From Spirochaetia bacterium (lineage in GTDB: Bacteria > Spirochaetota > Spirochaetia > DSM-2461): DNA of 64,000 bases. The notes beneath the pieces were generated by a model that saw only the letters and a list, made by a program, of their open reading frames with translations, was not told the DNA's origin and searched no databases. Shown here in pieces: positions 1 through 64,000 of the stretch. The stretch is from NCBI GenBank assembly GCA_963666985.2, contig CAXXIA010000002.1, forward strand, positions 64,001 to 128,000, given 5' to 3'. Each line of letters begins with the position of its first letter. Within the stretch, counting starts at the first letter, position 1. A program made the translations under genes and the position numbers.

Positions 1-709
1 GATATCCTCAGGTTTCACATCGACTTCAATATCGTCGTCGAAAACAGGCGAAACATAGACCGAAGCGAAAGAGGTATGGCGGCGGCCGGCCGAATCAAAG
101 GGGCTGATCCGCACCAGCCGATGGATGCCGCCCTCGCCTTTAAGCAGACCATGGGCGTAATCTCCGTCGATTTGAAGGTCCACCGACTTGATGCCTCCCT
201 CGGCTTCCTGCATGTCAAGAAGGGTCATTTTAAATCCCCGGCGTTCCACCCAGCGGCCGTACATCCGGTAGAGCATCGCCGCCCAATCACAGGACTCGGT
301 GCCGCCGGCACCGGAATGAATGGTTAAAAAGGCGCAGGCCGCATCGGTTTCTTCGCCGAGCAGTTCCAGAATACGAAGCTTCCCGTAGGATTCCTTCAGC
401 GATTCGGCGGCTTCCTCGATTTCCGCGAACATTCCTTCATCGCCGGCTTCCAGGGCCAAAGCGAAAAGCGTCTGGAGATCTTCCAATTCGGCCGCGAGTT
501 CGTCCCAGGGCTCATACCTGGCCTTAATTCTTTTCAGTTCGGCCATGGCCTTCTCGGCCTTTTCCCGATCGTCCCAAAATCCGGGTTCACCGGAAGAGGC
601 TTCGAGATTCCGCGCCTGTTCTTTCAGACCGGAGGAGTCAAAGACGCCTCCATGTGTCGAGAATATCCTTTTCGAGGGATTTCACCATGGGATTCAAATC
701 GTTAAGCAT
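1..709 (-). CDS. prfB: Peptide chain release factor 2; programmed +1 frameshift; 3' end runs off the window
   Basis: ATG at 709 gives MLNDLNPMVKSLEKDILDTWRRL, then CTT TGA C. The +1 frame continues DSSGLKEQ...PGFWDDREKA...HSGAGGTESCDWA...GIHRLVRISPFDSAGRRHTSFAS (SPF anticodon motif of RF2) and is open to base 1. Confidence 0.97.
637..651 (-). promoter_or_regulatory. RF2 autoregulatory +1 frameshift site
   Basis: The minus strand reads GGAGG CGT CTT TGA C: an internal Shine-Dalgarno 3 nt before the canonical CTT-TGA-C slippery site. Confidence 0.95.
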
Positions 710-996
710 TAGGTCCTCTCTTCCTGTTCGCGGATTGTAACACGGCGCCATCGTTTTTCGTTCAAAGACGTAATGGCCATCGTGTCTTCCACGGGATACT
801 GATAAAAACGGATCGAATCGTAAAAATCTGTGGCCCGGTCCAGATCGACCTTAAGACGGCTGAGTCTCTTTTCATCCACAGATGTCGATTCAAACACGCC
901 TTTCTGCACCTGCCGGAAGCCGTATCGGAACAACAATCCCGTCACCGCCTTAAGGCTGTCTTCATTTCCCAAATCCAGGACTACGGCGACGAACAT
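709..996 (-). CDS. Orphan Cas2-like (Cas2/VapD ferredoxin-fold) protein, 95 aa
   Basis: Hydrophobic first strand ending in Asp8 (MFVAVVLD), 'LFRYGFRQVQKGVFE' resembling Cas2 'L..yG.rvQ.SVFe', 'DSIRFY' resembling 'Ds.r.y', and Cas2-like size. Stop overlaps the prfB start (TAATG). Confidence 0.7.
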   Translation of the reverse strand: MFVAVVLDLGNEDSLKAVTGLLFRYGFRQVQKGVFESTSVDEKRLSRLKVDLDRATDFYDSIRFYQYPVEDTMAITSLNEKRWRRVTIREQEERT

Positions 997-1000
997 TCCC

Positions 1001-1366
1001 CTACCCTATCGATGCATCGGGCTCATCGTCAAGGCTCGCGAATTCCCGTACGTTCGGAAGAGAAACGAAAGTTTCAAAGGCGCTTTCAACATCTTCCAGA
1101 TACCGGAGGTAATCACCTGTCCGATCCTTTCCCGCCAGTTCCAGTTCCAGGGCCGCCAAATAGAGCCGCCTGGCGCCGCAGGCTCCGGCCGAACCCTTAA
1201 TTTTATGCGCGATTTTCGAAATATCGGCATCATTTCCTTCGTCCACCGCTTGTTTAGCGAGTTCCATCATGGGCGGTAAATCTTCGAGGGTGAACCTGAT
1301 AACCTGACCGAGGAGATTTCTGTCGCCGACGGTTCTCGTCAGGGCGTCCTCTTCATCGAAGTCCAT
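1001..1366 (-). CDS. Stand-alone Hpt (histidine phosphotransfer) domain protein
   Basis: AHKIKGSAGACGA Hpt motif. The ATG at 1366 overlaps the upstream stop (TGATG); TTG at 1369 is an alternative start. Confidence 0.9.
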   Translation of the reverse strand: MDFDEEDALTRTVGDRNLLGQVIRFTLEDLPPMMELAKQAVDEGNDADISKIAHKIKGSAGACGARRLYLAALELELAGKDRTGDYLRYLEDVESAFETFVSLPNVREFASLDDEPDASIG

Positions 1367-3153
1367 CAATTGCTTCCCTTCTTCTTCTCGTATGCCGACC
1401 GAAATTCATTCCAGGCCTGCTCCTGCTGCCGCAGGGAATAGCGCGACTTGGCTTTTCCCGCCAGCTTGCGCCGGCGAACGGCATCATCCAGTATGCTCAC
1501 GGAACCTATTTCCCGAGCCTGATAAGGCTTCGGCACCTCTTCATACGAAAGGGAGCCGGTCGAAGAATCCCGGTTCTTGTTCGGTGTTTTCTTTACGGCC
1601 TCTTCATCGGCAAGGCCAAGGGTTTGAACATAGCTCTCGAACCGGCCGAACATTTTCAGAATCATCCGCCTGAGCCAGGAAAGGCGGCGGAAAGCCTCGG
1701 CGAAAAGAACTCTCGGCGGCAGATTAAAAAGCTGATCGGGCTCCTTGAACCGAATCGAACCGCCGATGAAATACTTCTCAAGAACGGATTTCACCTTGGT
1801 CATGTCGGAAACCTTCATGACTTTCGTCGCGTAATGGATCATTCCTTCGGAAACAAGGCGCGGTTTGGAGAGAAGATCCGAAAGAACGGGGAATTCCTCA
1901 CTCAGACGCATCCTGACATCCTCGCGAAACGCACCAAGTCCCGCAAAGGCGGTAATCCGATCCTTATTATTCGTCCTTAAAATCCGCTCGATCATATCCA
2001 AATAGAATCCGCGCAGTTCAACCGAAGCCTCCTTATGGCGTGCGATGAACAGCGGATACACATGGTCGCGGTAGAGATAATCCTCTCCGACGTTCACCAC
2101 CGCCGGAAGACCGGTTCGGCCGGAATACCGCATATAATGCTCAATGAACAGTTCTTTCAGTTCCGGCCAAGCCGAATAAGGTTCGAATTGGGCGTCGAAT
2201 TCCGCGGGGGTTGTTAAAAAATCGTTCTTCTTCGCCAATTGTCCCAGGATGGTTTGTATCGCCTCGCGCTTTTCGCTCTCCTGTTCTTTAAGCCGCTCGG
2301 CATCGTTCAGTTCGTTTCTCGTGTACGTTTTTAAAATCTTCGCGGAAATAATCAAATCCGGCGACAGGTTGGCCTTTTTCGCAAGAAGATCTTCCCTGTG
2401 AATCACGATGATATCCGAAAGACGGCTCCAAAATTCATTCTCGTTGCGGGAAAGCGACGTTTTCAGACTGGAAACAACCGTTCCGAGCATTTTGGCCAAA
2501 ATGGGCTGCAGAGGGCTGTCGGAAAGAATATCCCTGATTTTCAGACGGGCGGCATCCATCATTACAGGAAGAGCGGCGGGAGTAACGATAAGACTTTTCC
2601 CGTCCAGATCCGGAAGAGCATACAAGGCGACCTTGTCCTCATTCTTCCTGATGAACTCTCCGTTGATTTCCGCCAAAGAAAGCGGCTGCAGGTTTTCGGA
2701 AGGGAAACCGGCGCGTTTTTTCATCATGGAGAAAGTGGGGAAAGGAGAACTGCCGGAGGCTCGGCAGGCATGCCACTTGTTCTCCACCAGCCAATACCAA
2801 AATCTGTAGGAGTCCCGGTCGGTCAGGATAATCCTGTCCTTCTCCAGTTCACTTCCCCGGCAAACTTCCGTGATAAGACCGCAGTTTCCCTTTTCCAGAT
2901 GCGTCATGAGAGTATGAAGCGTCGCTTCGACGTTCAGATACTCATGTCCCGCTTTCGCGAGAAACTTAATATAGGGTATGTCCGGTTCCCAGATATCACA
3001 GAGCCGGCTGAACATCGTCCGGTGTTCTTCACCGAAATGCCCGAGCTGTGAAAGAAACTCATCCCGGCCGACTCTGTCCAGACGAAAATACGTCGGCATT
3101 TCCGGTTGATTTCTCGGCGGAACATTGTCCGACTGATCAAGGTTCATCACCAC
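1366..3153 (-). CDS. Hypothetical protein, about 595 aa, predicted soluble and helical
   Basis: Long ORF coupled to the Hpt gene; no motif recognised; start codon uncertain. Confidence 0.75.
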   Translation of the reverse strand: MVMNLDQSDNVPPRNQPEMPTYFRLDRVGRDEFLSQLGHFGEEHRTMFSRLCDIWEPDIPYIKFLAKAGHEYLNVEATLHTLMTHLEKGNCGLITEVCRGSELEKDRIILTDRDSYRFWYWLVENKWHACRASGSSPFPTFSMMKKRAGFPSENLQPLSLAEINGEFIRKNEDKVALYALPDLDGKSLIVTPAALPVMMDAARLKIRDILSDSPLQPILAKMLGTVVSSLKTSLSRNENEFWSRLSDIIVIHREDLLAKKANLSPDLIISAKILKTYTRNELNDAERLKEQESEKREAIQTILGQLAKKNDFLTTPAEFDAQFEPYSAWPELKELFIEHYMRYSGRTGLPAVVNVGEDYLYRDHVYPLFIARHKEASVELRGFYLDMIERILRTNNKDRITAFAGLGAFREDVRMRLSEEFPVLSDLLSKPRLVSEGMIHYATKVMKVSDMTKVKSVLEKYFIGGSIRFKEPDQLFNLPPRVLFAEAFRRLSWLRRMILKMFGRFESYVQTLGLADEEAVKKTPNKNRDSSTGSLSYEEVPKPYQAREIGSVSILDDAVRRRKLAGKAKSRYSLRQQEQAWNEFRSAYEKKKGSN

Positions 3154-3316
3154 CCCTCACCGTATCTTTCCCGCGCTCCTTCTTCTTCCTGTACCGTTCG
3201 GAACGCCACTTCGGAATAATATTCAAAAGAGAACGGAGGATAAGCATGAGTCCGACGAAAAAAAGCAGGGATACCAATACTTTCTGCACGAAACCATGAT
3301 AGCCCTACCGGCGCCT

Positions 3317-5617
3317 TCAAGACAATGAAATCTCCCAACAGCGATGCGCCTTTCCCCGTTTGGCAAAATCAGGATGCAGAGTTTCCCGCGTTATCTCACT
3401 AATTTTTAAGTCCTTCTTCAATATCGGATCGATGGTAAATCCCCGAAAATTTTCCGAAAAGTATATCGTTCCGCCCGGATTCAGCTTCTTCGCGGCAAAA
3501 CGGATAAGCGGAGCGTGATGTTCCTGTACCGACCAATCCTTTCTTCCGGCGCCGTTCGAATACGTCGGAGGATCGATGAAAATCATATCGAAGGACTCCT
3601 TCGTATTTTTTAAATAGTCGAACGCATCGGATTTCACGAAGGAATGAGAACGCGAATCAAGCCGATTGAGTTTCATGTTCTCCCCGGCCCAATCCAGATA
3701 CGTATTGGACACATCAACGCTGACCGTCCGCGAGGCGCCTCCCGCGGCGGCCATCACCGTTGAGGTTCCCGTATAAGCGAAAAGATTGAGGAAACGGCCC
3801 TTACCGATTTTCTCGCGAATCACGGCCCGAAGAGGCCGGTGATCCAAAAAAATCCCGGTATCCAGATAATCGGTGAAATTCACCAGAAACCGCGAACCGT
3901 TCTCCCTGATAATGAACTTCTCCCCTTTTGAGCCCATCTTCCCGTAGGGCCTGATTCCCTTCTGCCGCGTTTTCAGAAAAAGATTCTCCTCTTCGCATCC
4001 GGTTGTTTCCAACAAAACGGCGATGAGCGTGTTCAGACGTCTGCGGGCTTTCTCGCTCGGAACCTTCCCCGGAGCGGCGAATTCCTGAACATGGAGCCAG
4101 CGGTGCTCATACCAATCCACCGCCGCGTTGAACTCCGGCATGTCCGCGTCCCAGATACGAAAAGACGAAACATCGGTTTTTGCGGCCCACTTTTCCAGAG
4201 CGTCGAGATTCCGCAGAAGAGCCTTCTTCAATGAGGGCGCTTTGGGATCGGGAAGCAGAGACTTATCCGCATCCGGAGAATCATTCGTTGACGGATGACC
4301 CCCGAAGCCGCCGCGGGAATCCCTTCCCCGAAGCGCGCCTTGGGGCGCACGGCCGTCCGTACCGCGGGAAGCATTTTTCGCCGCGAAAGATTCGGCCGAA
4401 CCGCGGCCCGCCCCTTCCGCCGGCCCGGAGAAGGCGCCCTCGGATAAGGCATCCGCCGATTTCCCGCTCGGAACAGCAAGCCTCCGATACACGGCCAGAG
4501 TTAAGTCCAGACCGCCGCTCACCGTTGAAAGATAAACATCGGCGCGCAGATGAGTCTCGGCGGCCGTCTTCCTGTCGGGTGCCAGAACGGACATAAGCCA
4601 TCCGGCGGGCAGCTCCCGGAACAGATCGCCCAGGGCGTTATACACCGGTTCGGGCGCCTCAGCGGTCCGCACCCCGTAAGGCGGGTCCGCGCACACCAGG
4701 CCGCTCTCGGCCGTCGGCCACTTCTGCGGACGGCCCTTTCCGATATCATGAAGTTCCAGCCGAACAAGAGAGGAAAGACCGGCTCTGCGAAGATTCGCCT
4801 TGGCCGTCCGAAGGGCCGCCGGATTCGAATCAAAACCCACCATGGGCGGCAAATCCGTCAGCCCCTCTCCGTAGCGTACCGAAGCGTCCCGGGAAAGCTT
4901 CAGCCACAAATCCTTATCGTGACGGATTAAGGCGTCGAATCCCCATCGGGTCCGCCGGGCACCCGGAGGCAGACCCGCGGCCATAATCGCGGCCTCGGCA
5001 AGCAGTGTTCCGCTGCCGCAGACCGGATCCACAAAAGCTCCGCCGCCATCGGCGATTTCACGCCATCCTGATAATCCGAGAACGGCCGCGGCCGCCGTTT
5101 CCCTGAGCACGGCCTCCGTTCTCTCCAGCCGATAGCCCCGTTCATGAAGGGGAGGACCGGACCAATTGAGGAACACCGCGGCCTCTCTGCCGTCCCAGCG
5201 CGCCTCAATCCGTATATCGGGATTCCTGCGGTCCACCGGCGGCCGTTTGCCCAAAACCTTGTTGAACCGGTCGGCAACCGCATCCTTCAAACGCAGCACG
5301 GCGAACCGCGGATCTCTGTCGCGGGGAACACCGTTCACCCGGCAGGCAAAACTTGCCTCGGGTGGAAATTCTTTTTCCCAGGGATGAGAAAGGGCCAGCC
5401 GGTAGAGTTCATCCTCATCGGCGGCCGGACCCGAGGTGAGTTCCATCAAGAGCCGGGAGGCCGTCGCCGATTCCAGACAAACCTTATAAGCCGAAGCCAA
5501 ATCTCCCTGAAAATGAGCCCCCCGGGAGCCGGCCTCTGCCGATGAGAGGCCGATTCGCCGGAGTTCTCCGGCGAGAAGCTCTTCGGCACCGGGAGGACAA
5601 GGTGCGAAAAAATTCAA
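3317..5617 (-). CDS. rlmL: Bifunctional 23S rRNA methyltransferase RlmKL (m2G2445/m7G2069)
   Basis: THUMP-like N-terminus, LHERGYR, DPVCGSGT and DPPYG in the RlmL half; NFTDYLDTGIFLDHR, FLNLFAYTG and IFIDPPT in the RlmK half. TTG start abuts the upstream TAA. Confidence 0.93.
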   Translation of the reverse strand: MNFFAPCPPGAEELLAGELRRIGLSSAEAGSRGAHFQGDLASAYKVCLESATASRLLMELTSGPAADEDELYRLALSHPWEKEFPPEASFACRVNGVPRDRDPRFAVLRLKDAVADRFNKVLGKRPPVDRRNPDIRIEARWDGREAAVFLNWSGPPLHERGYRLERTEAVLRETAAAAVLGLSGWREIADGGGAFVDPVCGSGTLLAEAAIMAAGLPPGARRTRWGFDALIRHDKDLWLKLSRDASVRYGEGLTDLPPMVGFDSNPAALRTAKANLRRAGLSSLVRLELHDIGKGRPQKWPTAESGLVCADPPYGVRTAEAPEPVYNALGDLFRELPAGWLMSVLAPDRKTAAETHLRADVYLSTVSGGLDLTLAVYRRLAVPSGKSADALSEGAFSGPAEGAGRGSAESFAAKNASRGTDGRAPQGALRGRDSRGGFGGHPSTNDSPDADKSLLPDPKAPSLKKALLRNLDALEKWAAKTDVSSFRIWDADMPEFNAAVDWYEHRWLHVQEFAAPGKVPSEKARRRLNTLIAVLLETTGCEEENLFLKTRQKGIRPYGKMGSKGEKFIIRENGSRFLVNFTDYLDTGIFLDHRPLRAVIREKIGKGRFLNLFAYTGTSTVMAAAGGASRTVSVDVSNTYLDWAGENMKLNRLDSRSHSFVKSDAFDYLKNTKESFDMIFIDPPTYSNGAGRKDWSVQEHHAPLIRFAAKKLNPGGTIYFSENFRGFTIDPILKKDLKISEITRETLHPDFAKRGKAHRCWEISLS

Positions 5618-8600
5618 TTACTTCTCCAGATAGAATTCCACGCGGCGGTTTCTCCAGCGCTCATCAAGATCGCTGTGCGGAACGATGGGCCTCTCACCGC
5701 CGATTCCTTCGGCAGTCAGACGGTTGGCGCCGATGCCCCTGGCACGCAGTTCATTCACCACGGTCTGAGCCCTTGATTTCGAGAGCGGAATAAGGATGTC
5801 CTTCTGCTCACGCGCCGCGGCCGCGGGATCCGCCCAATTCAGACTGACCGCATGTCCTTCGACAACGATGCGGTAGCTGCCGTACTTCTTCATGATTTCC
5901 GCCAATCGGTCAAGGACTTTCTTATTCTTTTCTCCTTCCTCTCCGGTCAGCGTCAGTTCCGGAGATGAGGGCTGGAAGGTGATGTTGTTGATAAGAATCT
6001 TCAGCCGATCGCCTTCGCGCATCACCAGCACATCAACCGCGATTTCTCCTTCCTTCACGGAACTCTGTCCGAGCACATCGGTCACCGTCAGCACGTAGGG
6101 ATAATCTTCGGCGGACTCCACCAATTCGCCCCGACCGCTTCGTCCGTCCCAAATAATCCTTTCGGACGGACGTCCGCGTCCCGAGAACGAGATGAATTCC
6201 TTCCCGCGCGGATCGGAAATCACCAGATTCCAATCCTGGATTCGAGAACGGTCTTCCACGGTCAGTCCGATGACGGCCTCATCATCCACATTATCGCCGT
6301 CCGGGCTGAAGGGCTGAGGAGTCACATTCACCGTTACCTCCGGCGGACTTCCGTCGGAAACGAAACTCCGCGACTCTGCCGTCGGCCGGGCGCCTTTATG
6401 ATAGGCCACCTCGAGAACTCCTTTGAAAACTCCTTCGGAAGGAGAGCCGGAGACGTCGGTGCCGTTCCATGTAAATTTCTCCGGCACCGAAGAGGCGCCG
6501 CTGCGCGTTACGGCCGCCCTTCCCCTCTCGTCAACGATGGAGAAGGTCCAAGAATCAATGCCGTCCTTATTGGGCACCACCGCGGTGAAACTCTGGATTT
6601 TCTCCGGATCCGTTTCACCGGCCTTAATGTACCCTTGAGACGCCGTCAGATACACGGGAACCGGAGCGGTATCGATTCGAATTCCTCTGATACTTTTTTG
6701 TGTTTCATTTCCCGCCGAATCAACACCGGAAACCTCGTAGGAATAGTCTCCGTCGGATAAGGCGTTGCCCGAATCGTCGGTTCCGTCCCACGTGAAGGAA
6801 TCAAGACGTTCGCTCCATACCCAGGTTCGGACGGTTTTTCCCGCCGAATCGACGACTTTCGCGGCGAAGGAAACCTCTTTGGAAGAAGACTGCGATATCG
6901 GCAGAAGATCCTTGCTTCCGTCACCGTCGGGACTGAACAGTTTGTCCGCTATCGAAAGCTCAATCGTCGGCGGCTGCGTATCCACCGTCACCGGACCCGC
7001 GGAGGCCTTGGCGATATCACCCTTCTCGTAGCGAACCGTCAGTTCCGCCGAATACGGCCCGTCCGGTACCGCGTTGCGATCGGCCGCCCGGCCGTTCCAC
7101 ACCACGCTGTCCGGAGGCAACCCCTTACCGTCCCAAGATCGGACTTCACTTCCGCCGGAGTTCTTCATTATCAGCTTCCAATCGCTGATGGGAGAATCAC
7201 TGCGGGCCTCCATGAACAGAGTCAGTTCATCGTTGACTCTGTTGCCCGTCGGGCCGAAAACATCATGGGAAGCGGTCAGCGTCGCTTCTACGGCGCTGGT
7301 GTTCACCTCCACCATAACCGGTTTTGAGCGTCCGCTGTTTCCCGCTCTGTCGGTTGATTCAAGAACATACGAATAGACTCCGTCGGGAACAAGACGTCCC
7401 GCCGCATCCCGGCCGTCCCATCGCAAATCGCCCTCCACCGAGGCAATCCACGTCCATCTTTTGACTTCCTCGCCGGCGGCGTTCTTCAATATTCCGTTCC
7501 ATTTGTCTTCGCGCGATGTACTCATGCTGAACGTCACGGCCGAACGGAGACTCTCACCCTGCGGTGAAAAGAGTGCGTAATCAACATTCACCGCTGCCGA
7601 GGGAGGAGTTACGTCCACGATAAAGGACGGAGAAATTACTTGAGGCTGATATCCGTTTCCATATTCCACATGGAAGCGTCCGGTGTATTCCCCCTCGGGA
7701 ACAATACGGCCCGAATCATCACGTCCGTCGAACTCCACCTTCTCGGGAAGGGCCGGTCCCTGCCGCCTGGACCAGGAACGGACGGCCGAACCGGAGGAAT
7801 TCAGAATATCGAGACGCCAATCGACGATGCCGTTCTTTACGGGAACCATGGCCGTCAGACCGACCGCCGATACGGGGCTGGCCGTCCCCGGTGAAAAAAC
7901 CGCCTTATCGATGGAAAGTCCCACCTCGGGCTGACGCGTATCGATGATAATCCCGTCAATAGAAGCTTCGGACGAATTTCCGGCCAAGTCGGTGCAGGCC
8001 AGTTTGTAGCCGTACACACCGTCCATAACCATTTCACCGGAGCCGGCGGTACCGTCCCAATCGAAAGATTCGGGAGCGGATTCGTTCCAGGACCATTCCC
8101 GAACACTCACGCCGGAGGCGTCCGTGAAGGCCGCCGCCCAAAGATGCTCTTCGCTTCCGGATTGTTCGATACGGAAGGTATCCTTCAAACCGTCGGCGTC
8201 GGGGCTGAAAATCAAATCCAGTCCCTCCGGAGAATCCAAGGTAAGTTCCGGATCAACGGTATCCACAACAACGGGGAAAGGTCCCGCTTTGCCGACATTG
8301 TCGTTATCGTCCCGGAACGTCATATAAACCGAATAGTCGCCGTCGGGGGCCATGGAACCGGCATCGGTCACCCCGTCCCACCGAAGCGACTCGGGCAGAG
8401 CCGTTCCCGTCATCGGTGAAACCAAACGCGACCAAAGATTCTTAACCGTCTCGTTTTCCGGACGTTCATCTTTATTCACGTAGGTTCTCGCCACAGAGCC
8501 TTCGGAATCAACGATACGCCATTCGTATGATGTGACGAAACGCTCATCCTCCACGCCGTAGGGAATCAAGAGTTCATCCTGAATTCCGTCATAATTCGGT

Positions 8601-9652
8601 GAAATATATTGCGGCGGATCGTAATCAACTTCCACCGTCGGCGGATTTTCATCCCGAACGCCGAACGGCAGAGTTACGCCGCCCGAAAAAGCCCAAACAC
8701 CGGCATACAGCGGCGCCGCGGCAAGCTGGATATCGATTTCAGTGGTTTGAATGCGGTCCTCGTCGTCGACATTCCCGCCTTTTGAGCCACCGAGAGGGAA
8801 ATGGAGCCCAATCGCCGCCGAAGGAATAATGGTTTCCCAGGAACCGTCGAAAGCGTCCCTCAAATCAAGAGACGAGGAAACCGAGAGTCTTGCGATATCG
8901 CCGAAATACAAATCGCTGGCCACACCGGCCCACAAATCGGTAATCGACGGAGAGCGCACATCGCCCCGGAAGGTCCAGGTAAATTTCTTTGCGTCCGCGA
9001 TATCGAAAGCAATCCCCAATGCGGGTGTGATGTTTCCCGGTATCGCATTAAAGTATCCTCGGCTGGAAGAACCGAACCGGTAGCCGAGTCCCGTAAGGCT
9101 CGCGCCCCATCGGAAGTTTTTCAGTCCGCCGAAGGTATCGGGGAAATGGAGGAATCCGATATTCAGCGCCCCGCCTCCCTGTAATTCTCCGTCGAGGTTT
9201 CCCAAATCACCGACTAATCCGGCGCCGAACCAGACATCCGAATAGATTTCCTTGGAAAAGGCGAACGTAACTCTTCCGGAAGTTCCCAAATCCATGGGCG
9301 TTCCCTCGTAAGCCGATGTGTCGAGGAAACCGAAACCCGTTGTTACGACTCCCACCTTCGTGGGAACGGCCAGTGCGAGATTTATCGCATGTCCCATTCC
9401 GTCGGCATCCGTGCCGAGAGCCTGGAGATTCGAATAATTCACATCGAGAATGATGCGCTGAAATCCGGCGGCCGAAGCCGGATTTAAATAGACTCCCTGG
9501 GGAGTGGATATCCTGGTAAGATGCGCGCCGCCGCCCAAATACTCAGGAGAAACGGTTCTATAAGCCAATTCTCCCGCCGATGGGGCAACCTGAGCGGCTG
9601 CGAACGCGGCAGCAAAGAGGACGAGGAGACAAACGAGGATATGACGTTTCAT
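5618..9652 (-). CDS. Secreted/outer-envelope protein: beta-barrel-like N-terminus, 8 FlgD-type Ig-like repeats, C-terminal OmpA peptidoglycan-binding domain
   Basis: Signal peptide. Repeated FSPxxD...WDG.D..G..V.DG.Y...(I/V)DT..P units. C-terminus VEGHA...LSKSRAQTV...GIGGERPI...RNRRVEF. Confidence 0.88.
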   Translation of the reverse strand: MKRHILVCLLVLFAAAFAAAQVAPSAGELAYRTVSPEYLGGGAHLTRISTPQGVYLNPASAAGFQRIILDVNYSNLQALGTDADGMGHAINLALAVPTKVGVVTTGFGFLDTSAYEGTPMDLGTSGRVTFAFSKEIYSDVWFGAGLVGDLGNLDGELQGGGALNIGFLHFPDTFGGLKNFRWGASLTGLGYRFGSSSRGYFNAIPGNITPALGIAFDIADAKKFTWTFRGDVRSPSITDLWAGVASDLYFGDIARLSVSSSLDLRDAFDGSWETIIPSAAIGLHFPLGGSKGGNVDDEDRIQTTEIDIQLAAAPLYAGVWAFSGGVTLPFGVRDENPPTVEVDYDPPQYISPNYDGIQDELLIPYGVEDERFVTSYEWRIVDSEGSVARTYVNKDERPENETVKNLWSRLVSPMTGTALPESLRWDGVTDAGSMAPDGDYSVYMTFRDDNDNVGKAGPFPVVVDTVDPELTLDSPEGLDLIFSPDADGLKDTFRIEQSGSEEHLWAAAFTDASGVSVREWSWNESAPESFDWDGTAGSGEMVMDGVYGYKLACTDLAGNSSEASIDGIIIDTRQPEVGLSIDKAVFSPGTASPVSAVGLTAMVPVKNGIVDWRLDILNSSGSAVRSWSRRQGPALPEKVEFDGRDDSGRIVPEGEYTGRFHVEYGNGYQPQVISPSFIVDVTPPSAAVNVDYALFSPQGESLRSAVTFSMSTSREDKWNGILKNAAGEEVKRWTWIASVEGDLRWDGRDAAGRLVPDGVYSYVLESTDRAGNSGRSKPVMVEVNTSAVEATLTASHDVFGPTGNRVNDELTLFMEARSDSPISDWKLIMKNSGGSEVRSWDGKGLPPDSVVWNGRAADRNAVPDGPYSAELTVRYEKGDIAKASAGPVTVDTQPPTIELSIADKLFSPDGDGSKDLLPISQSSSKEVSFAAKVVDSAGKTVRTWVWSERLDSFTWDGTDDSGNALSDGDYSYEVSGVDSAGNETQKSIRGIRIDTAPVPVYLTASQGYIKAGETDPEKIQSFTAVVPNKDGIDSWTFSIVDERGRAAVTRSGASSVPEKFTWNGTDVSGSPSEGVFKGVLEVAYHKGARPTAESRSFVSDGSPPEVTVNVTPQPFSPDGDNVDDEAVIGLTVEDRSRIQDWNLVISDPRGKEFISFSGRGRPSERIIWDGRSGRGELVESAEDYPYVLTVTDVLGQSSVKEGEIAVDVLVMREGDRLKILINNITFQPSSPELTLTGEEGEKNKKVLDRLAEIMKKYGSYRIVVEGHAVSLNWADPAAAAREQKDILIPLSKSRAQTVVNELRARGIGANRLTAEGIGGERPIVPHSDLDERWRNRRVEFYLEK

Positions 9653-9867
9653 CTAAGAACCTCCGATTTTTCTAATTGTATATCATGAAAGCGGCGGAAT
9701 CCCCAGAACAGGCATTTTTCGACAATCAAACTTGAACGACTGCTGTAGAGACCGATACTTTTCGGCCGATAAGTAAAGAATGAGAGAACGGAACAACGGA
9801 ACGTCGGTCTCCTCATAATTACAGCCGGATACAATTATATGATAAATGCCGTGAGCGGAGCCAACCT

Positions 9868-12003
9868 ATGAAAATCAATTTGAAACTCTTTTTAATTGAG
9901 ATTTTCTTAAGCGTGATTTTTTTTCTCACCGTGCTTTTCTCCATCACCTCTTTCATGAAATACATCGCTGTTGAAAATCTGAGAATTAAAATCGCAACAT
10001 TGGAGGACTCCGCGGCTCGGCTGCGGTTCTCCATTACCGAAATGACAACCACCGCACAGAGTTCCTCTTATCTCGTGCTGGAACACAACCTGTACATGAC
10101 GGAGATGGCGAACAACATCGATCAAATCGAAGAAGATAAGATTTTCGCGAAACTTTCTCAAGCTACGAAAGATTCGATTTCCAACGTCCGTGATAATTTC
10201 GAAAAGCTCGGAACGTTTCTTCCCGAAAAGGAAATGACCTCCCTCCTTGAACTCCGGTCCGTTTCGCCTTATCCCGATGAGCTCTCCCTTTCCGCGTTAA
10301 CCATACTTCTCAGGGAAACATCGGGGAGTAGCGAAGACTCCGTCACGGCATTGGAAGAGGCCATGCAAAGCTTCTGGAAATACAGTCAGAGATCCCAGTT
10401 CTTTGAAAAACTTCAAAGTCAGGCTTTGAGCATCATGCACGATGACATCGCGCATTACCAATCCAGTTTCTTTGCCCAGGCGATCATCATTCCGCTGATT
10501 ATTCTGGGCGTATCTCTCGTCGGCATCATTTTATTCGGCAACTTCCTCAGCCGACGGCTGAAAATACTGGATACCGCGCTGATTGAGGTTGCCGGCGGCA
10601 ACTTCGATATTCGCGTTGAAATGAACAGTAAAGATGAATTCAATTCCCTGGCGTCGAGCATCAATGCGTTCACGCGAACCCTGGGCGCCAAACTTGAATC
10701 TTTCCAGCTCATCATGCACGACATAGGTCAAACGCTGGAATCAAGCGTCGATTCCACCCAGGTGGAAGAAACCATCCTTAAACTGACGACTCGGGATTCC
10801 ATCGCGGACGGCGCGGCGCTCTATAAAGTCGGCGGCGAATCGGGGGAACTCGTTCTCTCGATGATTCACGGATCATTCCGTCCTCCCTTTATCATCACGG
10901 ACCTGCCCGAGTCTCCCGGCGAAGAAGACATCGAAGCCATCTTACGATCAAGAATTATCCAGCCGGGGGTAACGATTCTCGGCGAATCCGCCGTTAAAGG
11001 TCTGCCGATTCTCATCCGCGATGTTGAAAATGAACAAGAACTGGAATGGAAACGGCCTCTCGGAGACAGCCTCTATCTTTCATCCATTATCGTCGTGCCC
11101 CTCCAGGTCGGATCAACGGTTTCCGGAGTTCTCGCCATCACCTCCTCCAATCCGGAGCGGCATTTCAGCGACCTGGAATTCGCCAACATGCAGTCCTTCG
11201 CCGAACTTGCCGCCATTACAATGGACAACATCTATAAATACGCCGACCTCCTGGAGGCCACTCAGCTGAACAGAGAGCTGGGCATAGCCGAGGAAATCCA
11301 GCAGGATCTTCTGCCCAAGAGACTCCCCAGAATACAGGGAGGAAGCGCCGCGTATCTTTCAAGGAGCATTAAAGGACTCAACGGAGACTATTTCGACGTC
11401 TATCCCCTGGGCGGCGGGAAAACGATGATTACAATCTGCGAAGTGGCCGGACGCGGAGTTCCCGCCGGTCTGGTCATGGTTATGATTCGGACAATTCTCC
11501 GTCTTGTAACAACCTCCGACAAAGACGCGAAAACCATCATGACTCTTTTGAACCGGGATATGACCCGCCGTATCGCCATTGAGAATTACGCCAGCGTCGG
11601 AATCCTGATCATTGACTCGCAAGGCCGATTCACCTTCTCGTCGGCGGCCCACTACCCCCTGCAGATTCATCGAAACGCGACATCAACGTATGAAGCCGTT
11701 CAAACGGAGGGCATCCCGGTGGGCATCGATAAGGCCGCCGAATACCGGCAGGCCGAAGGCAGCCTTCATCCGAACGACATCGTTATCTTTCATACGGACG
11801 GGATTCCCGAATCCCGAAACAGAAACGGTACGGCTTTCGGAATTGACAGCCTGCTTGAAATCATAAGCACACAGTCTTCCAAGGAACCCGAAGACATCAT
11901 CGAAACCTTAAGGGGCGAATTGGAGTTTTTCGAAAGGGGCACCGAGCAGAAAGACGATCAGACGGTCATTATTCTGAAATTCAAAGGGGAGAGCGCCGCA
12001 TGA
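9868..12003 (+). CDS. Membrane HAMP-GAF-PP2C (SpoIIE/RsbU-like) phosphatase family protein
   Basis: Two TM segments, HAMP (DEFNSLA), GAF (IVVPL...GVLAI), ELGIAEEIQQDLLP, GDYFD, CEVAGRG, TDG, DDQT. Confidence 0.9.
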   Translation: MKINLKLFLIEIFLSVIFFLTVLFSITSFMKYIAVENLRIKIATLEDSAARLRFSITEMTTTAQSSSYLVLEHNLYMTEMANNIDQIEEDKIFAKLSQATKDSISNVRDNFEKLGTFLPEKEMTSLLELRSVSPYPDELSLSALTILLRETSGSSEDSVTALEEAMQSFWKYSQRSQFFEKLQSQALSIMHDDIAHYQSSFFAQAIIIPLIILGVSLVGIILFGNFLSRRLKILDTALIEVAGGNFDIRVEMNSKDEFNSLASSINAFTRTLGAKLESFQLIMHDIGQTLESSVDSTQVEETILKLTTRDSIADGAALYKVGGESGELVLSMIHGSFRPPFIITDLPESPGEEDIEAILRSRIIQPGVTILGESAVKGLPILIRDVENEQELEWKRPLGDSLYLSSIIVVPLQVGSTVSGVLAITSSNPERHFSDLEFANMQSFAELAAITMDNIYKYADLLEATQLNRELGIAEEIQQDLLPKRLPRIQGGSAAYLSRSIKGLNGDYFDVYPLGGGKTMITICEVAGRGVPAGLVMVMIRTILRLVTTSDKDAKTIMTLLNRDMTRRIAIENYASVGILIIDSQGRFTFSSAAHYPLQIHRNATSTYEAVQTEGIPVGIDKAAEYRQAEGSLHPNDIVIFHTDGIPESRNRNGTAFGIDSLLEIISTQSSKEPEDIIETLRGELEFFERGTEQKDDQTVIILKFKGESAA

Positions 12004-14117
12004 GAATCCGTACGAAATTCACCCTGCTTCAGCTCTTCATCGTCACGGGCTTTTTGGGCTCCATGGCATTCATATCGATCCGTTTCCCGCAAGCTTATCA
12101 TTTAAAACAGCTGGAACTGCAGAGTGTTGAGCTGTCGACGGAGTTGACGGCTTTTGAAAAGAAAACATCTCTTTTCGCAGGCAGACCGATGACGCTCAGC
12201 CTTCTGTGGAGCGACTGGATGACGACTTACCAGCGCGTCGATCATTTATACATCCAGACGCTCAACAATCCGTACAACCGATTTCTGGGGAAAACGGCCG
12301 TAATGAGGGCGCAAGCCCGCCTGGAGGCCTGGGACACAATAAAAACATCGGAAATAAAGCCTCTGATAGAATCATTCGAATCCCTTCTCAAGGAAGAGGT
12401 CACCCTCTTCGCCGACGATATGGGAATCAAGACCTCCCGCAGGCTTATCGAAATCGCCGAAGGCGGTTCCACTGAGGATTCCGAGAAGCTTGCCGAATTG
12501 GAAAACCGATTTCGAAATCTTCGGGAATCTCTTGTTTCCAGTATCTTGATGCCGACCGAATCCTTCATTTCCGACCTTCAAGTTCGGGTGGCGCAAGTAA
12601 CAGACCCTCTCGTTTTTACGGCTATTATCATCGCCGTCATCATCCAAACAGGCGGTGCGTTCTTCAGTCTCCGATTCTCAAAACGATTCAGCCGAAACAT
12701 CATCTTAATGGAACGGAATCTCGCCCGGGTTGCACACGGCAATTTCGATGTGAACCTTGAAATCCAATCCGGAGATGAATTCGAACAAATTTCCCGGCAC
12801 TTCAACCTCCTGGCGAACGATCTCTGGACGCGGCTCGATTCCATGAAGGATATGATGCGCGACATCGGAACGTCCGCCGGGGAAACCACGGACATGGATC
12901 AGCTCGAAGAATTCATGCTGGAGCTGGCCATCGACAATACCGGCGCCGATGCGGGAATGCTTATGGATGTCGTGGACGGCATGCTGGTTCCGAATAAGAG
13001 TCAAGGTTATTTCCCGCCGCCCATGTCGCTTCCGCCCATGGTTACCAGCAAACGGGAATATGTTACCGAGTGGTTCAAATCCCATAAAATCGCTCCGGGG
13101 GAAGGTCTCCTCGGACAAATCATGACATCCGGCGAATCAAAATTCATCAGAAGCAATACCGGAAAGGAACTTCCGGACAACGCGAATCCCGAATCGGATC
13201 TCTTTATCAACTCGGCCATTTTCATCCCCTTAAAAATCTCCGGTATTACCGGCGGCATTCTTGCCTTGGCGCTGATCGATAAGGAGGCCGTCTTCACCGA
13301 TCTGGACTACTCCTACATGCGCTCGTACGGTGAGTTCATCTCGATGACAATGGACAACATGCAGAAATACTTCGAATTGATGCGAAGTCAGCAGATCAAC
13401 AGAGAAATCGAAGTGGCCGCGGATATTCAAAAAACCCTTTTGCCTGAAAAGATGCCGATTATCGCCGGAGCCGAAGTTGCCGCGTTCAGCGATGCGGCCA
13501 AGGGAGTGAGCGGTGATTATTACGACGTATTCTCACTGGGAGACGGAAAAACGGCGCTGATTATCTGTGACGTGGCGGGTAAAGGAGTTCCCGCTTCTCT
13601 GCTGATGATTATGATCCGAACCATCATCCGCTCCATCAGCTCGCCTGAAAAACGATCGGATATAATCCTTTCCGAATTGAATCGGGCCATCTCCGGGCGC
13701 ATGGGTTCCGACCGATTCGCCACAATATCGTTTGCCGTTTTCGATGCGAAAAAAGGCATCGTCTCCTACTCAAACGGCGCCCATCACCCGCTCTATATCC
13801 TCCGCGGGGATTCCGGCCGCTACAGAATGTTCGATACGGACGGATTGCCTCTGGGAATCGATATCAACGCATCGTTCGGTCATAAAATGATTCAGGTGAA
13901 AAAGAACGACTATCTGATTTTCTTCACTGACGGACTGCCCGAAGCGCGCAGTTCCGAAGGCGAAGAGCTTGGAACCGAACGGCTGCTTCGGTATATCGCC
14001 CGCTTCGCGGATCAGACGCCCCGTGAAATGGCCAGGCGGGTTCAGGATTTCATCGATGACTTTACCTCGGGAGTTCAGCACGACGATCAAACGTTTCTGG
14101 CGCTGAAGGTAAGCTGA
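12000..14117 (+). CDS. Membrane HAMP-GAF-PP2C (SpoIIE/RsbU-like) phosphatase
   Basis: Same architecture with intact motifs GDYYD, CDVAGKG, FTDGLPE, HDDQT. ATGA overlap with the upstream paralogue. Confidence 0.92.
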   Translation: MRIRTKFTLLQLFIVTGFLGSMAFISIRFPQAYHLKQLELQSVELSTELTAFEKKTSLFAGRPMTLSLLWSDWMTTYQRVDHLYIQTLNNPYNRFLGKTAVMRAQARLEAWDTIKTSEIKPLIESFESLLKEEVTLFADDMGIKTSRRLIEIAEGGSTEDSEKLAELENRFRNLRESLVSSILMPTESFISDLQVRVAQVTDPLVFTAIIIAVIIQTGGAFFSLRFSKRFSRNIILMERNLARVAHGNFDVNLEIQSGDEFEQISRHFNLLANDLWTRLDSMKDMMRDIGTSAGETTDMDQLEEFMLELAIDNTGADAGMLMDVVDGMLVPNKSQGYFPPPMSLPPMVTSKREYVTEWFKSHKIAPGEGLLGQIMTSGESKFIRSNTGKELPDNANPESDLFINSAIFIPLKISGITGGILALALIDKEAVFTDLDYSYMRSYGEFISMTMDNMQKYFELMRSQQINREIEVAADIQKTLLPEKMPIIAGAEVAAFSDAAKGVSGDYYDVFSLGDGKTALIICDVAGKGVPASLLMIMIRTIIRSISSPEKRSDIILSELNRAISGRMGSDRFATISFAVFDAKKGIVSYSNGAHHPLYILRGDSGRYRMFDTDGLPLGIDINASFGHKMIQVKKNDYLIFFTDGLPEARSSEGEELGTERLLRYIARFADQTPREMARRVQDFIDDFTSGVQHDDQTFLALKVS

Positions 14118-14120
14118 AAG

Positions 14121-14191
14121 AACCGGTTCGGCGGCGGCGGTGAACAGCGAGCCCAAACAGCTGTTCGGCAACGGCGAATAGCGAGCCCAAA
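14121..14191. repeat. Two imperfect copies (34-nt period) of a hairpin repeat ending in AGCGAGCCCAAA, between convergent genes
   Basis: GCGAGCCCAAA at 14147 and 14181. Copy 2, AACAGCTGTTCG-GCAACGG-CGAATAGCGAGCC, matches the units at 59012-59081. Confidence 0.7.
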
Positions 14192-14219
14192 GGCCGAAGC
14201 CCACGGCCGTTCGGCATGC

Positions 14220-14929
14220 TTACGTGTTCAAAGTCCTCTCTTCCAATTCTGAAGTCTGCAAATCAAGCCATTGCAGCTCATTGGACGTAAGCCGGATTTG
14301 CAGGGCCGCGGCATTTTCTTCCAGCCGCGCCGATGTTCGGCAGCCGACAATAGGAAACGTGTTTACGTTCTGGTTGAGAAGCCAAGCCAAAGCGATTTGC
14401 GCGGTGCCGTATCCCTTTTTTCCCGCCAGATACTCGACTTTTTTCAGCCGTTCGAAATTTCGGGGATGGCAATAACCCAGTACCGCGGGCCGGTCGAAAA
14501 ACCGTGAAGCCTCCGCCGATTCCGAACTCTTCATTTTCCCCGACAGCAACCCTCGGGCAAGACTCGAATAAGCAAAAACCGACATATTCCGTTCGGCATA
14601 CCATTCCCTGACCTTTTCATTTTCCGCTCCCGAGATGGACAGACAGCCTCCTCCCCAAGGATCTTGAATCTGTTCCGCCATGCATTGGGATGGGCTCCTT
14701 TGGTAATAATCACGACCTTATGGCGTAAGTTTCTCTTTTGAACCCACACTCCGAGGTTTGCTTCCATCATGCCGTATTGAACGGCCGTATCGAATGTATT
14801 AACGCCTTTCTCAAAAATCTCATCCAGCAACTTCTCGGCCGTTTCCGGATTCTCCATTTCCGGAACCGCCGTCCCCATGATTAAACGCGATACGGGTTTT
14901 TCGACATAAGGGATACGGGAATACTCCAT
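14220..14929 (-). pseudogene. Aldo/keto reductase with internal deletion and frameshift
   Basis: The N-part (SRLIMGT, FDTAVQYG, IITKGAHP) and C-part (FAYSSLARGLLSG, AQIALAWLL, PIVG) lie in different frames meeting at 14670-14680. The central LH and G.SN strands of the barrel are absent. Confidence 0.85.
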
Positions 14930-14934
14930 TGCTT

Positions 14935-16442
14935 TTAGAACCGCTGGCGTGAGGCGGCACCGCTGCGGCCCAAATCCTTGTGAATCTCTTCAAGCGACCG
15001 ATAGAGACGTTCATAAATCTCATGTTTTTCTCTATAAACGGCATGCCGGGCCGCATTCGGTTCAAAACGACGATCCGGATGCACGAACAGATCGGCGGCT
15101 TCTTTCGCCGAGGAAAAAATCCCTGTGGCGATGCCGGCGAGCATGGCGGCGCCGAGAACGCCCGCTTCGGTGATTTGGGGCCGAATGATGGGAATCCCGA
15201 AAATATCGGCTCGAATCTGCAGTGCTGCATCCGATTTGGAACCGCCTCCCGACGCGATGAATTCGGCGGTGTCCATTCCCATGCCGCGAATATCATCCAC
15301 GGCCCGTACGAAATAAAAGGCCGCGGATTCCTGAACGGCTTTCAAGATTTCACCTCGGGTTGTATCCGTTTTCAGACCGACAAGAGCACCCGCCGTACCG
15401 GGGATATGACGCGGCCATTGCGGAGGATCGAAAAGAGGAAGAGCCAAAAGCCGAGTCGGATTCTCCGGCATTTCCGCATCCAGTTCTTCATACGGCGTTT
15501 GGGGCGTCGCGAATGTATCGCGAACCACTTCACCAATAAACCGGCCTGGTTATAAAGAAAGGACACGTAAAGATCCGGAAGAACATGATGTTCGATATTC
15601 AAACCGTGAGAAAGCATCGGAGAAGAATCTTTCGGTTTGCGAAAAATCGGCGTAATGCAGTCATAAGAGCCCATTCCGTAAACGGCCCGATCCGCCGAAA
15701 TACCGCCGCAGCCCAAAGCGTTGCAGCATTGATCATGACCGCCCGCCACGATTACGGCTCCGCGGGGAAGTCCGAGTTCCAAAGACGCTTCTTGAGAGAC
15801 CGATCCGATAACGGTTCCTCCGGGCACGATCGGAGCAAGCTTTTCCCGGGGAATCCCGCTCCATGCCAAAAGCTCGTCCGACCAATCATTGGAATCAAGA
15901 TTGAAGAGCAGGGTTCGATTGGCGTGAGAATTGTTTGTAACGGGTTCGCTTCCCAGCATAAAAGCGACGAAATCCGACCAAAGCAGAAAAAAATCGGCTT
16001 CCCGGTAAACATGAGATCGGTGTTCCTTCAGCCACAGAAGCTTCGGCAGAGAGAAATTCGGACCGGCCGGATTCGGGTTGATTCTAAACAGCTTCTCTTC
16101 ACCGAAATCCTCCAGAAGGCGCCGAACATGTTCCCCGCCTCGGCCGTCGACGCAGAGAATACTGCTGTCCAGAATCCGCCTGCCGCGTGTAACGGGTACG
16201 AATGTTTCACCAAAAGAACTGACGCACAGCGCCGTTACCTTATCGCGTTCCGCATGCGAAACAGCCTCGGTGATAACGTCCTTGGTCTTCGACCAAACCG
16301 CCGAAGTATCGAGTTCGGACCACCCGGCTCTCGGATGGAACATGTTATATTCCCGGTACGATTGAGAAAGGCGGATTCCGTCCGATGAGAAAACCCCGGC
16401 TTTGCACCCCGTCGTGCCGATATCGATTCCCAGAAGACTCAT
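14935..16442 (-). pseudogene. FGGY-family carbohydrate kinase (xylulokinase-like), frameshifted
   Basis: LLGIDIGTTGCK and GGHDQ in ORF 15372-16442; SGGGSKS, RADIFG and EAGVLGAA in ORF 14935-15528. Adding 1 nt in TGGTTCGCGAT (about 15523) restores KWFRDTF. Could be a sequencing error. Confidence 0.85.
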
Positions 16443-17845
16443 AGAACCGTAAGCTCGTATCCCAAATAATTCACGAAGGCCTCTTGAACGGCAAACGCCA
16501 CGTTTCCGGCCGTAACTCCGACATGGTGCCGATATCCGCTATGCCCGATGAATTCGAGAATATCCTGGAGCTTTTCGATCCGCGCAACGCCGGCGCATCC
16601 GAAAAAATCGTCCGGAATCGGATCCGGCGTGAATTCGCCTTCACCGAGATAACACTGCAATTTTCCGCCGGCGGTTTTAAAGCTGGAAAACGTCATGGGC
16701 GTCGGAGCGATGCGTCCCGTGTTGCAGCCCCAGCCGCACCCCGGTCCCAGCGACTTGGCGAACATGGGGTGGTCGATCACGTGTCCTTTAGCACTCATCA
16801 GCCCCTGAGGGACCGGTCCGCAGTGGAACAGGATGCACTTATCAGCCTCGTCTCCGTAGTTGTTGTTCCAATCAAGACAAGTCGCCGGACGCTGTGAGGC
16901 CAGATGCAGGGCGTACATCGAAACGGCGTTGCAGACATCCAGTTCGCAAGCCGCGACAATGCCCCTCTCATTCAGCTCACTCAGGATAACGCAGGGAGAA
17001 ACGCCCAGTTCCTTCTCGATTTCAATCCAGCAGCGGAACGCCAGGCAGTCCAGACCGTATTCTTCGACAATATCGTCGATAACAACACCGAGCTTCGAGA
17101 GCATTTCGAATTTCCCGTCGGGAACACCGTCCCAATTCGTATATCCTTCCAGTTTCTCGGCTTTGGCTTTGTACTTCTCTCCGGCGCTTTTTACATCCCG
17201 GACACGCCGGAACACTTCGGAAAGATCGAGTGTTTCGGTGGTAATCCCGAAACTCTGAAGCGCCAATTCGTCGAATCGAACCGTTTTGAAGGCCGTCGTC
17301 CTCGCGCCGACGGCGCCCACGGTCATCCGTTTCATCCCGCCGGCGACACGGCAGACCGCCGCAAACCGGCGAATATGTTCCTCGAATAAGGCGTTTTTCG
17401 GCGATACGGTATGCGGCTGAAACGTGGTGAACGGCAGACCGTACTGGCAAAAAACATCCATAATGGAAAACTTTCCGCAAAACGCGTCCCGGCGGTCTTC
17501 GAATCCCATCTTCCCGTATTCATCGGGATAAGCCTGGATTAAAATCGGCACGCCGCAGTCCTTCAAAGCGGCGACGGCGCCGTTTTCATCGCCGAAATTC
17601 GGCAAACAGAGAATCACACCGTCGTAGAGTCCTTCATGTTCTTTGAGAAACCGCGCGTATTTCCGACCTTCCTCGGCCGTTTCAACGGCGCCGAATCGCG
17701 TCATCGACTCATCCGCCGCCAGAGAGCCATATCCGAGACGCTCCAAAACAGCGTGCATTTCAGCTCTTGCCTCGGCGATTAATTTCTCCGGAAAGAAACC
17801 GCGATTTCCGAAATAAAGCGCGAAAGTCAGACCTTTTTGATTCAT
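16439..17845 (-). CDS. L-fucose/L-arabinose isomerase family protein
   Basis: LPNFGDE, RRDAFCGKFS, RCWIE, ACELD, FHCG, HH near the C-terminus; 468 aa. Confidence 0.85.
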   Translation of the reverse strand: MNQKGLTFALYFGNRGFFPEKLIAEARAEMHAVLERLGYGSLAADESMTRFGAVETAEEGRKYARFLKEHEGLYDGVILCLPNFGDENGAVAALKDCGVPILIQAYPDEYGKMGFEDRRDAFCGKFSIMDVFCQYGLPFTTFQPHTVSPKNALFEEHIRRFAAVCRVAGGMKRMTVGAVGARTTAFKTVRFDELALQSFGITTETLDLSEVFRRVRDVKSAGEKYKAKAEKLEGYTNWDGVPDGKFEMLSKLGVVIDDIVEEYGLDCLAFRCWIEIEKELGVSPCVILSELNERGIVAACELDVCNAVSMYALHLASQRPATCLDWNNNYGDEADKCILFHCGPVPQGLMSAKGHVIDHPMFAKSLGPGCGWGCNTGRIAPTPMTFSSFKTAGGKLQCYLGEGEFTPDPIPDDFFGCAGVARIEKLQDILEFIGHSGYRHHVGVTAGNVAFAVQEAFVNYLGYELTVL

Positions 17846-18759
17846 CGAACCTCCTCCGGGCTTAACATAACCGCCGAGCCCTCAACCTCAAGATCGTTTT
17901 GTATTACCGAGAGCACCGCCTCATACACGGCTTCTTGAGCCGCACGGACACCGTGTTCCAGCGCTTGTTCATACGGCTGACGGATGGCCGTGGCCACGTT
18001 GATTTTGGCAATACCGTTTTTAACGGCGTCCATGACATATTTTTTATGAATACCGCTTCCGCCATGCAGCACCAAGGGAACCTCCGCGGCGTTTCGGATT
18101 CGCGCCAGATGTTCGATATTCAGCCGGGCGGAGATTTTATCCAGTCTCCTGGCGGAAGCGGAAATGGCGCCGTGAATATTCCCGATGGCCACCGAAAGCC
18201 AATCGGTTCCGGTCAGCTCCACGAATCGTTTCGCTTCAAGCGGATCGGTAAAACCCGCGCCCGTGGCGAAAAGTTCGTCATAGGGCGGCGGCGGGCCGCT
18301 TTCATGCCCCATTACGGCACCCAATTCCGCCTCCACAGGAACGTCGGCCGCATGGGCGGCTTTGACGACTTCCGCCGTACAGCGGATATTCTCTTCCAGG
18401 GGCAGACGCGAACCGTCGATCATCACCGACTCATACCCCAAGCCGAGGGCCCGTTCGATAATCTCCATATAATCCACTCTCAGACCGTCCTCATCCACAA
18501 CGGGCACATGATCCAGGTGAAGCCGCGTGTAGCGAACATCCTTGTACTTTTCGTATTCTTCCCTGAGGGCTTTTGGACTTCCCGTTTCGAACTTCACCCA
18601 TTCAAGACGGGCGGCCGTTATCAGGCCGAAACTGCCGGTGTTCTTCAGCGCTTCGACGACGGGCTTCATCATCGGGAGGTAGGGAATGTTGAAGGAAGGA
18701 ACGGCGATTCCCGAAGAGAACGCCCGTTCGATTATTTGGCGTGTTGATGCATAAGACAT
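17842..18759 (-). CDS. Class II fructose/tagatose-bisphosphate aldolase family
   Basis: HLDH, SVMIDGS, VEAELG, IGNIHG, LVLHGGSG, KINV. Confidence 0.93.
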   Translation of the reverse strand: MSYASTRQIIERAFSSGIAVPSFNIPYLPMMKPVVEALKNTGSFGLITAARLEWVKFETGSPKALREEYEKYKDVRYTRLHLDHVPVVDEDGLRVDYMEIIERALGLGYESVMIDGSRLPLEENIRCTAEVVKAAHAADVPVEAELGAVMGHESGPPPPYDELFATGAGFTDPLEAKRFVELTGTDWLSVAIGNIHGAISASARRLDKISARLNIEHLARIRNAAEVPLVLHGGSGIHKKYVMDAVKNGIAKINVATAIRQPYEQALEHGVRAAQEAVYEAVLSVIQNDLEVEGSAVMLSPEEVR

Positions 18760-18853
18760 GCATCACATAATGAGACACGCTTTGCGGTCCGGGAATGGAC
18801 GAGAACGCTCATTCATGTAAAATACTGCACGTTAAGACACATGGAGACTTTTT

Positions 18854-19654
18854 ATGGTCCGATATGCCCTCGCCGCACGGGAAATGAACGACGTCATGGC
18901 GCGTCTTCGAAGGCTCTTCGATATTCGAATCACTTTTTTCGACATGCAGGGAATCGAAGCGGTGGATTTTCCGATTAAGCCCATGTCTCGGTTTTGTTCG
19001 GTGTTCAGAAAAAATAAAAAGCATAACGCCTTATGCGCCGCGTGCGACAAACGCCACCTGGAAGAAGCGAAACGGTCACGGGAAATGCATTTCTACCACT
19101 GTCACATGGGTCTTATCGAAGGGATTGTGCCTCTTTACGATCGCCGGAACTTCTATTTGGGTGCCATAGCCTTCGGTCAGCTGAGAGATCCGAACCATAC
19201 GCCTCCTCTGGAACTCCCGAACGGATTGAAGGCCTTATACAATCGCCTTCCGCCCTATTCCCGGGAAGAAGCCGAAGACATCGGATATGTTCTCAAATGC
19301 GTAAGCGAATCCATTATCGAGAAGGAACTGATTCGGGTACGGAACAAGCTCTGGGCGGAAAAACTGGAACGTTTTTGCGAAGAGCATCTTCATGAAAAGG
19401 TTACCGTCGCCCGTATGGCCCGGGCCGTCGGCCGCTCGGAATCGTTCGTGGCGCATCACTTTTTCGCCGAATTCGGAAAAACACCGCGGCAATATCTGCT
19501 GGCCCGGCGAATGGAAGAAGCGAAAATCATGCTGGGAAGCGGAATGACCGTTCAAGACGCGGCCGAACGCCTGGGTTTCTGCGACGCATTCCATTTCTCC
19601 CGAACGTTTAAGAGGTATTGGAAAACGACTCCGAGCGCCTGCCGTCAGGGCTGA
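18854..19654 (+). CDS. AraC-family regulator with PocR-type ligand-binding domain
   Basis: FC...C..CD...YHCHMGL PocR pattern; C-terminal AraC HTH (LGFCDAFHFSRTFK). Divergent from the aldolase operon. Confidence 0.9.
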   Translation: MVRYALAAREMNDVMARLRRLFDIRITFFDMQGIEAVDFPIKPMSRFCSVFRKNKKHNALCAACDKRHLEEAKRSREMHFYHCHMGLIEGIVPLYDRRNFYLGAIAFGQLRDPNHTPPLELPNGLKALYNRLPPYSREEAEDIGYVLKCVSESIIEKELIRVRNKLWAEKLERFCEEHLHEKVTVARMARAVGRSESFVAHHFFAEFGKTPRQYLLARRMEEAKIMLGSGMTVQDAAERLGFCDAFHFSRTFKRYWKTTPSACRQG

Positions 19655-19711
19655 AAAAAAGCTCGCGATTCGCGGATGCGGCGAAAGCCGCGGCGGCCGC
19701 TCTTAAGCGGT

Positions 19712-20803
19712 CTATTCGGTTAAATTCCGAACCGAATCGCGGATAAGAAAATTCGGCGCAAGGACCGTCGTCGTTCTGAACGAGGCGGCTTTATGGGCAA
19801 TCCGATCGATAATAATCGAAGCCGCCATCTTCCCGATTTCCTCACCCGGATACTCGAAGGTCGTCAAAAACGGGGATTCCAAACCGTCGTTCCGCCAATT
19901 GTCATGCCCCACGACGGAAAAATCCCCGGGAACCGTCAAATCATAATTCTTGGCGGCGCGGATCAGTCCGACGGCCTCTTCGTCACTTGAGCAGAAAAAA
20001 GCCGTCGGGCGTTCCTCCTCTTCCGAAAAGAAATCCATCATGGCCTCATAAGCCTGCCGGAATCCTCCGTTCGGGAATGCTTTCATTCGGATTATCCGAT
20101 TCTCGGGAACAGCCCTGCCCGCTTTCGCGAGAGCATCCAAAGCTCCTTCCATCCTCTTAATTTTCGGATAATAATCATCCGTATACAGAATACCGATATC
20201 CGTATGCCCGCAGTCAAGCAGATACCGGGCGGCCATTCCTCCGGCGCTCCTGTCGTCGAGAACGACGGCGCTGAAAGCATCTCCCGAATAAGCGTTATCC
20301 AGAAGAACCACGGGGATTCCTCTGACCTCACATTGTTCCAGAAGATCTCTGTTGTCGCGGCTTTCGGGAGAATACACCGGTTCGATAATCAGGCCGTCCA
20401 CGCCTTTTGCAATGAAATTTTCGATCAGATTCCGCTCTTCTTCCAGCCGGTAATCGGAATGCCCCAGCAGGAGATGGTATCCGCGGCCGCTCAATTCCTG
20501 AGTGCTTCCTCTGATGATTTTCGGGAATATATATGAATCCACGTTATACATCACCAAACCGATATTCATAGACGAGTCGGCATGACGGTCCGCAGATTCC
20601 GCCCGAAACGACCCTACTTTATCGACGCTGGTGATAAAACCTCCGTTGCGAAGGTTCGATAAGGCCTGTCTGACGACATTGCGCGATACTTCAAATTGAC
20701 TGCAAAGGGCGCTTTCGGAAGGGAGTTTTTCTCCCGGAAGAATGCGGTCTTCCTGGAATTCGTGAAGAATCCAAGCTTCGATTATTTGATATTTCTTTTC
20801 CAT
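19712..20803 (-). CDS. AraR-type repressor (GntR wHTH fused to LacI-type sugar-binding domain)
   Basis: KLPSESALCSQFEVSRNVVRQAL, then VDGLII, GHTDIG, SVVGHDN. ATG at 20803 is preceded by AAGGAAG. Confidence 0.9.
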   Translation of the reverse strand: MEKKYQIIEAWILHEFQEDRILPGEKLPSESALCSQFEVSRNVVRQALSNLRNGGFITSVDKVGSFRAESADRHADSSMNIGLVMYNVDSYIFPKIIRGSTQELSGRGYHLLLGHSDYRLEEERNLIENFIAKGVDGLIIEPVYSPESRDNRDLLEQCEVRGIPVVLLDNAYSGDAFSAVVLDDRSAGGMAARYLLDCGHTDIGILYTDDYYPKIKRMEGALDALAKAGRAVPENRIIRMKAFPNGGFRQAYEAMMDFFSEEEERPTAFFCSSDEEAVGLIRAAKNYDLTVPGDFSVVGHDNWRNDGLESPFLTTFEYPGEEIGKMAASIIIDRIAHKAASFRTTTVLAPNFLIRDSVRNLTE

Positions 20804-20814
20804 GGCTTCCTTAC

Positions 20815-20933
20815 TTGTACCTACAAAATACAATACAAGAGTCATTCAATCAAGCAACAATAAACTTGACAGACGGAATAACCCATGATTCAATGGCTCA
20901 TGTATCTACATATACCATTTCTTGTAGTTACAA
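20815..20933. promoter_or_regulatory. Three AraR-like operators (WTGTA-NN-TACAW)
   Basis: TTGTACCTACAA 20815-20826, ATGTATCTACAT 20900-20911 and TTGTAGTTACAA 20922-20933. They resemble the B. subtilis AraR box ATTTGTACGTACAAAT. Confidence 0.85.
20866..20894 (+). promoter_or_regulatory. Sigma70-type promoter of the sugar ABC operon
   Basis: TTGACA (20866-20871), 17-nt spacer, TG-n-TTCAAT (20889-20894); RBS AGGAGG at 20935-20940. Confidence 0.7.
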
Positions 20934-20948
20934 AAGGAGGACTAAAGA

Positions 20949-22274
20949 ATGAAACGGATGCTCCGATTGATCGTTTTGGCCGCTCTCTTCGCGTCGGCGG
21001 TGAACCCGGTATGGTCGGCCGGATCGGCGGAAGATGAAGGATTGGGTTCGCTGCAGGAACCCGCCGCACTCACGTTCTGGGGATGGCCTACGGCCGATGC
21101 CGCGGTCGCCGCGGTTATCGACGGCTTTAAGGCCCGTTATCCGAAAATCTCGGTCGATGTCGTCATGAAAACCGGAACCAATGAGCTTCGCGACGCCTTA
21201 ACGACGGCCATGGCCGCGCATTCGGGTGTTCCCGACGTTACAATGATCGAAATCAAAGACATCGATAAATTCATGATTTACGGAGGACTTCAGGACATCG
21301 GCCGAAAACCCTTCAACGCCGGTCAATATGAAAAGGACTTCGTACCCTATAAATGGAAGCAGTGTACGACTTTGGACGGTGAGGGAATCCTCGCCTTTCC
21401 CTGGGACATCGGTCCCTCGTCGGTATTTTATCGGCGGGATCTGTTGGAAAAGGCCGGATATCCGTCCGATCCCGAATCGGTTGCCGAACTGCTCTCGACA
21501 TGGGACGATTTCATTGAAGTGGGCAGAAAGGTCTGCGCGCTCGGCGATAAAATCTGGTGGACGGACAATGCCGCGCAAATACCCTATATCTACTATTCCC
21601 ATAAAAACTTTTTCACGGAAGATCTGGAACTCAACATCGAAAATCCCAAAACTCGGCAGGTTCTTGAAGTCGCCGCGACATTGCGGCACGAAGGACTCGA
21701 CGCTCAAATGGGACTGTGGACCGAAGAATGGTACCAAGGACTGGCCAACGGAAGCGTGGCCACGACAATCATGGGCTGCTGGTTCGGCGGATTCCTCAAA
21801 GGATGGATCGCGGCCGATTCCAAAGGGGAATGGGGTATTGTTCCCATCCCGGAAGATCCCCTCCAGAATTACGGAGGATCGTTCCTGGCCATTCCGCAGG
21901 AAAGTAAAAACAAGCTGGCGGCCTGGGCCTTTATTGAGTATATCTGCGCCGATGCCGACGCCCAGAACACAATTTTGAAGACCGTCGATTGGTTCCCGGC
22001 TTATATCCCGGCGTATAGCGATGCTCTCTACGATGAAGGCGATCCGTACTTCGGCGGTCAGAAAACCCGCCGAGTCTGGGCGGATATCGCCCAGTCCCAA
22101 GGCGCCTTCGTAACCACGGCTCTGGATGCCGGCGCCGAAGCCGCGTTCACGGCGGAGCTGGCGAAATTTCTCGACCAGGATCTGAGTATCGATAAAACCA
22201 TATCCAATATGGAATCCGCTATTGAGAATCAGGTGGCCGAAGAGAAGGAACTTCTCCTGGAAATAATGAAATAA
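20949..22274 (+). CDS. Sugar ABC transporter solute-binding protein (CUT1)
   Basis: Signal peptide, LTFWGW, FYRRDLLEKAG, GGSFLAIP, AAWAFIEY. Confidence 0.92.
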   Translation: MKRMLRLIVLAALFASAVNPVWSAGSAEDEGLGSLQEPAALTFWGWPTADAAVAAVIDGFKARYPKISVDVVMKTGTNELRDALTTAMAAHSGVPDVTMIEIKDIDKFMIYGGLQDIGRKPFNAGQYEKDFVPYKWKQCTTLDGEGILAFPWDIGPSSVFYRRDLLEKAGYPSDPESVAELLSTWDDFIEVGRKVCALGDKIWWTDNAAQIPYIYYSHKNFFTEDLELNIENPKTRQVLEVAATLRHEGLDAQMGLWTEEWYQGLANGSVATTIMGCWFGGFLKGWIAADSKGEWGIVPIPEDPLQNYGGSFLAIPQESKNKLAAWAFIEYICADADAQNTILKTVDWFPAYIPAYSDALYDEGDPYFGGQKTRRVWADIAQSQGAFVTTALDAGAEAAFTAELAKFLDQDLSIDKTISNMESAIENQVAEEKELLLEIMK

Positions 22275-22289
22275 GCAAACCGCGCTTCA

Positions 22290-22311
22290 CCCGGACCCGT
22301 ACGGGTCCGGG
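22290..22311 (+). terminator. Perfect 22-bp palindrome after the SBP gene (partial terminator or mRNA stabiliser)
   Basis: CCCGGACCCGTACGGGTCCGGG followed by ATTTT. Confidence 0.65.
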
Positions 22312-22337
22312 ATTTTAAAGACAAGGGGTTACCCGGC

Positions 22338-23240
22338 ATGGCATCAATAACGAAACGGCGGGAATGTTCGATTGCCTACCTGTACATTCTGCCTTTCTTT
22401 CTGCTTTTCTTTATCTTCGGGGTATTCCCTATTTTCAATTCCCTGGGACTGTCGTTTACACGTCAGATTACCATCGGAACGACAAAATTCGTCGGTTTAA
22501 GAAATTACGCCCGTCTCTTCAGCGACGAGCTTTTCGTAAAGGCTCTGACCAATACTCTAATTATCTGGCTTACCGCCCATGCCGTCGTTATTCCCGGGTC
22601 ATTTCTGCTCGCATTCGCGCTGCATCACATGATTGAAAAAGGAAGCGGCTTCTACCGAACCCTATTCTTCACCCCCGTGGTCACTTCATCGGTCGCCATT
22701 TCGCTGGTGTTCCTGACCATTTTCGGAAAGCAGTTCGGCATTCTCAACCAATTCCTCAACTCGCTGGGAATTCCCATCATCGATTGGTTCGGAGGAAGAG
22801 GACAGTACATCAAACCCATCATCGTCACCATCTTCGTCTGGAAATGGCTGGGGTACGATATGGTGATCTTCCTCGCGGGAATGCAGGGAATCGACCCTAC
22901 CTACTATGAATGCGCCAGAGTCGAAGGAGCCGGCGTCGGAACGCTCCTGACCAAAATCACCATCCCGCTTCTGAAGCCCATTATCGTCTTCATCCTGATT
23001 ATGTCTTTCATCGGAGGGCTCCAAATATTCGATGAGCCCTACATTCTCTTGTCCAAAACCGGTGAAATGGGAGCGGGCACGAACTACGCGGGACTCGTAT
23101 TGTCCCGATACCTGTATTACTTGGCCTTTTCCCGCTGGAACTTCGGCTATGCGTCCTCCATAGCCTATTTCCTGGTGGCGTTCATCGTAGCCCTTTCGGC
23201 GCTTTCCAAACGCCTTATGAAAGAGGACAAATCGGCATGA
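22338..23240 (+). CDS. Sugar ABC transporter permease
   Basis: FVGLRNY, EAA-like loop YYECARVEGA, several TM helices. Confidence 0.93.
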   Translation: MASITKRRECSIAYLYILPFFLLFFIFGVFPIFNSLGLSFTRQITIGTTKFVGLRNYARLFSDELFVKALTNTLIIWLTAHAVVIPGSFLLAFALHHMIEKGSGFYRTLFFTPVVTSSVAISLVFLTIFGKQFGILNQFLNSLGIPIIDWFGGRGQYIKPIIVTIFVWKWLGYDMVIFLAGMQGIDPTYYECARVEGAGVGTLLTKITIPLLKPIIVFILIMSFIGGLQIFDEPYILLSKTGEMGAGTNYAGLVLSRYLYYLAFSRWNFGYASSIAYFLVAFIVALSALSKRLMKEDKSA

Positions 23241-24088
23241 GTACGACCATTGCAAGCGGTATCGGCAAACCGGGGCGAGCCGTTATCCATATACTTCTGG
23301 CGATTCTGGGGATTCTTTTTGTCTTTCCCTTCTATTGGATGTTTCTTCAATCGACGCATACATCCCTGGAGATTCTCAAAACGCCTCCGCCCCTGTTCTT
23401 CGGCCGTTCCCTCGTTGAGAACTACCTGGCCATGATGGATGTTATTCCGTTCTGGCGCAGTTTCTGCAATTCTCTGTTCGTTTCACTCACCACAACGGCG
23501 TTCAGTCTTCTTTTTTGTTCCATGGGAGGCTTTGCCTTCGCGATGTATTCCTTCCCCGGCAAAGAGATTCTGTTCAACATCCTTTTGTTGACCATGATGC
23601 TTCCCTGGATCGTAAGCCTGATTCCCTGGTTCATCATCATGTCCCGACTGGGGTGGATAGACAAACTCATCGCCCTTATAATTCCCGGCGCCGCCAATGC
23701 TTTCGGGATTTTCTGGATGCGCCAATACATCGGCGGGCATGTTCCGAAAGATCTTCTGTTTGCCGCCAGAATAGACGGCTGCCCGGAAGGTCTTATTTTC
23801 TTTCGCGTCTTTCTTCCTCTTCTGACTCCGGCCCTGGGAGCCTTGGGAATCCTGAACTTCCTGAACAGCTGGAATAATTTCTTTTTCCCTATGGTCGTCC
23901 TCCAGACCAAGGAGAAATTCACCATACCTCTGGCCCTCCGCTACCTAAACGCAGACCCGTATAAAGGCATGGACTTCGGAGTAACCATGCTGGGCGCTTC
24001 GATGGCCGTTATTCCCATTCTCATCGTGTTTTGGGCCGCCTCCCGCCAGTTTATCTCCGGACTCACAACCGGAGCGCTTAAGGAATAA
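23237..24088 (+). CDS. Sugar ABC transporter permease
   Basis: AARIDGC EAA loop, FLNSWNNF, RQFISGLTTGALKE. Confidence 0.93.
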   Translation: MSTTIASGIGKPGRAVIHILLAILGILFVFPFYWMFLQSTHTSLEILKTPPPLFFGRSLVENYLAMMDVIPFWRSFCNSLFVSLTTTAFSLLFCSMGGFAFAMYSFPGKEILFNILLLTMMLPWIVSLIPWFIIMSRLGWIDKLIALIIPGAANAFGIFWMRQYIGGHVPKDLLFAARIDGCPEGLIFFRVFLPLLTPALGALGILNFLNSWNNFFFPMVVLQTKEKFTIPLALRYLNADPYKGMDFGVTMLGASMAVIPILIVFWAASRQFISGLTTGALKE

Positions 24089-24090
24089 TT

Positions 24091-26094
24091 ATGGACATCG
24101 GAGTAACTTACTACCCGGAACAATGGCCCGAAGAACGATGGGAAGCGGATGCGGACCTCATGGCGGAAGCCGGTATTTCTTTCGTCCGCATGGGAGAATT
24201 CGCCTGGCATCGAATAGAATCCGAAAAAGGGAAATATTCCTTTCGATGGCTTGAAGCGGCCATGGATATTTTCGGAGACAGAGGAATCAACACCATTCTT
24301 GGAACACCGACGGCCTGCTATCCGTCCTGGCTGCACGCGGAATATCCCGATATCCACCAAATCGACTTCGACGGAAGAATCAAGGAATTCGGACAAAGGC
24401 AGGACGCATGCCGAAATCATCCGGGATTTAAAAGGGCGGCTCTGAGAATAACCGACGCCATGACGGCGGCTCTGGGCTCTCATCCTCATCTTATCGCCTG
24501 GCAGACCGATAACGAGCTGGGGAATCATGGTTCGGTTTTCTGTACCTGTTCCCATTGTGAAGCCTCTTTTCGCGGATGGCTGAAAGACAAATACGCCGAT
24601 ATCGATGCACTCAATGAAGCCTGGGGAACGGCGGTTTGGAGTCAAACGTACAACGCCTTCGAAGAAGTGGACATTCCCAGGGATACGGCGGACAACCGCC
24701 GCATGAAAGGTCATAACCCCGGCCGTGTTCTGGACTATCGGCGTTTTGCCTCGGATTCCATCATCAATTATCACAAACAGCTGGCGGCAATCATCCGGAA
24801 AAACTCACCCGACAGAATCGTCACTCATAATTTCATGAACGGATTCACGGGCTTCGACGCGTTCTCCATGGCTTCCGATCTCGATGTTGTTTCCTGGGAT
24901 AATTACCCCATCTATACGTTGGTCAACGGCGAAGGGATACCTCCGGCATCAAGTTTTCGCTTCATGCAGGGATTAAAAAAAGCGGATTACTGGGTTATGG
25001 AACAAATGACCGGACAGGGCGGCTGGGAAATAATGCTCCCCCGGCAGGCCCCCGGGACGATGAGGCTCTGGGCTTGGCAGACAGCCGCCATGGATTGTTC
25101 CGGAATATGCTTTTTCCGGTGGAGAAGCGCTCTTCGAGGCACCGAACAGTTCTGGCACGGCATTCTGCCCCATGACGGGAAACCGGGAAGACTTTATCAA
25201 GAATTAAAAAAGTTTATCGGAGAAGCGGACCGCATCACACCGGTTCTGGAGGGCTCTTCTCTGAAATCGAAAGCCGTCGTACTTTACGATTTCGACAGTA
25301 TCTGGGCCCTGCAGCATCAGCCGCAGGCGGAATCGGATTTCTCTTACGAATCGCTCTCCGGGCGTATCGTCGAAGCGCTCCGCCTGGAAGGATTATCCGC
25401 GGACATCCGCGCTTACGGAGAGGATCTTTCGGATTACGAAATCGCGTTCCTTCCGTCTCTGTTCGTGGCCGATCGGGAGCCGCCCGAGGGAATCACCCGA
25501 TTCGTTGAAGAAGGCGGCACTCTGGTTATCGGAGCGCGAAGCGGCGTTAAGGACCGGACCAATGCCGTAACGGAAAAGCCTCTTCCCGGAGTTTTCCGCG
25601 ACCTCGCCGGCGTATCCGTTTCGGAATACGACAATATGGACGCCCGAGGAGCGGGAAGCGTCCGCGTAAGCGGAAGCGGATTATCGTCGGCTCCGGTTTT
25701 CGGAATGGGCGATATCCTAACCCCCGACGCGGAAAGCGACATTCTCCTGGAGTGGGAGGGCGCTTGGTATTCGGGCCGGCCCGCGGCGACTTCCGCGAGA
25801 CGGGGCCGAGGACGATGCGTTTATCTCGGCGCCGTTCTGGATCCGGCCGACCTGGCGAGATTTCTCATCGGCGCCGGCATCATTGCCGAAGCTCCCTGGC
25901 ATCCGCCGGAAGGAGTTGAGACGATTCTTCGAGTTGGAAAGGAGGCGCGTCATCGGCTCTATCTCAACCACAAGGGCGGCGAAATCCGTGTTAAAACGCC
26001 GTTTTCCGGTTATAACCTGATAAGCGAGGAGCCCGTGGAGAAAGAAATCGTTCTTGAAAGCTACGGAGTTGCGATTATACGGGAAGAATTTTAG
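24091..26094 (+). CDS. GH42 beta-galactosidase family
   Basis: GVTYYPEQW, RMGEFAW, WQTDNE (acid/base), CTCSHC Zn motif, WVMEQ (nucleophile), FFRWR, EQFWHG. Confidence 0.95.
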   Translation: MDIGVTYYPEQWPEERWEADADLMAEAGISFVRMGEFAWHRIESEKGKYSFRWLEAAMDIFGDRGINTILGTPTACYPSWLHAEYPDIHQIDFDGRIKEFGQRQDACRNHPGFKRAALRITDAMTAALGSHPHLIAWQTDNELGNHGSVFCTCSHCEASFRGWLKDKYADIDALNEAWGTAVWSQTYNAFEEVDIPRDTADNRRMKGHNPGRVLDYRRFASDSIINYHKQLAAIIRKNSPDRIVTHNFMNGFTGFDAFSMASDLDVVSWDNYPIYTLVNGEGIPPASSFRFMQGLKKADYWVMEQMTGQGGWEIMLPRQAPGTMRLWAWQTAAMDCSGICFFRWRSALRGTEQFWHGILPHDGKPGRLYQELKKFIGEADRITPVLEGSSLKSKAVVLYDFDSIWALQHQPQAESDFSYESLSGRIVEALRLEGLSADIRAYGEDLSDYEIAFLPSLFVADREPPEGITRFVEEGGTLVIGARSGVKDRTNAVTEKPLPGVFRDLAGVSVSEYDNMDARGAGSVRVSGSGLSSAPVFGMGDILTPDAESDILLEWEGAWYSGRPAATSARRGRGRCVYLGAVLDPADLARFLIGAGIIAEAPWHPPEGVETILRVGKEARHRLYLNHKGGEIRVKTPFSGYNLISEEPVEKEIVLESYGVAIIREEF

Positions 26095-26115
26095 CGAATT
26101 GTCGGAATATATTCG

Positions 26116-26697
26116 CTAATACCGATTTCTCAATCCCATAGCCAGCGGAGATACGGAACCGAGCACCAGCACGCAGCCCAGGATTCTTATAAAAAGCAGC
26201 CCCGAAAGAACCGGCATCAGGAGAAGAATCAGGCCGATAAGGAATGTACCGATTACGGACGCGGCGGCATAGGGGCTCTCCCGAAGACCCGGCTCCTTCC
26301 GGAACGAGAAGACCGATCCGGCAATCAGATTGATTCCCGCGAAGATGAAAATAACGGCAACTCCCGCCTTACCCGCTCCGATGGGATGAAAGATGATAAG
26401 AACGCCGAAAATGATTCGAAGCAGTGATCCGGCTATGGAGAAAAAGTCGGTACGGCCGTCGATACGCGGCAGACGAAGAACACCGATCAGCCGGCCCACC
26501 CCTTCGGCCGTTAAGAAGATTCCCAGAACCACGGAAGCGAACGCCAATCCGGCGGTAGGCCGAAACAGCAGGATGAGTCCGGCAAGAAGAGAGAGCACTC
26601 CCTGAATGATAAAAAGCGGTGAAAGACGCCGCATGTTTTTTTCGTTTTCGTCGATTTCTTCAATGGTTGCTTTGGGTTCGAATTCGTCGTTCAACAT
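26116..26697 (-). CDS. HdeD/DUF308 family membrane protein
   Basis: Six hydrophobic segments with repeated G...L..P pattern; GAGGAG RBS before the ATG at 26697. Confidence 0.75.
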   Translation of the reverse strand: MLNDEFEPKATIEEIDENEKNMRRLSPLFIIQGVLSLLAGLILLFRPTAGLAFASVVLGIFLTAEGVGRLIGVLRLPRIDGRTDFFSIAGSLLRIIFGVLIIFHPIGAGKAGVAVIFIFAGINLIAGSVFSFRKEPGLRESPYAAASVIGTFLIGLILLLMPVLSGLLFIRILGCVLVLGSVSPLAMGLRNRY

Positions 26698-26802
26698 ACG
26701 TCTCCTCAACCGCTTGCGCCGTAACGGCGCCGAAGCCGATTCTTCATCAAAACGGTCTTTCTATCCGCCGGGACGCGGCGAATCAATCTTTCCTCACCGC
26801 GA

Positions 26803-27276
26803 TTATGCTTTCGGTGACTGTTTTTCCAGCTTCAGAACATGTTTCACGGTTTCCGGATTCAGCCGGAAAAAAGATCCGCGTCCCTCCAAAAATCCGTGCT
26901 TTTCCAAAAGATGAACGGAAAGATCGGTATAAAACAGTTTCTCTCCGGTATCTTTACGCTCGATTGTAACATTGATTTTTCGGCAGATACCGTCTTCCCA
27001 GGGACAGGCCAGATGACCTCTGGCTTCGTCGGTCTTCACCAGCCACTGTTCGTCAACCGTTACCGGCTCGCCCAGCCCCCGGCGTCCTTCTTCCATGAAA
27101 TACCGCAGTCTTGCCGCCGCATCCGCCGGATCAAGTGACAAAAGACGAAGGATTTGAGCATCTTCATCCAGAATTGTCGAGAGATTCCGCGTATCCGATC
27201 CCAGGAAACCTTCGGCCGTGATTACTCCGGGCGCCATGTTTTCTTGCGCCGTTTTAAGTTCGGGAGTCATTTTCAT
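26803..27276 (-). CDS. Hypothetical protein (157 aa) immediately downstream of nqrF
   Basis: AAGGAGG RBS; 39 nt after nqrF on the same strand; RGHLACPW and HLLEKHGFLEGRGS segments. Confidence 0.75.
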   Translation of the reverse strand: MKMTPELKTAQENMAPGVITAEGFLGSDTRNLSTILDEDAQILRLLSLDPADAAARLRYFMEEGRRGLGEPVTVDEQWLVKTDEARGHLACPWEDGICRKINVTIERKDTGEKLFYTDLSVHLLEKHGFLEGRGSFFRLNPETVKHVLKLEKQSPKA

Positions 27277-27315
27277 CGCCGCGGTCCTCCTTGTGCTGAC
27301 CGGCCGCGTTCTTTT

Positions 27316-28431
27316 TTACGCGAACTTATCATAATAAATATCCTCCGGACCGATGCCGTTGGCGTTCATGACCGTGTTGCAGGCGTTGATCATTCCGGGA
27401 CTCCCGCAAAGATAGCCTTCCAATGTTCTCCCCCGGACCGCGATTTTCTCCTTTATATAGGAATCCAGCACATCGGTAATCATTCCCGTAGGTCCCTCCC
27501 ATCCGTCGCCTTCCTGCGGTTCGGAAAGAGCGGGAACGAAATGGAAATTCGGCAGTTTCGTTTCCAAATCCTTCAGTTCCTCAAGGTAGAACATATCTTC
27601 GGTGCTGCGGGCTCCGAAGAAATACCAGACTTCGCGGCCGGTTTCCCCTTTATCGAGCATGTCGTAAAAAATGGATTTGAACGGCGCCATGCCCGAACCT
27701 CCGGCCACGCAGATCATGACCGAATCGTTCATCCGGCGCTTAAAGTCTCCAAAGGGTCCGATAAGATCGATCTTCTCTCCTTCCTTCAAATGCTGATGAA
27801 CGTAGGTGGTCGCGATGCCTCCGGGAACCAGCCGAATCAAGAGCTCGATGTGATTTTTATCGGCCGGCTGGGACGACATGGAATAGGCTCTCTGGGTGGT
27901 TCCCTTGATTTTATCGTAGGGCGGAACGACCAGCTGAACATACTTTCCGGCCTCGAATTCGACGGTTTCCTCACCCAAATCAAAGAGCACTTCCTTAATA
28001 TCGTGGGTAACATCCCGGATGGACGTTACGGTCGCCCGGAACTGCTTGATATTGAAAAGTTCTTCGGGGATTTCAATGCCGATGTCGGCCTTCACTTTTA
28101 TCTGACAGCCCAATCGAATGTTGTCCTTCATCTCCTGCGGCGATAAATAAGGCGTTTCGGTCGGCAGATGAGGGCCCACGTCTGTAGTGACCTTGCACTT
28201 ACAGGCGCCGCAGCTTCCCCGTCCGCCGCAGGCCGACGGCAGATAAAGACCTTCGGAGGAGAGCGTTAGCAGGAGGGAGGAGCCGCCCTTAACGGTCATC
28301 TCCTTCTTTCCTCCGTTGATGGAGATGTTCACTTCGCCGTAGTTGTTGGCCAGTTTGTCCACCACGGCGATAAGGGCGGCCATAATTCCGGCGAGGCCGG
28401 CCACGGTTAACGGTGCAATCAGATAACTCAT
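27316..28431 (-). CDS. nqrF: Na+-NQR subunit F-like (2Fe-2S, FAD, NADH-binding)
   Basis: N-terminal TM, SACGGRGSCGACKC, RLGCQ, RAYS, GPFG, AGGSGMAP, YLCG, YDKF. Confidence 0.88.
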   Translation of the reverse strand: MSYLIAPLTVAGLAGIMAALIAVVDKLANNYGEVNISINGGKKEMTVKGGSSLLLTLSSEGLYLPSACGGRGSCGACKCKVTTDVGPHLPTETPYLSPQEMKDNIRLGCQIKVKADIGIEIPEELFNIKQFRATVTSIRDVTHDIKEVLFDLGEETVEFEAGKYVQLVVPPYDKIKGTTQRAYSMSSQPADKNHIELLIRLVPGGIATTYVHQHLKEGEKIDLIGPFGDFKRRMNDSVMICVAGGSGMAPFKSIFYDMLDKGETGREVWYFFGARSTEDMFYLEELKDLETKLPNFHFVPALSEPQEGDGWEGPTGMITDVLDSYIKEKIAVRGRTLEGYLCGSPGMINACNTVMNANGIGPEDIYYDKFA

Positions 28432-28440
28432 GTCCGCCCC

Positions 28441-29043
28441 CTATTGAACGTTCAGCATGCCGCTGAATCCAACAAAACCCAGCGCCATGAAGCCTATGGT
28501 AATCAGCGTAATGCCCGGACCTTTCAGTCCCGCGGGCACCGGTGCCTTGGAAACCTTTTTCTGAATGGCCGCCAGCGCCATGATGGCCAGCCACCAGCCG
28601 AGCCCCGATCCCAGACCGAACATCACGGTTTGAAGAAAATCGTAATTGCGAATCTGCATGAACAGTGCCACGCCGAGAATGGCGCAGTTGACGGTAATCA
28701 GCGGAAGGAAAATCCCCAAAGCCATGTACAGAGCGGGACTCACCCGGTCGATAATCATTTCCAGCATCTGCACCGTCGCGGCGATAACCACGATGAATAC
28801 GATGTAGCGGTACACCATCAAATCAAGCGGAATCAGGATGTAACGCATCACCGCCCAGTTGATGGCCGAAGTGATGGTGAGCACCACGGTGACCGCCAGC
28901 CCAAGTCCGCCTGCCGACTTCATGTCCTTGCTGATGGAAATGAAGGAGCACATGCCCAGGAAGTTGGTCAGCAGAATGTTCCCGGTGAAAATCGAGGCGA
29001 AAAGAAGAACGAACGGATTAATCTGCGGCGCCAGTGAAGTCAT
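28441..29043 (-). CDS. nqrE: Na+-NQR subunit E (RnfA/NqrE family)
   Basis: FLGMCSFI, LGIFLPLITVNCAILG, GLKGPGITLI, GFSG. Confidence 0.88.
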   Translation of the reverse strand: MTSLAPQINPFVLLFASIFTGNILLTNFLGMCSFISISKDMKSAGGLGLAVTVVLTITSAINWAVMRYILIPLDLMVYRYIVFIVVIAATVQMLEMIIDRVSPALYMALGIFLPLITVNCAILGVALFMQIRNYDFLQTVMFGLGSGLGWWLAIMALAAIQKKVSKAPVPAGLKGPGITLITIGFMALGFVGFSGMLNVQ

Positions 29044-29645
29044 CGGCGGGCCTCCTTCTTCATCATGATCGTTTTAGCCGCCCAGATAAGGCACCCAAGA
29101 AGGAAAAACGCGCTGGGCGGCATCACCATGATGGTCCATTTGGTGAATCCCGAAGGAAGAACGGAATACCCCATCAGAGAACCGGCTCCCAGCATTTCCC
29201 GAACCGCAGCGATAATCACCAAAACCACCATGTAGCCGATGCCGCTGGTCAGGCCGTCCCAGAGCGCCGCGACAGGCGGATTGGACTGGGCGAAGGCTTC
29301 GGCCCGGCCCATGATGATGCAGTTGGTGATAATCAGGCCCACATAGGGTCCGAGGGACCGGGAGATGTCCGGCAAAAACGCCCGGAGAACAATGTCCACG
29401 ATAATCACGTAAAACGCGATAATCAGGGTTTGAACGATCATTCGAACCTTGCGCGGAATAAGTCCCTTCAAAAGAGAAACCGTCGTACTCGAAAGCGCGG
29501 TAACGAAGGTCACCGCCGCGGTCATGATCAGCGTGTTGCTCAAGGCGCTGGTAACCGCCAGTGTGGAGCAGATTCCGAGGATCTGCACGAAGATGGGATT
29601 ATCGCTCCAGAGGTTCTTTTTCAGGATGGCGGAGGCGTCACTCAT
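29040..29645 (-). CDS. nqrD: Na+-NQR subunit D (RnfE/NqrD family)
   Basis: NPIFVQILGICSTLAVT, VGLIITNCIIMGRAEAFA, PSAFF. Confidence 0.9.
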   Translation of the reverse strand: MSDASAILKKNLWSDNPIFVQILGICSTLAVTSALSNTLIMTAAVTFVTALSSTTVSLLKGLIPRKVRMIVQTLIIAFYVIIVDIVLRAFLPDISRSLGPYVGLIITNCIIMGRAEAFAQSNPPVAALWDGLTSGIGYMVVLVIIAAVREMLGAGSLMGYSVLPSGFTKWTIMVMPPSAFFLLGCLIWAAKTIMMKKEARR

Positions 29646-30325
29646 TTTCCGGCCCCCTCTTTATTCCGCCGCTCCCGCAGGGCGTTTATTTCCTTATTCA
29701 CAATCTTCTCCATGGCGGCGCTTGTAAGCGAAGCTCCGGTAATGCCGTCCACCGCCGCGTTTTCGCTGTCCGAGTCGGCCCCGCCCTCGCCTTTGCGGAC
29801 ACTGATGCCCTTTTCGGCGATCTTCTCACCCCGGAACTGATTCTTAAACCAGTCCTCTTCGATGCGGCCGCCCAGTCCCGGCGTTTCGGAATGACTGATG
29901 ATGTCCAATCCGATGATGCGCGTCACATCGGCGTTCACCGCGAGAACTCCGGTAATGGTGCCCCAAAGGCCCTGGCCGCCGAATTGCTTTACCAGAACCT
30001 TTTCACCATCAATTTCGGCCTCGACAATCTCGCCGGCGGCCGATTGTCCGCCGAATACGGTTCCGGCCGTTTTGGTCTCGGCGGCCGTTTCCGCGGGAGC
30101 TTTTTTCCCGGCGCCGCCGAAGAGTGCCGAAAAGGCTTCCAGGTCGGCATCGGCGCCCCGAAGCGGCCGGCCGACGGCGTTCAGGAAGGCCTGCGCGGTT
30201 ACCAGTTCCTGATTCCGCGCCACCCGCTCCGCGGTGGCGCCGTCGGCCAGGGAGATGACGAATACGAACACGAAGGCCGCGAGGAAGGTAAAAATCACCA
30301 CGTAAAGAAAGGAGTCTTTATTCAT
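29642..30325 (-). CDS. nqrC: Na+-NQR subunit C (FMN-binding)
   Basis: GQGLWGTI, HSETPGLGGRI, flavinylation motif VDGITGAS. Confidence 0.88.
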   Translation of the reverse strand: MNKDSFLYVVIFTFLAAFVFVFVISLADGATAERVARNQELVTAQAFLNAVGRPLRGADADLEAFSALFGGAGKKAPAETAAETKTAGTVFGGQSAAGEIVEAEIDGEKVLVKQFGGQGLWGTITGVLAVNADVTRIIGLDIISHSETPGLGGRIEEDWFKNQFRGEKIAEKGISVRKGEGGADSDSENAAVDGITGASLTSAAMEKIVNKEINALRERRNKEGAGK

Positions 30326-31455
30326 AAAGCGCCTCCCTGAGAGGTGGCCGCGGACGGCGCATCCGGTTTCTCCGAAGAATCCGGCTTCTCCGGGAGTGCC
30401 GGATCGTTCTTCGCGCCCGCCGGTGCCTGCGCGCCTCCGCCGTTTTCAGCGGTACTCCGAGACGTCTCTTCGGCCGACGCTGCCGGATTCGCTTTCGCGG
30501 CCGCATTCCCCGCGGCCTTCTTCGCCTGTTTTTTCTTGGCGGCCGGAAACCATTCGTCCAAGAGACCGGCAAAGGTGTTGCCGATTAAAACGCCGAAACT
30601 GACGCCCTCCGGGAACAGGGAAAAAATCCGGATGGCCGCCGATACGCCGCCGATGAGAATCCCGTAGGCCCATTGCGATCCGGGTTTCTTCGGCGCGGAA
30701 ACAGGATCGGTTACCATGAAAACCGCAATAAAGAGCAGACTTCCCGATAGAAGCGATTCGATCGGCGGAAAAGGCGCGCCGCCGCCCGAGGGCGAGACGT
30801 TCGCGGCCCAGAGAGCCGCGGTTACGGCGGCGAAACTCAGCAGAGTCGAAAGCATGAGCTTCCAATTCGCCGTCTTGGTCCAAATCAGGAAAATACCCGC
30901 CAGAAGGATAAGAACGACGGCGCTTTCCCCCAACGCTCCCATGCGAAATCCGGTAATAAGGTCGATCAAATCAGGATTAACGCCTTCCTTCATCTCCATC
31001 AGCGGGGTTGCCGCGGTAGCGGCATCGACAGAAGTCTCGAAACCGAACCGCCAGGGGATGCCGGGATGCCAAGGAGGCAGGAAACTTCTCTGCATGCCGT
31101 CGGGAAAGGCCACATACACGAAGATACGGCCCGCGATGGCCGGATTGAAAACGTTCCGGCCGAAACCGCCGAAGACGTTCTTGGCAAAGATCACACCGAA
31201 GACAATACCGATCGCCGCGATCCACAGCGGCACCGCCGGAGGCATGGACAAAGCGAAAAGAGCGCAGGATACCAGGACCGCTTCGCTCACTTTGCCGCCC
31301 TTCGGTTTTGTAAAAACGTACTCCGCGAAAAAACCGAACACGAATACCGTAACGATTATCGCGAGGCTTCTCCAACCGTAAAGCAGAACGGAAAAGATAA
31401 AAATCGGAATAAGGGAGTAGAGAACCTTCCTCATCATCGGCTGTTTCTGAAACAC
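30322..31455 (-). CDS. nqrB: Na+-NQR subunit B (RnfD/NqrB family) with low-complexity C-terminal tail
   Basis: KNVFGGFGRNVFNPA, DAATAATPL (FMN Thr), GALGES, FMVTDPVSAP, PEG. Likely GTG start at 31455 after AAGAGGTG. Confidence 0.86.
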   Translation of the reverse strand: MFQKQPMMRKVLYSLIPIFIFSVLLYGWRSLAIIVTVFVFGFFAEYVFTKPKGGKVSEAVLVSCALFALSMPPAVPLWIAAIGIVFGVIFAKNVFGGFGRNVFNPAIAGRIFVYVAFPDGMQRSFLPPWHPGIPWRFGFETSVDAATAATPLMEMKEGVNPDLIDLITGFRMGALGESAVVLILLAGIFLIWTKTANWKLMLSTLLSFAAVTAALWAANVSPSGGGAPFPPIESLLSGSLLFIAVFMVTDPVSAPKKPGSQWAYGILIGGVSAAIRIFSLFPEGVSFGVLIGNTFAGLLDEWFPAAKKKQAKKAAGNAAAKANPAASAEETSRSTAENGGGAQAPAGAKNDPALPEKPDSSEKPDAPSAATSQGGAL

Positions 31456-31784
31456 TTCAACACACCTCTTTCGGCCGCCGGTACCGACCGATTCGCCCGA
31501 ATCAGGCCTTAGGCCGTCGATGTTCGATTCTCCGGCTTCAGGCGTCACCGTTTCAGTTCGGTCCCGTACCGTGGATGAACGGGCCGGTCTCATATCTCGG
31601 GGATTTCAGGGTTGCCATTGATAAAACGCAATCGGTTAATCCCGGATACTTCTTACTCTCAGTATCCCCTATAATGATCGGCGAATCCAGGCTATTGTCG
31701 TTTATCCAATATATTATATATTAAATCATATTAATCAAGTTTCCGGCGCTGAATAACGTTATAATATCTTCGAATGGAGTAAAC

Positions 31785-32258
31785 ATGGTTCGAAAAGCGA
31801 TAGTCGCCGAATTCGGTGAATCCTGGATCGAGCTTCTGAGCCTTGAAGAAGCGACTGAAAAAAACGGCGGCGGGTGCTGCGGATCTTCGAACGGAGAATC
31901 TTCGGGCTGCGGTTCCGCAGGCTGCGGATGCCGCCTCGGCGGCCGTCCCTTCCGCGCCGCCCTTCCGGAAAACCTCGATGTCAAGAAGGGTGATACGGTG
32001 GAAGTATCGGTTTCGGGAAGCAGGGCCGCCGCGGCCTTCCTGTTCATTCTGGGATTGCCGCTGGTATCGGCCGCCGCCGGATGGCATGCGGTAAGGGTGA
32101 TTGTTCAAATCATGACCGAGAGGGCCGATGCCGCCGAAGCCGCGGGCGTTCTCGGCGCGGCGGCCGGACTCCTGTTGGGAATAGGAATCCTCCTGGCCGC
32201 CGGAAGCCGTAATAAAAGAAAGCGTCTTCCCGTAATCACCGCGGTGGTGAAGCCATGA
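31785..32258 (+). CDS. RseC/MucC-like membrane protein with Cys-rich N-terminal loop
   Basis: Beta-rich N-terminus with a Cys cluster, KKGDTVEV, F..PL then two TM helices, terminal PVITAV. Confidence 0.65.
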   Translation: MVRKAIVAEFGESWIELLSLEEATEKNGGGCCGSSNGESSGCGSAGCGCRLGGRPFRAALPENLDVKKGDTVEVSVSGSRAAAAFLFILGLPLVSAAAGWHAVRVIVQIMTERADAAEAAGVLGAAAGLLLGIGILLAAGSRNKRKRLPVITAVVKP

Positions 32259-33109
32259 ATACGGCCGCGTCCACTTCCGGAGCAAAAGAAATCTTTCCTT
32301 TCGGCCGTCATCATTCGGCCGGACTCATCCGATGCGGCTTTCCAAAATCTCTTTTTTTCACGGTGATTGCCGCGGCGGCAATCACGGTTCTCTTACCTGC
32401 ATCGCTTAAGGCCGAATCACCGGCCGCTATTTTGGAGAAAGCGGCCGACCAGCTCGGTACGCCTTACCGATACGGCGGAAAATCTCCCGAAGGATTCGAC
32501 TGTTCCGGCTTTGTTTTCTATCTGTACAATCCCACCCTGCCCTCGATTCCGCGAATGTCGCGCGATATGGCCCGCACGGGTTCTCCCGTATCTTCGGGGA
32601 GCTGGAATCCGGGCGATCTGCTTTTCTACGCCACCGGTTCCGATCCCGAACGCATCAACCATGTGGCGATCTGGTACGGCGAAGGATACATTATCCACAG
32701 CATTTCCAACGGTCCGGAAACCGGAGTCGTCATGACTCCCGCGAACTCCCGTTACTGGAAAAATCATTACATAGGCTCACGCCGAGTTCTGCCGTTCACG
32801 GAGGAACGAACCGCACCGGAGGAAGAAGGCGAAATCGGCAATGCGAATAATGAAACCGGCTCCGGTTCGGTCTTTTCGGGACAAACCCAAGCCGACGAAC
32901 AAAACGCGAACGATACCGGTAAAGGTTCGGGCGCATCGGAACCGCTCCCCTCTCCGCCGCCGGTAAAAGAAATCATCGGCGATAAAAAACCGGAGGACTC
33001 GCCCTGGAACGACTTCAACGGATTTCTGCGCGGGGACTGGGAAGAATGGAAACAATCCGACCGGGAGGCCTTCGAGGAATTTCTTCGCCGCGACGCCGCC
33101 GGGATCTGA
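32255..33109 (+). CDS. NlpC/P60 (C40) cell-wall peptidase
   Basis: LGTPYRYGG, GFDCSG, PGDLLF, HVAIW, IHS; acidic low-complexity tail; start uncertain. Confidence 0.9.
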   Translation: MNTAASTSGAKEIFPFGRHHSAGLIRCGFPKSLFFTVIAAAAITVLLPASLKAESPAAILEKAADQLGTPYRYGGKSPEGFDCSGFVFYLYNPTLPSIPRMSRDMARTGSPVSSGSWNPGDLLFYATGSDPERINHVAIWYGEGYIIHSISNGPETGVVMTPANSRYWKNHYIGSRRVLPFTEERTAPEEEGEIGNANNETGSGSVFSGQTQADEQNANDTGKGSGASEPLPSPPPVKEIIGDKKPEDSPWNDFNGFLRGDWEEWKQSDREAFEEFLRRDAAGI

Positions 33110-33190
33110 TCTCCGACTTATAACGGAACCGATAAAAGAGATCCGATTTTCAGCGGCGAACTCGAAAGGAAACCGGCAAAATCGATTGTC

Positions 33191-33475
33191 GGGCGCCGAA
33201 ACTTCCGCCCGGTGCCGAAAAGCACTCGGGGCGGGAGAATCCGTTCTCAGTCAACACGGCGGAACGGCGAAGTCTCCGCCCGATAAGCGCGCTGGCGTCG
33301 GATTCCGTTCTCAAAACCATATCGGCGGGGCGCCGAAACTTCCGCCCGGTGCCGAAAAGCACTCGGGGCGGGAGAATCCGTTCTCAGTCAACACGGCGGA
33401 ACGGTGAAGTCTCCGCCCGATAAGCGCGCTTGGCGTCGGATTCCGTTCTTAAAACCATATCGGCGGGACGCCGAA
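33191..33475. repeat. Tandem duplication of a 137-bp GC-rich hairpin-containing unit (2 copies plus a stub)
   Basis: GGGCGCCGAAACTTCCGCCC starts at 33191 and 33328. The copies differ by about 2 substitutions and 1 insertion; stub GGACGCCGAA near 33466. Confidence 0.95.
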
Positions 33476-33494
33476 GCGCCCGTATAATCCCGTG

Positions 33495-34547
33495 TCAGAC
33501 CTTCTTCAGATACTTTCGTGCATCCAGCGATACTGCTGCAATGATAATCACACCCTTAATGATGTATTGGTAATACTGATCCAGTCCGACGAACGTCATG
33601 CCGTACGAAATGATGGTGAACATCAGCACTCCGGCGATGGCCCCGGAGACCTTCCCGATACCGCCGCTGAAGGAAATCCCGCCCACCACACAGGCCGCGA
33701 TGGCGTCCAGCTCGTATCCGAATCCCGTGCTGGGGTTGGCCGAACCGATACGCGCGGCCTCAAGATAGCCGCCGATTCCGTAAAGCACGCCGGCCATCAC
33801 GTAAACCAGAATGGTGGTGCTCATAACGTTCACGCCGGAAACTTTGGCCGCCTCGGGGTTTCCGCCCACGGCATACATGTTCTTCCCGAAAGTTGTTTTA
33901 TTCCAAATGAACCAGATAATAATCGAAACGGCGGCGGCTATAAGAACCAAATAGGGCAATCCCACGCGGGTACCGCCTACGGAGAACTCGATAAGACGCC
34001 CCGTGGCAATCTTCGTATAGGAGCGAAGATGGCCGCCTATGGGCTGCGCGCCGCCTTCCCCGAAGTCGAAATAAATCTGAATAACGCCGTAAAGAATGGT
34101 CATCATGCCCATGGTCGACAAAAAAGGATGGATCTGGAACTGAGCCGTTACCCAGCCGCTGATGGCGCTGAAGAGCACGCATGCGGCCATGGCGGCGAGC
34201 ATGGGTACCAGCAAGGGCATGTTCTCAATCCCCGGATAGAATCGGCCGGCATAATCGGCCCTCTGAAGCATGGAAGCCGAAACCACCGCGGCCAGTCCCA
34301 CCATGCGTCCCAGAGAGAGATCGGTTCCCTGTAAAATAATGATGCCCGCCACTCCCAAGGCCAGAATAAGCCTTACAGAGGATTGGGTAAGGACATTCTC
34401 AAGGACCCGCAAAGAAAGAAAGCGCGGATCAACGATAATAATGGCCGCGATCAGCACCAGGATAACCAGATAGATGGCGTTCCTAATAAGGAAGTCCGCC
34501 CAATCCTGCCGAGTCATCGTTTTCATGTTTTTAATGGAGTATTTCAT
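33495..34547 (-). CDS. mglC: Galactose/methyl-galactoside ABC permease
   Basis: GTDLSLGR, GKNMYAVGGNPEAAKVSGVNV, YELDAIAACVVGG. Confidence 0.92.
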   Translation of the reverse strand: MKYSIKNMKTMTRQDWADFLIRNAIYLVILVLIAAIIIVDPRFLSLRVLENVLTQSSVRLILALGVAGIIILQGTDLSLGRMVGLAAVVSASMLQRADYAGRFYPGIENMPLLVPMLAAMAACVLFSAISGWVTAQFQIHPFLSTMGMMTILYGVIQIYFDFGEGGAQPIGGHLRSYTKIATGRLIEFSVGGTRVGLPYLVLIAAAVSIIIWFIWNKTTFGKNMYAVGGNPEAAKVSGVNVMSTTILVYVMAGVLYGIGGYLEAARIGSANPSTGFGYELDAIAACVVGGISFSGGIGKVSGAIAGVLMFTIISYGMTFVGLDQYYQYIIKGVIIIAAVSLDARKYLKKV

Positions 34548-36067
34548 TAGACTTCCGCCTCTTTCGTATTGCTTAAGTACTTCATTGCGAGAGTAAAAAT
34601 CTCGGTCTGATCCGTTTTGTCCGTATCCACGATACCGGCCATGCGGCCGTTGGACATCACCATGATTCGATTGGTAACACCGATAAGCTCCGGCATTTCA
34701 GAAGACACCATTACGACTGATTTACCTGCCTCGGCCAACTTGATAATGAGCTGATAGATTTCATATTTCGCCCCCACGTCGATCCCGCGCGTGGGTTCGT
34801 CCAGAAGCAGAATGTCCGGATTGGTAATCAGCCAGCGTCCGATGATGACTTTCTGCTGATTGCCGCCGCTTAAGTTTCGAATCTGCTCCCGGCGGTTCGG
34901 CGTTTTAATACGCATGTTCCCAATCTGCTCATCGGTATCTGTTATCATCGCTTTGTCGTTCAGATATCCCAAGCGCGTTCTGTAAGCTTTAATGTTGGCG
35001 ATAGTGCTGTTGAAGGTGATGTCGCCCACCGGATAGATGCCGGTGCTTCGGCGTTCCTCGGTCAGAAGCGCGAAATGGTTGTTGATTGATTTCCGCGTTC
35101 GGCTGTTGTCGATTTTTTTACCGTCGACAAAAATTTCACCGCTCTCCAGAGTCCGGGCTCCGAATAGCGATTCAACCAATTCGGTTCGTCCGGCGCCCAC
35201 CAATCCCGCGATACCGAGAATCTCACCCCGCCTGATATCGAAATTCACGTTCGATACAATGGGCGGATATTTCGTGGTAACGTTCCGTACTTCCATGTGA
35301 ACTTTGCCGGGGAGGTTCGTCTTGGGCGGAAAACGATGATCCAAATCCCTGCCCACCATCATATTCACGATTTTGTCCATCGTGACATCCGCGATGGACT
35401 CGGTACCGATATACCTCCCGTCACGAAGCACGGTTACCTCATCGGCGATTTCAAAAATCTCGTCCATCTTGTGGGAGATATAGATAACACCGACACCCTG
35501 ATTTCGAAGAACGCGGATAATATCGAAAAGCATGTTCACTTCGTTCTCGGTCAGCGAAGAAGTGGGTTCATCGAGAACAATGATTTTTGCATCGTAAGAA
35601 ACGGCCTTGGCGATTTCAACCATTTGCCGCTGAGATACCGAGAGGCTTTCCAGAATAAAATCGGGATCCAAATGGATACCGAGTTTATCGAAAAGCGATT
35701 GGGAATCCCGATGCATCTTTTTCTCATCGATGAAGAGACCTTTTTTCGGGTATCTGCCGAGCCAGATATTATCGGAGATGCTCCGCTGGGTTACCTGGTT
35801 CAGCTCCTGGTGAACCATGGACACCCCGTTTTCCAGTGCATGCTTGGGATCGGTGAAGTTGAATTCCTTACCGTCCAGAAAGAACCTTCCCGTATCCTGG
35901 AAATAAATTCCAAACAGACATTTCATCAGTGTCGATTTGCCGGCGCCGTTTTCTCCCATCAGGGCGTGGACGGATCCCTGACGGACGTTCAGCCGTACGT
36001 TATCCAGCACTTTATTACCGGAAAACGACTTGCTGAGGTTTTCAATACTTAGCAGGTATTCCGCCAA
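34547..36067 (-). CDS. mglA: Galactose/methyl-galactoside ABC ATPase
   Basis: [21 protein letters not shown] twice, [11 protein letters not shown] start with GGAGG. Confidence 0.93.
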
Positions 36068-36134
36068 TTCTGAAGCCTCCGTTCATTAAGATGATGGCAT
36101 CAATTCTAAAAGCGCTCGGCCGAGTATGCCACAT

Positions 36135-36174
36135 AAAGAATCGCGGGAAGAATCCGAGCGAATTCCCCCCGCGA
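36135..36174 (-). terminator. Hairpin with T-rich tail between mglB and mglA
   Basis: TCGCGGG...CCCGCGA stem; the minus strand continues TTCTTT. Confidence 0.5.
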
Positions 36175-36203
36175 CGATCAATTACTGTTCAAAAACGGAT
36201 AAA

Positions 36204-37226
36204 TCAGCGGAAGTCCTGATAATTTTCGGGAGTTACGGCCACATAAGCAACCCGAACGGCCTTGGTTTTCGGTCCGTCCAGCTTCCAGCTTGTTCCGGCC
36301 GTTACATCCTTGCCTTGGGCGGCGTTCACGGCCAAATCGATGGTGGCGCGCGCCTGATTGACGCCGTCGTTCAGAACGGTACCGTTCATCTCGCCGTCGG
36401 CGATATGAGTCAGAGCCTGATCCAAAGCATCAACACCATAAAGAGGAAGTTCCACTCCCGCGGCCTTAAGAGCATTGATGGCGCCGAAAGCCATGCCGTC
36501 GTTGTTGCAGATAACAAGTTCGATATCCTTTCCGAAGGACGAAGTGAGCCATGCCTGCATCTTGTCGTTGCCGTGCTGGGTGGACCAGTTGGGATCGGCT
36601 TCCAGGGCCAGCTGCTTTACCTTGATTCCGGCATCCACGAAGGACTGCACGGAGTACTTGGTTCGCGCTTCGGCATCGGGGTGTCCGGGCTCGCCCTTGA
36701 GCATAACGTATTGAACAACACCGTCGCCGTTCTTGTCCCATTCCGGATGAGCTTTCCAGTCGGCGACCATCATTTCACCTTGAATGATTCCTGATTCGGC
36801 GGAGTTGGTACCCACGTACCAAACCTTGTCGTAGCTGGTCATGGCGCCCGCTTCGGTGGCTTCCTTATTAAAAAGAATTAACGGGATGCCCGCCGCCGCC
36901 GCCTTGTCGATAATCGTGCCTGCCGAGGCCGGATCAACAAGATTGATGGCCAGAACATCGACGCCTTTGGTAATGAATACGTCGACCTGGTCGTTCAGTT
37001 TGGCCTGCTGACCTTCCGAATCCACGATGGTAATCTGAGCACCTTTCTCGGCGGCATAGCGCTCGAGTTCGGGCTTCATTACGCCGTTCATGAAGTTGTC
37101 GGCGAAGCTGTAGATGTTGGCACCGATAACGACGCTTCCGCCGCCGGCATCCGAACCGCCGCCGGCAAAAGCGGCGAAGGGCAGGATCGTCAAAGCGATT
37201 ACGACAAGAAGAAACGCTTTTTTCAT
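36204..37226 (-). CDS. mglB: Galactose/glucose-binding protein
   Basis: LAINLVDP, FNKE, YVGT, Ca-binding loop DKNGDGVVQY, LKGEPGHPDA, NNDGMA, GTVLND. Confidence 0.93.
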   Translation of the reverse strand: MKKAFLLVVIALTILPFAAFAGGGSDAGGGSVVIGANIYSFADNFMNGVMKPELERYAAEKGAQITIVDSEGQQAKLNDQVDVFITKGVDVLAINLVDPASAGTIIDKAAAAGIPLILFNKEATEAGAMTSYDKVWYVGTNSAESGIIQGEMMVADWKAHPEWDKNGDGVVQYVMLKGEPGHPDAEARTKYSVQSFVDAGIKVKQLALEADPNWSTQHGNDKMQAWLTSSFGKDIELVICNNDGMAFGAINALKAAGVELPLYGVDALDQALTHIADGEMNGTVLNDGVNQARATIDLAVNAAQGKDVTAGTSWKLDGPKTKAVRVAYVAVTPENYQDFR

Positions 37227-37381
37227 AAGAGAACTCCTTTTAAGGTTTTACGGTGTCCGGCACCGTATGAGAATCAGGTTAAAGGAGTCCTGAAAAATTA
37301 AAATGGATTCATTTCCGCCGTTTTTGCAATTTCTTCTAAAAATGCGCTAAAACAATTCTTTCCGGGTTCGAATCGGGAAGA

Positions 37382-38440
37382 TTATTCTAAAGTGAACGTT
37401 TTGTAATCAATCCAGATGTACTTCCCATCCGTAACCGTATATGGAAAATCATCCCCGATGCCGCCGTCTAAAATCGCGAGAGAAAGTTCCGCAATGGCTT
37501 GGGCCATACTTGCCGAATCGTTCAGGACCGTACCGTAGAGATAGCCGTCTTTAATATGACCGACAGCGTCGGGAACACCGTCGATGCCCAGAACGGGAAT
37601 CCATTTCGCGTCGTCTTTATCGATGACTCGGTTGCCGTTTGTGTCTTTGAAGATGCCGCGCTGTCTCATAATGGATATCGCGCCGAGAGCCATCGCATCG
37701 TTGTTCGAGAGAACAAGTTCTATCCCTTCTCCGAAGCGGTCCAGAAGATCGTCCATCCGCTCGTATCCTTCGTCCCGATTCCAATTGGCGACTTCCGTGG
37801 AAAGAACATCCAAATTGTATCCTTCGTCGGCGAATGCCTTTATCACGGTGGCCGTCCGGATTTCCGCGTCCTGATGCCCCTGTTCCCCTTTGAGAATCAC
37901 CGCTTGAATGGCCCCGTCGCCGTTGCGGTCATACTCATTCAGATCATGGGGATTTTCTCCGAACAGCTCCATGGCGAGTTCGGCCTGCATTCGGCCCGAC
38001 TGCTCGGCCCTGGCACCGACATACCAAGCCTTATCCCAAATCCTCAAATCGTCCTCAAGAGGTTCTCTGTTGAAAAAAATCACGGGGATATCCAGCGCTT
38101 TCAGCTTATTCACCACGGCGTGAGCGCCAAGGCGATCCACGGGATTCACGATTAAAAGCGGCGCCCCGGACTTCAAAGAAGCCTCAATCTGCTCGTTTTG
38201 AATAATCTGCGAATCCAAAGAATAATAGGTAACAAGAGGAAAACGGCCTTCGGCCTCCTTTTGGATGTCCGCCGTCAAACTTCTCATGAAAAGATCCTCT
38301 TCCTTATAAATAAAAAGTCCGGCGGGAAGGGGAGTTTTCCGACAGGCCGTGAAGGAAAAAGCGGCCAGAAGAACAAAAAGGAAAGGGGCGGCGCGCCGCA
38401 TTTTCCCGTTAGCTTCGTTCAATTCGTTCAAGTGTTTCAT
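37382..38440 (-). CDS. Second MglB-like binding lipoprotein (probable sensory partner of the kinase)
   Basis: Lipobox FTAC, FFNREP, DRNGDG, LKGEQGHQDA, NNDAMALG, GTVLND; overlaps the kinase stop. Confidence 0.87.
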   Translation of the reverse strand: MKHLNELNEANGKMRRAAPFLFVLLAAFSFTACRKTPLPAGLFIYKEEDLFMRSLTADIQKEAEGRFPLVTYYSLDSQIIQNEQIEASLKSGAPLLIVNPVDRLGAHAVVNKLKALDIPVIFFNREPLEDDLRIWDKAWYVGARAEQSGRMQAELAMELFGENPHDLNEYDRNGDGAIQAVILKGEQGHQDAEIRTATVIKAFADEGYNLDVLSTEVANWNRDEGYERMDDLLDRFGEGIELVLSNNDAMALGAISIMRQRGIFKDTNGNRVIDKDDAKWIPVLGIDGVPDAVGHIKDGYLYGTVLNDSASMAQAIAELSLAILDGGIGDDFPYTVTDGKYIWIDYKTFTLE

Positions 38441-40173
38441 GATGCGGAATCTTTCGCCAAAGGGATTATTACCGTCACGATGGTATCCTCATCGGAGTGA
38501 CCGGAAAACCGAAGTCCGGCGTTCTCCCCGTAATAAAGTTTCAGCCTCTGCTGAACATTCCGTAAGCCGACGCCGATGCCGGGACCGGCTTCCCCCATTC
38601 CTTCAAGATAATTCTGGATTTCTTCGATTCGCTTTTCGGTCAGTCCGTAGCCGTTGTTTCTCACATCGAAAAACATCCATCCGGGTTCCAGACGGCCGCG
38701 AATCTCGATAACGCCCCCGTCCTCATCCAATCCGTGATGGATGGCGTTTTCCACGAGGGGCTGAAGAATAAGCTTCATAACGTTCATGCTCATCAGTCTC
38801 TCGTCTATATCGAAAGAATACGTGAATTTATCGACATATCGTATGGACTGTATGGTCAGATAGTTTTTCACATGATCAATCTCATCACTGACGGGAATGA
38901 ACGTTGCGCCTTTTGAAATACTGATGCGGAAGAATCGGGCAAGCGCGATTACGGTTGTAACGACATCCTCGGACCTCTCATGCTCGGCGAGCCAGACGAT
39001 GGAATCCAGCGAATTGTAGAGAAAATGCGGATTAATCTGATTCTGAAGAGCCCGAAGCTCGGTTTTTCGCTTCTCCCTCTGCTCATTGACGACGCGATCC
39101 ATCAAAACACGGATTTTCTCAATCATGCTGTTGAAGGAATGCCCGAGCATCACGATTTCCTTCTGCCCCTTCACCGAAACTTCCGTATCAATCGCACCCT
39201 GCTCGATTTTGAGCATTATTCTTTGTAATTGCTTCACGGGAAGGGAAATACGGAGCGAAAGAATTATGGAAACAAGAGTAGTCGTTACCATGGTAATGGC
39301 GAAAATCAGAAGAAAGACGGGCAGCATGCTCCGACGAACCGCGTTGATTTCGTCAATGTTGATTAACGTTGCGATGCGCCACCGCGTATGCGCCAAAGTA
39401 TTAATGTTCAAAAAAAGATTCCGGCCTTCGATATTCGTCTTCAGGCCGCCCAGAACATGCTCCGCGGCGATATCGAGACTCCGATCCGTAAGTTCATAGG
39501 GATTCTCGGATGTGTAAATAAGAGCATCTCCGCCGTCGAGAATCAGAATGTGTCCGCCCGGGCCGAGGTTGGTCATTTCGGCCAAATCACGGATTACCTG
39601 GAAGTTCAGCTCAATCAGAAGAACACCGATTTCGGAAATGCCCCCGCGAATATAATTCACCTGCTTCGCCACGGAGATAACCTCATCCTTGCGGTCAATG
39701 GCCAACGATGATTTTCCCGAAGATAAAAAATGAAATATGGAAGGATCGGAAAGAGCGCCGGTGAACCACGGCTCCGACAAGATGTAATTCCTGGATAACG
39801 GACCGATTCTGTCGCCCAGAAGCTTTAGGCCCTCTTCATTGAAAAGAAAAATGGCCACCACATCCTTTTTCAGCTGGGAATTCAGCGTATAAAGATTTTG
39901 GAGCTGTTCATAATCCGTCTTCAGATCCAAGGGGAGAGAGAAACGCTGGATATAATTCGCGGTTTCGATGATGCTCTCGATATAACTCTCGTAATTCAAA
40001 ACAATCTGCTTGTTGATTTCCCGCGATTGGTTCTCCACCAGAACATTTGTCCGTGCCGAAAAGGCCATAAAGTAAACGAAACTCGAAACAAGAAGCACGA
40101 GGGAAACGATGCTCATCGTGGAAAGGAGAATACTCTGCCCGATGGAAAGACTAATCCGGTTTCTGATTTTCAC
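38437..40173 (-). CDS. Sensor histidine kinase (YesM-like; Cache, HAMP, His_kinase)
   Basis: ALQNQINPHFLYNSL, ILQPLVENAIHHG, GVGLRNV. Confidence 0.93.
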   Translation of the reverse strand: MKIRNRISLSIGQSILLSTMSIVSLVLLVSSFVYFMAFSARTNVLVENQSREINKQIVLNYESYIESIIETANYIQRFSLPLDLKTDYEQLQNLYTLNSQLKKDVVAIFLFNEEGLKLLGDRIGPLSRNYILSEPWFTGALSDPSIFHFLSSGKSSLAIDRKDEVISVAKQVNYIRGGISEIGVLLIELNFQVIRDLAEMTNLGPGGHILILDGGDALIYTSENPYELTDRSLDIAAEHVLGGLKTNIEGRNLFLNINTLAHTRWRIATLINIDEINAVRRSMLPVFLLIFAITMVTTTLVSIILSLRISLPVKQLQRIMLKIEQGAIDTEVSVKGQKEIVMLGHSFNSMIEKIRVLMDRVVNEQREKRKTELRALQNQINPHFLYNSLDSIVWLAEHERSEDVVTTVIALARFFRISISKGATFIPVSDEIDHVKNYLTIQSIRYVDKFTYSFDIDERLMSMNVMKLILQPLVENAIHHGLDEDGGVIEIRGRLEPGWMFFDVRNNGYGLTEKRIEEIQNYLEGMGEAGPGIGVGLRNVQQRLKLYYGENAGLRFSGHSDEDTIVTVIIPLAKDSAS

Positions 40174-41773
40174 GGTACTTCTTCGGGGGCATCCCTACAT
40201 GTTTTTTGAAGCTGTGACTGAAATAATACACATCCTTGTATCCGCACTTCTCCGCTATCTCGATAATCCGGTCGTCCGAATATTTCAGCAGTTCTTTCGC
40301 TTTATCTATGCGCAGTCCCGTCAGATAAGAAACGAACGTACCTCCCGTGTTTTTCTTAAACAGCAGACTCAAGTACGACACGCTTATTCCGGCGAACTCG
40401 CAAGCGCTTTCCATGCTTAATTCCGTATTCTGATAATTCGCCGCCAAATACGCGATGGCGTTCGCCAGCATTTTGTCCGAATTCGTTCTCTTCGATCGGC
40501 TGTTGTGTTCCCGGAGTTTTAACGCGATCTCTTCAAACCACGCGAAAAGAGGCTCAAGGGCGCTGAAATTGTTCACCGTGTCCAAAACATCACCGCCGTT
40601 CAGTTCCGTAATATCGACTCCGATGGCCGTGGAAAATCCAACGACGATATTCACCAAGCGAAGCATATACAGCCGGAAATCCGAAGGAACCCCTACCGAA
40701 AGGGAGATTTTCTTCTTTTCCGATGCAATCGCGTTCTTCAGTTCCGCATCGCCGCCGAAGCGGACGATATAATCGAGGGACTTCAATTCTTGTTCGCTCA
40801 TCAAAACCGATGAGGTTTCGGTTCCTTCAAGCTGTTCGATATAGACGATCCGGCCGGTGTTGAGAAACCTGCTGTCGTCCAAGGCGCGGCGCGCTTCCAG
40901 GTAAGCGTTCCGCATTTCTCCGAAACCCCGGAAGACCGCGCTCACCCCGATATCGATATCGGCGGCATGGTACATGCGGGATGTCTGCACCGCTTCCATC
41001 AGAGCCTCATCCAGAAGAGAAGAAAATCCTTCGCGGGATTCACGTACGAGAAAAACAATACCGCCGTGATACAGGAAGTGCCGATAGACCAAATGTCTCC
41101 GCTTCAGGATATCCCTGACCGCGGAACGAATTAAGAGCTTCCTGTTTTCCCACCGAAAAACATCCGTGTCACCGCCTTCTTCCACTTGGATAAGAATCAG
41201 TACAGCATTGCCCTCCAAAACGATTCCATGATTCTCAAGCGATCTGACGGAGGCATCCGCACCGGAAGGCGCGTCGGAAAGAATCGACGAGAAATAACTG
41301 TCGATAAGAAAGGGAAGACTTTCCCGATAGCGAAGATCCTGAGCTTCCTGAGCCGATGCCTGCCGAAATTCCTCATCAAGTTCGAGTTTCAGAGAATCGA
41401 GAAAGCGGGAGATATCTCCTTGAGTCAGCGGTTTTGTAAGATAACTCCGAACGCCCAATTCAACAGCTTCGCGGGCGTAATCGAATTCATCGTATCCGGT
41501 AATGAACGCCACGCGAATGGTGGGATATTCTCTTTTTAGAATCGAAGCGAGCTCAATGCCGTCGATAAACGGCATCCGGATGTCCGTGATTACAGCATGC
41601 GGGGCGTGTTTGTCGATAAGTTCAAGGGCGTCATGGCCGTTCCCGGCGGTGCCGACGACGATAAATCCGCTTTCTTCCGAAATCTTCGATGAAATCCGTC
41701 CTCTCACCTCGTCTTCATCGTCAACCAGAATAAGCCTGTAATAATCGTCCTTATCGTCCAAGTTCCCTTCCAT
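40151..41773 (-). CDS. Response regulator with AraC output domain (YesN-like)
   Basis: LVDDE, ITDIRMP, YLTKP; C-terminal GYKDVYYFSHSFKK. Confidence 0.93.
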   Translation of the reverse strand: MEGNLDDKDDYYRLILVDDEDEVRGRISSKISEESGFIVVGTAGNGHDALELIDKHAPHAVITDIRMPFIDGIELASILKREYPTIRVAFITGYDEFDYAREAVELGVRSYLTKPLTQGDISRFLDSLKLELDEEFRQASAQEAQDLRYRESLPFLIDSYFSSILSDAPSGADASVRSLENHGIVLEGNAVLILIQVEEGGDTDVFRWENRKLLIRSAVRDILKRRHLVYRHFLYHGGIVFLVRESREGFSSLLDEALMEAVQTSRMYHAADIDIGVSAVFRGFGEMRNAYLEARRALDDSRFLNTGRIVYIEQLEGTETSSVLMSEQELKSLDYIVRFGGDAELKNAIASEKKKISLSVGVPSDFRLYMLRLVNIVVGFSTAIGVDITELNGGDVLDTVNNFSALEPLFAWFEEIALKLREHNSRSKRTNSDKMLANAIAYLAANYQNTELSMESACEFAGISVSYLSLLFKKNTGGTFVSYLTGLRIDKAKELLKYSDDRIIEIAEKCGYKDVYYFSHSFKKHVGMPPKKYRENQKPD

Positions 41774-41846
41774 GTATTCCGTCAGGATATCAGAGGGGCC
41801 GGACGCGGGAAAGAAAATTTATTCAGGATGAGCCGCTATTCACTCA

Positions 41847-43370
41847 TCACCATGCCAGCCAGTCCCGCCGCTCATCGTTCCAATCGTTATGAAAGAACTC
41901 GCCGGATTTCGGATCGAACCGGTAATCCCGTCCCCAATCGGCGGCATTCGCAAGAGTCTTTGAAACGGCCTCCAGAACCGTTTCCAATTCCCAATCGGTC
42001 ATCGTGGGATGAAGCGACAGTCTCACCCAGCCGGGCTTATGCGTTAAATCGCCCTGACTGATTTCCTCGGTAATGGACGTGGAAAGTCCCCGGGTAACAT
42101 TCAAAAGATAATGACCGTAAGTACCGGCGCAGGAACATCCCCCGCGAACCTGGATTCCGAACCGATCGTTCAAAAGCCGCACCATCAAATTGTGATGAAC
42201 ACCCTCGGCATAAAACGACACAACACCGATACGTTCTTCCTCACCGTCGGCCAGGATATGGATTTGTTCAAAATCCCGAAGTCGGCCCATGGCGGCCGCC
42301 AGCAGTTCCTTCTCCCGCTTCGCTATGTTCTGTGTTCCCATCGCGTTCTTCAGCCGAACGCTCATCGCCGCGCGAATCGCTTGAAGGAATCCGGGAGTGC
42401 CGCCGTCCTCGCGCGCTTCAATATCCGTAACGTAGGAACGTTCGTTCCAGCGGTTGGTCCAGGCCACCGTTCCGCCGCCCGGATTATCGGGCACCCGGTT
42501 TCTGTAAAGCCTTTTATGGAAAACCACAACGCCCGAGCCGCCCGGACCGCCCAAAAACTTATGCGGAGAAAAATACACCGCATCCAGAGCGCCTTCGGGA
42601 TCACCTTCAGGATGCATATCGATATCGACATAAGGCGCCGAAGCGGCAAAATCCACGAAAGCCACACCGCCGCCGCGGTGCATGATGCGCGCAAGCTCCC
42701 TGTAATCGGGAATGATGCCGCTCACGTTGGAAGCCGCCGTGAACGCACCGATTTTCAGCTTTCTCTCGGCATATTTCTCCAGCTCGTCTTCCAGCAGGGC
42801 CGGTTCCACAAGATTGTTCCCGCCCGGAGGAATCACGATAACGTCGGCGATGGTTTCCAGCCAGGAAATGTGGTTGGAATGGTGCTCCATGTGCGTTACG
42901 AAAACCACGGGACGTTCTTTATCGTCCATTGCGCCGCCTCCGGCCTCTTCCCGCCGCCGGGGAAGTCCCAGTGAAAAATCCTGGCTTCGCTCGGGAACTC
43001 GGATTCCCATGATGCGCTGAAGCTTGTTCACCACGGCGGTCATGCCGAAACCGGCGGTGAGAATCACGTCCTCCGGACCGGCGTTCACATGTTTTTTCAG
43101 CTCCGAATGAGCCTGATGATAGGCCTCGGTCATGGCCCGGCCCGTGGTTGAAGATTCCGAATGAGTGTTGCCGACCATCGGTCCGACGGCTTTAAGCATG
43201 TGCTCTTCTATGGGTGTATAGAGACGGCCGGAGGCGATCCAATCCGCGTAAATCAGCGGCCGGAGGCCATAGGGCGTTTGAATCTCGGCGTTAATTCCAA
43301 TGATGCCGTTCCTGTATGGTTGAAAATAATCTTCCAGTGTACTCACTGCCTTTTTTCCTTTGGAAATCAT
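41847..43370 (-). CDS. Class V PLP-dependent enzyme (cysteine desulfurase/selenocysteine lyase-like)
   Basis: YADWIASGR, MEHHSN, DFAASAP, FSPHKFLGGPG, RGGCSCAG; alternative GTG start at 43346. Confidence 0.9.
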   Translation of the reverse strand: MISKGKKAVSTLEDYFQPYRNGIIGINAEIQTPYGLRPLIYADWIASGRLYTPIEEHMLKAVGPMVGNTHSESSTTGRAMTEAYHQAHSELKKHVNAGPEDVILTAGFGMTAVVNKLQRIMGIRVPERSQDFSLGLPRRREEAGGGAMDDKERPVVFVTHMEHHSNHISWLETIADVIVIPPGGNNLVEPALLEDELEKYAERKLKIGAFTAASNVSGIIPDYRELARIMHRGGGVAFVDFAASAPYVDIDMHPEGDPEGALDAVYFSPHKFLGGPGGSGVVVFHKRLYRNRVPDNPGGGTVAWTNRWNERSYVTDIEAREDGGTPGFLQAIRAAMSVRLKNAMGTQNIAKREKELLAAAMGRLRDFEQIHILADGEEERIGVVSFYAEGVHHNLMVRLLNDRFGIQVRGGCSCAGTYGHYLLNVTRGLSTSITEEISQGDLTHKPGWVRLSLHPTMTDWELETVLEAVSKTLANAADWGRDYRFDPKSGEFFHNDWNDERRDWLAW

Positions 43371-43651
43371 CTCTTTATGGATGGCGGGTATTTTGATAAG
43401 AGCACTTTATGACGGTTGGCGCAATTCCGGAAGACCTTTGCGGATGTGTCCGCCGAAACCGACATTTTGGTAGTATTTTCAATATCAACCTTCAAAGATG
43501 TACGATAAATCATTTTCAAGCCCCGACAGAACTCCTTTCCCAACAAAAAATATGCTTTTGGCATAGTAAATGCTAAATCAATTATCAAAACGCAATAATC
43601 GTAAGAGTTCCTTGTTTCACAAACGGAACCCACAGCGAGAAGGAACATCAT

Positions 43652-44716
43652 GTGAACATTTCCATTCAGCCGTGCGGCACACCTCAGCAAAAACCGGATG
43701 AGAAAAATCTCGGTTTCGCCAAGACATTCTCGGACCATATGTTCCGAATGCAATACACCGAAGAGAAAGGATGGCATGATCATTCCATCGTTCCCTACGG
43801 TGATCTCCGCCTGGATCCGGCGTCCATGGTTCTCCACTATGCCCAGGAAGTTTTTGAAGGATTGAAGGCCTACCGCGGAAAGAACGGCAAGATTTTTCTG
43901 TTTCGCCCGGAAATGAACGCCCGAAGGATGAATGCCTCCAACCGCCGGATGTGCATGCCGGAAATTCCGGAAGAGATGTTTATCGAAGCGGTAAAGGCGC
44001 TGGTGGCTCATGATGCCGATTGGGTTCCGAGCGAACCTGAGACGTCCCTGTATATCCGGCCGTTCCTATTCGGCACCACAAAGACTCTGGCGGTGCACCC
44101 GGCCAAAGACTACACCTTTCTCATTATCACCACTCCGGTCGGCGCTTATTACGAATCCGGAGTCAATCCCGTGAAAATCTATGTGGAAGACACTTATGTG
44201 CGCGCCGTTGAAGGGGGAACCGGCTTTACCAAATGCGGCGGGAATTACGCGGCATCCCTGCTGGCTCAAAAAAAAGCGGAGGAAGCCGGTTTCGCCCAGG
44301 TGCTCTGGCTGGACGGTATTGAAAAGAAATACATCGAGGAAGTGGGAACCATGAACGTTATGTTCAAGGTGGATGATGAAATCATTACCGCTCCCGCCGG
44401 TGAATCCATCCTTCCCGGAGTAACGCGAGATTCCTGCATCACGATTCTTAAGGACTGGGGATACAAAGTTACCGAGCGCAAAATGCCCATTGACGAGCTG
44501 ATGGATCATGCCCGTTCAGGCAGACTGAAAGAAGTCTTCGGTACGGGAACCGCGGCCGTAATCTCTCCTGTCGGACTTCTTCGCTTCAAGGACGAGGAAG
44601 TAACCGTAAACAACTTTCAGAGCGGAGATCTCACGCTTCGGCTTTATAACCATCTGACCGGCATCCAATGGGAAAACATCGAAGATTCCTACGGCTGGAT
44701 GCGGGAAATCACCTGA
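43652..44716 (+). CDS. ilvE: Branched-chain amino acid aminotransferase
   Basis: FEGLKAY, LYIRP, KCGGNYAAS, EEVGTMN, ILPGVTR, GTGTAAVISP. Confidence 0.95.
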   Translation: MNISIQPCGTPQQKPDEKNLGFAKTFSDHMFRMQYTEEKGWHDHSIVPYGDLRLDPASMVLHYAQEVFEGLKAYRGKNGKIFLFRPEMNARRMNASNRRMCMPEIPEEMFIEAVKALVAHDADWVPSEPETSLYIRPFLFGTTKTLAVHPAKDYTFLIITTPVGAYYESGVNPVKIYVEDTYVRAVEGGTGFTKCGGNYAASLLAQKKAEEAGFAQVLWLDGIEKKYIEEVGTMNVMFKVDDEIITAPAGESILPGVTRDSCITILKDWGYKVTERKMPIDELMDHARSGRLKEVFGTGTAAVISPVGLLRFKDEEVTVNNFQSGDLTLRLYNHLTGIQWENIEDSYGWMREIT

Positions 44717-44779
44717 AAAAGCATTCAGCGCGGCGGCATGGCCGCCGGAAAACCATGTTCATAATTTTGGAGGGATATC

Positions 44780-45529
44780 ATGTCGTACGGGCTTTGGAAT
44801 CAATTAAAGGAACTGCAGTCACCGAAATACAAATGGGTGGATCTGACTCATGCCTTCGGTGCCGACACACCGCGCTGGCCGGGATTCAAACCTATGGATT
44901 ACACCATTCTTTTCGACCTGGACCAGGCGCCCATGAAAGTGCAGCAATTCACATTTCCCGGTCAGTACGGAACCCATGTGGATGCTCCGGGACATTTTCA
45001 TGCCGGAGGACGGCTTGTCGATGAAATCAAAGTGAATGAATTCATCTATCCGCTGTGCGTTATCGACGTGAGTAAAAAAGCCGAAGAAAATAATTCTTAC
45101 GCCCTGAGCGTGGAGGATATCAAGGAATTCGAAAAAGAATTCGGAACAATCCCCGAAGGATCGTTCGTGGCCATGCGGACCGACTGGTATAAGAGGTGGC
45201 CGAATCAGGATAAAGCTCAGAACTGGATAGCCGAAGGTCAGGCCTGCTATCCGGGCTGGAGCATGGAAGCCCTTGAGTTTCTCTTTGAAGAACGGAACGT
45301 TGGCGCGGTAGGCCATGAAGGGTTCGATACGGATCCTCCCACCTTGGAGAGTCAGGCGCCGTTTAAAGGCGAAGGCTATGTCCTTTCAAAGGATAAATTC
45401 CAGATTGAAGTGATGGCGAATCTTGATGCGGTTCCTCCGGTAGGCTCGGTGATTTTCTGCACCTTCCCCAAGGTGAAGGGTGCTACCGGTTTCCCGGCCC
45501 GCTGTTTCGCCGTGGCTCCCGCCGAATAA
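44780..45529 (+). CDS. Cyclase family metal-dependent hydrolase (kynurenine formamidase-like)
   Basis: VDLTH, GTHVDAPGHF, PGWS, QIE...NLD, GFPARCFA. Confidence 0.88.
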   Translation: MSYGLWNQLKELQSPKYKWVDLTHAFGADTPRWPGFKPMDYTILFDLDQAPMKVQQFTFPGQYGTHVDAPGHFHAGGRLVDEIKVNEFIYPLCVIDVSKKAEENNSYALSVEDIKEFEKEFGTIPEGSFVAMRTDWYKRWPNQDKAQNWIAEGQACYPGWSMEALEFLFEERNVGAVGHEGFDTDPPTLESQAPFKGEGYVLSKDKFQIEVMANLDAVPPVGSVIFCTFPKVKGATGFPARCFAVAPAE

Positions 45530-45651
45530 AATATTCTAAACATCGATTGGGTAGCCCGGTCCGTTCCGGACTGGTAGTATGAAACTCATGCCGGTGATGA
45601 AAGCTCATATCGGCGCCGGCTTTTTATCAACGCATTTTTTTAGAGGACGCC

Positions 45652-46557
45652 ATGAACATCAATGACATTGCCGTTCTGGGTGCCGGAGCCATCGGCGCCT
45701 CGGTTATTCATCAATTAAGAAAATACAGCTCCACTTCAAACTTTAAAGGGAGCATATCCGTTATTGCCGAAGGAGAAAGAGCGGAGCGCTACAAACGCGA
45801 CGGTTTGAAAGTGAACGGTGAAATCCTGACTCCCCCCATTGTTTCGGAAGGGGATTTCGACCTGATTATCCTGGCGACGAAATCCTATCATCTGGATGCA
45901 GCCTTATCCCTTATGGATTCCTGTATCGGGGAAAAAACACTGCTGATGAGCTTGCTGAACGGCATCGCCAGCGAAGGAATCCTCGGTGAACGCTACGGGC
46001 ATGAGAGAGTTATCCCCGCAATGATTCTGGGTATCGACGCCCAAAATAATGAAAACGGGATTCATTACACCAACGACGGGGTGATTCATTACGGCCCCAA
46101 TCCGGTCTGTGAAAATCAGAAGCAGGCGGTTGAGGCCATCGACAGGTGGTTCATCGATTCGGGCCTTGCCTTCATAAAAAGCACCGATATAACCAAAACC
46201 CTCTGGCAAAAATTCATGATCAATGTCGGTGCCAATCAGGCTTCCGCCTATTATAAAGCGCCCTTTGGAGAACTGCAGAGAGATACAAAAGCCCGCAAGC
46301 TGATGCTTGATGCCATCAATGAAGTAATCGCTCTCTCACAGCTTGAAAAAACCGGACTGACTCGGGCCGACATTGACGATTGGGAAAAAATCCTTCAAAC
46401 ACTCAATCCCGAAAGCAAAACCTCCATGGCCCAGGATGCCACGGCCGGCAGAAAAACGGAGGTGGATCTCTTTGCCGGAACCGTCGTGGCCCTGGCGGAA
46501 AAACACGGACTGGAGGTTCCCGTAAACCGCATGCTTTTGGAAAAACTGGGAAATTAG
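45652..46557 (+). CDS. panE: Ketopantoate reductase family protein
   Basis: VLGAGAIG, ATKSY, LLNGI, WQKFMIN, TSMAQD...GRKTEVD, VPVN. Confidence 0.82.
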   Translation: MNINDIAVLGAGAIGASVIHQLRKYSSTSNFKGSISVIAEGERAERYKRDGLKVNGEILTPPIVSEGDFDLIILATKSYHLDAALSLMDSCIGEKTLLMSLLNGIASEGILGERYGHERVIPAMILGIDAQNNENGIHYTNDGVIHYGPNPVCENQKQAVEAIDRWFIDSGLAFIKSTDITKTLWQKFMINVGANQASAYYKAPFGELQRDTKARKLMLDAINEVIALSQLEKTGLTRADIDDWEKILQTLNPESKTSMAQDATAGRKTEVDLFAGTVVALAEKHGLEVPVNRMLLEKLGN

Positions 46558-46637
46558 AAACTTTTTCCGTTCAAATCCTTTCAAAAACGGCAGGAACAAT
46601 CCGAACTCCATTTCGGTGAAGAAATATCTTGCCTCCC

Positions 46638-46687
46638 TTGGGAAACGGATTCCAAACGGATCAATCCGCTTCCCAACGAGTCTTTTT
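46638..46687 (+). terminator. Putative intrinsic terminator after the panE-like gene
   Basis: TTGGGAAACGGATT...AATCCGCTTCCCAA inverted repeat followed by a T-run. Confidence 0.45.
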
Positions 46688-46711
46688 CGGAAGCTTCCGG
46701 CACGCGAAGAC

Positions 46712-46760
46712 TTGACATTTCAGTTCTATTTTACTACATATGAATATATGTTCATATGTA
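46712..46760 (+). promoter_or_regulatory. Promoter -35 plus ArsR/SmtB-type operator
   Basis: TTGACA at 46712-46717; inverted repeat TACATATGAA-TATATG-TTCATATGTA (46735-46760) with the TGAA-N6-TTCA core typical of SmtB/CzrA sites. Confidence 0.85.
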
Positions 46761-47127
46761 CACGGGTAAAACGATGACGGAACAAAACTGGTGCCGAATC
46801 AATTCGGAAACGGCCGATAAACTTCGAGAAGAGATGCCGATTGAAGAAGAAGTTCAAGATTTGGCCTCTTTATTCAAGGTTTTCGGCGATCCGACGCGAA
46901 TCCGCATCCTGAACATACTTCAGCATAAACCGCTCTGCGTTCACGATCTTTCCATACTGCTGGAGATGCAGCAGACCGCCGTTTCTCATCAGTTGAAAGT
47001 GCTGAGGCACAACCGGCTGGTTCGATTTTATAGGGAAGGAAAAATGGCGATCTACTCACTAAACGACGAGCATATTGAACGGCTGATGTCCATCGGCATC
47101 GAACATATTAAGGAAATCTATTCATGA
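46756..47127 (+). CDS. ArsR/SmtB metal-sensing repressor
   Basis: FKVFGDPTRIRIL, LCVHDL, AVSHQL, alpha5 site DEH...HIKE; alternative start at 46774. Confidence 0.93.
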   Translation: MYTGKTMTEQNWCRINSETADKLREEMPIEEEVQDLASLFKVFGDPTRIRILNILQHKPLCVHDLSILLEMQQTAVSHQLKVLRHNRLVRFYREGKMAIYSLNDEHIERLMSIGIEHIKEIYS

Positions 47128-48407
47128 CGACATTTCTGACCGACCTCGGTCTTTCAACATTGAACCTCTTTGTAGAAATAGCGAAATATCTGATTTTAGG
47201 ACTCTCGGTCGCGGGGATTATGAGTGTTCTGATCAGCAAAGCCTTTGTGGCGCGCCATATCGGCAAAGATAATTTCGCATCCGTTTTAAAAGCCTCGCTG
47301 CTGGGAGTTCCCCTCCCCCTCTGTTCCTGCGGAGTGGTGCCCACCGCCGCTTATTTGCGCCGTTCCGGTGCTTCCCGCCCGGCGCTCATGGGGTTTCTCA
47401 TTTCCACGCCTCAAACAGGAATGGACAGCATTTTCGCCACATACGGCATGCTCGGACCTTTATTCGCGATTTTTCGTCCGCTTGCCGCCCTCTTAACGGG
47501 ACTTCTCGGCGGTGCGATATCGATGCTGGCCGGAGGTAAAGAATCCGAGGAAGGGAAACTCCGGGAAGAAAGCACGGAGGATCAGGAAACCCGAGGATTG
47601 CCGGAGAAAGTTCGCGCTGCCGTCACCTATGCATTCGGAGAAGCTGTGGACGACATCTCGGTGCATTTTCTGGTAGGACTCTTCATCGCCGGTCTCATTA
47701 CCGTTCTCATTCCGGACGATTTTTTCGCCGGACGCATGATCGGAAGCGGTCTGCCCGCCATGCTGCTGATGGTGGCTATCGGCATTCCGATGTATGTCTG
47801 CTCCACATCCAGCATTCCAATCGCCGTGGCTTTGATTGCCAAAGGAATCAGTCCCGGGGCGGCCTATGTTTTTCTGGTGGCCGGTCCTGCGACGAACGCG
47901 GCATCTCTTGCGATTTTGACGAAGGTGCTTGGAAAACGGCAGACGATTCTCTACGTGCTGAGCATTATCATCGGCAGTCTCATGTTCGGTCCGCTGATGG
48001 ATTTCATCATTCGCATCACGGGCGGAATGCCGCCTGTAATGAGTGCGCATATGCATTCGGCCGGATTCACATGGTTCGACTATACTCTGGCGGGCTTTCT
48101 GACCCTCCTGATTCTGATTTCATTAGCAAGGAGATTTATACACATGAACAAAACGAGAACCGACCGCGATGCTTCGCACCGGAATGCGGATGATTCCAGA
48201 GAGTTCACCATAGACGGGATGTCATGTCATCACTGCGCGGCCAATGTGGAAAGCGCGCTGAAAGAGATTCCGGGAATCAAGACCGTTCAGGTAGATCTTG
48301 AGGCCAAACGCGCCGTTCTTACCGGGGATGCGGAAGATGCGCTGATTCATCAGGCGATTCACAATGCCGGATATACGGTCGTAGAACACCCATCTTCGGG
48401 AAAATAG
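47124..48407 (+). CDS. DUF318/SO_0444-type metal permease with C-terminal HMA domain
   Basis: PLPLCSCGVVP, FLISTPQTG, PMYVCST, GPATN; C-terminal GMSCHHC. Confidence 0.88.
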   Translation: MTTFLTDLGLSTLNLFVEIAKYLILGLSVAGIMSVLISKAFVARHIGKDNFASVLKASLLGVPLPLCSCGVVPTAAYLRRSGASRPALMGFLISTPQTGMDSIFATYGMLGPLFAIFRPLAALLTGLLGGAISMLAGGKESEEGKLREESTEDQETRGLPEKVRAAVTYAFGEAVDDISVHFLVGLFIAGLITVLIPDDFFAGRMIGSGLPAMLLMVAIGIPMYVCSTSSIPIAVALIAKGISPGAAYVFLVAGPATNAASLAILTKVLGKRQTILYVLSIIIGSLMFGPLMDFIIRITGGMPPVMSAHMHSAGFTWFDYTLAGFLTLLILISLARRFIHMNKTRTDRDASHRNADDSREFTIDGMSCHHCAANVESALKEIPGIKTVQVDLEAKRAVLTGDAEDALIHQAIHNAGYTVVEHPSSGK

Positions 48408-48476
48408 CGGCGGTGATGCCAAGGACGCGGCGCCCAAACACTTTAATACGAGCCGGATTCCGCCGGACGCCGCATT

Positions 48477-49817
48477 TTACCGTCCCTGCCGTACTCCGCG
48501 GTAGGCCGCGAAATCGATCCAATCGATTGCAAGCGGAGAATCGGGCATTTCCCCTTTCCTGTATAAGAAACACTTGCCCGACTCCAGAACCTTATCAAGT
48601 ACATTCCAGGCAAGTTCCGTTTCCTGGGCACCGACATACAGGGTTCGATCACCGGCCAGAGCGTCGGTGAGAAGTCTTTGATAGGCGTCTTCCACCACCG
48701 GAGGGCCGAAAGCATCGGAAAGACTGAAATCCAAACGGCTCTGGGCGATGTCCCGATCGGTTCCCGGAACCTTCACCGTATAATCGATAATAATTCCCGT
48801 CGTGGGCTGAATCTGAAAAATAATCCGATTCGGGGATAAGCCGCCGGAAGCGTTATACAGCAGCTTGGGAAGATTTTTAAAGCGGATGCCGATTTCCGTT
48901 CCCTTTTCTCCCATGGCCTTCCCGGTTCTCACATAAATAGGAACGCCTTCCCACCGGAAATTCCGGATGCGCATTTCCATTTCCACAAAGGTCTCGGTTT
49001 TTGAATCCGGTGCCACATTGGGTTCCTTTCGGTAGCCTTCGTACTGTCCCCGGGCGAATCGGACAACTTCCAGTGCTTTGAGAACACTTGTCTTTTGAAT
49101 GCGGATTTCTTCCGGATCCAGACTTAAAGGGGCTTCCATGGTCATCAGCGCCAGCATCTGGATTAAATGATTCTGAACCATGTCCCTGATAACACCGGCC
49201 TCGTCGAAATACTCGCCCCGGCTCTCTACGCCCAGTACTTCGGATGCGTTAATCTGTATCGATTCGATATAACTGGAATTCCACGTCGGATAGAACAAAC
49301 TGTTCGCGAACCGAAAAACCAAGATGTTCTGTACCGCTTCCTTGGCCAGATAATGGTCGATGCGGAAAATCTTTTCTTCGGGGAAATTCTCGGCGAGGCG
49401 CCTGTTGAGTTCCAGGGCGCTCCGGGCGTCGTATCCGAAGGGCTTCTCCACGATTATTCGCGTTTCATCGCCGAAGCCTTCCTCCCGGAGAGCCGCGGCC
49501 GTGTCGGCATACACCTTCGGGGGAAGAGAGAAGAACACGATAATCGTCTTGAACTTCCCTAACGTATCCAGATAAGTACGCAGCCCTGTCATCCCGGTGT
49601 GATAATGAAGCAGCGGCGCGATCGAATCCGAAGCGCGGACATGCTTGCGAAATTCTTCGTCCGTGAATTCCCGGCGGCCGGATCCGACGATGAAACAGCC
49701 TTTCCCGATGTGACCGTTCTGTTTAAGGGAATCAAGCGCCGGAATCAGTTTACGGTGAGCCAGATCTCCCGAAGCGCCGAGGATGACAATGGCCGAATCC
49801 GTAACCGATGCTTTCAT
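48477..49817 (-). CDS. zwf: Glucose-6-phosphate 1-dehydrogenase
   Basis: GASGDLA, VEKPFG, RIDHYLAKE, RDMVQNH, WEGVP.YVRTGK; AGGGAG RBS before the ATG at 49817. Confidence 0.94.
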   Translation of the reverse strand: MKASVTDSAIVILGASGDLAHRKLIPALDSLKQNGHIGKGCFIVGSGRREFTDEEFRKHVRASDSIAPLLHYHTGMTGLRTYLDTLGKFKTIIVFFSLPPKVYADTAAALREEGFGDETRIIVEKPFGYDARSALELNRRLAENFPEEKIFRIDHYLAKEAVQNILVFRFANSLFYPTWNSSYIESIQINASEVLGVESRGEYFDEAGVIRDMVQNHLIQMLALMTMEAPLSLDPEEIRIQKTSVLKALEVVRFARGQYEGYRKEPNVAPDSKTETFVEMEMRIRNFRWEGVPIYVRTGKAMGEKGTEIGIRFKNLPKLLYNASGGLSPNRIIFQIQPTTGIIIDYTVKVPGTDRDIAQSRLDFSLSDAFGPPVVEDAYQRLLTDALAGDRTLYVGAQETELAWNVLDKVLESGKCFLYRKGEMPDSPLAIDWIDFAAYRGVRQGR

Positions 49818-50100
49818 GAACACTCCCTAAGGCAGCACGGAATCCGGCGGCCCGACCGATAAGGTGAATTATAAGATCAGATTTTTTCCTGTTTGTGACA
49901 AGTGCCGTCTAAATTAAGTGTGTTTACCATAACCGGCCGCCGCCCGATTTCAAGGTGCAATTCCCGCAATATTCCCTATCGCCGGGTACCGCGGAGTCTG
50001 TCTGCATCAGGCATATGCCGAACCGGCGATGGGACCGCCGGCTCTTTTACCGTAAAAAAGGCACCCTGCCTTACCGGTTCACTCAGGCGGACAATGAAAT

Positions 50101-51456
50101 TTACTTTCGAATCAAAAAACGGCCGCGGCCCCGGGTTCCCGTAAATTCCTCTTCCTGAATGATGATTTCTCCCCGGCTGAGGGTGTAAAGGGGCCATCCT
50201 TTCACAGAAAGTCCGTCATAGGGTGTCCAGTCGGCCGCTTCATGGAGGGTTTCCGCCGATAAGATTTTTTCTTTCTCAGGATCAAAAATAACGATATCCG
50301 CATCGTATCCGGGAAGCAGCCGGCCTTTGTTTTTCATTCCGTAGAGGGCGGCCGGTGCGGTGCAGCACATGTCGACCCAATGGTTCTCCGTAATGATTCC
50401 GGCGGACACGCCGCCGGAGAAGAGGGAGGCAAATCGCATTTCGATGGAAGGCACCCCCCCGGGGATGGAATTATAGGCTCCCATTCCCTGCTTTTTCTCA
50501 TCAACGGTAAAGGGGCAGTGGTCCGTTGATATGGTTTGGAAAAAACCTTGGGAAAGCAGATTCCACATGCCTTTCCGGGATTCTTCACTTCGAAGGGGCG
50601 GTGAACAGACAGGGAGAGCTCCGAGAACGCCTTCCCGGTCGTACAAATCATGATTCAAAAAAAGATATTGCGGGCAGGTTTCCGCCGTAACCCTTTTGCC
50701 CCGGAATCGGGCTTGGGAGATAACTTTTGCCGCCGCGGGGCAGGAGACATGAAAAATGTGCAGGGGAACTTTTGCAAAGTCGGCAATCGTAATGATTCGT
50801 TCCGCCGCTTCGGCTTCGAAAATCTCCGGACGACTTCGCGGATGCCAGTGGGGGGAGGTTCGTCCATTGGCCAGATTGTCCTGAATGAGGGATGTAATCA
50901 GGTCCCAGTTCTCCGCGTGAACCACCGCCAGGCCACCGGTTTCCCCGATGCATTTCAGGCTGTTGTAAAGTTCTCCATCGGTCAGGCGAAGGCCGTATGC
51001 CATGTAGAGTTTGAAGCTCTGACAGCCGGCATCGTAGGCCTTGGGAATTTGGACTTCAAGATTCCGATCGTGAGGGGATACGGTCATATGCAGGCCGTAA
51101 TCGATGACGGAGCGTTCGGCGGCGGCGCTTTTTCTTTTCTCAAGTCCGTCCGTCATCGTTTCGTGTTCTTCGGTTTCGACAAAATCGATGATGGATGTGG
51201 TTCCCCCAAAGGCCGCGGCGACGGTTCCGGTGTAAAAATCATCGGTTGAGACATAGTCCCCAATAGGCATTTCCAAATGCAGATGGGTATCTACGGCTCC
51301 CGGGGTAACCAGTTTCCCTTCCGCGTTGATTTCCCGATTCCCCTCCAGGGAGGTTCCCACAGCCGCAATCAAACCGTCCCGTATGGCCAAATCCGCATAG
51401 TAGGATTCCGCCGATGTAACGATTTTTCCGTTTTTTATAACCAAGTCATATTTCAT
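50101..51456 (-). CDS. hydA: Dihydropyrimidinase / D-hydantoinase
   Basis: PGAVDTHLH, AAAFGGTT, SFKLYMAY, VHAEN, FHVS, ETCPQYL, STDHCPF. Confidence 0.9.
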   Translation of the reverse strand: MKYDLVIKNGKIVTSAESYYADLAIRDGLIAAVGTSLEGNREINAEGKLVTPGAVDTHLHLEMPIGDYVSTDDFYTGTVAAAFGGTTSIIDFVETEEHETMTDGLEKRKSAAAERSVIDYGLHMTVSPHDRNLEVQIPKAYDAGCQSFKLYMAYGLRLTDGELYNSLKCIGETGGLAVVHAENWDLITSLIQDNLANGRTSPHWHPRSRPEIFEAEAAERIITIADFAKVPLHIFHVSCPAAAKVISQARFRGKRVTAETCPQYLFLNHDLYDREGVLGALPVCSPPLRSEESRKGMWNLLSQGFFQTISTDHCPFTVDEKKQGMGAYNSIPGGVPSIEMRFASLFSGGVSAGIITENHWVDMCCTAPAALYGMKNKGRLLPGYDADIVIFDPEKEKILSAETLHEAADWTPYDGLSVKGWPLYTLSRGEIIIQEEEFTGTRGRGRFLIRK

Positions 51457-51759
51457 CTTTTTGCCCGCTTTGATTCAAAGAAGTAGGGAAATAGGATCTT
51501 TCCACTCTTAATTAATACATCGGAGCTTCGGAGAACTGCAAGAAAATAGAAAGGAGAAGATGATGCCGTCCCGGACTCCCGATGCTTGGAAACGGCCTAT
51601 GAGTCCAAGGAAGCGCTTGCCGTTCTCCTTGTTACACGGCAGCGCCGGGAAGGGTGCGATCCAGCCTTTCGGCCCGAAACGGGACGAAAGACCGAAGCGA
51701 AGCAAAAAGGCGTACACGGCGCCGGAGCCCAAGGAGCCGGGCCGCCCGATGAATACCGA

Positions 51760-52740
51760 TCAGCCGGCCAGAGCCTTGATTTCCCGATACTTGGAAAGGT
51801 CGCTGTAGAGCTCGCCTTTGTAGGGATTGCGGCCGGTTTTCTTGATTTTGATAATCATGTAAATCAGAACCGCCACGTTGACGGCCAGTGCGGCGATGCC
51901 CCAGGCCCAATAGATTCCGCTTTTGTAGGTGGATGTTACCGCCCAGCGTCCGGTGTCCTGGAAGGAGGGAAAGGTTTGAGCGAACATGCACCAGAGAGCC
52001 AGGGTTTGTGCGCGGTGCTGGAGCCAGGCGCCTTTTCCGATGGTAAACGCGCAGAGCGTGGGAGCCAGAAGCAGGGCGAATCCGCAGTACCATGAATGGG
52101 TGGGCAGGCAGTTGTAGGTGTAGGTGAAGTTCCACAAATCGTAGGCGATGATCCAGAACCAGAGCATGTCGGGCCAGAGCATGTCGCGGCTTGTATCCTT
52201 GGCGGTTTTCCGGCGGATAACAATGCCGAACCATCCGGTAATGGTGATGATATTGATGATGCCGGCGATGGCGTTCAGGTAGTTCCAGGGTCCGCCGAGA
52301 ACAAAAACGCCGTCATCGGCGGTGATGCCGCCTCCGGAATACTGCATTCCAACCTGGAAATCCCGCACACAGGCTTCCAGAATGTTGATGGCCAAAATCA
52401 GGGGCGGAAAAACCAGGGCCCATTTTTTCTCGTACAGGTGCCATTCGTTGCCGCCGACTTTGTCTTTTCCTTTCAGGTGGCGGATCAGCCAGAAACCGAT
52501 ACATCCGGCGGTGGAGGAATACACTTTGGCCAGGTGAAACCAGTCGGTGTAGGTGGTTTCACTGAATATGGTTATCCACAGAACCGTCAGGATAATCGGC
52601 AGAATAACGAAGGCGAAGAATCCGGCGTATTTGAAGCGCCGGGTTATTTCGTTGGCGATGAATAGTACGGCAAAGACCAAAAGCCACACGCCCCAAACGG
52701 ATGCGCCGGTTGCTCCTGCGGCATAATTGAATGTGAACAT
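51760..52740 (-). CDS. Polytopic membrane protein resembling the DUF5692 family
   Basis: About 8 TM segments; WFHLAKVYS, NILEA..RD, DMLWPDM.WFWIIAYDLWNF.Y.YNC, WLQHRA.TL. Family recognised from memory. Confidence 0.75.
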   Translation of the reverse strand: MFTFNYAAGATGASVWGVWLLVFAVLFIANEITRRFKYAGFFAFVILPIILTVLWITIFSETTYTDWFHLAKVYSSTAGCIGFWLIRHLKGKDKVGGNEWHLYEKKWALVFPPLILAINILEACVRDFQVGMQYSGGGITADDGVFVLGGPWNYLNAIAGIINIITITGWFGIVIRRKTAKDTSRDMLWPDMLWFWIIAYDLWNFTYTYNCLPTHSWYCGFALLLAPTLCAFTIGKGAWLQHRAQTLALWCMFAQTFPSFQDTGRWAVTSTYKSGIYWAWGIAALAVNVAVLIYMIIKIKKTGRNPYKGELYSDLSKYREIKALAG

Positions 52741-52967
52741 AGCGTTACCACTCTCTGGAAAAAGATTATCAACCTCAGAACATTAAGAACTTGGGTTGGT
52801 TTTTTTCTTTTTGAACTTTTTCTTTAAAAATTTGGATGGCTCGCGATCGGCGAATCCATGGCAAACCAAGGGCATTGTAATCCATCTTCACTTTTTTACA
52901 ATTGGAACACTGTTAAATTCGTTATTTTTTTATTGTTTCTTTGAAGGATTAATCGAAAACAGTTTTT

Positions 52968-53555
52968 TTAGGAGGTTTCCCCGCAGAAGGAATCCAGAAT
53001 AAGGCTTAAGTCTTCCCGGAGTTTTTCATTAAGATTGTATCGGCCGCTAAGAAGGCACCATTCGAAGAGAACACCCCGCCCGCTTCTGATCAGCCGGTCG
53101 ATCAAAGCATCGATATCGGTTCCGGTCCGCAAATCCGACCGCCCGGCGTTCATCACTTTTCTCAACTGAACATAAATGGGCCGATCCGTTTGAATGGCAT
53201 ACTTTTGAGAGCTGGCGAGCAGATAAAGGTAGCTTTGGGTAACCACTTCCCATCCAAGGTCTTCCAATATTCCGCCGGCTTCTTCAAAAAGATAAAGAAC
53301 ATTCGCTTTGAGGTCTTCTCCGTAATGATGATGGAGTATTTTTTCCTCCCAGAGCAAATCCAGCTGCTGGTGGATTGTGTTGATGATTTCTTCCTTGGAT
53401 TTAAAGTAGTAGTAAAAACTGCCTATGGAAATTGAAGCGGCGCCGCAAATATCCCGAACCGACACGGCGGCAAAGCCGTATTTTTGAAACAGGGACATTG
53501 CGCTGAGGGTGATTTTCAATTTGGTGGCAATAGATTTTTTTTTCTTTTCATTCAT
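52968..53555 (-). CDS. TetR/AcrR family regulator
   Basis: LFQKYGFAAVSVRDICGAASISIGSFYYYFKSKEEI; likely ATG at 53555. Confidence 0.9.
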   Translation of the reverse strand: MNEKKKKSIATKLKITLSAMSLFQKYGFAAVSVRDICGAASISIGSFYYYFKSKEEIINTIHQQLDLLWEEKILHHHYGEDLKANVLYLFEEAGGILEDLGWEVVTQSYLYLLASSQKYAIQTDRPIYVQLRKVMNAGRSDLRTGTDIDALIDRLIRSGRGVLFEWCLLSGRYNLNEKLREDLSLILDSFCGETS

Positions 53556-53647
53556 GGATTTGTGAAGATTCAGTAAAAATACACCAAAACTCTTCAGAAC
53601 GAACAGATTCCCGGTCATCTTAAGAACAAATAATAGATAATTAATTA

Positions 53648-53695
53648 TTGAAAAGTCGCCGTTTCCATGAAATACTGATATTCGAACACTGTTCG
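53648..53695 (+). promoter_or_regulatory. Putative hypB-operon promoter and palindromic operator
   Basis: TTGAAA (53648), 17-nt spacer, TG-n-AATACT (53671); palindrome CGAACA-C-TGTTCG at 53683-53695. The same core GAACACTGTT occurs at 52905-52914. Confidence 0.6.
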
Positions 53696-53709
53696 GTTTG
53701 GAGCGTCCA

Positions 53710-54381
53710 ATGAACAAATTTAAGGTAATTGAAATTAAGAAAAGCGTTTATGAAAGCAATGACAAGAAGGCTGAGAAACTCCGGGCGGAGCTGAAATCCG
53801 ACGGAATTTTCCTCTTGAATCTCATGTCTTCACCCGGATCGGGGAAAACCACCACCGTGATGGGAACAATTGATGCTCTCAAAGAACACTTTGCGATTGC
53901 GGTGCTGGAAGCCGATTTGGATTCCGACGTGGACGCGGCCACCGTTTCCGCTTCGGGGGTGAAAGTAATTCAGCTCCACACCGGCGGAATGTGCCATCTG
54001 GATGCCGGCATGACCGAGCAGGGAATTAATGCGATCGGTTTGGAGGGAATCGATTTGGCGATTCTGGAAAACGTCGGGAATCTGATTTGCCCGGCCGAAT
54101 TTGATACCGGCGCTTCCAAAAGCGCCATGATTCTCAGTGTGCCCGAAGGCGATGATAAGCCTCTGAAATATCCGAACATGTTTACCAAAGTAGATGCCCT
54201 GATTGTAAACAAAATGGATGCCGCCGAGTTTTTTGAGTTTGATCTTGAAGCCGTGAAAAATCGGGTTGAAAAATTGAATCCGGGGGTAAAGATTTTCCCC
54301 ATGTCGGCGAAAACCGGCGAGGGAATGAAAGAATGGGCCGACTGGCTGGCTTCGGAAGTTATCAAATGGAAGGAGAACTGA
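53710..54381 (+). CDS. hypB: Nickel-insertion GTPase HypB
   Basis: LMSSPGSGKTT, TGGMCHLDA, ENVGNLICPAEF, SVPEGDDKPLKYP, NKMD, SAKTGEG. Confidence 0.95.
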   Translation: MNKFKVIEIKKSVYESNDKKAEKLRAELKSDGIFLLNLMSSPGSGKTTTVMGTIDALKEHFAIAVLEADLDSDVDAATVSASGVKVIQLHTGGMCHLDAGMTEQGINAIGLEGIDLAILENVGNLICPAEFDTGASKSAMILSVPEGDDKPLKYPNMFTKVDALIVNKMDAAEFFEFDLEAVKNRVEKLNPGVKIFPMSAKTGEGMKEWADWLASEVIKWKEN

Positions 54382-54384
54382 CAA

Positions 54385-57150
54385 ATGGATGTCTTTGCCG
54401 ATCTGAAAGCCGACACAACCGATCAATCAAAAATGTGGTTCCCGGAAGGGTATGAATGCAAGTACAACGAGAAGATTCTGGCTCTGGCGAATATTATCGG
54501 AAACCGCAAAAGCGCCAAGTCATCCTATACATGGGAAGATCCGGAATATGTCATCCTCGAAGCCGGTATCGATGATGAAATGGCGGATGTGGCTTTGGGG
54601 CTTAAACTGTATGAAAAACAGACCGCGGAGGATATCTCCAAAATCGTAAACAAGCCCGTGGATCACTGCCATGAGCAGCTGATGAAGCTGGCCGTGTACG
54701 GTGCCTGTTTTGTGAATACCGTTGACGGCAAGGATGTGTTCTGGGCGGAAACCTGGATTCCCGGCACCATGGAAGTAATTGTAAACAATCTTGATGTCGT
54801 GAAGAAATATCCGATTGTCGGTTATGCCATGGAAGCCTACGGCCGGGTTCGCGGACCCAAGAGTTCCGGTGCATTCCGTCCGGGGATGGGCCTGATGCGG
54901 GTGATTCCCATTGAGTCGGCCATCGACGGGAACAGCCATAGAGCATCCTACGAAGAGGTTTCCAAATATCTCAATGATAACGATGTTTTTACTGTAACCG
55001 ACTGTTCCTGCCGAACCGACCGTGAAGCCATGGGCGAAGGGTGCGGCCATTTAAAGGAAGATATGTGTATCCAGATGGGACACGCCGCCGAATACTACAT
55101 TAAAACCGGCCGCGGACGGCAGATTACCCGGGAAGAAGCCTTTGAAATTATTAAAAAAGCCGAAGAAAACGGGCTGATGCACCAGATTCCGAATCTGGAC
55201 GGCAGCGGAAAAACCCATGCCATCTGTAACTGCTGCGGCTGCAGCTGCCTATCGCTCCGAACGGCGGAAATGTTTAAAAACACCGACATGGTACGCTCCA
55301 ACTACGTGGCCCGGGTGGATACCTCGCAATGCGTGGCCTGCGGTCAGTGCGTGGAATACTGCCCTGTAAACGCTTTAAGATTGGGCCAAAAACTCTGTTC
55401 TTCCAAAGAAGTTGTTACGGATATCACCACCAAAGATACTCCCCGCGATCTGAAATGGACCGAGGAATACTGGAACACCGAGTACAGAACCAACCGGGAA
55501 AATGTGGTGGAGAGTGGAACCTCCCCCTGTAAAACCGCATGCCCGGCTCATATCGGGGTTCAGGGCTACATCAAGTTGGCCGCCCAGGGTAAATATATGG
55601 AAGCTCTGGAACTGATTCGCCATGAGAACCCGCTTCCGGCCGTTTGCGGCCGTATCTGCAATCGGCGCTGCGAGGATGCCTGCACCCGCGGAAGCATCGA
55701 TGATCCGATAGCCATTGATGAAATCAAGAAGTTCATCGCCGAAATCGAACTGGATAAATCCAAACGTTTTGTTCCGAGAATCCGTCATGATTACAGCGAC
55801 AAGAAGGTGGCCATTATCGGTTCGGGCCCGGCCGGATTATCCTGTGCCTACTATCTGGCTCTGGATGGTTATACCGTTACCGTTTTTGAAAAAGAGAGCC
55901 GCCTCGGCGGTATGCTGACCCTCGGACTTCCGAATTTCCGTTTGGAAAAAGATGTGGTGGAAGCGGAAATCGACATGATCCGCGACATGGGCGTGGAGTT
56001 TAAAACCGGAGTTGAAATCGGTAAGGATATTTCCATCGCCGAACTTCGCGATCAGGGATATAACGCCTTTTATGTGGCCATCGGTGCTCAGGGCGGAAGA
56101 ATGATTGGAGTTCCCGGAGAAGACGCCGAAGGCGTGATGAGCGGAATCGAATTCCTCCGTATCATTAATCAGGATCAAACTTACAAACTTTCGGGCAACA
56201 CGGTTGTGATCGGCGGCGGAAACGTGGCCATCGATGTTTCCCGGACGGCGGTTCGGGCCGGAGATGCAAAGGTGAGCCAGTTCTGTCTGGAATCCCGTGA
56301 GCAGATGCCGGCACTGGAAGAAGAAATTGTCGAGGCCGAAGAAGAAGGCATCACCATCAGTACCAGCTGGGGCCCGAAACAGATTCTTGTTGAAAACGGC
56401 AAAGTTAAAGGTATCGAGTTCAAAAAATGTACCGCCGTATTTGATGCGGAAGGAAAATTCAATCCCCAGTATGATGAAAATGACTGCATGAGCGTGGAAG
56501 CCGACAACATTCTTCTTTCCGTCGGACAGTCCATCGTATGGGGCGATCTCCTGAACGATTCCAAAGTGGAACTTCGCGGTAACGGCGGTATCATTGCCGA
56601 TGATTTTACCTTCCAGACGGCGGAGAAAGATATTTTTGCCGGAGGGGATGTCTATTCCGGTCCCCGTTTTGCCATCGATGCGATTGCGGCCGGCAAGCAG
56701 GCGGCCGTTTCCATTCACCGTTTTGTTCAGCCGGGACAGAGTTTGGTTCTCGGACGCGACCGCCGGGTGTACAAAGAGCTGGATAAAGAGGCCGCCGTTA
56801 TTGAGAATTATGATAATACTCCGCGCCAGCGTCCTTTGAATGTAACGAGCGAAGAAAAACAGTCCCGAAGTTTCAACGATCTCCGGGGTGTGTTTACGGA
56901 AGATCAGCTGAAGAAAGAAACGGAACGCTGTTTGGGATGCGGGGCTACCATCGTGGATTCTTATATGTGCGTGGGATGCGGTCAGTGTACAACCAAGTGT
57001 CAATTCGATGCCATTTCCCTTGAGCGTGTATACGACGGCGAGGGTGTTGAATACTTTGACTTAAAGCCGAATGTTGTAAAACAGATGGTAAAACGGCAGG
57101 CCAAGATTGCCATCCGGAAGGTGAAAGATTCATTTAAAGGTGATAAATAG
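54385..57150 (+). CDS. Multi-Fe-S, FAD/NAD(P)H-dependent oxidoreductase (Cys-rich N-domain, ferredoxin motifs, GltD/PreT-like module), 921 aa
   Basis: DCSCR, CGH...C, ICNCCGCSC; CVACGQCVEYCP; CKTACP, CGRICNRRCEDAC; GSGPAG; GGGNVAID; FAGGD; RCLGC, CVGCGQCTTKC. Confidence 0.9.
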   Translation: MDVFADLKADTTDQSKMWFPEGYECKYNEKILALANIIGNRKSAKSSYTWEDPEYVILEAGIDDEMADVALGLKLYEKQTAEDISKIVNKPVDHCHEQLMKLAVYGACFVNTVDGKDVFWAETWIPGTMEVIVNNLDVVKKYPIVGYAMEAYGRVRGPKSSGAFRPGMGLMRVIPIESAIDGNSHRASYEEVSKYLNDNDVFTVTDCSCRTDREAMGEGCGHLKEDMCIQMGHAAEYYIKTGRGRQITREEAFEIIKKAEENGLMHQIPNLDGSGKTHAICNCCGCSCLSLRTAEMFKNTDMVRSNYVARVDTSQCVACGQCVEYCPVNALRLGQKLCSSKEVVTDITTKDTPRDLKWTEEYWNTEYRTNRENVVESGTSPCKTACPAHIGVQGYIKLAAQGKYMEALELIRHENPLPAVCGRICNRRCEDACTRGSIDDPIAIDEIKKFIAEIELDKSKRFVPRIRHDYSDKKVAIIGSGPAGLSCAYYLALDGYTVTVFEKESRLGGMLTLGLPNFRLEKDVVEAEIDMIRDMGVEFKTGVEIGKDISIAELRDQGYNAFYVAIGAQGGRMIGVPGEDAEGVMSGIEFLRIINQDQTYKLSGNTVVIGGGNVAIDVSRTAVRAGDAKVSQFCLESREQMPALEEEIVEAEEEGITISTSWGPKQILVENGKVKGIEFKKCTAVFDAEGKFNPQYDENDCMSVEADNILLSVGQSIVWGDLLNDSKVELRGNGGIIADDFTFQTAEKDIFAGGDVYSGPRFAIDAIAAGKQAAVSIHRFVQPGQSLVLGRDRRVYKELDKEAAVIENYDNTPRQRPLNVTSEEKQSRSFNDLRGVFTEDQLKKETERCLGCGATIVDSYMCVGCGQCTTKCQFDAISLERVYDGEGVEYFDLKPNVVKQMVKRQAKIAIRKVKDSFKGDK

Positions 57151-57155
57151 CTTCG

Positions 57156-57497
57156 ATGCATGAACTGGGTATCGTGATGCATATCGCAGAAACGGTTCTG
57201 GAATTGATGAAGGAAGAAGAGCTGACCGAGGTACGGAAAATCGTGCTTCAGGTTGGCGAACTTTCCGCCGTTATTCCCCGCTATCTGATGGAATGCTATC
57301 CGGCGGCCGTTGATGGAACGGCGCTGGAAAAAACCGAGCTGGAGATAGAGATTCTTCCCGGTAACGGTAAATGCCGCGCTTGCGGGGAAGTGTATAATCT
57401 TCTCAAAAATAAGCGAATCTGCCCCAAGTGTGGGGCGGATCATTTTGAATTCTTAAGTGGGGATGAATTCAATTTGAAAGAGATTCTCGCCTGTTGA
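57156..57497 (+). CDS. hypA: Nickel metallochaperone HypA
   Basis: N-terminal MHE, VGELS, CRAC...CPKC, GDEF; 113 aa. Confidence 0.95.
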   Translation: MHELGIVMHIAETVLELMKEEELTEVRKIVLQVGELSAVIPRYLMECYPAAVDGTALEKTELEIEILPGNGKCRACGEVYNLLKNKRICPKCGADHFEFLSGDEFNLKEILAC

Positions 57498-57714
57498 GAG
57501 AATCTTTTAAGCCATGAAACGCCTTTGATATCTTTAAAAGACCGCGACGGGGGATGCCGCGATTTTGTCAATTTTCGGTGAGATTAGCCGACCTCGTCCG
57601 CTGTATTCGTTTTAAGCGGCCATTGGGCATCATCTGCAAGGAAAGGGACCCCGGGCGGAACATGCTGGGGGTGTATGGCACCTTGAGCGTCCGGCGCTCT
57701 GCCGGATGAGGTGC

Positions 57715-58344
57715 TTATACGCCCGATGCCGGTTTGACGGCCAATTCTCCGGCGGCGGCGAACCATCCGGGAGAATCTTCAACAGTGATGCCGCCAAATC
57801 CGTATTCCGCCAGTTTGGACCGGAAGTATTCCACCGGCGGCAGGATGTCTTCGGAGACTTCCCGGCCTCTCCCGATATGGTACTCATTCAATTCCCGCCG
57901 GCTTAATGAATGCGTGATGACTAAGGTTCCGCCGACCTTCAGATAAGAAGCCGCGTTTCTGAAGACGGGATCGAACCGATCAAAATGAGGAAATGTATTG
58001 AAAATGATGACCTTGTCGGCTGCAATTTGACGGTTTATCGGTTCCAGAAACGACTTATGGATGATGTCCAGGGAGGGAAACTTCCTTTTCAGGATTTTTA
58101 CCATTTCGGCGGAATTCTCCACCGCATAAATATGCTTCACCCCGGCGTTCCGATAATACGGTATGGCAATCCCGGTTCCCGAACCGACGTCCATCACCGT
58201 ATCGTTTACCCCAATATGGAACTCCGTGATTATCCGCTCAAGAGCCGCATGATCCTCTCGGCGAATTCGAGTATCCCAATCCGGAGCATTCCGGCAGAAG
58301 AATGTGTTTCGGTGTAACATAAACGGCTGCAGATTAAGGTTCAT
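57715..58344 (-). CDS. Class I SAM-dependent methyltransferase
   Basis: VMDVGSGTG, AVENSAEM, FPHF, LKVGGTLVITH. The longer 340-aa ORF overlaps the upstream gene, so the start is placed at ATG 58344. Confidence 0.82.
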   Translation of the reverse strand: MNLNLQPFMLHRNTFFCRNAPDWDTRIRREDHAALERIITEFHIGVNDTVMDVGSGTGIAIPYYRNAGVKHIYAVENSAEMVKILKRKFPSLDIIHKSFLEPINRQIAADKVIIFNTFPHFDRFDPVFRNAASYLKVGGTLVITHSLSRRELNEYHIGRGREVSEDILPPVEYFRSKLAEYGFGGITVEDSPGWFAAAGELAVKPASGV

Positions 58345-58535
58345 GAGAACATACCCTTCAAGAGGATCTCGATACAACCCCTCCCGGCCGATCGAGAAAA
58401 CAATCTTGGCGAATCTCGCCCCTCTTTCGCCGAAACCAGCATAAACCCGAACTGCTCCAGGAACCCGCTCCCGTCCCATCGCCGGGTGCTGCGGCATGTG
58501 TTTGCACCCGGCATATTCCGAATCGGCTTCGGGGA

Positions 58536-59000
58536 TCAGCCCGCGGAAATCGCCCCTGTTTTCGTATACACAAAACTTGTCAGGATTCCCAGGATCAGCA
58601 TCGCGATAACAGAATTGATCAGCTGGACCATGATGAGCGGGACCGGATAGCGAAAGAGCATGAATTGATTGAAGGCCTCCGGAATTGTTTTGATAAGAAT
58701 GACGGCCAAAGCGAAGAGCACGCCCTTGGCAAGCCAATTTCCCGGCAGCAGGGAAAATGCAACAACGAAAAGAAAGATAAAGAGCGCCACAAAGTACACC
58801 CCGAGAGCCGCGTTGAGTCCGATATAAACCCCGAGACCTCCGAAATCGCTCGTCTCTTTCATCACCGCCGGGACATTCAGCTTCTTGAAAATCCCGGATA
58901 CAAGGGGATTTACGTACAGAAGATTACCGACAATCATGTTGGCGACAAGAATCACGGGACTCCAGGCGAACACCTTCCAGAGAACGATCGAATGATTCAT
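58536..59000 (-). CDS. Hypothetical 4-TM membrane protein
   Basis: AAGGAGG RBS; four hydrophobic segments. Confidence 0.75.
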   Translation of the reverse strand: MNHSIVLWKVFAWSPVILVANMIVGNLLYVNPLVSGIFKKLNVPAVMKETSDFGGLGVYIGLNAALGVYFVALFIFLFVVAFSLLPGNWLAKGVLFALAVILIKTIPEAFNQFMLFRYPVPLIMVQLINSVIAMLILGILTSFVYTKTGAISAG

Positions 59001-59011
59001 TTAAACCTCCT

Positions 59012-59081
59012 TTCAACAGCTGTTTCGCAGCGCGAAATAGCAAGCCTTCAACAGCTGAATCGCAGCGCGATTTAGCGAGCC
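59012..59081. repeat. Two tandem 35-bp hairpin units with compensatory stem changes (REP-like)
   Basis: TTCAACAGCTGTTTCGC-AGC-GCGAAATAGCAAGCC and TTCAACAGCTGAATCGC-AGC-GCGATTTAGCGAGCC. Confidence 0.9.
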
Positions 59082-59084
59082 TCT

Positions 59085-59861
59085 TTATAGAATCACCGAC
59101 CAAAACGGCCGGGATTTTTCCGTCGCCCTTGCGTCAAAGTTCCGAAACTCCGCTCTGAGTTTCCCCGCCGCCCATCCTTCGGGCAGAAGGCACCGAGGAA
59201 GCAGCGGATCTTCCGCAAGAACCTTCACAATCATGTCGCCGGTTTGAAACTTGGCCGCGAAGGCCTCTTCCGGTCCGGCCGAATCCAGTAAAACCCGCGC
59301 TTTTTCCGCCCCTTCAACAGCGGCCTTCATCCGATCGTTTAATCTCCCAAGGTCCCACATCCGTATCGCATCCCCGGCTCCGATTTCCGGATGAACTTTG
59401 GAAACCATCCATCGGCAGGTTCCATCCTCAATCCATTCGCTGAAAACGCTCTCCAAACGCTCCTCCGATTGCCATGGCCGAACCCAAAGTCCCGGATTCA
59501 AAGGGCGCAGGGCCTGATCCGTCAGTGCTCTCCGGAGCCGATGCCTCTCAGAACCCGGCGCACCGGATTGGAAAAAGGAAAGAAGGAAATAATCGCCGTT
59601 CCATCCTTCCCATAACGGCTCTGAAAAACGCCTGCTTATCCGGCCGCCGTACCTGCGGGCCGATTCTGAAAACACATAGATCGCTGTTTTTCCCTCCTTA
59701 CGGACAGTCAGCATTCCTCGTGTACTCATACGGGAAAGAACGGACCGAAGATTTGTTTCGGAAACACCGATCGGCCGCAAAAGTTCTTTCAGCTGAGAGA
59801 AACGAAGGCCCGAATATCCCAAGGAAGCAAACACCGCGAAGACGGCTTCGGATTCCTTCAT
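59085..59861 (-). CDS. PaaX-family transcriptional regulator
   Basis: wHTH (GVSETNLRSVLSRM..RG), WNGDY, ERHRLRRAL, GLWVRP, WDL..L, DPLLP..LLPEGW. Confidence 0.85.
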   Translation of the reverse strand: MKESEAVFAVFASLGYSGLRFSQLKELLRPIGVSETNLRSVLSRMSTRGMLTVRKEGKTAIYVFSESARRYGGRISRRFSEPLWEGWNGDYFLLSFFQSGAPGSERHRLRRALTDQALRPLNPGLWVRPWQSEERLESVFSEWIEDGTCRWMVSKVHPEIGAGDAIRMWDLGRLNDRMKAAVEGAEKARVLLDSAGPEEAFAAKFQTGDMIVKVLAEDPLLPRCLLPEGWAAGKLRAEFRNFDARATEKSRPFWSVIL

Positions 59862-60231
59862 AAATCCATTATATCTCATATTATTTTCATTTGCTGTTTT
59901 TTTGTGATTTTTAAATGGTTTTTTAATGCCTCTGCAAACGGAGATCTGCGGACACGGCATCAACGCCGGCTTCCCAAGCCGCCTGCCGCATAATCTTCAT
60001 CTTTATTTCCGCTGCAAAACCGGTCGCCGGAGATAAAATGCTGCCGACCGAGCTATCTTCCCAAACCGCCGGTCACGAAAAACAATACCGGACATCGAAA
60101 CCAAGATGCCGCCTGCCGCCTCTACTTCCCCATCCCCCGGCTTCCAAACTGGACGACGATCCTTTCACTATGTATCTTTTAAACTCAAAAGAGTGCTGTT
60201 CACGATAACATCGCTCCAACGGAGGAAAAAT

Positions 60232-60837
60232 ATGCAAACAAAACACCGAAAACCGGCCAGGGGACTCATTCTGCTCGCGATCGCGGCCCTGCCACTCCTT
60301 TTCAGCGGATGCGGATACAACCGTATGGTCACCCTTGAAGAAGGCGTCAGCGCGGCCTGGTCCCAAGTGGAAAACGTCTACCAGCGGAGAATGGACCTTA
60401 TCCCCAATCTGGTGGAAACCGTTAAAGGCTACGCGGCCCACGAAGAGGAAACCCTCACCGCCCTTGCCGAAGCGCGCAGCCGGGCCGGCGGCGTGATGGA
60501 TATCGATGAGGATCTTTTGAACGATCCCGAAGCCTTCGCCCGCTTCCAGGAGGCCCAAGACGGCCTGGGAAGCGCTCTTCAGCGGCTGCTCGTGGTTACC
60601 GAGAACTATCCCGAACTGAAAGCCAACCAGAACTTCCTGGCCCTTCAAGATCAGCTGGAAGGCACAGAGAACCGCATCGCCGTGGAGCGCAAGCATTACA
60701 ACGACGCGGTAAGGGCCTACAACACGACCATCCGCCGATTTCCGCAGCTCATCATGGCCCGGATGACCGGTTTTGAAGCCAAACCGTACTTTGAAGCCTC
60801 CGAAGGTGCGAATATCGCGCCGAAGGTGGAATTTTAA
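60232..60837 (+). CDS. lemA: LemA family protein
   Basis: GGAGG RBS, SGCGYN, YQRRMDLIPNLVETVKGYA.HE, ENYPELKANQNF, LEGTENRIAVER. Confidence 0.95.
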   Translation: MQTKHRKPARGLILLAIAALPLLFSGCGYNRMVTLEEGVSAAWSQVENVYQRRMDLIPNLVETVKGYAAHEEETLTALAEARSRAGGVMDIDEDLLNDPEAFARFQEAQDGLGSALQRLLVVTENYPELKANQNFLALQDQLEGTENRIAVERKHYNDAVRAYNTTIRRFPQLIMARMTGFEAKPYFEASEGANIAPKVEF

Positions 60838-61511
60838 TGAAATTGCTCACCCCTGACGCCAAAGAGCGGATTGCCTCCGCCGTTCAGGAGGCCGAAGCGA
60901 AAAGCGGCGGTGAAATCGTGGTGGCCGTTATCCCCGAAAGCGACGACTACGCCGCTCGGGAAATAACCTTCGGCATCATTCTGGGCCTGATGACCTTCGT
61001 GGTTCTGGCCTTTCTGGCCTCTCCCATCGCGGCTTTTCTGGACAGGCGGATCTGGCTGGAATCGGCCGCCCTTCTGCCGCTCACCCTGGCCGCCGGTTCG
61101 CTGATCATCGGCGCCGCCGGATACGCCCTCGCGCAAATACCGGCTTTCGACCGCCTCATAGTAGGAAAAAAGATCATGGCCGAAGCGGTCCGGCGCCGCG
61201 CGATGCGTCATTTTACCGAAAGCGCCGCCTACGATACCGTGGATCGAACCGGCGTCCTGCTCTTTGTCTCGGTGCTCGAACACCGCGTGGAACTCATCGC
61301 CGATAAGGGCATCAACGGCGTGGTTGCCCCGGATACCTGGGACAGAATCGTTTCGGCCCTGGTGCGGGGAATGAAGGAAGGCCGCCGCGAAGAGGCCATT
61401 GAAGCGGCGGTTACGGAAATCGGCGAAGTCTTAAGCGAACACGTATCACGGCGTTCGGACGACAAGAACGAACTGGACGACGGCCCGGTGGTACTGGGGA
61501 AGGGGTCGTGA
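60837..61511 (+). CDS. TPM-domain membrane protein (LemA-associated)
   Basis: EAEAKSGGEIV, RTGVLLFVS..EHRVELIADKGI, NELDD. Confidence 0.88.
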   Translation: MKLLTPDAKERIASAVQEAEAKSGGEIVVAVIPESDDYAAREITFGIILGLMTFVVLAFLASPIAAFLDRRIWLESAALLPLTLAAGSLIIGAAGYALAQIPAFDRLIVGKKIMAEAVRRRAMRHFTESAAYDTVDRTGVLLFVSVLEHRVELIADKGINGVVAPDTWDRIVSALVRGMKEGRREEAIEAAVTEIGEVLSEHVSRRSDDKNELDDGPVVLGKGS

Positions 61512-62380
61512 CGATGAAAAGAAATCACAAAAAAACGCGGTTTATCGCGATTACCGGCGGTTTCCCGCACACCGTAAGTCCTTCTCTTCAATCCTCCGCC
61601 GGCGCCGGGAAAAGAGGACGTGTTATTTCACTCATCCTCCTGTTCGCTCTCTTGTCCGCATCAGCCGCGGCGGCATTGAATGTTCCGGCGCTGCAGGGAC
61701 GCATCAACGACCGCGCAGACATTCTTTCCGGAAATACGGAAGAAGAACTGGAAGCATACCTTGCCGGAGTTGAAAATGCCGTCGGCGCTCAAATCGCGGT
61801 CCTGACCATTGAATCCCTGGAAGGAGAAGACCTGGAATCCTACAGTCTTGAGGTCGCCGAAACCTGGGGGCTGGGCCAAAAGGGGAACGACAACGGCGCT
61901 CTTCTGCTTGTCTCCATGGCCGAGAAAAAAATTCGCATCGAGGTGGGCTACGGCCTGGAAGGGACTCTCACCGACGCGATGAGCGGGTACATCATCCGCG
62001 AAACCATTGTACCCGCTTTTAAACGCGGCGATTTTGAAGGCGGTATCGTCGCGGGAGTGAAAGCCATCGGCGGTCTTGTGACCGGCGATGTCGTCATCAC
62101 GCCGCAGCAGGCAAAAAAAGCCCAAAGCGGCGGCAGTGAAGGCGCCTCTCTCTTCATCGTTCTATTCATGTTCTTCTTCCTGCTCTCAAGGCTCGGAGGA
62201 TACCGCCGCTACCGCAGACGGGGTATGTCTCCGGGAGCCGCTCTTCTTATGGGCATGATGCTCGGCGGCGGCCGCTCCCGAGGCGGCGGAGGATTCAGCG
62301 GAGGAGGCTTTTCAGGCGGGGGCGGGTTCTCCGGCGGAGGAGGCGGATTCGGCGGCGGCGGCGCCAGCGGAAGCTGGTAA
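61508..62380 (+). CDS. TPM-domain (YgcG-like) protein with Gly-rich tail
   Basis: GAQIAVLTI, DNGALLLV, RIEVGYGLEG.LTD, terminal GGGFGGGGASGSW; start uncertain. Confidence 0.9.
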   Translation: MTMKRNHKKTRFIAITGGFPHTVSPSLQSSAGAGKRGRVISLILLFALLSASAAAALNVPALQGRINDRADILSGNTEEELEAYLAGVENAVGAQIAVLTIESLEGEDLESYSLEVAETWGLGQKGNDNGALLLVSMAEKKIRIEVGYGLEGTLTDAMSGYIIRETIVPAFKRGDFEGGIVAGVKAIGGLVTGDVVITPQQAKKAQSGGSEGASLFIVLFMFFFLLSRLGGYRRYRRRGMSPGAALLMGMMLGGGRSRGGGGFSGGGFSGGGGFSGGGGGFGGGGASGSW

Positions 62381-62642
62381 TCTCATAGAGACTCTTTTTT
62401 AAAAGAGCCTCAGCCGTTCTCTTGAAACCTGAAGACATTCCAAAACCCCGGCGGAAATGCCGGGGCAGAACATCGGGGTACATTTGCAAACTGTTGTATA
62501 TGGCCCACAATCCAACGATGTAAAAACGGCAGCAGGGATAACCGATGAGGCGATTGCATAAAATCAGCGATTTTGAAATCAAAGACCTTCTCAAGCAAGT
62601 TCCGAGGGATTTCGGCTGTCGATTTAAGCAAGTTCATGCATT

Positions 62643-63218
62643 ATGAAATTGCCTCAGATGAAACCCGAATATCAGATAAAAACGGAGCGTCTCGGGCTTC
62701 GCCGATGGTATCAAGACGATGTACGGCCCTTTGCCGAGATGAATCAAAATCCGCAGGTGATGCGCTATTTCCCAAATCGATTGACAGCACCGCAAACAGA
62801 GCAGTTTATTCGATCCATAGAACATCATTTCGACACGTACGGATATGGACTCTATGCGGCTGATTTAATTACAACGGGTGCTTTCATCGGATTTATAGGA
62901 CTCTACACAGCCGTATTCAAATCCGATTTCACACCCTGTACGGAAATAGGATGGAGACTGGATTCACAATATTGGAAAAGCGGATATGCGACGGAAGGCG
63001 CCAAGGCATGCCTGCATCAGGCTTTTACCGAATACCATTTGGAAAACGTCTTTTCCTTTACATCGATTATAAACAAACCTTCGATTGCGGTCATGAAGCG
63101 GATCGGCCTTCGTTTAAACCGAGAATTCAACCATCCCAACATTCAAGCGGAACATGAGCTTTGCAAACATGTCCTTTACTCTCTTTCAAAGGCTGAATAT
63201 GCGCAGCACGATTTTTAA
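62643..63218 (+). CDS. GNAT N-acetyltransferase (RimJ/RimL type)
   Basis: TERLGLRRW, FIGFIG, EIGWRL...YWKSGYATEGA, N.PS..VMKRIG. Confidence 0.9.
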   Translation: MKLPQMKPEYQIKTERLGLRRWYQDDVRPFAEMNQNPQVMRYFPNRLTAPQTEQFIRSIEHHFDTYGYGLYAADLITTGAFIGFIGLYTAVFKSDFTPCTEIGWRLDSQYWKSGYATEGAKACLHQAFTEYHLENVFSFTSIINKPSIAVMKRIGLRLNREFNHPNIQAEHELCKHVLYSLSKAEYAQHDF

Positions 63219-63277
63219 TTCAAGTCCGCTTCCGCCCTTCCGGCTCACGAAGACATCACGAATCGCGCCGCCCCGAA

Positions 63278-64000
63278 TCAGCCCTTCTTGGCTATTTTCG
63301 CCCAGGAATCCCGCAGTCCGACGATGCGATTGAAAACAGCCCTTTTGCCCGGCTCATAATCAATCCGGTCGGCAGCAAAGTATCCGTTCCGGAGGAACTG
63401 ATATCGGTCTTCCGGAGCGGCGGACATCAGAGAGGGTTCCACTTTCGCCGATTGCAGAATCACTTCCGATTCCGGATTCAGGTAGTCCAGGAACTCCTTT
63501 CCTTCCTCCACTTTGCCGACATCTTCAAGGGTAATCAAATGATCATAAAGCCGCACCTCGGCGTCCGCGGCGTTATGCCGGGAAAGCCAATGCAGCGTTC
63601 CCTTCACCTTGCGTCCGTCGGGTGATTCCCCTCCTCGGCTCTCCGGATCGTAGGTACAGAGGATTTCCTCAACCTCGCCCTCGGCATCGCGCAGAACATC
63701 CTGAACGGTCACAAAGTATGTGTATTTGAGCCTGACCTCCCTGCCGGGTGCCATGCGGAACCATTTCTTCGGGGCATCGTCCATGTAATCATCCCGCTCC
63801 ACCCACAGTTCGCCCGTGAACTCGATTTCGCGGGTTCCGGCCGACGGATCTTCGGGATTGTTTTCGGCGGTAAAAACGTCCACTTTCCCTTGAGGCCAAT
63901 TGGTAATGGTCAGCTTCACGGGATTCAAAACGGCCATGCGTCTTTCCGCGCTGCGGTTCAGTTCCTCCCGGACATGGAAATTCAAGAACTCCATATCAAC
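63278..64000 (-). CDS. glnS: Glutamine--tRNA ligase, C-terminal part (5' end outside the window)
   Basis: RRMAVLNPVKL, EVRLKY, DGRKVKGTLHW, EVRLYDHL, QFLRNGYF, FNRIVGLRDSW. Confidence 0.93.
   Translation of the reverse strand, partial: VDMEFLNFHVREELNRSAERRMAVLNPVKLTITNWPQGKVDVFTAENNPEDPSAGTREIEFTGELWVERDDYMDDAPKKWFRMAPGREVRLKYTYFVTVQDVLRDAEGEVEEILCTYDPESRGGESPDGRKVKGTLHWLSRHNAADAEVRLYDHLITLEDVGKVEEGKEFLDYLNPESEVILQSAKVEPSLMSAAPEDRYQFLRNGYFAADRIDYEPGKRAVFNRIVGLRDSWAKIAKKG

Follow-up and report, generated by a model that had tools for sequence, protein, structure and literature searches.

A conserved hypB–flavoprotein–hypA operon in a Spirochaetia bacterium: a predicted IsrA-family enzyme, putatively a nickel-dependent reductase of conjugated dienes

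The window analyzed here is a stretch of 64,000 nucleotides from the assembly of a Spirochaetia bacterium (contig CAXXIA010000002.1), to which all coordinates refer. In it, the genes of the metallochaperone HypB, of a 921-amino acid Fe-S flavoprotein, and of the metallochaperone HypA follow each other with spacings of 3 and 5 nt (ORF coordinates); a TetR gene is divergent, and a DUF5692 gene lies beyond it. The original placement of these ORFs thus stands. The features are as follows.

51760..52740, reverse strand: DUF5692 membrane protein, 326 aa (PF18948 match, 395 bits)
52874..52914, reverse strand: promoter-like site (52901-52874) with an adjoining partial copy of the TetR operator, GAACACTGTT (52905-52914), 5' of the DUF5692 gene
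52968..53555, reverse strand: TetR-family repressor of 195 aa; its gene is divergent from hypB
53648..53695, forward strand: promoter-like site (TTGAAA at 53648, AATACT to 53676), then the palindrome CGAACA-N-TGTTCG (53683-53695), a putative TetR operator
53710..54381, forward strand: HypB GTPase metallochaperone (223 aa) of the short type, which lacks the N-terminal metal site; C95, H96, and C127 present
54385..57150, forward strand: predicted IsrA-family (clade 9) Fe-S flavoprotein, 921 aa (domains, cysteine spacing, relatives)
57156..57497, forward strand: HypA metallochaperone of 113 aa, with the nickel motif MHE and, for zinc, two CxxC motifs
57715..58737, reverse strand: class I SAM methyltransferase, conserved at 57739-58311; its gene converges on hypA and is a recurrent neighbour outside the core

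The hypB gene starts with ATG, preceded by GGAG, and its product scores 242 bits against TIGR00073 (cut-off 121) and only 36.5 against the UreG model. HypA is above the cut-off of Pfam PF01155 (108 bits, cut-off 29) and under that of TIGR00100 (70.6 versus 88.1). Either gene is present as a single copy according to a whole-genome search. The nickel ligands, described at the outset as retained, are C95/H96/C127 of HypB and H2/E3 of HypA; they, and both CxxC motifs of HypA, show no variation in any of the relatives aligned from the 80 closest loci. The SAM methyltransferase gene is also found 3' of hypA in L098, L099, L100, L106, and L158, and occurs in 6 of the 80 closest loci.

The palindrome at 53683-53695 is the only perfect copy in the genome, and the same palindrome is located 5' of hypB in L098, L099, L100, and L104, where TetR orthologues (42-56%) are likewise divergent from hypB. 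TetR had been proposed as the sensor of the substrate; its control of the operon is supported by this conserved putative operator, but in 64 of the 80 closest loci a GntR/FadR-type regulator takes its place. The pattern of the partial operator 5' of DUF5692 was picked after sighting, with an equal count in 2 of 100 shuffles, and the promoter and terminator scan was overall at chance level.

The flavoprotein is composed of several modules. A winged-helix-like part spans residues ~60-130; it is followed by a Cys6/His site (C207, C209, C228, H266, C281, C283, and C288), of which the six cysteines and H266 are invariant in an alignment of 36 diverse rows, while 16 cysteines are predicted to hold four [4Fe-4S] clusters. 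The model of the N-terminal domain (pLDDT 89.7) matched winged-helix proteins only, over its first part (Z 7.2, full-domain query), and the prediction of a complex of this domain with HypA gave a score of 0.00. Among 8000 candidate proteins scored, 6884 matched the N-terminal domain. The GltD/NfnB-like FAD/NAD(P)H module at residues ~380-790 matches GltD, NfnB, and PreT at E values from 1e-47 to 1e-105, although the enzyme falls below the cut-offs of the glutamate synthase/NfnB models (gltD, gltA; 283 versus 483 and 280 versus 472 bits). Where the best solved relatives have a Tyr-Arg-Arg motif for phosphate binding, the window's enzyme has Cys-Leu-Glu, which in this fold is read as a preference for NADH, so that NADH would be the donor.

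The family and its nickel-client hypothesis were introduced by Kronen et al. in 2023, who defined the putative isoprene reductase IsrA ("clade 9") and reported, as neighbours of 988 homologues, hypA (73%), hypB (56%), TetR (21%), and DUF5692 (40%) (PMC10134865). Since family, neighbours, and inference were already published, the hypAB–flavoprotein system is not new, contrary to the original prediction of a new nickel-dependent system. Judged by its domains, cysteine spacing, and relatives in the published tree, the window's enzyme is a predicted member of clade 9. It has ~900 aa, an unannotated N-terminal region of 270-300 residues, a Fer4 domain, a DPD domain II, an FAD/NAD(P) domain, and a C-terminal Fer4 domain; its two CxC motifs (C207/209 and C281/283) lie 74 residues apart, as do C180/182 and C254/256 of IsrA; and hypA and hypB adjoin. 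Supplementary file 2 of Kronen et al., which is unlabelled and was taken as the extended clade 9 tree, contains IsrA (VUZ27132.1) and four relatives of the window's enzyme: EOT23527.1 (76% identity), an exact match to L019, PWJ48606.1 (67% identity), an exact match to L077, WP_099470165.1, which clusters with L017, and PKM39727.1, which clusters with L055 (PMC10134865). While isoprene was being reduced, no redox protein other than IsrA was induced (PMC10134865). The papers found contain no biochemistry for any member of the family.

The flavoprotein is very probably the client of HypA and HypB, as had been proposed, because the linkage is conserved, co-occurrence is seen without HypD, and the chaperones branch apart. 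In the 80 closest loci, hypB is located beside the enzyme gene in 77 and hypA in 71, that is, in all that extend past the enzyme, the other nine stopping inside it or at its end; this hypB–enzyme–hypA linkage is far beyond chance. Two samples, 61 related genomes and then 201 Clostridia genomes, contain the enzyme in 15 and 12 cases, respectively; all 27 possess HypA and only four HypD. In the related genomes, HypA accompanies the enzyme in 15/15 and HypD in 1/15, and 14 of the 15 HypA-positive, HypD-negative genomes bear the enzyme; in the Clostridia sample, HypA is present in 12/12, and the three that also encode HypD have two HypA copies each. The 31 enzyme-linked HypA rows are separated from seven others with support of 99/96, and enzyme-linked HypB is likewise on its own side of a branch in a quick tree (SH-aLRT 93), the comparison sides being 7-8 rows of one class, two or three of which lack HypD on the same contig. 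Both the neighbourhood survey and the chaperone trees called for at the outset therefore favour the flavoprotein, with the co-occurrence holding mostly in HypD-negative genomes and the trees against few hydrogenase-type copies. Four enzyme copies (L101, L115, L152, and L161), all of them second copies in their genomes, have either no adjoining hypB or no hyp gene at all in the stretch seen.

The absence of hydrogenase and urease genes reported for the 64 kb holds for the assembly in its entirety as well (4.86 Mb; completeness 93%): neither the NiFe large subunit nor HypD nor urease alpha has a match there. CODH was rejected, the sole match of the Prismane/CODH family being a hydroxylamine reductase. 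A NiFe-hydrogenase maturation operon is contradicted by the missing large subunit and HypD and by the separation of HypA and HypB from the few hydrogenase-type copies compared; a urease accessory role is contradicted by the missing urease gene and by a GTPase that is not of the UreG type; and no ureohydrolase gene adjoins hypAB. The genome encodes LarC and LarE, and since the Lar system has these proteins of its own, it was rejected as a HypAB client. No CbiM or UreH-like gene, the two importer types considered, was found in the window's genome. Among the relatives, a membrane gene of the DsbD_2 family that bears the motif HxxxGPDH, and which we take to be UreH/RcnA-like, is located directly 5' of hypB in L102, L103, L108, and L119, and a CbiM/CbiQ/ABC set is found 3' of the operon in L105.

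A clue to the substrate comes from neighbouring lipid genes. Homologues of the P. acnes linoleate isomerase PAI (PDB 2B9W; E down to 2e-190) are present in 3/61 and 4/200 genomes, in all seven cases beside the enzyme, one of the seven being a 3' remnant and three pairs close kin. Oleate hydratase adjoins the enzyme in 1/5 strong-match genomes of the first sample and in 0/18 of the second; it lies 5' of hypB in G026, and such a neighbour was reported in two Acetobacterium species (PMC10134865). AMP-binding ligase genes are found alongside in L155 and L156, and an acyl-ACP thioesterase gene in L156. On a FastTree tree, lipid-linked copies require at least five changes and bracket the window's copy, the PAI-linked ones at 56-62% identity; in the 15-row subclade to which the window's copy belongs, no neighbour is a lipid enzyme. 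When metagenomes were scanned with a PAI-like protein, the matches were mostly short Rossmann ones, and the single long match had no enzyme nearby. The published IsrA tree is rich in genera that biohydrogenate linoleate (phenotypes from the literature): as text counts uncontrolled for database sampling, its file contains labels of Butyrivibrio (159, which may include run-on Pseudobutyrivibrio), Pseudobutyrivibrio (77), Roseburia (57), Paeniclostridium (33), Sharpea (8), and Paraclostridium (5), and none of Bifidobacterium or Faecalibacterium. Neither linoleate nor isomerase is mentioned in the text of Kronen et al. (PMC10134865), and no published link of the family to fatty acids was found in the literature searched, which was mostly without subscription journals.

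DUF5692 had been regarded as either a redox partner or a substrate-handling component. The first role is disfavoured because distant members share no conserved His or Cys, while the polar residues of an intramembrane pocket are kept (K72, N119, E122, D127, N156, Y200, W203, N204, and R243), and the protein looks more like a substrate-handling enzyme, or carrier; possibly, it is the missing membrane linoleate isomerase. The model is a helical bundle (pLDDT 88.8) with no Foldseek match at E 0.001 and no usable match in the ESM Atlas; its best fold match, a 7-helix GPCR-like arrangement (Z 8.6, rmsd 5.1, 196 aligned), is uninformative for a helical bundle. DUF5692 is encoded in 48 of the 80 closest loci and missing from 7/12 enzyme genomes of the Clostridia sample; stand-alone loci show no recurrent lipid neighbour.

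Gene order, residues, family membership, and co-occurrence are supported by the data; nickel, activity, and substrate are putative. The reading we favour, with about an even chance of being right, is an inducible operon whose flavoenzyme, a Ni-Fe-S protein matured by HypAB, hydrogenates conjugated dienes, most likely those of fatty acids (conjugated linoleic or linolenic). We regard the enzyme with good confidence as a C=C reductase, and its metal is likely to be nickel; for the window's copy, a fatty acid substrate is a balanced proposition. Binding of a lipophilic ligand would detach TetR from the palindrome, which overlaps the hypB start site, and probably also from the partial site 5' of DUF5692. 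To judge from ligands and linkage, HypB would hydrolyze GTP and hand nickel to HypA, which would load it into the N-terminal Cys6/His266 site. According to the domains, NADH would reduce FAD in the GltD/NfnB-like module, and electrons would pass via the four [4Fe-4S] clusters to the Ni-Fe-S site, where the diene would be converted to the monoene. In the weakest step, DUF5692 would make or present the diene in the membrane, possibly as linoleate isomerase. In a bolder and rather doubtful extension, the operon family would be the gene set of anaerobic linoleate biohydrogenation, with DUF5692 as Butyrivibrio-type membrane-bound isomerase (PAI or oleate hydratase replacing it in some lineages), the clade 9 flavoprotein as CLA reductase acting via a new Ni-Fe-S cluster in the Cys6/His site, and isoprene reduction as an offshoot.

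It is conceivable, though less likely, that the same Ni-Fe-S diene reductase acts in the window's subclade on a diene or polyene other than a fatty acid, such as isoprene, terpenes like myrcene, carotenoid or steroid dienes, or plant phenolics, with DUF5692 as uptake or sensing protein. The only substrate-linked family member acts on isoprene and butadiene, and terpenes were proposed for homologues (PMC10134865); PAI has no match, and oleate hydratase none over cut-off, in the window's genome, and both are missing from all 80 closest loci; a phytoene-desaturase-like gene is present in L153 and L155; and DUF5692 is encoded near sugar or MFS genes in the enzyme-free stretches L109, L111, and L112. 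This reading is countered by the bracketing PAI-linked copies and, for isoprene, by Acetobacterium strains which have 47-49% homologues and do not reduce it (PMC10134865). A general redox hub, that is, an Nfn-like or electron-bifurcating NAD(P)H:ferredoxin enzyme with DUF5692 as membrane redox partner, would agree with the Nfn-type and GltD-type modules as best solved relatives and with the bifurcation discussed by Kronen et al. (PMC10134865), but is quite improbable, given that ligand-type repression and the patchy distribution (strong matches in 2/14 same-genus genomes) fit a substrate-specific trait and that DUF5692 is without conserved His/Cys and often missing. Bifurcation could still accompany diene reduction.

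As to the metal, HypA and HypB might serve the enzyme with Zn, Co, Fe, or the assembly of an unusual all-iron cluster. The P-type and double-cubane clusters weighed by Kronen et al. show that a Cys6 site can be all-iron, and ferredoxin-like proteins of ~360 aa bear the same cysteine pattern, with no HypA/B association found (PMC10134865); moreover, the neighbouring CbiM importers are annotated as cobalt/nickel, not strictly nickel, and the window's genome yielded neither importer type. The invariance of every canonical nickel ligand, the nickel handling implied by LarC and LarE, and the fact that proven HypAB clients are nickel enzymes (established knowledge and the accessible part of PMC11399263) make this unlikely. 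That HypAB would mature the amidohydrolase HydA or another hydrolase, as with metformin and guanidine hydrolases, was raised as an alternative at the outset; HydA lies 2.2 kb from hypB, and dinickel ureohydrolases are activated by HypAB, proven nickel chaperones for a non-hydrogenase enzyme (accessible part of PMC11399263). However, HydA is an ordinary dihydropyrimidinase above the TIGR02033 cut-off with two paralogues elsewhere in the genome, it is absent from 80/80 related loci, and the sole ureohydrolase of the genome is an agmatinase in a polyamine cluster on another contig, so that this idea is hardly credible.

The locus is one among thousands in a family that was put forward earlier as a new nickel enzyme; what is added here is the substrate clue suggested by the PAI and oleate hydratase neighbours. 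Two questions are touched. One is whether there are nickel redox sites of a new class, for which the compact hypB–enzyme–hypA unit suits expression. The other, still unsettled, is which genes drive linoleate biohydrogenation in the rumen and the gut, a process that supplies meat, milk, and intestine with conjugated linoleic and vaccenic acids. A paper of 2015 did not find the oxidoreductase of linoleate biohydrogenation in databases, and a genome paper of 2018 did not find the linoleate isomerase gene in Butyrivibrio. The PAI linkage points to a specific substrate, and DUF5692 is a candidate for that isomerase gene.

Compared with known systems, the locus resembles those of the dinickel ureohydrolases MefH, DmgH, and GdmH, in which hypA and hypB without hypCDEF load nickel into the adjoining enzyme, often with a nickel importer alongside (accessible part of PMC11399263); whereas these hydrolases have His/Asp dimetal sites, the putative client in the window has a Cys6/His site and is a redox enzyme. 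GltD, NfnB, and the dihydropyrimidine dehydrogenase PreT share the flavin module, which in the window's enzyme is extended N-terminally by a metal domain of 340 residues and C-terminally by a ferredoxin motif. With IsrA of A. wieringae ISORED-2 it has in common the length, the domain order, and the equal offset of the first ferredoxin motif, and with clade 9 the hypA, hypB, TetR, and DUF5692 neighbours and a host without NiFe hydrogenase; the C-terminal offset, compared by motif positions, suggests that IsrA's 26-residue insert is missing. The isr operon proper of isoprene-reducing strains includes a second hypA as well as an accessory ferredoxin that shares the N-domain, whereas the whole genome of the window has one HypA and one N-domain match, and the order here is hypB–enzyme–hypA with DUF5692 present. 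Biohydrogenation in Butyrivibrio proceeds by linoleate isomerase (EC 5.2.1.5) and then CLA reductase. The CLA reductases purified there in 1982 and 2007 reportedly have ~53-60 kDa, versus ~100 kDa for the window's enzyme. Shared with that pathway are the proposed diene-to-monoene chemistry, the producer genera, and the isomerase and hydratase genes beside relatives of the enzyme.

The operon and its surroundings comprise the following features, the protein labels of the first five genes being confirmed by family scans.

51760-52740, minus strand, DUF5692 membrane protein
52968-53555, minus strand, TetR regulator
53710-54381, plus strand, hypB
54385-57150, plus strand, 921-aa Fe-S flavoprotein (the enzyme)
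57156-57497, plus strand, hypA
57715-58737, minus strand, small class I methyltransferase, right after the operon
53683-53695, palindrome CGAACA-N-TGTTCG, ahead of hypB and immediately after a promoter-like site

The open reading frames bear out the predicted gene positions and the tight spacing, with gaps of 3 nt between hypB and the enzyme gene and 5 nt between the latter and hypA. The absence of NiFe hydrogenase, urease and CODH, originally noted for the window, holds for the assembly as a whole (4.86 Mb in 3 contigs, 93% complete), in which NiFe large subunit, HypD and urease alpha have no match; the sole Prismane/CODH match is a hydroxylamine reductase. hypA and hypB are each present in a single copy. 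The genome also has two LarA-family matches as nickel users, for which it encodes a dedicated LarC and LarE. The sole ureohydrolase is an agmatinase inside a polyamine cluster.

A class I methyltransferase also directly follows the operon in close relatives (loci L098:11713-12342, L099:12112-12720, L100:16463-17071, L106:7086-7703 and L158:10812-11567) and is found after it in 6 of the 80 closest loci. An ArsR regulator lies 5 kb from hypB together with a fusion of an ArsP-type permease and a heavy-metal-associated domain (46756-48407, plus strand); the fusion may transport metal and did not turn up as a recurrent neighbour. Downstream of the dihydropyrimidinase gene lies an ordinary gene for glucose-6-phosphate dehydrogenase (48477-49823, minus strand). 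In one related locus (L035:12154-15927), a second hypB-enzyme-hypA unit, whose enzyme is 54% identical, stands in tandem behind the first. The unit can be plasmid-borne, since enzyme and DUF5692 genes occur within 4 kb on the 267-kb plasmid record OY725877.1 (194182-198321). In genome G000, 8 of the 20 exact GAACACTGTT matches are clustered within 90 kb on one strand (G000:C2:1798648-1886502) and may represent a repeated element.

The enzyme contains a GltD/NfnB-like FAD/NAD(P)H module at about residues 380-790. The enzyme has sixteen cysteines, shared by every close relative in the alignment, that account for four [4Fe-4S] clusters; we infer that Cys 316/319/322/326 are paired with 862/865/868/872, and Cys 382/386/421/425/429/433 with 849/852. 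Where the best solved relatives hold the NADPH phosphate with a Tyr-Arg-Arg motif, this enzyme has Cys-Leu-Glu, which points to NADH as the probable cofactor. Residues 1-300 match no Pfam family; the N-terminal domain model is confident (pLDDT 89.7), and in fold comparison its first part is similar to winged-helix proteins. Cys 207, 209, 228, 281, 283 and 288 as well as His266 are invariant in 36 diverse homologues. A large set of about 360-aa proteins (P0177, P0183, P0187 and many more) combines the Cys-rich N-domain with ferredoxin motifs and is devoid of the flavin module.

That the enzyme is the client of HypA and HypB, as originally predicted, is supported by the conservation of the linkage. 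Among the 80 closest loci, hypB is found in 77 and hypA in 71, all nine loci without hypA being cut at the enzyme, and the order hypB-enzyme-hypA is kept in 68; both chaperone genes are adjacent to the enzyme in 11 of 13 further loci. The nearby dihydropyrimidinase HydA, proposed as an alternative client, is present in none of the 80 and is not supported as client. In the first sample of 61 related genomes, 15 have a strong enzyme match (E < 1e-90); all 15 contain HypA, which in 14 of them adjoins an enzyme copy, and HypD is present in just one of the 15. The enzyme is found in 14 of the 15 HypA-positive, HypD-negative genomes of this sample, the exception being a 73% complete genome whose HypA groups with hydrogenase-type copies. 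In the second sample, 12 of 201 Clostridia genomes have the enzyme, all with HypA, and the three that are also HypD-positive have two HypA genes each; among Clostridia with HypA and without HypD, the enzyme occurs in 9 of 14 (one genome unscored for HypA/HypD), and since kin are not independent, all the counts given for loci, genomes and tree rows are patterns, not statistics. Divergent HypA-like genes (E 1e-15 to 1e-18) in five Clostridia genomes without HypD and enzyme (G097:C17, G133:C4, G166:C65, G222:C25, G249:C100) possibly serve another client.

The HypA and HypB trees suggested with the prediction set the enzyme-linked rows apart, 31 from seven others for HypA (99/96) and 30 from eight others in a quick HypB tree (SH-aLRT 93), the comparison rows being few and all of one class. 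In five relatives the operon is accompanied by genes for metal import; none of these gene types was found in this genome. HypAB has been proven to supply nickel to a client other than a hydrogenase, according to the accessible text of PMC11399263. The genome-level tests strengthen the view that the enzyme would be a HypAB nickel client.

The genome has no second perfect copy of the palindrome, and the site is found again before hypB in four relatives of the TetR type. A partial copy adjoins a promoter-like site upstream of DUF5692, which suggests that DUF5692 and the hypB operon may form one regulon. In most close relatives (64/80), a GntR/FadR-type regulator replaces TetR; a different palindrome occurs alongside such regulators in 30 of the 80 loci, and in two relatives the GntR/FadR-type regulator accompanies DUF5692 at a site apart from the enzyme.

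Judging from the genes beside more distant relatives, the substrate may be a fatty acid. A homologue of PAI, the polyunsaturated fatty acid isomerase of P. acnes, was found in 3 of the 61 genomes, always beside the operon, and in 4 of 200 Clostridia genomes, each time beside the enzyme, several of these cases being close kin; in the first sample it is an FAD protein whose best full-length match among solved structures is PDB 2B9W, the structure of PAI (PMC13003489, accessible part). Three of the Clostridia homologues are intact, with E-values to 2B9W of 2e-190, 4e-135 and 4e-40, and the fourth is a 3' remnant; an AMP-binding ligase is found in two of their loci and an acyl-ACP thioesterase in one. 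In genome G026, oleate hydratase is encoded directly upstream of hypB, likewise in two Acetobacterium species (Kronen et al., PMC10134865, accessible text). Since PAI converts linoleate to a conjugated diene (PMC13365329) and the putative isoprene reductase IsrA is linked to conjugated-diene reduction (PMC10134865), both as given in the accessible text, isomerase and reductase would form a coherent pathway, PAI making the diene that the enzyme reduces. On a FastTree tree, the eight lipid-linked enzyme copies call for five changes or more, and the window's copy is bracketed by them. The published tree file is rich in genera reported, in the accessible parts of PMC7339423, PMC4478896 and PMC13365329, as makers of trans-11 intermediate or vaccenic acid.

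Several observations weaken the fatty-acid reading, however. Neither PAI nor oleate hydratase was found in the window's genome or its 80 closest loci; the hydratase adjoins the enzyme in only 1 of 5 genomes with a strong hydratase match in the first sample and 0 of 18 in the second; and the PAI cases include kin. The reductases purified from Butyrivibrio are reportedly smaller than the enzyme.

In two loci (L155:3511-6218, L153:10724-13431), the stretch between the PAI and enzyme genes encodes a phytoene-desaturase-like flavoprotein together with an NAD-binding/2Fe-2S reductase, which suggests that the fatty-acid saturation pathway is longer there. In four genomes from two phyla (L102:14867-15844, L105:12279-13280, L108:3842-4852, L151:12182-13210), the PAI-like gene is directly preceded by an IS481-like helix-turn-helix gene that scores under the family cut-off and would be a mobile unit or else a regulator that has been domesticated.

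DUF5692 is found in 48 of the 80 closest loci and also in enzyme-free genomes. With a strong DUF5692 match, 13 of 17 genomes in the first sample have the enzyme (adjacent in 7), as do 5 of 7 in the second (adjacent in 3). The structure model is a confident helical bundle, and distant members (nine rows) keep a polar pocket of Lys, Asn, Glu, Asp, Tyr and Arg, not His or Cys. A redox carrier would be a poorer fit to this than an enzyme or a binding pocket; of the two roles proposed for the membrane protein, substrate handling thus gains and redox partnership loses. A distant subfamily of 260-277 aa (about 25% identity; L101:6865-7695, L112:4422-5249, L100:1741-2520) has one member directly upstream of a second enzyme copy without adjacent hyp genes. 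Among the 12 Clostridia enzyme genomes, five have DUF5692, four PAI, none both and three neither, as if the two replaced one another; the chance of such a split is 7% (hand calculation), and in the first sample each of the three PAI loci also contains DUF5692. Butyrivibrio is known to have an insoluble linoleate isomerase (PMC13365329), for which a genome paper found no gene (PMC6249431); DUF5692 might be this isomerase, which we regard as a lead and less likely than not. No published report on the linkage of the enzyme family with the PAI-type isomerase was found in literature searches; this linkage offers a concrete candidate substrate and an entry to the unsettled genetics of biohydrogenation.

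Summarizing, the operon is real and conserved, and with its enzyme the published family of IsrA clade 9 gains a further member. According to the accessible text of Kronen et al. 2023 (PMC10134865), the single paper returned by a literature search for DUF5692, IsrA is a 901-aa oxidoreductase of Acetobacterium wieringae induced during isoprene reduction; its gene is accompanied by two hypA and one hypB, and the genome has no NiFe hydrogenase. The Cys6 site of IsrA is proposed as nickel site, and neighbours among 988 IsrA homologues are HypA (73%), HypB (56%), DUF5692 (40%) and TetR (21%). As the same hypothesis was published in 2023, the system is not new, contrary to the original prediction. 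In the accessible part of preprint 10.64898/2026.02.25.708027, isoprene induces hypA and hypB several hundred-fold in a Pelotomaculum culture, and biochemical characterisation is still future work. Relatives 67-76% identical to the window enzyme occur in the accessible part of the published tree file containing IsrA. As far as the IsrA data are accessible, the two enzymes have an identical domain order, and two CxC motifs are located 74 residues apart in both.
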